A DNA stretch of 24,000 bases from Thermoleophilia bacterium (GTDB lineage: Bacteria; Actinomycetota; Thermoleophilia; UBA2241), in NCBI GenBank assembly GCA_036277455.1, contig DASUMX010000120.1, positions 1,082 through 25,081 on the forward strand, written 5' to 3'. The notes under the pieces were generated by a model. That model worked only from the letters and a program-made list of their open reading frames with translations, made no database searches and was not told the origin of the DNA. Made by a program: the position numbers and the translations under genes. Positions 1 to 24,000 of this stretch are shown here, piece by piece; the stretch's first letter is position 1; the number at the start of each line of letters is the position of its first letter.

Positions 1-73
1 CTTCCGCGACTACTGGGCGAGGCAGTTCCTGCTGCTCGCCGTGAAGCCCGACCGACCCGGGGAGGGACGATGA
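1..73 (+). CDS. 3' end of an upstream CDS (5'-truncated by the window edge), product unknown
   Basis: Frame 2 is open from the window edge (...FRDYWARQFLLLAVKPDRPGEGR*). Its TGA (71-73) overlaps the fabI ATG (70-72) as an ATGA junction typical of coupled genes. Too short to assign a family. Confidence 0.35.
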   Translation, partial: FRDYWARQFLLLAVKPDRPGEGR

Positions 74-837
74 CGGACCTGCTGGAGGGCAAGAGCTTCC
101 TCGTCACGGGCGCCGCCAACCCGCGCTCGATCGCCTGGGCGGTGGCCAAGGCGGTCAAGCGCCACGGCGGCGCCGTCGCGCTCACGTACCAGGCGGAGCG
201 GCTCAAGCGGCGCGTCGGGCAGCTCGCGGAGGAGCTCGACGGCGCGCCGATGATCGAGCTCGACGTCGGCAGCGACGCGGCCGTGAGGCGCGCCGTGGAC
301 GAGCTCCAGGAGCAGATGCCGGTGCTCGACGGCATGGTGCACAGCATCGCCTGGGCGCCGGCGGAGGACCTGCAGGGCAGCTTCGTCCAGACCAGCCGCG
401 ACGGGTTCGCGCAGGCCAACGACATCAGCTCGTACTCGCTCATCGCCACCGCGCGCGAGGCGCGGCGCCTGATGACGAGGGGCGGCGCGATCGTCACCAT
501 GACGTACGCCGGTTCGTGGCGGGTCGTGCCCAACTACAACGTCATGGGGCCCGCCAAGGCGTCGCTGGAGAGCGCCGTGCGCTATCTCGCGGCGGACCTG
601 GGGCCGGAGGGGATCCGCGTGAACGCGGTGTCCGCAGGCCCCATCGCCACCGTAGCGGCGCGCACGATCAAGGACTTCAGCGGCATGCTCGAGCTCCTGG
701 AGAGCCACACGCCGCTGCGCCGCAACGTCACCAGCGACGAGGTCGCGGACGCGACGGTGTTCCTGCTCAGCGACCTCAGCCGCGCCATCACCGGCGAGGT
801 CGTGCACGTGGACGCCGGGGCGCACGCGACGATCTGA
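70..837 (+). CDS. fabI: enoyl-[acyl-carrier-protein] reductase (NADH), FabI type
   Basis: 255 aa. N-terminal dinucleotide fold LVTGAANPRSIAWAVAK. FabI Tyr-x6-Lys catalytic motif YNVMGPAKASLE. SDR-like C-terminus ITGEVVHVDAG. GGAGGG Shine-Dalgarno just upstream of the ATG. Confidence 0.93.
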   Translation: MTDLLEGKSFLVTGAANPRSIAWAVAKAVKRHGGAVALTYQAERLKRRVGQLAEELDGAPMIELDVGSDAAVRRAVDELQEQMPVLDGMVHSIAWAPAEDLQGSFVQTSRDGFAQANDISSYSLIATAREARRLMTRGGAIVTMTYAGSWRVVPNYNVMGPAKASLESAVRYLAADLGPEGIRVNAVSAGPIATVAARTIKDFSGMLELLESHTPLRRNVTSDEVADATVFLLSDLSRAITGEVVHVDAGAHATI

Positions 838-904
838 CCCGAGACGCTCCCGGCGCGGTCTGTCCGCCACTCGCGGTCGTGGGGCCGCCTCCACGCGGCG
901 CCGG

Positions 905-1927
905 TCAGGCTCGAGCGGCCGGCCGGATGCCCAGGCCGGGCTCGTCGGACGCGGTCAGCAGGTCGCCCTCCGCCTCGATCCCCTCGAACGGATCCTGGCC
1001 CAGGAGCAGCGCTCCGTCGAGGTCCACGAAGTCGGCCAGGCCGGCCAGCTGCAGGCCGGCGGCGATGCCCAGGCTGGACTCGACCATGCAGCCGAGCATC
1101 ACGCGAAGCCCGAGCTGCGTACACGCGGAGATGAGGGCGAAGGCGGCGGCGAGGCCTCCCGCCTTCGCCAGCTTGATCACCACGCCGTCGCAGGCGTCGC
1201 CCACGGCGTCGAGGTCGTCCAGGGTCAGCACCGCCTCGTCGGCGAGCAGCGGCAGGCGCGTGCGCTCCTTGAGCCACGCCATACCTTCGGTGTCGGTGGC
1301 GGGCAGCGGCTGCTCGACGAGCTCGGCGTCGAGGTCCTCGAGGACCGCGAGAGCGGCGGCGGCTCGCTCGCGGTCCCATCCCTCGTTGACGTCGTAGCGG
1401 AACGTCGTCTCCGGCAGCGCGAGCTTGAGCCGGCGCGCCACCTCGAGGTCGCCGGCGAAGCCGAGTTTGACCTTGAGCGTGCCGAACGCGGAGGCGGCGC
1501 GCGCCTGCGCCAGCATCTCCTCAGGCGCGCCGAGGGCGATCGTGTACGACGTTCGCACGGAGGGACGAGCGAGCCCCAGCATGCGCCACACGGGCTCGCC
1601 CGCCTGCTTGCCGGCGAGGTCCCAGGCGGCGGCGCTCAGGCCCGCCCGCAGGGCCGGCACACCCTGCGCCGCCAGCGCCTCGCAATACGCCTCGACGGCG
1701 GCCGGCCCCTCGAGGTCGGCGATCTCCGGCGCGAGCTCGGCGAGGAGGTCCATGTCCCGCTGCCGCTCCTCGCCGAAGCGCGCGTTCGGAGCACTCTCGC
1801 CCAGGCCGACAAGGTCCCCCTGCCGCATCTCGATCACGAAGCGCTCGAACTCGCGGTGGGTCCCGCGGGAGATGCCGAACGGAGCGGCCGTGCGCAGATC
1901 GAAGGGCCGTGCGACGACGTGTGCCAT
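905..1927 (-). CDS. enolase-superfamily dipeptide epimerase (L-Ala-D/L-Glu epimerase-like, mandelate racemase/muconate lactonizing enzyme family)
   Basis: 340 aa. KxK motif (LKVKLG), metal-ligand strands DVNEGW / VEQPL / LADE, second catalytic Lys in VIKLAKAGG. Size and layout are typical of AE epimerases. Substrate specificity cannot be read from the sequence. Confidence 0.85.
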   Translation of the reverse strand: MAHVVARPFDLRTAAPFGISRGTHREFERFVIEMRQGDLVGLGESAPNARFGEERQRDMDLLAELAPEIADLEGPAAVEAYCEALAAQGVPALRAGLSAAAWDLAGKQAGEPVWRMLGLARPSVRTSYTIALGAPEEMLAQARAASAFGTLKVKLGFAGDLEVARRLKLALPETTFRYDVNEGWDRERAAAALAVLEDLDAELVEQPLPATDTEGMAWLKERTRLPLLADEAVLTLDDLDAVGDACDGVVIKLAKAGGLAAAFALISACTQLGLRVMLGCMVESSLGIAAGLQLAGLADFVDLDGALLLGQDPFEGIEAEGDLLTASDEPGLGIRPAARA

Positions 1928-2052
1928 GAGGTCATCCCTTCCCGGAGACGCAGAGGACGGCCCTCATGCTTACCAGCCCGCCGGGCCTGGGTCAAAGGAC
2001 GGCGCCAGGCGGCGGCCCTCACGTCCGAGGGCGTGCGGTAGACTGACGAGGC

Positions 2053-3062
2053 ATGGGTGCTGTGGAAAACACGCTTCTGCGTCTCACCGATCTGACCGTC
2101 GACTTCGCGTCGCAGGAGGGCACGGTCCACGCGGTGGACCGGGTGAGCTTCGAGGTGGCTCCCGGCGAACTCGTCGGGCTCGTCGGCGAGAGCGGCTGCG
2201 GCAAGAGCGTCACCGCGAGCGCCATCATCGGCCTCACCGGCATGCTCCCCAACGCCACCGTGAGCGGCGGCATCGGGTTCCTGGGCAGGGACCTGCTCAC
2301 GCTCCCGGAGGCCGAGGTGCGCGCCATCCGCGGCCGCGACATCAGCATGATCTTCCAGGACCCCGTCACCAGCCTGAACCCGGTGCTCAGCATCGAGCGG
2401 CTGATGACCGAGGGTCTCGAGGTGCACCTGGGCATGAGCCACGCCGAGGCGGTGCGTCGCTCCATCGAGTTGCTGGGCGAGGTGGGCATCCCCCAGGCCG
2501 CGGGCCGCATCAAGGACTACCCGCACCAGTTCAGCGGCGGCATGCGCCAGCGCGTCATGATCGCCATCGCGCTCAGCTGCAACCCCAGGCTCTTGCTCGC
2601 CGACGAGCCCACGACCGCGCTGGACGTGACCATCCAGGCGCAGATCCTGCGCCTGCTCAAGAAGCTCTCGCGCGAGCACGAGGCGGCCGTCATCGTCATC
2701 ACCCACGACCTCGGCGTGGTGGCGGGCATGTGCCGGCGCATCCTCGTCATGTACGCCGGGCGCATCGTCGAGAGCGGCCCGGCAAAGCCGCTGTTCGCGC
2801 ACCCGCACCACCCCTACACCGTCGGCCTGCTGAGGAGCGTGCCCCGGCTGGGCGAGCCGCGACGCGACACGCTGCAGACGATCGCAGGACTGCCGCCGGA
2901 CCTCGCCAACCTGCCGCCCGGTTGCGCGTTCGCGCCGCGCTGCGATCTCCAGACCGACGCCTGCTGGGCGTCCGTGCCCGAGCTGGAGCCCACTGACTAC
3001 GGCCGCCTCTCGGCGTGCCTCCACAGCGACCTGCTGCGCGAGACGGCGGCGGAGACGACGGC

Positions 3063-3066
<4 letters not shown>
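2053..3066 (+). CDS. peptide (Opp/Dpp-type) ABC transporter ATP-binding protein, OppD/DppD-like
   Basis: 337 aa. Walker A GESGCGKS, signature FSGGMRQR, Walker [14 protein letters not shown]-loop ITHDL. C-terminal oligopeptide-ABC extension HPYT...[10 protein letters not shown]. Confidence 0.93.
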
Positions 3067-4150
<1,084 letters not shown>

Positions 4151-4154
<4 letters not shown>

Positions 4155-5176
4155 CCTACGTGCCGCCGGAGGGACCCGGTCACGACCGCAGGATCCAGGG
4201 CCTCGAGCCCGAGATCGAGGTCGACCTCGGGTTGAGCCACCCGTCGGGCGCGTCCGAGATCGGCACGGCCGTCGGCGCCGCCGGCATGTGGAGCCCCGAC
4301 ACCCTGCTGGTCGAGCACCGCTCGCTGTGGGGCGAGATCTGGCGGCGCTTCCGCCGCGACAAGTTCGCGATGATCGGTGTGGTCGTCATCGTCCTGATCG
4401 TCCTGATCGCCGTCCTGGCTCCCTGGATCGCGCCGCACGACCCCACCACGCAGTACGACGAGGGCATCACCATGGACGGCATGCCCGTCGGGTCGTCGGC
4501 GCAGTTCCCGCTCGGCACCGACACCCTCGGCCGCGACCTGCTCAGCCGGCTCATGTACGGCGCCCGCGTCAGCCTCGTCGTCGGCGTCTGCGCCAACGGC
4601 TTCGCGCTCGTCCTCGGCGTGATCTTCGGCCTCACCGCCGGCTACTTCCGCGGCTGGATCGAGACCCTGCTCATGCGCGTCACGGACGTGATGATGGCGT
4701 TCCCCATCATCCTGCTCGCCGTGGCGCTGGTGAGCGTCCTCAAACCGAGCATCTGGATCCTGATCCTCGTCATCGGCATCGTGTACTGGACGCCGATGAC
4801 GCGGGTGATCCACGGCGAGGTGCTCAGCATCCGCGAGAAGGAGTTCGTCGACGCGGCGCGGCTCACCGGCTGCAGCAGCGCGCGCATCCTCTCGCGGCAC
4901 ATCCTGCCGCACCTCGTCGCCGTCATCCTCGTCTACACCAGCCTGGGCCTCGCCACCACGATCCTCTTCGAGGCGACGCTCAGCTACATCGGCCTCGGCG
5001 TACAGCCGCCGACGCCGTCCTGGGGCCAGATGATCAGCGAGGGCCAGAGCTACTATCTCTCGGCGCCGCACCTCGTCATCTATCCCGGCCTCGCCATCAT
5101 GATCACCGTGCTCGCGTTCAACCTCGTGGGGGACGGGCTACGCGACGCGTTCGACCCGCAGCAGCGAAGAAGATGA
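4151..5176 (+). CDS. peptide ABC transporter permease, OppC/DppC-like
   Basis: Multi-TM BPD-transporter domain with the EAA-type loop (FVDAARLTGCSSARILSRHILPH). The conserved N-terminal segment FRRDKFAMIGVVVIVL is present. Start set at GTG 4151 (GTGA overlap with the upstream stop). Third-codon positions across 4151-4285 are almost all G/C, supporting coding. ATG 4286 is the alternative start; 3968-4150 is an Arg-rich overlap artefact. Confidence 0.85.
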
Positions 5177-5216
5177 CCACACCACGTACCGTATGGGGAC
5201 GTCCAAGGAGGAAGGT

Positions 5217-6899
5217 ATGACTCGTCCGTCTATCAAGGGAGGCGCCGTCGCGACGGCGGTGCTGGGGCTCGTCCTGGCGCTCGCGCTGGGGCTCGCCGCC
5301 TGTGGCGCCGACACCAGCGACGAGGGAGGCAGCAGCCCCACCGCGTCGACAGACCAGCCCAAGCAGGGCGGCACGCTCACGCTCTCGTATCTCTCCGAGC
5401 CCTCGAGCCTGGACCCGGCAGTGGCCTGGAACGTCATCGACTGGCAGATCGAGCACGACATCTACCAGGGGTTCCTGCAGTACGCACACGAGTCCGGCCA
5501 GGCCGGCACCGAGCTCATCCCCTGCCTGGCCACGGAAGTACCGAGCGTGGAGAACGGCGGCATCTCGGCCGACGGCACCGTGTACACGTTCCACCTGCGA
5601 GAGGGCGTCAACTTCCAGCCGCCGGTCAGCCGCGAGGTCACGGCGGCCGACTTCAAGTACAGCTTCGAGCGCATGATGCGCGAGCCGCGCGCCCCGGCCA
5701 CATCGTTCTACATGGGCGTCGTCGGCGCCGACGAGTTCATGGACGGCAAGGCCGACGAGATCACCGGGTTCAAAGCGGTCGACGACTACACCGTCGAGAT
5801 CACGCTCGAGAGCCCCGACCTCTCGTTCCTCAACGCCGTCACCATGGACTTCTGCGACGTGGTGCCCAAAGAGTGGGTCGAGAAGTGGGGCAAGCAGTTC
5901 AACCGCAACCCGCTCGGCACCGGCCCGTTCGTGTTCCAGGAGTGGACGCCCGGCCGCGAGATCGTGCTCACCCGCAATCCCGACTACTGGGAAGAGGGCA
6001 AGCCGTACCTCGACGGCGTCAACTACCAGCTCTCGTTCAACCCGCCGACGGCGCTGCTCAAGCTCGAGCGCGGCGAGGTGGACGTGCTCGGCGACGGCAT
6101 CCCGGTCGCCGACCTGCCGCGGGTCAACGCCGACCCCAAGTGGAAGGAGCAGGTCTTCTCTCAGCCACTGGTGGCGATCAGCTACATGTTCATGAACGTC
6201 GAGATGAAGCCGTTCGACGACGTCAAGGTGCGCCAGGCGCTCAGCTGGGCGATCGACCGCGACAAGCTGGTCAAGCTCCAGGCGGGTCAGGCGATGAGCC
6301 TCTGGCAGTTCTATCCCGAGGGCATGCCGGGCTACGAGGAGGGCAAGGTCTACTACGGGTACGACCCCGCCAAGGCCAAGCAGCTGCTCGCGGAGGCCGG
6401 CTATCCCGACGGCTTCGAGACGATGCTCTACACCGACAACGTCGACCCGAACCCGAAGCTGTGGCAGTCGGTGCAGGCGGACCTCGCCGCCGTCGGCGTG
6501 CAGGCCGGCCTCAAGACCATGAGCAACAACACCTACTACGTGCAGCAGGGCACGCCCAACACGCTCACGGCCGGCAGCTTCGGCTGGTGGATGGACTTCC
6601 CCGACCCGAGCGACTGGATCGCCCCGCTGTTCAGCAAGGCGAGCGCGGTGGAGGGCGGCATGAACTCCAGCTTCTGGTGGAGCCCCGAGCTCGAGACGAT
6701 GTTCGCCGATGCGCAGAAGATGACCGACCCCGAGGCGCGCATCGCCAAGTTCACGGAGATGCAGGCCTACATCGCGGAGCAGGCGCCCTACGTGCCCTGC
6801 TACCAGCCCATCCAGACGACGATGTGCTCCGAGACCACGGGCGGCTTCTACCTGCACCCCGTGTATCAGATCGACCCCACCCAGTACTGGAAGAAGTAG
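5217..6899 (+). CDS. peptide/nickel ABC transporter substrate-binding lipoprotein (SBP family 5)
   Basis: Signal peptide plus lipobox LGLAAC-G. Long family-5 body (LTLSYLSEPSSLDP, NPDYWEEGKPYLDGV). Start set at ATG 5217, which follows AAGGAGGA (5205-5212). ATG 5193 has no ribosome-binding site. Confidence 0.9.
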   Translation: MTRPSIKGGAVATAVLGLVLALALGLAACGADTSDEGGSSPTASTDQPKQGGTLTLSYLSEPSSLDPAVAWNVIDWQIEHDIYQGFLQYAHESGQAGTELIPCLATEVPSVENGGISADGTVYTFHLREGVNFQPPVSREVTAADFKYSFERMMREPRAPATSFYMGVVGADEFMDGKADEITGFKAVDDYTVEITLESPDLSFLNAVTMDFCDVVPKEWVEKWGKQFNRNPLGTGPFVFQEWTPGREIVLTRNPDYWEEGKPYLDGVNYQLSFNPPTALLKLERGEVDVLGDGIPVADLPRVNADPKWKEQVFSQPLVAISYMFMNVEMKPFDDVKVRQALSWAIDRDKLVKLQAGQAMSLWQFYPEGMPGYEEGKVYYGYDPAKAKQLLAEAGYPDGFETMLYTDNVDPNPKLWQSVQADLAAVGVQAGLKTMSNNTYYVQQGTPNTLTAGSFGWWMDFPDPSDWIAPLFSKASAVEGGMNSSFWWSPELETMFADAQKMTDPEARIAKFTEMQAYIAEQAPYVPCYQPIQTTMCSETTGGFYLHPVYQIDPTQYWKK

Positions 6900-6940
6900 C
6901 ACGATGACCGTGGCGCGACGCGAGGCGGGCAGGAGCGGCG

Positions 6941-7870
6941 ATGGGTAAGTACGTCGTCCGCCGGCTGCTCTGGATGGTGGTGGTGCTCTTCTTCGTGAGC
7001 CTCATCACGTTCCTGCTCGCCTTCGCCGTGCCCGGCGACCCCGCCAAGAGCATCGCCGGCACCAAGGCGACCGCCGAGGTCCTCCAGAGGATCCGGCAGG
7101 ATCTCGGCCTGGACGAGCCTCTGTGGAAGCAGTACGGCCTGTACCTGTGGCGGCTGCTGCACGGCAACATGGACTACAGCTACGAGACCCAGCTGCCCGT
7201 GGCGACGGCGATCCTGCAGCGCTTTCCCGCCACCGTGATGGTGGCCATGTTCGGCATCTTCTTCGAACTGCTCATCGGCATCCCCATCGGGATGACCAGC
7301 GCCCTGAGACAGTACGGCTTCCGCGACCGCGCGTTCACCGTGTTCAGCCTGCTGTTCCTGAGCTTGCCGGCGTTCTTCCTCGGCATGCTCCTCCTGTACA
7401 TCTTCGCCTTCCAGTGGCCGATCTTCCCGCTGGGCGGCTACGAGGGATGGACGGCGCCGATCTACGGCATCCTGCCCGGGCTCACGATCGGCTTGGGCGG
7501 CGCCGCCTGGTACTCGAGGATGCTGCGCAGCAGCATGCTCGACATCCTGGGCGCCGACTACGTGAAGGCCGCTCGTGCCAAAGGGCTCCCCGAGCGCACG
7601 GTGGTCTGGCGGCACATCATGCGCAACGCCTGGAGCCCGATCGTGACGCTGCTCGGCATGGACGTGGGCTGGTTCCTCGGCGGCGTGCTCGTCATCGAGA
7701 TCGTGTTCGGCATCCCGGGCATCGGCGGGCAGGCGTATGCGGCGATCCAGACGCAGGATCTGCCGATGATCATGGGTACAGTGCTCTTCGCCGCGCTGCT
7801 TGTCACCATCAGCAATTTCGTAGTAGACCTTGCCTACACGTGGCTCGACCCGCGCGTGAAGTACAGCTGA
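6941..7870 (+). CDS. peptide ABC transporter permease, OppB/DppB-like
   Basis: 309 aa. Typical N-terminus MGKYVVRRLLWMVVVLFFVSLITF. EAA loop YVKAARAKGLPERTVVWRHIMRNA. C-terminus DPRVKY. AGGAG lies 5 nt upstream of the ATG. Confidence 0.92.
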   Translation: MGKYVVRRLLWMVVVLFFVSLITFLLAFAVPGDPAKSIAGTKATAEVLQRIRQDLGLDEPLWKQYGLYLWRLLHGNMDYSYETQLPVATAILQRFPATVMVAMFGIFFELLIGIPIGMTSALRQYGFRDRAFTVFSLLFLSLPAFFLGMLLLYIFAFQWPIFPLGGYEGWTAPIYGILPGLTIGLGGAAWYSRMLRSSMLDILGADYVKAARAKGLPERTVVWRHIMRNAWSPIVTLLGMDVGWFLGGVLVIEIVFGIPGIGGQAYAAIQTQDLPMIMGTVLFAALLVTISNFVVDLAYTWLDPRVKYS

Positions 7871-7907
7871 TCTGACCCGGCGTTCCGGCGCCGGGACCAC
7901 GACCCGT

Positions 7908-9614
7908 ATGGCTGGCTCCCGACAGACAGACCCGTTCGGCCCGGTGAGATCACGGCTCCTCGCCGTGGCGGAGTACCTGCGCGCGCGTCCTGTCCAGGAC
8001 TTCGTCGCAGGTGCGGCGCTCCTCATCATCGTGCTCTTCCCGTTCGCCTACATCGACCGCCGTGAGCAGCTGATCGGCGTCCCCGCCGCGATCGCCACGC
8101 TGATCATCATCGGCGGCGCGCTCGGCGGCGGTCCGCGCGTGGGCGCAGGCCTCGCCTTCGTCGGAGGCGTCGCCTACGACGTCCTCGTCATCACCGACCG
8201 CTGGCTGATCGCCGGCCCCACCACGATCGTGGTCGTGATCCTCTGGCTCGCGGCCGGGTTCGGCGTCGGGCTCCTGGGGGACCGGTACCGCGGCCAGGTG
8301 GCGCGCGCCCTCGACCAGGCGCACGACTCGCGTGACGCGCTCGACCGGGTGGTCGGGGCGACGCCGCTGTTCCACGCCCGCGGCGGCCCCGCGGCGGTGG
8401 CCCGGGCGATCTGTGACGTGGCCCTCGAGACCTTCGACTGCCAGCTCGCCGCGCTCTTCGCGATCGAGGGCGAACGGCTGCGACTGCTCGCCCGTTCGCC
8501 CTACCTCGCCAGGACCGCGGAGCGGCTGATCATGGAGCCGTCGTTCGAGCTGCAACAGGAGCTCGCCGAGAACCTGCTGCCCCAGTTCGTCCACGACGTC
8601 CGAGAACCGTTCGGCCCGCGCATGCCGCGCGCCGTCACCTCAGACCCCGACCAGGTCTCCGCGATCCGCGCGCCGGTGCTGCTCGACGACCAGCCCGTCG
8701 CGCTGCTCGCCCTCAGCTGGTCGCGCCGCATGCCCGAGCCGGAACGCGGCGACCTCGGCGTGGTGCAGCGCTTCGCCGAGCACGCCGCCGTCGCCCTCGC
8801 CCAGGCTCAGCGCGCCCAGGCCCAGCAGGACGTGGCCGCGCTCTACCGCCGGTTCCAGTCCAGCCTGTCCCCGGTGGTCAAAGTCGAGTCCGACCACATC
8901 AAGGTCGCCACCTACTATCGGCCGGGCGAAGCGCGCATGCTGCTCGGCGGCGACTTCATCGACGCCGTCACCCGGCCCAACGGGTCGGTGGCTGCGGTGA
9001 TCGGGGACGTCACGGGGCATGGGCCGGACGCAGCAGCGCTGGGGGCCAGCCTCCGCGCGGCGTGGCGCGCCCTCGCCCTCCGAGGGGCGTCCCTGCAGGC
9101 GAACATGAAGACGCTCAACAGCCTGACGCTGGACGAGAGCGACCGCGCCGAAGAGGGCGAGTCGGGCCTCGGCCTCCTCGCCACCGTCTGCGCGGTCGAG
9201 ATCGACGGAGCCGGCCGGCGCGCCCGCTTCGTCAACGCCGGCCACCCCATGCCGCTGCTGCTCGGCGCCGAGGTCGTCTCGCTCGAGCACACCCCGGGGA
9301 TGATGCTCGGCGTGGAGCAGTACGGCGACTGGGCGCCGCACGAGGTCACGCTCCCCGAAGACTGGGGCCTGCTGCTGTACAGCGACGGCATCGTCGAGGC
9401 CCGTTTGGGTCCCGGCACGCGCTCCCGGCTCGGGCTCGACGGGTTGCGGGCGGCGCTCGCCGACCTGTGGTTGCGGCGGGCGATAACGGCGGCGGACCTG
9501 GAGCGACTGGTGGAGGGCGTGCAGGCCGACAGGCAACACGTGCTCGAGGACGACGTCACGCTGCTGCTGCTCTCACACGACGGCCAGCGGCACGCGCACG
9601 GTCACGTGATCTGA
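7908..9614 (+). CDS. membrane-anchored GAF-domain PP2C/SpoIIE-family protein serine/threonine phosphatase
   Basis: 568 aa. About four N-terminal hydrophobic helices (aa ~35-125). A central GAF-like segment. C-terminal SpoIIE/PP2C motifs GGDFIDAV, AVIGDVTGHGPDAAALG, FVNAGHPMPLL, LLLYSDGIVEA. The exact start is uncertain (no clear SD). Confidence 0.85.
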   Translation: MAGSRQTDPFGPVRSRLLAVAEYLRARPVQDFVAGAALLIIVLFPFAYIDRREQLIGVPAAIATLIIIGGALGGGPRVGAGLAFVGGVAYDVLVITDRWLIAGPTTIVVVILWLAAGFGVGLLGDRYRGQVARALDQAHDSRDALDRVVGATPLFHARGGPAAVARAICDVALETFDCQLAALFAIEGERLRLLARSPYLARTAERLIMEPSFELQQELAENLLPQFVHDVREPFGPRMPRAVTSDPDQVSAIRAPVLLDDQPVALLALSWSRRMPEPERGDLGVVQRFAEHAAVALAQAQRAQAQQDVAALYRRFQSSLSPVVKVESDHIKVATYYRPGEARMLLGGDFIDAVTRPNGSVAAVIGDVTGHGPDAAALGASLRAAWRALALRGASLQANMKTLNSLTLDESDRAEEGESGLGLLATVCAVEIDGAGRRARFVNAGHPMPLLLGAEVVSLEHTPGMMLGVEQYGDWAPHEVTLPEDWGLLLYSDGIVEARLGPGTRSRLGLDGLRAALADLWLRRAITAADLERLVEGVQADRQHVLEDDVTLLLLSHDGQRHAHGHVI

Positions 9615-9617
9615 CGG

Positions 9618-9639
9618 CCGGCGGCGGCGCGGCCGCCGG
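9618..9639. terminator. GC hairpin between convergent genes (possible bidirectional terminator)
   Basis: CCGGCGGC (9618-9625) / GCCGCCGG (9632-9639) with a 6-nt loop. A second small hairpin GGCCGG-ccat-CCGGCC lies at 9641-9656. No U-tract, so this rests on structure only. Confidence 0.3.
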
Positions 9640-9668
9640 AGGCCGGCCATCCGGCCCGCCGCCGTCCC

Positions 9669-10406
9669 TCAGTCTGCGACGGCGGCCTCCGGGACGCCCG
9701 ACTCGAGCAGGTCCGGCAGCGCGCGCTGCAGCATGAACTCCAGCACGGCGTAGGCGCGGCGCATGTCGAAGTCGTCGTCGATGGCCTCCTGGATGGCCAG
9801 GCCGTCGACGACCGCCGTCATGAGCTCGGCGACGCCGAGGAGCGCCTCCTCGTCCGGATGCTCGGGGCAGGCCGCCGCCGGCTCCCCCTCGTGGCGCAGC
9901 CAGTCTCGCTTGATCTGGCGGTACGACGCGTAGGCGCGAGCCATGCGGCTCCGGAAGCTCTCGTTGCGCAGGGCGTACGGGAGGATGTCGAAGAAGACCC
10001 GGAACGAGCGCGAGAGACTGATGGTCCGCAGCCCGTCCACGAACCGCGGCAGTCGGTCCTCGCTCGTGACCGTGCTCATCGCGGCTGCGGCGTCCTGCTG
10101 GTCGTCGCGGAACACGGAGTCGATCATCGCCTCGACGAGGCCCTCCTTGTTCCCGAAGTAGTACTGGACCATCGCCGAGTTCTCGCCTGACTCCTGGGCG
10201 ATGGCGCGCAGCGTCAGGCCGGAGAAGCCCTTCTCGACGAGCACGCGCTGCGCAGCGGCCAGGATGTTGAGCGCCGGCGGCGACATGCCCTGCCGGGGGT
10301 CGCCGCCGGACGGCGCCTGACGGCTCGACGCGACGTGGCCGTTCGAGGCCGCCGGAGCGGCGGCGACGGGACGTCCGACGCTTGCGTCACGCTCGGCGCG
10401 GGCCAT
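9669..10406 (-). CDS. TetR/AcrR-family transcriptional regulator
   Basis: TetR helix-turn-helix LTLRAIAQESGENSAMVQYYFGNKEGLVEAMI follows a low-complexity N-terminal extension of about 55 aa. ATG 10286 is an alternative shorter start. Divergent from mmsA. Confidence 0.88.
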   Translation of the reverse strand: MARAERDASVGRPVAAAPAASNGHVASSRQAPSGGDPRQGMSPPALNILAAAQRVLVEKGFSGLTLRAIAQESGENSAMVQYYFGNKEGLVEAMIDSVFRDDQQDAAAAMSTVTSEDRLPRFVDGLRTISLSRSFRVFFDILPYALRNESFRSRMARAYASYRQIKRDWLRHEGEPAAACPEHPDEEALLGVAELMTAVVDGLAIQEAIDDDFDMRRAYAVLEFMLQRALPDLLESGVPEAAVAD

Positions 10407-10426
10407 CCGTGGTATCCCTCGTGTAG

Positions 10427-10455
10427 TTGAAGTTAATCACTTGATTGATTAGACT
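10427..10455 (+). promoter_or_regulatory. candidate mmsA promoter with embedded TetR-type operator
   Basis: -35 TTGAAG (10427-10432), 17-nt spacer, -10 TAGACT (10450-10455). The spacer holds the inverted repeat AATCA-CT-TGATT (10435-10446). Extra AATCA copies at 10471-10475 and 10484-10488. This is a conspicuous AT-rich patch in otherwise GC-rich DNA. Confidence 0.45.
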
Positions 10456-10503
10456 CCTTCAAGCCGCACCAATCAACCGTGAAAATCAGCGAGAGGAACG
10501 ACG

Positions 10504-12042
10504 ATGGCGGAGACCAAGACTGAGGTCAAGACGCTCGGCTACATGGTCGACGGCGAGTGGCGCGAGTCCAAGAGCGACACGTGGGTCGAGATCACCAACT
10601 CCAACACCGGCGAGGTCATCGCGCGCACGCCGATGTGCACCGAGGCCGAGGTCACCGAGGCCATCGAGTCGGCCAATCGCGCGTACCCCGCCTGGGCCTC
10701 CATGCCCATCCAGAAGCGCACCGAGATCCTGTTCACGTGGCGCCCCAAGCTCATCGAGCGCATGGACGAGATCGCCACGCTGGTCAGCACCGAGCTCGGC
10801 AAGAACCTCGACGAGGCGCGCGGCGAGGTCATCAAGATCATCGAGGCCATCGACATCGCCGTCGGCGCCCCGATGCTGATGAAGGGCGAGAGCCTGATGA
10901 ACGTGTCCACCGGGCACGACACGGTCAGCTACCGCGAGCCGCTCGGCGTGTTCGCCGGCATCGCGCCGTTCAACTTCCCGGCCATGATCCCGTTCGGCTG
11001 GATGCTGCCGATCTGCATCGCCTGCGGCAACACCTTCGTGCTCAAGAGCGCGAACTTCGTGCCGCTCACGAGCCACCTGCTGCTCGACATGCTCTACGAG
11101 GCCGGACTGCCCAAGGGCGTCGTCAACATGGTGACCGCCGAGAAGGAAGAGGCCGAAGTGCTGCTCAAGCACCCGGCCATCCGCGGCGTGAGCTTCGTCG
11201 GCAGCACGCCGGTCGGCAAGCACGTCTACTCCATCGCCGCCGCTCACGGCAAGCGCGTCCAGGCGCAGACGCAGGCCAAGAACCACGGCCTCGTGCTCGC
11301 CGACGCCTCGCTCGAGCGCACCGCCCGCGGCATCATCAACTCCACCTTCGGCTGCGCCGGTATGCGCTGCATGGCGCTCCCCGTGTGCGTCGTCGAGGAG
11401 TCGATCGCCGACGAGTTCGTCGCGCTCATGAAGAAGTTCGCCCTGGAGCGCTCGGTCGGCGACGCCACGCTGCCCGCGACCGAGCTCGGCCCGGTCGTGA
11501 GCAAGGCGCACCAGCAGTCGGTCCTGCGCTGGATCGAGACGGCGATCGAGGAAGGCGCCGAGCTGGTGCTCGACGGCCGCAACGTCACCGACGGCCTGCC
11601 GGACGAGCTCAAGGGTGGCCACTACGTCGGCCCGACGATCTTCGACCACGTGACCGAGGACATGCTCTGCGGCCGCGAGGAGTGCTTCGGCCCGATCCTC
11701 TTCGTCAAGCGCGTCAAGGACTTCGAAGAGGGCATCGAGCTCATGAACAACAACCCGTACGCCAACGGCTCGTGCATCTTCACCGAGAGCGGTTACCACT
11801 CTCGTGAGTTCGCGCGCCGCACGCACGCAGGCATGGTCGGCATCAACGTCGGCATCCCGGTGCCGGTCAGCTTCTTCCCGTTCGCGGGGCACAAGGACAG
11901 CTTCTTCGGCGACAACCACGTCTTCGGCAGGGACGGCTTCCAGTTCTTCACCGAGACCAAGTGCGTCACCACGCGCTGGTTCACCGAGGCCGACAAGAAG
12001 CAGAAGCAGGTCAGCACCTGGGAGGGCACCGTCAACCGCTGA
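10504..12042 (+). CDS. mmsA: CoA-acylating methylmalonate-semialdehyde / malonate-semialdehyde dehydrogenase (aldehyde dehydrogenase family)
   Basis: 512 aa. ALDH core FNFPAMIPFGWMLPICIACGNTFVLK. Catalytic Cys region FGCAGMRCMAL. MMSDH-specific C-terminal block GINVGIPVPVSFFPFAGHKDSFFGD. GAGAGGAA SD upstream of the ATG. Confidence 0.92.
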   Translation: MAETKTEVKTLGYMVDGEWRESKSDTWVEITNSNTGEVIARTPMCTEAEVTEAIESANRAYPAWASMPIQKRTEILFTWRPKLIERMDEIATLVSTELGKNLDEARGEVIKIIEAIDIAVGAPMLMKGESLMNVSTGHDTVSYREPLGVFAGIAPFNFPAMIPFGWMLPICIACGNTFVLKSANFVPLTSHLLLDMLYEAGLPKGVVNMVTAEKEEAEVLLKHPAIRGVSFVGSTPVGKHVYSIAAAHGKRVQAQTQAKNHGLVLADASLERTARGIINSTFGCAGMRCMALPVCVVEESIADEFVALMKKFALERSVGDATLPATELGPVVSKAHQQSVLRWIETAIEEGAELVLDGRNVTDGLPDELKGGHYVGPTIFDHVTEDMLCGREECFGPILFVKRVKDFEEGIELMNNNPYANGSCIFTESGYHSREFARRTHAGMVGINVGIPVPVSFFPFAGHKDSFFGDNHVFGRDGFQFFTETKCVTTRWFTEADKKQKQVSTWEGTVNR

Positions 12043-12096
12043 GGCGGCTGACGCGCCGGCCGCGGATGCGGCCGGCGACCGCTTCCCGAAGCGCTC

Positions 12097-12140
12097 GGGG
12101 GCGGAGGGTGGGCGATCAGCCCACCCTCCGCCCCCTTTTT
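12097..12140 (+). terminator. rho-independent terminator of mmsA
   Basis: Perfect 17-bp stem GGGGGCGGAGGGTGGGC (12097-12113) / GCCCACCCTCCGCCCCC (12119-12135), 5-nt loop GATCA, then TTTTT (12136-12140). Preceded by a second perfect 9-bp hairpin GCCGGCCGC-ggat-GCGGCCGGC (12055-12076). Confidence 0.85.
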
Positions 12141-12238
12141 CGTGCGGGGCCCCTCAGCGCGGAGCCACCGCCGACCGCCGTCGTGGAATCGGCGGCGACC
12201 GGGTAGGAACGTCGGCGAGACGACCAAAGGAGAACGAC

Positions 12239-12688
12239 GTGGCACACGCATTCCCGGAGATCACGGCGTACGGGCCCGCGCTGCGCTTCGCGCTCGAGGC
12301 GGAGCAGGCATGCGCCGACTTCGCCGCCGCGGCCGGCGTCCTGGCGCCGACGCAGGAGTGGCAGGACAAGCTGGAGGAGGTCGTCTGCACCCACGACGAC
12401 CGCGTGCAGAAACTGATGGCCAAGCAGGGGCAGCTCGGCGACAAGGCGTCGGCGCCGGCAGGCACCCTCAAGCGCGAGCCCTACCTGGGTACGCTCGACG
12501 CGGAGCCGGCCATCAGCTGGCCGGCCGTCGTGGTGCAGCTCGCCCAGGCCGAGGAGGACTCCGCGCGTTACCACGAGGAGTTCGCGATGCAGTGTGCCGA
12601 CACGCTGGAGCTGCAAGCGCGCCTGTTCGGCAAATCGGCGCAGCAGAACCGGGCATACGCCGCCGAGCTTCGGGAGCTGCTCGGCTAG
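12239..12688 (+). CDS. hypothetical small all-helical protein (possibly a ferritin-like four-helix bundle)
   Basis: GTG 12239 follows AAGGAG (12227-12232) at 6-nt spacing, downstream of the mmsA terminator. 149 aa, VAHAFPEITAYGPALRFALEAEQACADF...QLAQAEEDSARYHEEFAMQCAD...AAELRELLG. The ORF part upstream of 12239 crosses the terminator and is not coding. No family recognised with confidence. Confidence 0.6.
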   Translation: MAHAFPEITAYGPALRFALEAEQACADFAAAAGVLAPTQEWQDKLEEVVCTHDDRVQKLMAKQGQLGDKASAPAGTLKREPYLGTLDAEPAISWPAVVVQLAQAEEDSARYHEEFAMQCADTLELQARLFGKSAQQNRAYAAELRELLG

Positions 12689-13044
12689 CATCCGAGAACG
12701 GCGCGTGGACGAAGACGCGATGCGCGGCGCGGACGAGTTGCACCCGGCACGGAGTGGTCTGCCCTTCCGTCGCGCTGGGATCTCTCTGCGCAGCGGCAGG
12801 CGCATCCACCGGATCGAATTCCGTGGCGCGATCGCTCGAGAGGGCGGTGGGCCGGGGCGGGCGCCGGGAGGCGGCACCCGCCCCGGCCTGCTGGCGAGGG
12901 CGCTTGCGGTCGCCCTCGCGGAGCTCCCGGCGAGCACGCTTGCGGACACGCTCGCCAGAGCCGGACGGCGAGGCCGGGGAGGCCGTCGTCCGGCTGCCGG
13001 GGCGCGTACTTGGGGGACGCCCCGGGTGGTGCGGGGAGGCGGGG

Positions 13045-13072
13045 CGGGCGGCGCGTCACGCGTGACCGCCCG
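13045..13072 (-). terminator. hairpin 12 nt downstream of the ABC ATPase stop (possible terminator)
   Basis: CGGGCGG (13045-13051) pairs with CCGCCCG (13066-13072) and encloses the perfect palindrome GTCACGCGTGAC (13055-13066). No U-tract. Confidence 0.3.
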
Positions 13073-13083
13073 TCCCGTCTCCC

Positions 13084-14469
13084 CTACGTGGCCGCCTCCC
13101 CGGGCGGCGGGTCGCCACTGGCAGTCGGCGTGGGATCGTCGGCGGCGGCCGGCGCGGCCACACGGGCGGCGGCGGGACTGACGACCGGAGCTCGGCCGCC
13201 CGGCAGGCTCCGGCCGCGCACGGCGGCCAGCAGCGCCTCCTCGCCGGCGAAGAACTGGGCGCCGCCCTCGGCGAGGCCCGCGACGGCGCCGACGAAGTCG
13301 CTGGCGCGCACTCCTTCGTCGGCCCAGACGGGGATGCCGGCGGCGAGCGCGTCGCGCGCGGCCTCGAGGTTGCGCGCGTTACCGTGGCTCACGGGCACGG
13401 CGGTCACGACGACGAGGTCCGCCGCGCGCATGAGCTGCAGATTCTCCGCGTGCGCCTCTTCGCCCACCGGCGAGAACGGCGCCTCGACGGCCATGTGCAG
13501 GCCGAGCTCGCTGCCGGTCTCCTCGTCGGTGTCGAGTGCGTTGAGGACGCCGGCGGTGACTTCGTAGCCGGCGTCCACGAGCTCGCGCATCATGCCGGCG
13601 CCCGTCCCGCCGCCGCACACGAGGTGGACGCGGCCGCGGCGCTCGCCGCGCAGCCGCGGTGAGAACGTCAGGTACGTACGCCCGGCGTGCCGGTGCAGGT
13701 AGGCGCGCACGCCGTAGACGGCCTCCACCACCTCGGGCGCCAGCACCTCGTCCGGCGGCCCGAACGCCGCCACCTCGCCGTCACTCAGCACGAGCAGCTT
13801 GTCGAAGTAGTGCAGCGCCAGATTGAGGTCGTGCAGGATGCAGAGGACCGTGAGGCCGCCGGCGTTGAGCTCCTTGAGGAGGTCGAACAGGCGGAGCTGG
13901 TGAGAGACGTCCAGGGCCGAGGCCGGCTCGTCGAGCAGCAGGAGCGGCGCCTGCTGCATGAGCGCCTGGGCGAGCACCGCGAGCTGCTTCTCGCCGCCGG
14001 AGAGCTCCGAGAACCGGCGGCTCGCGAGCTCGGCGACCCCGAGACGCGCGAGCATCAGCTCGGGGTCGCCGCACGCCGCCGGGTCCTTGCCGCGGCAGTA
14101 GGCCCCCATCTCCACGACTTCGCGCACGGCGAGGTCGAAGTCGAGGTCGAAGTGCTGCGGTACGAGCGCGACCTCACGCGCCATGGCCTTACGCTTGTAC
14201 CGGCGCGTAGCCAGGCCCTTGACCAGCACCTCGCCGGCGACCGGCTGATGGATGCCGTCGATGAGGTCCACCAGCGTCGACTTGCCGCTGCCGTTGGGGC
14301 CGACGATGCCGACGAAGTCGCCGGCCTCGAGCGTGAAACTGATGCGCCGCAGGACGGGCCGCTCGTCGTAGGCGAAGTCCACGTTCTTGAGCGCGACGAG
14401 CGGCGCGTGCCGAGTCTCCCGCTCCGGGCTGGGCTCGGGGACGGCGGGGTGGTCCGGGGGCGTCGCCAT
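13084..14469 (-). CDS. FecE/BtuD-type (iron-chelate/cobalamin class) ABC transporter ATP-binding protein fused to an uncharacterised C-terminal alpha/beta domain
   Basis: Real start is ATG 14469 (MATPPDHP...), overlapping the permease TGA in TGATG. The 785-aa ORF upstream of it is the permease read out of frame. Walker A GPNGSGKST, signature LSGGEKQ, Walker B LLLLDEPASALD, H-loop ILHDL. The ABC domain ends near aa 272. It is followed by RVHLVCGGGTGAGMMRELVDAGYEVTAGVL...DLVVVTAVPVSHGNARNLEAA... and a Pro/Ala-rich tail. 461 aa total. Confidence 0.9.
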   Translation of the reverse strand: MATPPDHPAVPEPSPERETRHAPLVALKNVDFAYDERPVLRRISFTLEAGDFVGIVGPNGSGKSTLVDLIDGIHQPVAGEVLVKGLATRRYKRKAMAREVALVPQHFDLDFDLAVREVVEMGAYCRGKDPAACGDPELMLARLGVAELASRRFSELSGGEKQLAVLAQALMQQAPLLLLDEPASALDVSHQLRLFDLLKELNAGGLTVLCILHDLNLALHYFDKLLVLSDGEVAAFGPPDEVLAPEVVEAVYGVRAYLHRHAGRTYLTFSPRLRGERRGRVHLVCGGGTGAGMMRELVDAGYEVTAGVLNALDTDEETGSELGLHMAVEAPFSPVGEEAHAENLQLMRAADLVVVTAVPVSHGNARNLEAARDALAAGIPVWADEGVRASDFVGAVAGLAEGGAQFFAGEEALLAAVRGRSLPGGRAPVVSPAAARVAAPAAADDPTPTASGDPPPGEAAT

Positions 14470-15467
14470 CAGGCGCGCCTCCCGCGCCGCAGGAGGTACA
14501 CGAACAGCGGCGCGCCCACGAAGGTGGTGACCACGCCCACGGGGATCTCGTTGGGAGCGATGACCGTGCGCGAGAGCAGGTCGGCCACCACCATCATGGA
14601 GGCGCCGGCCAGCAGCGAGACCGGGAGCAGCCCGCGGTGTCCCGGTCCGACCAGCAGCCGCACGATGTGCGGCACGACGAGGCCGACGAACCCGATGATG
14701 CCGCTCACGGAGACGGCCAGCGCAGTCAGGACCCCGGCCGTCACCAGCAGCATCCGCTTGGTGCGCTCGACTTCCACGCCGAGCTCGAGCGCGCGTTTCT
14801 CCCCCTGCAGCATGATGTCCATCTCGCGCGTGAAGAACAGCGGCAGGACCATGAACGGGATCGTCACCAAGGCGATGCGCACGTCCGGCCAGCCACGCCC
14901 GGAGAAGCTGCCCATGAGCCAGTAGATGATCGCCGTCATGTCCTGGTTGGCCTTGATCATGAGCACCGTGACGACGGCGCTGGCGAGGTAGGCGATGGTG
15001 ACGCCGGCGAGCAGGAGGACGAACACGTCGATGCGGCCGCGCCGGCGCGCCGCCATCCACACGATGGCCAGCGTGCCGAGCCCGCCGACGATGGCCAGTA
15101 CCGTGATCCACGACAGGTTGCTGAGGTGGAGGACGATGCCGATGGTCGCCCCGAGCGCGGCGCCCGACGAGACGCCGGTGACGTACGGGTCGGTCAGCGG
15201 GTTGAGGAAGAGGTCCTGGAGGATCACGCCGGACACTGCCAGCGCCGCGCCGACGAGCGCCGCGGTGAGGACGCGCGGCATGCGGATCTGCCAGAAGATG
15301 GCGTTGTCGAGGTCGCCCGGGACCGGCCCCGCGAAGAGCAGTTGCCAGATCCGTCCCACGGACAGCGGGGCCGGTCCCAGAGCGAGCGCCAGCACGAGGC
15401 ACACCGCGAGCATGCCGGAGACCAGGAGGATCCCCGGCCACGTGCCTGTGCGGGCGAGCTTGCTCAC
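14469..15467 (-). CDS. FecCD-family (BtuC/FhuB-like) ABC transporter permease
   Basis: 332 aa, about 9-10 TM helices. Family-typical blocks RMPRVLTAALVGAALAVSGVILQ, NPLTDPYVTGVSSGAALG, GIIGFVGLVVPHIVRLLVG, IPVGVVTTFVGAPLFVYLL. GTG start in a GTGA overlap with the upstream stop. Confidence 0.92.
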   Translation of the reverse strand: MSKLARTGTWPGILLVSGMLAVCLVLALALGPAPLSVGRIWQLLFAGPVPGDLDNAIFWQIRMPRVLTAALVGAALAVSGVILQDLFLNPLTDPYVTGVSSGAALGATIGIVLHLSNLSWITVLAIVGGLGTLAIVWMAARRRGRIDVFVLLLAGVTIAYLASAVVTVLMIKANQDMTAIIYWLMGSFSGRGWPDVRIALVTIPFMVLPLFFTREMDIMLQGEKRALELGVEVERTKRMLLVTAGVLTALAVSVSGIIGFVGLVVPHIVRLLVGPGHRGLLPVSLLAGASMMVVADLLSRTVIAPNEIPVGVVTTFVGAPLFVYLLRRGRRA

Positions 15468-16426
15468 TGCGCCGTCTCAGCCTCCGGATGGATGTAGCCG
15501 GCCAGCGCCCTGAGGCCTTCCGCCAGGCGCGGGCCGGGGCGGGCGATGATGCTGTCGTCGATGATGTAGACCTTGCCGTCCTTGACGGCGGTGAGCTCGC
15601 CGAAGCCGGCGCGCGCGTCGATCTCGCCGGGCTCGCTCATCGAGCCGGAATCGGCGATGTAGACCTGCGGGTCGGTCTGCACCAGCACCTCGGTGCTGAA
15701 GTTCGGGAACCCGCTCCCGGCCGTGGCGCCGATGTTCTCGCCGCCGGCGATGGTGATCATGTCGTCGATGAACGTGTCGGCGCCTGCCGTCATGAGCGGC
15801 TTGCCGTAGATCTCGAGGAAGGTCGTCGCCGCGGGCAGGTCGCCGACCGCGTCCTGGACTTCCTGCCGGGCGGCGGTCATCTCGGCGGTGACCGCGGCGG
15901 CGCCGTCCTCGGTGCCGGCGAGCTTGCCGACGTTCTCGATGGTGGCGATGACGCCGTCATAGGTCTTGGGGTCGACGACGTAGACCGTCATCCCGAGATC
16001 CTCGAGCTTGCCGCGCAGGTCGGCCTGGATCCCGCCGGCCGCGAGGACCAGGTCCGGCGCGAACGAGGCGATCTTCTCGACGTTGGGGTTGGCGAAGTCG
16101 CCGATCTTGGGCAGCGCCGTGGCCTCCTCGGGATAGTCGTCGTAGCTGGTGCCGGCGACCATCTTGTCGCCGGCGCCGACAGCGTAGGCGATCTCGGTGT
16201 TGGCGGGCGCGAGGCTGACGATCGCCTCCGCCGGCTGTTCGAGGGTGACCTCGACGCCGGAGTCGTCGGTGACGGTGATGGGGCCGGCGGCCGCGGCCGC
16301 GGACGGGGAGCTCGAGGCGGCGGTGTCGTCGCCCGAGCCGCAGGCGCTCAGGGCGGCGGCGCCCAGGGTGAGCACGGCGACGAGCAGGAGCGCCGCGGTG
16401 AGGCGGCCGAAACGGATGGTGGTCAT
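15464..16426 (-). CDS. BtuF/FhuD-like periplasmic binding lipoprotein (Peripla_BP_2 class) of the type-II importer
   Basis: Signal peptide plus lipobox ALSAC-G. Body with IVSLAPANTEIAYAVGAGDKMVAGTSY, PDLVLAAG, and a C-terminal DSIIARPGPRLAEGL block typical of B12/haem/siderophore binding proteins. ATGA overlap with the upstream gene. Confidence 0.9.
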   Translation of the reverse strand: MTTIRFGRLTAALLLVAVLTLGAAALSACGSGDDTAASSSPSAAAAAGPITVTDDSGVEVTLEQPAEAIVSLAPANTEIAYAVGAGDKMVAGTSYDDYPEEATALPKIGDFANPNVEKIASFAPDLVLAAGGIQADLRGKLEDLGMTVYVVDPKTYDGVIATIENVGKLAGTEDGAAAVTAEMTAARQEVQDAVGDLPAATTFLEIYGKPLMTAGADTFIDDMITIAGGENIGATAGSGFPNFSTEVLVQTDPQVYIADSGSMSEPGEIDARAGFGELTAVKDGKVYIIDDSIIARPGPRLAEGLRALAGYIHPEAETAQ

Positions 16427-17247
16427 GACGGTGGTGACTCCCTTCGATCTTTGACGAGACGAGAACGGACGATGTCGACGAGCTGGGGTGACGCTCCGGC
16501 CGGCGGGGCGGCGGGCGTCACGGTCGCCCCCAGCCGCATGTCGCGGAGGAGGTGGTGGCCGTCGCGCTCCTCGACGCCGTCCCAGACGAGCGGGACGGGG
16601 CGCGAGAAGAGCGGAGCGGCGGTGACCATGGTGTGGTACTCACCCTCCTCGCCGCAGGCGTCGGCGCCGGCGGCCTCGAGACGGGCGATGACGGCGTCAT
16701 CCAGCACGAGGCCGAGGAACTCGGGGCTGAGCTTGGAGGAGTCGACGGCGACGATGGTGGCGCGGGAGTCGCCGGCGAGGAACTCGGCGAGCAGCCGGCG
16801 GCGCGGCTCCTGCCAGAGCGGCAGATGGCAGCCGAGGCCGGCGACCTCGCAGACACCCTCGACCCAATCACGGTGCGCCTGCAGGTCGATGTCGCCGAAC
16901 ACGCCGGCCTCGATGCCCTGCGCGCGCAGCTCGTGGAGGAGCGCGACGAAGGTGGACTCGTAGCCGTCCCACGTGGTGGCGCGGGTGACGAGCGGTACGC
17001 CGAGCGCGGCGGCCTGCTCTTCGAGCAGTGCGAGCGGCAGGCCGTGGCCGCGGCTCACGCCGCCATCCTCGTGCAGCATGCAGACGAGGGCGGCCGCCGC
17101 GCCGCCGCGCTCCACGGCGCGCTGCAGCGCGAGGTACGCGTCCTTGCCGCCGCTCCACGAGCAGAAGAAACGGGAAGCGGCGAGCGACGCGCCGGCGGAC
17201 CTGCCGTTGGCGGACGGGACGTCGGTCCGCGGCGCGTCACTCGCCAT
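16423..17247 (-). CDS. PP-loop ATP pyrophosphatase of the MJ0570/Dph6 N-terminal (ATP_bind_4) family
   Basis: 274 aa. PP-loop SWSGGKDAYLAL and the family-specific GEEGEYHTMV motif. GGGAGGG SD about 5 nt upstream of the ATG, inside the 3' end of the Fur gene (11-nt overlap). Confidence 0.85.
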   Translation of the reverse strand: MASDAPRTDVPSANGRSAGASLAASRFFCSWSGGKDAYLALQRAVERGGAAAALVCMLHEDGGVSRGHGLPLALLEEQAAALGVPLVTRATTWDGYESTFVALLHELRAQGIEAGVFGDIDLQAHRDWVEGVCEVAGLGCHLPLWQEPRRRLLAEFLAGDSRATIVAVDSSKLSPEFLGLVLDDAVIARLEAAGADACGEEGEYHTMVTAAPLFSRPVPLVWDGVEERDGHHLLRDMRLGATVTPAAPPAGASPQLVDIVRSRLVKDRRESPPS

Positions 17248-17689
17248 GCTCGCCCTCCCTGGCGCTGCGACAGGAGGGGCAGATGCCGTACACCTCGAGG
17301 TGGTGGCCGTAGATGCTGAACCCGGTGGCCGCCGCCAGCCTGGCCTCGAGCTCGGCGACGTCGCCGTCGCCGTCGAAGCGGACCACCGTGCGGCAGACGC
17401 CGCAGATGAGCGGGTGGCTGTGGCCGATGGGCGGGGCGATGTAGCAGATCTCGCCGCGCCCGTCCTGCACGCGGGCCAGCAGTCCGAGATCGCTGAGGAG
17501 CTGGACGCTGCGGTACACGGTGGCCTGGCCGACGCCGTCGCTGCGCAGGGCGTCGGCCGCCTCGGTGATGGTGACCGCGCGGTCGGCGCCGGCGAAGAAG
17601 TGCCAGATCTGGCGCCGCTGCCGCGTGAAGGGAATGCCCTTCTGGCGGAAGACTGCCTCGATCTCGTGCGCCGGCTTCGGGTCGGTCAA
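17237..17689 (-). CDS. Fur-family metalloregulator (metal specificity not assignable)
   Basis: 150 aa. Winged-helix N-domain (RQRRQIWHFF...ATVYRSVQLLSDLGLL). Metal motifs GHSHPLICGVC and GHHLEVYGICPSC (two CxxC pairs plus His clusters). TTG start at 17689 preceded by GGGAG. Confidence 0.9.
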   Translation of the reverse strand: MTDPKPAHEIEAVFRQKGIPFTRQRRQIWHFFAGADRAVTITEAADALRSDGVGQATVYRSVQLLSDLGLLARVQDGRGEICYIAPPIGHSHPLICGVCRTVVRFDGDGDVAELEARLAAATGFSIYGHHLEVYGICPSCRSAREGEHGE

Positions 17690-17711
17690 CGTTGTGCTCC
17701 CGGGGAATCCA

Positions 17712-17741
17712 GTTGAGAACCGTTCTCAACGGTGTTGAGAA
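17712..17741. promoter_or_regulatory. Fur-family operator: three alternating GTTGAGAAC half-sites
   Basis: Perfect palindrome GTTGAGAAC-C-GTTCTCAAC (17712-17730) plus a third copy GTTGAGAA (17734-17741). This gives two overlapping inverted repeats. The core TGAGAAC-N-GTTCTCA has the 7-1-7 geometry of Fur-family boxes. It lies between the predicted -10 and the fur start codon. Confidence 0.6.
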
Positions 17742-17770
17742 AAGCTATCAACCACATGACGGCGCGTCAA
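17742..17770 (-). promoter_or_regulatory. candidate promoter of the fur-importer operon
   Basis: On the minus strand: -35 TTGACG (17770-17765), 17-nt spacer, -10 TAGCTT (17747-17742). The operator half-sites start immediately downstream. Confidence 0.4.
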
Positions 17771-17932
17771 CCTCTTCGGCTCGACCGTCTCCGGTCGCTG
17801 CCGGACCCTACGCGAGACCAGAGACGCCGAGAGCGATATCGTGAGCGGATCAGGGTCGACGCCGGCCGGCGAGGTCGCATGCCATCCCGCCTTCGCGGTC
17901 GGCCTTCAACACGGCGCGAACGGAGGAGGGCG

Positions 17933-18274
17933 ATGATCTGTCCGGAGTGTGGCGCGGAGTACGTGCCCGGATTCACCCGTTGCGCGGACTGCCTCGTCGA
18001 CCTGGTCGAGCCGGGCTCGCAGGACGATGCACCCGAGCCGGCGCGCGGCGAGGCCCTCGCCGAGCCGGTCTGCGTCTACCGCGCCACCCAGCGTGGTCGT
18101 CTTCCGCTCGCCGAATCGGTCTTGCGGTCCGCCGGCATCCCCTTCGTCGCCTCAGGAGAGCACCTGCAGCAGCTCACGGGTCTCGACGTCTTCGGTCCTG
18201 CGGAGCTCTACGTGGCGGCCTGCGACGTAGACGACGCCCGCGCCGTGCTCGCCGGCCTCGACGGGGAGCAGTGA
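17933..18274 (+). CDS. zinc-ribbon + DUF2007-like (putative signal-transducing, PII-like fold) small protein
   Basis: ATG 17933 follows GGAGGAGGG. 113 aa. N-terminal CPECG...CADC zinc ribbon, then VCVYRATQ...AESVLRSAGIPFVASGE...ELYVAACDVDDARAVLAGL, which matches the DUF2007 pattern. The Arg-rich 17732-17932 part of the ORF is judged non-coding. Confidence 0.7.
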   Translation: MICPECGAEYVPGFTRCADCLVDLVEPGSQDDAPEPARGEALAEPVCVYRATQRGRLPLAESVLRSAGIPFVASGEHLQQLTGLDVFGPAELYVAACDVDDARAVLAGLDGEQ

Positions 18275-18298
18275 GCTCCCGCTGACAGGCCCGGCCGG

Positions 18299-18931
18299 CT
18301 AGGCGAGGATCTCGCGGACCTTGGCGGCCACGGCCACGCCGAGCAGCTCGTGCTGCGAGGCCTCGAGGTGCCAGCCGTCGAGCGCGCTGGTCGTGATGAG
18401 CTTCCCGGCGTCGAGCCAGGGGACCTGCAGGGCGGATGCGACGCGCGCGAACTCCCGCGGCAGCGCGCGCGACTTCTCATCCGCCCCCACCCAGAGCCCG
18501 GGACGCCAGTTGTTCTCGAAGGGACCAACCGGCGGCGGGCAGACCAGCAGGAGCCGCGGCGCCGCGCCTGCGGGGCCGAGCTCGCAGCGCTGTACGAGAT
18601 GAGCCAGCTCGCCGGCGCCGTCGGCCGCCTCCGCCGCCGAGATGTGCGCGTAGCTGATGTCGTTGGTCGCCAGCATGAGGACGACGAGGTCGAGCGGCGC
18701 GTGGGACTCGAGCGCCGGAGCGAGGAGCTGCCTGCCGCTCCGGCGCGGCAGCAGAGGGTCGTCGTAGACCGTCGTCCGCCCGCCGAGCCCCTCCTCGATC
18801 ACGTGATAGCCGCCGCCGAGCTCTCGCTGCAGCACGCCCGGCCAGCGGACGGGCCACTCGAAGCGGCGCGCGTCGTCGGCGGGGTCGGCGCCCCAGGTGT
18901 TCGAATCGCCGTAGCACAGGACCTGCCTCAT
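18299..18931 (-). CDS. SGNH/GDSL hydrolase, closely resembling the Mycobacterium smegmatis acyltransferase/arylesterase MsAcT
   Basis: 210 aa from ATG 18931 (GGAGG 5 nt upstream). Block I VLCYGDSNTWG (Ser nucleophile), IEEGLGGRTT, LMLATND, catalytic DGWH near the C-terminus. Collinear similarity to MsAcT as I recall that sequence. Confidence 0.88.
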   Translation of the reverse strand: MRQVLCYGDSNTWGADPADDARRFEWPVRWPGVLQRELGGGYHVIEEGLGGRTTVYDDPLLPRRSGRQLLAPALESHAPLDLVVLMLATNDISYAHISAAEAADGAGELAHLVQRCELGPAGAAPRLLLVCPPPVGPFENNWRPGLWVGADEKSRALPREFARVASALQVPWLDAGKLITTSALDGWHLEASQHELLGVAVAAKVREILA

Positions 18932-18961
18932 CTTCACCTCCACTGCCCGCGATCGCCGAAC

Positions 18962-19348
18962 TCAGGCCGCCTTGGGATCCGACTCCAGCAGACCCAGGAG
19001 GTTGCCGTCGGGATCCTTGACGTAGGCGAGCCAGCCCACCCCGGTCACCGCCATCCTGGGCAGGGCGACGACCGCGCCGAGCTCGTCGCCCTTCGCCAGT
19101 GTCGCATCCAGCGAGTCGACCGCGACCGTGCACGGGAACGCGTTGAGGACCGGTGCATCGGCCGGTCCCGGGATCGGCCGGCGTACCAGCCCGCCGTCGA
19201 TCCCGGGCTCGTCGGCGGGCCCGGTCCCGATCAGCCAGTACTCGGTCCCCTGCGTGGGGGTGAACGTCCAGCCGAGCAGGCCGGAGTAGAACGCGATGAG
19301 CTGCTCCGGCTCAGTCGCATGGATCTCGAAGTGGACGACGCGTGCCAT
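18962..19348 (-). CDS. VOC-family (glyoxalase/bleomycin-resistance/dioxygenase fold) protein
   Basis: 128 aa. VVHFEIHATEPEQLIAFYSGLLGWTF and WLAYVKDPDGNLLGLLE are typical VOC beta-alpha-beta-beta-beta modules. GGGAGG SD upstream. Confidence 0.85.
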   Translation of the reverse strand: MARVVHFEIHATEPEQLIAFYSGLLGWTFTPTQGTEYWLIGTGPADEPGIDGGLVRRPIPGPADAPVLNAFPCTVAVDSLDATLAKGDELGAVVALPRMAVTGVGWLAYVKDPDGNLLGLLESDPKAA

Positions 19349-19379
19349 GGCACCTCCCTCGTCAGACGGCGGCCCCTGA

Positions 19380-19847
19380 TCAGCCGCCGTGCTCGAGCTT
19401 GCGCGCAGAACATGACGGCGCCAGCGTCGCCGCCATGAGACCGTGTCCGGGAAGCGGCTGGAAACCGGCGCTGCGATACACCGCCTGCGCGGCGGTGTTG
19501 TCCACGCCGACCTCGACGCGCATGGCGCGCATCCCGAGGTCCTCGCAGGCCCGGCGAGCCGCGGCGAGGGCGGCCGTGCCGAGCCCCTCGCCGCGCGCCT
19601 CCGGGCGCACGTAGAAGTCGTCGACCACAGCCGTCATCCCCCCGAACTCCATCGCGTGGACGAAGGTCACGACGATGTAGCCGGCAGCGGGCTCGATCAG
19701 CCACACGCGTCCCAGCCGGGCGTCTGCCAGCAGCGACGCGAACCCGGCCGTCGCCCTCTCCTCGTCCAGCGTGAAGCCTGCCTCCGCGTAGAACGCGCGC
19801 ATGAGGGCGACCAGCTCCGGCACGTCCGCTCGACCCGCTCTGCGCAT
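19380..19847 (-). CDS. GNAT-family N-acetyltransferase
   Basis: 155 aa. Acetyl-CoA-binding motif A: VDDFYVRPEARGEGLGTAALAAARRACEDLG. C-terminal AQAVYRSAGF. Confidence 0.88.
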   Translation of the reverse strand: MRRAGRADVPELVALMRAFYAEAGFTLDEERATAGFASLLADARLGRVWLIEPAAGYIVVTFVHAMEFGGMTAVVDDFYVRPEARGEGLGTAALAAARRACEDLGMRAMRVEVGVDNTAAQAVYRSAGFQPLPGHGLMAATLAPSCSARKLEHGG

Positions 19848-19876
19848 CGCACCCCCGAGCGCTTCCTTACCAGTAG

Positions 19877-20215
19877 TCAGGACAGGAAGTCCTCGCGCAG
19901 CGGCGAGAAGACCTCGACCGCCACGGCGTCCTCCAGCACCTCGGCGCCGTGGGGCACGCCGCCGGGGATCGACCAGCTGTCCCCGGGCCCGACGTCGTGG
20001 GTCTCGGGGCCGATGGTGAGCAGCAGCCGGCCGCTGACGAGATAGCCCGTCTGTTCGTGCGGATGCTCGTGGACGGGCAGCGGGTAGCCCGCCTGCAGGC
20101 GGAACTCGGCCATCAGCGTCGCCGCGCCGTGGCTGAGTGTCCTGCGCCGGATGCCCGGCAGAGCGTCCAGATAGCCGTCGTCACTGGCCTTGAGGAACAC
20201 CGCGGTCCTGCCCAT
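19877..20215 (-). CDS. cupin-domain protein
   Basis: 112 aa from ATG 20215. Cupin motif 1 PVHEHPHEQTGYLVSG and motif 2 GDSWSIPGGVPHGAE. The upstream part of the ORF (to 20347) is the methyltransferase gene read out of frame. 35-nt overlap with the methyltransferase 3' end. Confidence 0.8.
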   Translation of the reverse strand: MGRTAVFLKASDDGYLDALPGIRRRTLSHGAATLMAEFRLQAGYPLPVHEHPHEQTGYLVSGRLLLTIGPETHDVGPGDSWSIPGGVPHGAEVLEDAVAVEVFSPLREDFLS

Positions 20216-20966
20216 CAGGCTTTCGCGCCAGCACGTACACGCGGGAGAAGAGAAGCTCCACGAGACCGTCGCCGCCCGCCCTGGAGCTGAGGTCGTCCAG
20301 GATGAGCTCCCGCGCCGCTTGCGCATAGCCGGCCGGCAGCGGCGCATCGTAGCACTCGGGATTGAGGTACCCCGCGGCGGCCCCCGACTCGAACATCTCC
20401 AGCGCCCGCTCGGGGGTCGCGTGCTCGCGAAGCTCCTCCATCTCGGCCGCCACCACGGAGAACCCGGCGGCTTCGAACAGCCGTCCGTACTCCTCGCCGG
20501 TCTCGTAGAAGGTCCACGGCGTGCGGAAGTGGGACCACGTCTCTGCGGTGCGAGGATCGCCGGCGAGCCTGGCCACGGCGTGCACGAACTGCGGGCAGTA
20601 CTCCTGTCGGGCGGGCGCCTGCATGGCCATGCGCCCGCCCGGCCTGAGCGCCGCGAGACAGTTCCTGAGCGCGAGCTCGCCGTCCTTGAACCACTGGAAG
20701 GCCGAGTTGCTGAGGATGACGTCGAACGCCTCCGGCATGTCCAGGGCGTGGACGTCGCCGGTGACGAACTCGATCGTCGCCGGCGCCGCCTGGCGCGCCA
20801 GCGCGATCATCTCCGGCGAGAGATCGATGCCGACCACGCGGCCGTCCGTGAGCACGCGGATCTCCTGCGCGAGGTGGCCCGTGCCGCAGCCGAGGTCGAG
20901 CACGTCGTCGGTCCTCTCCACGCCCAGCATCCAGAACAGGCGCTCGGCGGCGGACTTCTGCGCCAC
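20181..20966 (-). CDS. class I SAM-dependent methyltransferase (BioC/Tam-like small-molecule type); 5' end problematic
   Basis: Motif I VLDLGCGTGHLA, post-I VGIDLSPEMI, motif II-III DVILSNSAFQWF...LRPGGRMAM. Coordinates are the ORF from GTG 20966. Family-like sequence (LSDFSSIARIYRQTA) continues in frame upstream to about 21011 with no ATG/GTG/TTG start (see finding). Confidence 0.85.
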   Translation of the reverse strand: MAQKSAAERLFWMLGVERTDDVLDLGCGTGHLAQEIRVLTDGRVVGIDLSPEMIALARQAAPATIEFVTGDVHALDMPEAFDVILSNSAFQWFKDGELALRNCLAALRPGGRMAMQAPARQEYCPQFVHAVARLAGDPRTAETWSHFRTPWTFYETGEEYGRLFEAAGFSVVAAEMEELREHATPERALEMFESGAAAGYLNPECYDAPLPAGYAQAARELILDDLSSRAGGDGLVELLFSRVYVLARKPDGQDRGVPQGQ

Positions 20967-21068
20967 GGCCGTCTGGCGGTAGATACGCGCGATGGACGAG
21001 AAATCGCTCAGCGAGACTCCCCGAGACGGGTTCCGTGCGTCATCATAGCCCGTTGAGCGGCCTCTCCG

Positions 21069-21947
21069 TCAGCCCCTGCGTGGGGGGCGGGGAACGAGCA
21101 GCGAGGTCCGGTGCTTGTAGGCTTCGTAGTCGAGCTGACCGCCCCACTTCTTGTCGGCGGACTTCTCGAGCAGCGGCACGCCGCTCACGCGCAGCAGCAG
21201 CAGAGCCACGAAGACGGGTGAGATCAGCGTGATCCACTGCCAGCCGCGCAGCACCGGAAGGGCGACGATCGCCACGCCGACCCACAGCAGGATCTCGCCG
21301 AAGTAGTTGGGATGGCGCGACCATGACCAGAGCCCGGTGTGGATGAACCGGCCTTTGTTGGCGGGGTCGGCGCGGAAGCGGCTCTTCTGGGCATCGGCGA
21401 CGACCTCCACCCCGAAGCCGGCCACCCACACGAGCAGCCCGATGGCCGTCACCGTGCCGATGCCGACGCGCTCCGTCGTGGTGATGGCCGCCAGTGCGGC
21501 CGCGAGCGTCAGCGTCACCCAAAGCCCCTGGAGCGTCCACGTGTTGAGAAAGCGGGGGAACGACGGCTTGATGGCGTCGAAGCGCGTGTCGGCGCCGGCC
21601 CTGCGGATGCGCAGGAAGAGGTAAGAGGCCAGCCGCACGGCCCAGATGACGACCATCGCGAGCAGCAGGTACGAGCGGGCGTCCGGCGCGTCGGAGAACA
21701 GCACCGCGACGACCGCGACGGTGATGTACGTCAGGCCGCCGGTGAGGTCGAAGAACCGCTCGCTCTGGAGCACGTACGCGGGGACGAACGCGACCCACTG
21801 GATGGCGAACGCGACGATCACGCAGAGCGCGAACACCGGGAGGCTGCCGACGGTGGATCCGCCCTGGCTGCCGGCCAGTGCCACCAGGGCGGCGATGGCG
21901 AGGACGACGGGCAGGGCGACGAGAGCGTTGCGGTCCGGCTTCTTCAT
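21069..21947 (-). CDS. DUF1295-family integral membrane protein (steroid 5-alpha-reductase / ICMT-like fold)
   Basis: 292 aa, multiple TM helices. Hallmark C-terminal block FIHTGLWSWSRHPNYFGEILLWVG. ATGA overlap with the upstream GNAT stop. Confidence 0.88.
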   Translation of the reverse strand: MKKPDRNALVALPVVLAIAALVALAGSQGGSTVGSLPVFALCVIVAFAIQWVAFVPAYVLQSERFFDLTGGLTYITVAVVAVLFSDAPDARSYLLLAMVVIWAVRLASYLFLRIRRAGADTRFDAIKPSFPRFLNTWTLQGLWVTLTLAAALAAITTTERVGIGTVTAIGLLVWVAGFGVEVVADAQKSRFRADPANKGRFIHTGLWSWSRHPNYFGEILLWVGVAIVALPVLRGWQWITLISPVFVALLLLRVSGVPLLEKSADKKWGGQLDYEAYKHRTSLLVPRPPRRG

Positions 21948-22537
21948 CGCGTCATCCTATCCTGTCGACCGCGTGTCGACGCGCGTGCTCCGGGGGAAGG
22001 CGCGGTCTTCTCGAGGTCCAGAAGCCAGTCGTTGCTGCGCATCACGACGCCCGATGGGTAGTCGACCTCGACCTCGCCGAGCAGCTCGAAGCCGAGCCTG
22101 CGGCAGAGGGCGTTGGAGGCGGCGTTGCCGACCGTTTGGATGGCGTGCAGATGGCGGTGACGGCCGCGGCGCCGGGCATCGTCGATCATGAGCGTCGCGG
22201 CCGCCGTGGCCACGCCGCGACCCTGCGCCTCCGGCAGGACGTTCCAGCCACACTCCCACACCAGCTCGCCGTGCCACTCCGACTCCCAGTAGCCGACCCA
22301 GCCGACCGCCTCCGCTGCAGGGCCGGCGGTGACGGCGAACAGCCCGTGCTTCTCCGGGTCGGCGGCCAGGTAGCGCTCGTGACGGGCGCGGATGGCCTCC
22401 TGCGACTCCGGGCCGCCGAGATGGCGCGTCATCTCCGGGTCGCCGAGCAGCCGCTGAAGCAGCCAGAGGTCGCCGGCCGCCCAGAGCCGCAGGGCGACGT
22501 CCGCCCTCCGGGAGTGGCCGCCCCCCGCCGCGGTCAC
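21944..22537 (-). CDS. GNAT-family N-acetyltransferase (RimJ/RimL-like subgroup)
   Basis: Start set at GTG 22537, in a GTGA overlap with the carbonic anhydrase stop. 197 aa. LRLWAAGDLWLLQRLLGDPEMTRHLGG, GWNVLPEAQGRGVATAAA, NAASNALCRRLGFELLGE. The 22538-22720 part of the ORF overlaps the carbonic anhydrase gene and is Arg/Gly-rich. Confidence 0.8.
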   Translation of the reverse strand: MTAAGGGHSRRADVALRLWAAGDLWLLQRLLGDPEMTRHLGGPESQEAIRARHERYLAADPEKHGLFAVTAGPAAEAVGWVGYWESEWHGELVWECGWNVLPEAQGRGVATAAATLMIDDARRRGRHRHLHAIQTVGNAASNALCRRLGFELLGEVEVDYPSGVVMRSNDWLLDLEKTAPSPGARASTRGRQDRMTR

Positions 22538-23148
22538 CAGCCGCCTGCCGCCCCGGCGCCCAGGGTGACCTCGAGGTCGCGGAGCAGGCCGTCCTCCAGG
22601 TCGTAGATCCAGCCGTGGACGGCCAGGTCCGCGCCGCGCTCCCACGCGCTCTGGACGGCCTCGGACCGCGCGACCGCCAGGACCTGCGCGGCGACGTTCA
22701 GCTCGCAGAGCCGGTCCCACCGCGCGGCGTCGGAGGGCAACGCGTCGAGCTCATCGCGGTGCTCCCCGGCGAGGTTCCGCAGGGGCTGCAGCCAGAGGGC
22801 GACGGCGCCGGCCTGGTGTCCCTCGAGTGCGGCGCGCACCCCCCCGCAGCGGTAGTGCCCGCACACGATGACGTGACGCACGCCGAGCGACGATATCGCG
22901 TACTCGATCACCGCCATCGCGTTCAGGTCGGTGTCCGGCACCACGTTGGCGACGTTGCGGTGGACGAAGAGCTCGCCGGGCGCCAAGCCGACGATCTCGT
23001 TGGCGGGGACCCGGCTGTCGGAGCAGCCGATCCAGAGCAGGTCGGGACGCTGGAGGTGCGCCAGCCGCGCGAAGAACTCCGGGTCGGCGCCGGTTCGTTC
23101 CGCGGCCCACGCCCGATTCCGCGCGAAGAGGTCGGAGAGGTACTTCAT
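22534..23148 (-). CDS. can: beta-class carbonic anhydrase (Can/CynT type)
   Basis: 204 aa from ATG 23148 (AAGGA upstream). Zinc ligands and catalytic dyad in LWIGCSDSRVPANE and VIVCGHYRCGGV. N-terminal FARNRAWA is typical of the family. Confidence 0.92.
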   Translation of the reverse strand: MKYLSDLFARNRAWAAERTGADPEFFARLAHLQRPDLLWIGCSDSRVPANEIVGLAPGELFVHRNVANVVPDTDLNAMAVIEYAISSLGVRHVIVCGHYRCGGVRAALEGHQAGAVALWLQPLRNLAGEHRDELDALPSDAARWDRLCELNVAAQVLAVARSEAVQSAWERGADLAVHGWIYDLEDGLLRDLEVTLGAGAAGGW

Positions 23149-23223
23149 GCGGCCGTCCTTCCCATCACGGTGACAGCTTAGCAGCGGTTTGTGGAGCAAG
23201 CGGCGTCGCGCTATGAATCACCC

Positions 23224-24000
23224 ATGCACGAGACGCGCCTGCTGATCATCGGCGCCGGCGTCGCCGGACTCACCGCGGGATGCTACGCGGCGCGGTCCGG
23301 CTACCGGACGACCATCCTCGAGATGGGCCAGACGCCCGGCGGGCTCTGCACCTCGTGGCGCAGGAAGGGCTATCTGTTCGACGGCAGCGTCGCGGGTCTG
23401 GCGGGAACGTCACCGGAGGCGCCGATCCACCGCCTCTGGCGGGACATCGGCGTCGCCGACTACTGCCCGCTCTACGACCCTGTCGACTTCGGCACGGTCG
23501 TCGCCCCGGACGGCAGGGCGGTCACCGTCTCCACCGACATCGACCGGCTCGAGGCGCACCTGCGGGAGAACTTCCCGCGCGACGCCGCCGCCATCGGCGA
23601 GTTCGCGCGGGCGCTGCGCGCCTGCCTGCACCTGGACATCCCGTTTCGCGCCGAGACCGGCCTTGCGGGGATCGTCGCCGGCGCCCACACGGGCGTGGCC
23701 TCGCTGCGCAGCCTGCCGGCGCTGGTCAAGTACGGCCGCCTCACGCTGCGCCGGTTCAACGCCCGGCTGCGGGACCCGTTCTGCCGGCAGGTGTTCGACA
23801 ACCTCGTCCACTTCGGCGGTCAGGACGTGCCCATGCTCACCGTCCTGCTCCCGATCGCCTACGCCCACCGCCGGATGACCGGGATCCCGCGCGACGGCTG
23901 GCTCGCCTTCGGCCGGGCGATCGAGCGGCGCTTCCTCGAGCTCGGCGGTGAGATCCGCTACGGCGCCAAGGTCGAGCACCTCGAGACCGGCGGCGGCGCG
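23224..24000 (+). CDS. FAD-dependent oxidoreductase of the phytoene desaturase (CrtI)/amine-oxidase-like family, 3'-truncated by the window edge
   Basis: My own translation from ATG 23224 stays open to the window end (259 codons, G/C-rich third positions). It reads MHETRLLIIGAGVAGLTAGCYAARSGYRTTILEMGQTPGGLCTSW..., i.e. a GxGxxG dinucleotide fold followed by the E-x5-GG motif. It is absent from the ORF track because no stop is reached. Confidence 0.85.
   Translation, partial: MHETRLLIIGAGVAGLTAGCYAARSGYRTTILEMGQTPGGLCTSWRRKGYLFDGSVAGLAGTSPEAPIHRLWRDIGVADYCPLYDPVDFGTVVAPDGRAVTVSTDIDRLEAHLRENFPRDAAAIGEFARALRACLHLDIPFRAETGLAGIVAGAHTGVASLRSLPALVKYGRLTLRRFNARLRDPFCRQVFDNLVHFGGQDVPMLTVLLPIAYAHRRMTGIPRDGWLAFGRAIERRFLELGGEIRYGAKVEHLETGGGA

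Follow-up and report, generated by a model that had tools for sequence, protein, structure and literature searches.

A probable corrinoid uptake and salvage operon headed by a Fur-family regulator in Thermoleophilia

A minus-strand, five-gene locus in a 24,000-nt stretch of DNA from a Thermoleophilia bacterium (the window) is probably an operon of the DUF71-B12 plus BtuFCD kind, serving to take up and salvage corrinoids (the vitamin B12 family) under an autoregulated repressor that may read cobalt status. The link between its PP-loop enzyme and its importer is already known as the corrinoid-salvage "DUF71-B12" subgroup, a 2012 prediction, and the new element of the locus is the regulator rather than this pairing. 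To judge from sequence comparison, a Fur-family protein stands where other phyla have a cobalamin riboswitch. With this repressor, a protein sensor governing cobalt or B12 import may have come to light for the first time; a 2021 review knew of none for the control of a cobalt importer (PMC7689651).

Organization and conservation of the operon

The following features were assigned, in the order of transcription.

17742..17770, minus strand: promoter-like element, TTGACG (17770-17765), 17-nt spacer, TAGCTT (17747-17742)
17734..17752, no strand: box 1 of the operator, over the -10, an imperfect Fur-box-like palindrome of 19 bp, GTTGATAGCtTTTCTCAAC
17712..17730, no strand: box 2 of the operator, on the downstream side of the -10, a perfect 9-1-9 palindrome, GTTGAGAAC-g-GTTCTCAAC
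17237..17689, minus strand: gene of the Fur-family repressor, 150 aa, start codon TTG, ribosome-binding site GGGAG (17701-17697)
16423..17247, minus strand: DUF71-B12-type PP-loop ATP pyrophosphatase, 274 aa, PF01902 (E 1e-33)
15464..16426, minus strand: BtuF-like substrate-binding lipoprotein, 320 aa, PF01497, lipobox LSAC (Cys29)
14469..15467, minus strand: FecCD/BtuC-type permease, 332 aa, PF01032 (E 4e-92)
13084..14469, minus strand: ABC ATPase, 461 aa, C-terminal MJ0874/PF27219 domain (~13644-13195), low-complexity tail
13033..13084, minus strand: GC-rich hairpin without a U-tract, starting at the ATPase stop codon

The five genes are chained by overlaps of 11, 4, 4 and 1 nt. The fur stop TGA (17239-17237) lies beyond the PP-loop ATG (17247-17245), and the following junctions are ATGA (16426-16423), GTGA (15467-15464) and TGATG (14471-14467), the last of which places the ATPase start at 14469, not 14471. 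The earlier note had described this set as one coupled unit with a single operator upstream, built around a type-II, BtuCDF-like importer, and had proposed profile-HMM and gene-neighbourhood searches. Re-reading of the junctions bore out the overlaps, and all five domain families were recovered by the profile search (FUR, E 7e-13; Diphthami_syn_2, 1e-33; Peripla_BP_2, 6e-32; FecCD, 4e-92; ABC_tran, 2e-30). The PP-loop gene recurs between a Fur-family gene and the importer set in ~43 species, with five-gene order and strand the same in all Thermoleophilia/Actinomycetota loci that are long enough. The overlap classes are likewise recurrent: fur and the PP-loop gene overlap by 11 nt in 24, by 4 nt in 8 and by 8 nt in 3 of 42 loci, the binding protein and permease genes by 4 nt in 30 of 37, and the permease and ATPase genes by 1 or 4 nt in 26 of 31, all counts coming from a choice of starts that favours those near the stop of the preceding gene. 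These junctions, together with a promoter and palindrome conserved upstream, suggest that the five genes form a single, translationally coupled transcript.

A generic sigma-70 and terminator scan of positions 12800-18000 returned no match, the promoter-like element included. TAnnnT is an actinobacterial -10 pattern, and we infer the promoter from this pattern and from its conservation, the arrangement upstream of fur being kept in more than 30 species. The fur start codon falls at one position across relatives, as TTG, GTG or ATG. At the other end, the 3' hairpin (-50 kcal/mol, z = -1.98), which the same scan missed, could possibly be a terminator.

The two operator boxes lie 22 bp apart, centre to centre. 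The arms of box 2 are 100% complementary, and two palindrome matches were observed in the window against 0.01 expected by chance. The operator is conserved together with the promoter in more than 30 species; box 2 is exact or near-exact in ~30 species, and box 1 is recurrent in many orthologous loci. Within 1.33 Mb of such loci the box is confined to the region upstream of fur, and 27 of 70 exact matches in a metagenome scan belong to this operon. Other high-GC contigs have the same palindrome next to feoB and to ferritin-like and TonB-receptor genes. The two assignable contigs (feoB, CbiX) are from Gemmatimonadota, and the TonB receptor implies a diderm. Box 2 is of the type of the validated Caulobacter Fur boxes (PMC2724300).

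The importer, the PP-loop enzyme and their B12 context

All matches of the transporter proteins fall under the NCBIfam equivalog cutoffs, with corrinoid-transporter models ranking best. For the binding protein the order is PGF-CTERM SBP, BtuF, IsdE, and its best solved relatives bind B12 (5ysc, E 7e-31; E. coli BtuF, 1e-19). Heme-binding ShuT follows closely (1e-18); this protein is thus nearly as similar to heme binders as to E. coli BtuF, which speaks against a corrinoid ligand. The best model for the permease is the haloarchaeal-type BtuC PRK09535 (290.8 bits, cutoff 461), and that for the ATPase is the "corrinoid ABC transporter ATPase" PRK09536, which spans residues 23-372 and so takes in part of the C-terminal extension. 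This extension is PF27219 in precomputed annotations and Rossmann-like in an AF2 model (pLDDT 90); structure comparison gave no specific PDB neighbour for it.

The PP-loop protein scores 85.6 bits against the Dph6 equivalog model, where the cutoff is 197.3. Its SGGKD motif spans residues 32-36 and its EEGEYHT residues 200-206, and GEEGEYHT aligns with GEGGEFET of PF0828, so that His takes the place of Glu188. Score and motif agree with the earlier note in that the protein is probably a Dph6 family member but no diphthamide enzyme. To our knowledge, bacteria are without diphthamide. ExGE[FY]H, with this His, marks the DUF71-B12 subgroup (PMC3541065). Of 78 full-length homologues, nearly all have the motif (76 by pattern, 2 missed by the regular expression); DUF71 proteins of Planococcus and others also have the His motif, with no B12 context. 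The earlier note regarded the bacterial members as lacking an assigned role and knew of no characterised system with this gene composition. Neither statement is borne out: in 2012, DUF71/COG2102 PP-loop genes were reported next to btuCDF in 75 of 102 cases and were predicted to act in B12 salvage, for which the authors preferred an amidohydrolase replacing CbiZ, not a ligase (PMC3541065).

The genomic context of relatives also points to B12. PP-loop homologues of 44-50% identity occur in clusters behind cobalamin riboswitches in Desulfobulbales, Scalindua and Planctomycetota, and these clusters also hold a BtuB-type receptor, exbBD-tonB, BtuFCD, CbiZ, CobU and CbiB. Within the clade, cob genes lie within 10 kb of the operon in 11 of ~43 genome loci, and the same holds for 3 additional contigs. 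These neighbours are cobU, cobT, cobS, cobC, cbiB, cobQ, cobA or cbiZ, each under its own riboswitch, and in several loci DUF71 adjoins CbiZ. No cob genes were found in the window. Taken together, these contexts lend support to a guess of the earlier note, namely that a dedicated metal sensor might govern the import of a corrinoid-like ligand and its processing in the cytoplasm.

The Fur-family regulator

The regulator matches PF01475 with 49 bits and falls under all NCBIfam Fur, Zur and PerR equivalog cutoffs. Among proteins of solved structure, M. tuberculosis Zur (2o03, E 2e-14) comes closest to it; its identity to solved Fur proteins is only ~25-30%, and its AF2 model has the canonical Fur fold (pLDDT 94). 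The Cys4 site (C96, C99, C137, C140) is invariant in the orthologs, as are H90, H92, D110, E115, H129, H130 and E132. The canonical regulatory positions are A38, A/V72, P86, S91, P93 and R104, and the canonical regulatory metal site is absent in 42 of 42 orthologs, all with invariant site-3 ligands. In place of the lost canonical site, the protein appears to retain only the His2-Asp/Glu-His "site 3". No cobalamin riboswitch was found in the window, nor upstream of the operon in relatives.

Regulator relatives of at least 55% identity (55-61%) lie beside genes for cobalt or cobamides in 6 of 6 contexts examined: cbiM or cbiM-cbiN in two (the only cbiM-linked relatives found), cobU in one, and this operon with cob genes in three. 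Relatives at 41-50% identity have znuA-type or other neighbours and AT-rich TGATAA boxes. By these neighbours, the clade of the regulator is one associated with genes for the acquisition of cobalt and cobamides. The earlier note had overlooked this clade, as well as the missing metal site and the placement of a Fur-family protein at the riboswitch position.

Proposed function and comparison with known systems

Family membership and context suggest that the BtuF-like lipoprotein would bind extracellular cobamide or cobinamide, and that the BtuC-type permease and the MJ0874-domain ATPase would bring it in. In the cytoplasm, the PP-loop enzyme may then adenylate a carboxylate on the imported corrinoid at the expense of ATP; family chemistry suggests that an amide would be formed or restored. 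A repressor dimer or a pair of dimers is predicted to bind the two 19-bp palindromes, the operator and promoter being assigned by conservation. Since the palindromes overlap the -10 and the transcription start, the repressor would silence its own five-gene coupled transcript, and sufficiency of Co(II) would switch corrinoid scavenging off. Co(II) is the leading, still tentative, candidate among the possible co-repressors, because the nearest regulator relatives head cbiMN and B12 riboswitches already run the neighbouring cob genes. In type, the operator matches the iron-Fur boxes of Caulobacter and Gemmatimonadota, which leaves some room for iron control.

Control by an ordinary Fe(II)-sensing Fur, with a heme or iron-chelate importer and a PP-loop enzyme processing that ligand, would account for this operator, for its occurrence beside iron genes in other high-GC contigs and for the likeness of the binding protein to ShuT, HmuT and IsdE. 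It is unlikely, given that the two assignable iron-gene contigs with the palindrome trace to Gemmatimonadota and that the TonB-receptor contig implies a diderm, that the box occurs in the clade loci only at this operon, and that the Fe-sensing site is missing in every ortholog. Moreover, close regulator relatives pair with cbiMN or cob rather than iron genes, B12 riboswitches control PP-loop homologues that are accompanied by cbiZ, cobU and cbiB, and many clade members have cob genes beside the operon. An importer of cobalt ions or chelates under a cobalt-sensing Fur repressor, with a misleading BtuF likeness and a separate role for the PP-loop enzyme, is just as improbable. S. meliloti CbtJKL, initially mistaken for a B12 transporter, does import Co(II) (PMC7689651), and its pSymB locus has a riboswitch followed by binding protein, permease and ATPase genes; regulator relatives stand first in cbiMN cobalt importers as well. 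However, the binding protein is merely 26% identical to CbtJ, which belongs to the EitA/F420-0 profile group and scores 26 bits against BtuF, as compared with 108-120 bits for the window protein and the binding protein of the btuB-linked riboswitch locus. The constant DUF71-B12 pairing and the frequent cbiZ, cobA and cobU neighbours also argue for an organic corrinoid substrate.

With transport and salvage as in the preferred corrinoid reading, the repressor could instead sense a corrinoid directly, as a protein counterpart of the B12 riboswitch; this is the least probable of the readings considered. Irr, a heme sensor, offers an analogy, and we know of no precedent for a corrinoid-sensing Fur-family repressor. 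The canonical ion site is lost, and several invariant His could ligate the corrin cobalt; however, the remaining residues form the standard Fur "site 3" ion site. The controlled sets (btuFCD here, cbiMN in relatives) are typical B12-riboswitch targets (PMC7689651), but such riboswitches act right next to the operon in the same genomes, which would make a second B12 sensor redundant.

Among known systems, the locus resembles the DUF71-B12 subgroup of COG2102 (de Crecy-Lagard et al. 2012, PMC3541065) in its SGGKD and ExGE[FY]H motifs, its adjacent BtuFCD-type importer and the B12-riboswitch and cob/cbi contexts of its relatives. In that set actinobacteria are represented only once (1 of 206 genomes) and no protein regulator was described, whereas in the present locus the enzyme gene is coupled in translation to the gene of a Fur-family protein. 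The 2012 study also reported a strict bacterial anti-correlation between DUF71 and CbiZ, in contrast to the several loci in which both are adjacent here. Dph6 diphthine-ammonia ligase (PF0828/MJ0570; PDB 3rjz, 2d13) shares the fold family and ATP-binding residues, and its adenylation of a carboxylate ahead of amidation serves as the template for the reaction proposed here; its EGGExE is EEGEYH here. The haloarchaeal corrinoid BtuFCD (PRK09535, PRK09536, PGF-CTERM SBP) provides the best-scoring models, with scores well below equivalog cutoffs, and its binding protein is PGF-CTERM-anchored, whereas ours is a bacterial lipoprotein.

On the regulatory side, Zur (M. tuberculosis FurB, 2o03; S. coelicolor Zur, 3mwm) has the same structural Cys4 and "site 3 / D-site" ligands, and its genes likewise lie in or beside an ABC importer operon. 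However, its essential sensing residues D62, C76, H81 and H83 are A, P, S and P in the regulator, the half-site is TGAGAA rather than TGAAAA or TGATAA, and the neighbours are B12/cobalt genes rather than znuABC. The iron Fur of Caulobacter crescentus shares the GC-rich 19-bp "Fur-alpha" box, 9-1-9 TTGAGAAC-N-GTTCTCAA over the promoter, with ATTGAGAACCATTCTCAAA among its validated boxes (PMC2724300), and differs in its canonical metal site, in the box being found, within the clade loci, only at the regulator's own operon here and in genomic associations, which here are with cobalt and B12, not iron. Finally, riboswitch-run uptake operons (btuB/btuFCD, cbiMNQO, cbtJKL) comprise the same regulated gene classes, whereas here a predicted DNA-binding repressor and a palindromic operator head the operon and riboswitches still govern the cob genes nearby.

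Layout, operator and conservation of the operon

The operon comprises five minus-strand genes (13084-17689) encoding a Fur-like regulator, a PP-loop (DUF71) enzyme, a binding protein, a permease and an ATPase. A Pfam search of the five products found FUR, Diphthami_syn_2, Peripla_BP_2, FecCD and ABC_tran, confirming the families that the earlier note had proposed. The chain of overlaps that it described likewise agrees with direct reading of the sequence: the fur stop codon (TGA, 17239-17237) falls 11 nt within the PP-loop gene, whose ATG begins at 17247, and the remaining junctions are ATGA (16426-16423), GTGA (15467-15464) and TGATG (14471-14467). The last junction sets the ATPase start at 14469. 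The ATPase gene ends with TAG at 13086-13084; at this codon lies the sole terminator candidate, a weak one, in the form of a GC-rich hairpin with z = -2. The control region and the regulator gene were annotated as follows.

17770-17742, minus strand: promoter TTGACG - 17 nt - TAGCTT, called from sequence and conservation
17752-17734: box 1, a weaker, imperfect copy of the palindrome over the -10, its centre 22 bp from that of box 2
17730-17712, upstream of fur: box 2, a perfect 9-1-9 palindrome, GTTGAGAAC-g-GTTCTCAAC
17689-17237, minus strand: Fur-family gene for a protein of 150 aa, read from the sequence

The promoter call rests on conservation, because a generic scan for sigma-70 promoters and terminators gave no sites in 12800-18000. 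The boxes constitute a putative 19-bp palindromic operator (9-1-9 / 7-1-7) at the regulated promoter; two matches are observed in the window versus 0.01 expected by chance, and with up to three mismatches allowed the box has no occurrence outside this promoter in 1.33 Mb of retrieved loci. Taken together, sequence and conservation establish that five coupled genes lie behind a single predicted promoter, whose -10 and start site are overlaid by two Fur-type boxes.

The genes flanking the operon in the window (a peptide ABC transporter, aldehyde dehydrogenase, GDSL lipase, GNAT and others) have no relation to it. A stretch of ~1 kb (12043-13083) that separates the operon end from the aldehyde dehydrogenase gene has no recognisable gene; a possible small plus-strand ORF ending within it at 12688 gave no Pfam match. 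Divergently from the fur promoter, 17732-18274 on the plus strand encodes a small protein with a DUF2007 domain and a zinc-ribbon-like CxxC...CxxC segment.

A homologue scan with one genome per species yielded 80 loci, whose gene content was determined by tblastn with six protein pieces. All five genes were found, with order and strand unchanged, in every sufficiently long locus from Thermoleophilia/Actinomycetota, in ~43 species and with PP-loop identity down to 56%; the PP-loop protein of the window is 100% identical to a protein from a Thermoleophilia MAG. Thus the placement of a PP-loop gene between a Fur-family gene and an importer set, whose recurrence the earlier note had left to be checked, recurs throughout this clade. 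The fur and PP-loop genes overlap by 11 nt in 24 of 42 loci, by 4 nt in eight and by 8 nt in three, the binding protein and permease genes by 4 nt in 30 of 37, and the permease and ATPase genes by 1 or 4 nt in 26 of 31. In more than 30 species the fur gene keeps its start position, with TTG, GTG or ATG as the codon there, and its ribosome-binding site, the two boxes and the promoter are conserved as well.

Scanning metagenomes for the exact 19-bp box, we matched 70 contigs, 27 of which carry this operon. Several other high-GC contigs have the box adjoining feoB, ferritin-like, TonB-receptor, CbiX and ferredoxin genes; among the comparison loci (L-numbers, each with its own coordinates), the identical palindrome lies beside such genes at L136 255, L141 10717, L109 4668, L098 705, L096 2367 and L089 8085. 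Two of the non-operon contigs belong to Gemmatimonadota and another to a diderm, as it carries a TonB receptor. A reading of the regulator as a global iron Fur, which these contigs had suggested, was consequently dropped: they represent iron-Fur boxes of other organisms and are therefore uninformative on the regulon of the clade. The 19-bp palindrome itself looks like an iron-Fur box common to distant high-GC phyla.

Cobalamin-related context of the enzyme and the importer

The DUF71/COG2102 family was divided into Dph6 and a 'DUF71-B12' subgroup by De Crecy-Lagard et al. in 2012 (PMC3541065), the latter having btuCDF as neighbours in 75 of 102 members and cbiB in 18, and being marked by ENGE[F/Y]H instead of EGG[E/D]xE. 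Hence the view of the earlier note, that the bacterial enzymes have no assigned role and that a system of this composition was not known, is outdated: the PP-loop/importer pairing is already a published prediction (PMC3541065). The enzyme of the window carries the PP-loop ATP-pyrophosphatase motif SWSGGKD at residues 30-36, invariant in the alignment. Its GEEGEYHT segment aligns to GEGGEFET of PF0828, which places a His at Dph6 Glu188, with E rather than N at position 2 of the motif; ExGE[FY]H is matched in 76 of 78 full-length homologues. The Dph6 equivalog model TIGR03679 scores 85.6 bits versus a cutoff of 197.3. The protein begins with the conserved peptide MASDAPRTSVPSANGRSxGASLA (residues 1-23; 17179-17247, minus strand), after which comes a linker that varies in length; the peptide is absent from the more distant clade members.

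The type II importer triad is complete, with a Peripla_BP_2 binding protein, a FecCD permease and an ABC ATPase. Corrinoid models (the haloarchaeal corrinoid-transporter models and BtuF) rank top for all three proteins, all below cutoff (NCBIfam bits versus cutoff: BtuF, 108 versus 234; BtuC, 291 versus 461; PRK09536, 263 versus 537). Among solved structures, the binding protein is closest to B12-binding proteins and only slightly less close to heme binders. The ATPase has a C-terminal domain of ~150 aa (residues about 276-425; 13195-13644, minus strand) corresponding to PF27219 'MJ0874', over which the haloarchaeal corrinoid ATPase model extends. A local Pfam search of this domain gave no match; its predicted fold is confident and Rossmann-like, with generic structural neighbours (PGK, dehydrogenases), none of them informative.

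An Rfam search of the window found no cobalamin riboswitch and no other family, and no RF00174 aptamer precedes the operon in seven clade loci; the leader, ~45 nt, is too short for one. Cob genes lie within 10 kb of the operon in 11 of the ~43 clade loci. In one, a riboswitch-cobU-cobT-cobS-cobC-cbiB-cobQ unit is immediately upstream of the operon, and in further contigs cobA or cbiZ abuts the fur gene. Cobalamin riboswitches before cobU-cobT-cobS-cobC-cbiB-cobQ or cobA were observed directly beside Fur-controlled operons of the same genomes (L004 394-6590; L030 from 2157; L032 from 3727; L037 from 4182; L031 9141-9330; L157 735-903; L156 73-244). Two modes of control, by RNA and by protein, would therefore act on B12-related genes only a few kb apart.

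More distant PP-loop homologues (44-50% identity; Desulfobulbales, Scalindua and Planctomycetota) are themselves preceded by cobalamin riboswitches. The gene order is riboswitch, TonB receptor, DUF71, exbB, exbD, tonB, binding protein, permease, ATPase in one such locus; in a second, cbiB precedes the series riboswitch, permease, ATPase, DUF71, binding protein, CbiZ, and cobU lies alongside. The riboswitch and cob contexts, the corrinoid-model rankings and the B12-binding relatives support a B12 link of the enzyme-transporter part.

In four loci (Planctomycetota, Scalindua and one clade contig) DUF71 adjoins CbiZ; pairs were located at L077 9986-12266, L069/L072 about 8822-10624 and L158 5500-7197. 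This contradicts the strict bacterial anti-correlation of DUF71 with CbiZ reported in 2012 (PMC3541065); it argues against DUF71 as merely the CbiZ substitute proposed in that year, and against the enzymes being interchangeable. Near the DUF71 genes of Planococcus, Jeotgalibacillus, Acidimicrobium and Anaerolineae we found no riboswitch or transporter, so the His motif alone is no guarantee of a B12 context, and some of the enzymes that carry this motif may function outside B12 metabolism. Loci with an ExGE[FY]H DUF71 and neither BtuFCD nor a cobalamin riboswitch nearby are L048, L051, L054, L056, L057, L060 (Planococcus), L068/L070/L076 (Jeotgalibacillus), L062 and L044.

The Fur-family regulator and its relatives

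The regulator matches PF01475 (49.2 versus a cutoff of 23.1), and its confident AF2 model has the canonical Fur fold, with a TM score of about 0.7 to holo Fur and Zur structures. It falls below all NCBIfam equivalog cutoffs for Fur, Zur, PerR and Irr (PerR is best, 51 versus 180; Zur, 42.9 versus 167). The closest solved relative is M. tuberculosis Zur (E 2e-14); since Zur, Fur, PerR, Nur and Mur structures score about equally, no subfamily can be assigned from them.

The structural Cys4 zinc site (C96, C99, C137, C140) is invariant in the 42 aligned orthologs. The canonical regulatory site (PerR H37/D85/H91/H93/D104; Zur site 1) is absent, being replaced in all or nearly all of the 42 by A38, A/V72, P86, S91, P93 and R104, where A38 occupies the N-terminal His position and R104 that of the Asp/Glu after the first CxxC. 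Besides Cys4, the invariant residues are H90, H92, D110, E115, H129, H130 and E132, and the metal site predicted to remain is the His/Asp 'site 3 / D-site'.

When 50%-identity representatives were searched exhaustively, only 10 regulator relatives reached E <= 1e-30, and the contexts of the nearest divide by identity. In the 55-63% group, one regulator gene is followed by cbiM, with a divergent cobalamin riboswitch (L156), another by cbiM and cbiN in that order, with a TGAGAA-N3-TTCTCA box (L152), and a third adjoins a riboswitch-cobU unit (L157); three more belong to variants of the present operon that have cobT, cobU, cobC, cobQ, cbiZ or cobA as neighbours. The 41-50% group is found with znuA-type transporters (twice), ArsP_2, HlyD or a methyltransferase, and has AT-rich TGATAA boxes. 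These contexts tie the clade with A38 and GH[ST]HP to cobalt/cobamide acquisition, the cbiM cases numbering only two. Because the adjacent cob genes are still under B12 riboswitches, the regulator probably reads a signal other than theirs. Free Co(II) would be the simplest candidate ligand.

Proposed control and comparison with known systems

What appears to be new is the control, in which the place of the riboswitch would be taken by a conserved Fur-family repressor, autoregulated and from a clade linked to cobalt and cobamides. Metal-loaded repressor dimers, bound at the two boxes on one face of the DNA, would block transcription of the operon, their own gene included, and falling cobalt status would lead to its expression. 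The lipoprotein and the BtuCD-like core would then import a corrinoid, and the PP-loop enzyme would adenylate a corrinoid carboxylate, most simply to restore an amide by Dph6-like chemistry. It is possible, albeit in our judgement somewhat more doubtful than probable, that the regulator represents a new functional class of the Fur family, one that senses cobalt status (Co(II), possibly a corrinoid) by a site-3-type His/Asp site alone and represses btuFCD-DUF71 or, in its nearest relatives, cbiMN(QO); it would be the first protein sensor for cobalt/cobamide import, alongside the B12 riboswitches.

An iron-Fur system for heme or siderophore uptake would account for the type of box and for the heme-binder similarity seen in the binding protein. 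Against it stand the loss of the Fe site from the regulator and the genomic associations, every one of which points elsewhere. Import of cobalt ions by a CbtJKL-like system is contradicted as well. The binding protein is of a different family, with 26% identity to S. meliloti CbtJ and a different NCBIfam profile ranking, a dissimilarity by which this identity of the transporter was rejected, and the neighbours are corrinoid enzymes. A repressor sensing a corrinoid is possible, but it would be redundant with the neighbouring riboswitches.

With the canonical site absent, this regulator would reveal whether site 3 is by itself sufficient for sensing by a Fur protein, and, if the proposal is true, one more metal or cofactor joins the Fur/Zur/Mur/Nur/PerR/Irr list. 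The compact autoregulated five-gene unit also offers a clean setting for testing the DUF71-B12 enzyme, predicted since 2012; our literature searches found no assay of such a protein on a corrinoid. Thermoleophilia are abundant soil bacteria, and their B12 acquisition bears on corrinoid sharing in soil communities.

According to a 2021 review, cobalt and B12 import are under riboswitch feedback and no protein sensor for a cobalt importer was known (PMC7689651); a conserved Fur-family repressor dedicated to corrinoid/cobalt importers would, if true, fill this gap. Literature searches found no later report of such a sensor and no Fur-family cobalt/B12 regulator, the closest case being the Fur of M. 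genitalium, with effects on nickel content and on a CbiMNQO-like system. In type, the operator matches the GC-rich boxes of the Caulobacter iron Fur, which were validated experimentally, e.g. ATTGAGAACCATTCTCAAA (PMC2724300). The regulator differs from Zur, whose essential sensing residues D62, C76, H81 and H83 (equivalent to the PerR/Fur regulatory site) are A72, P86, S91 and P93 here. Unlike the Dph6 diphthine-ammonia ligase, the enzyme of the window does not have the catalytic motif EGG[E/D]xE and scores below the equivalog cutoff, whereas with the DUF71-B12 subgroup it shares SGGKD, the His motif and clustering with B12 transport or salvage genes.
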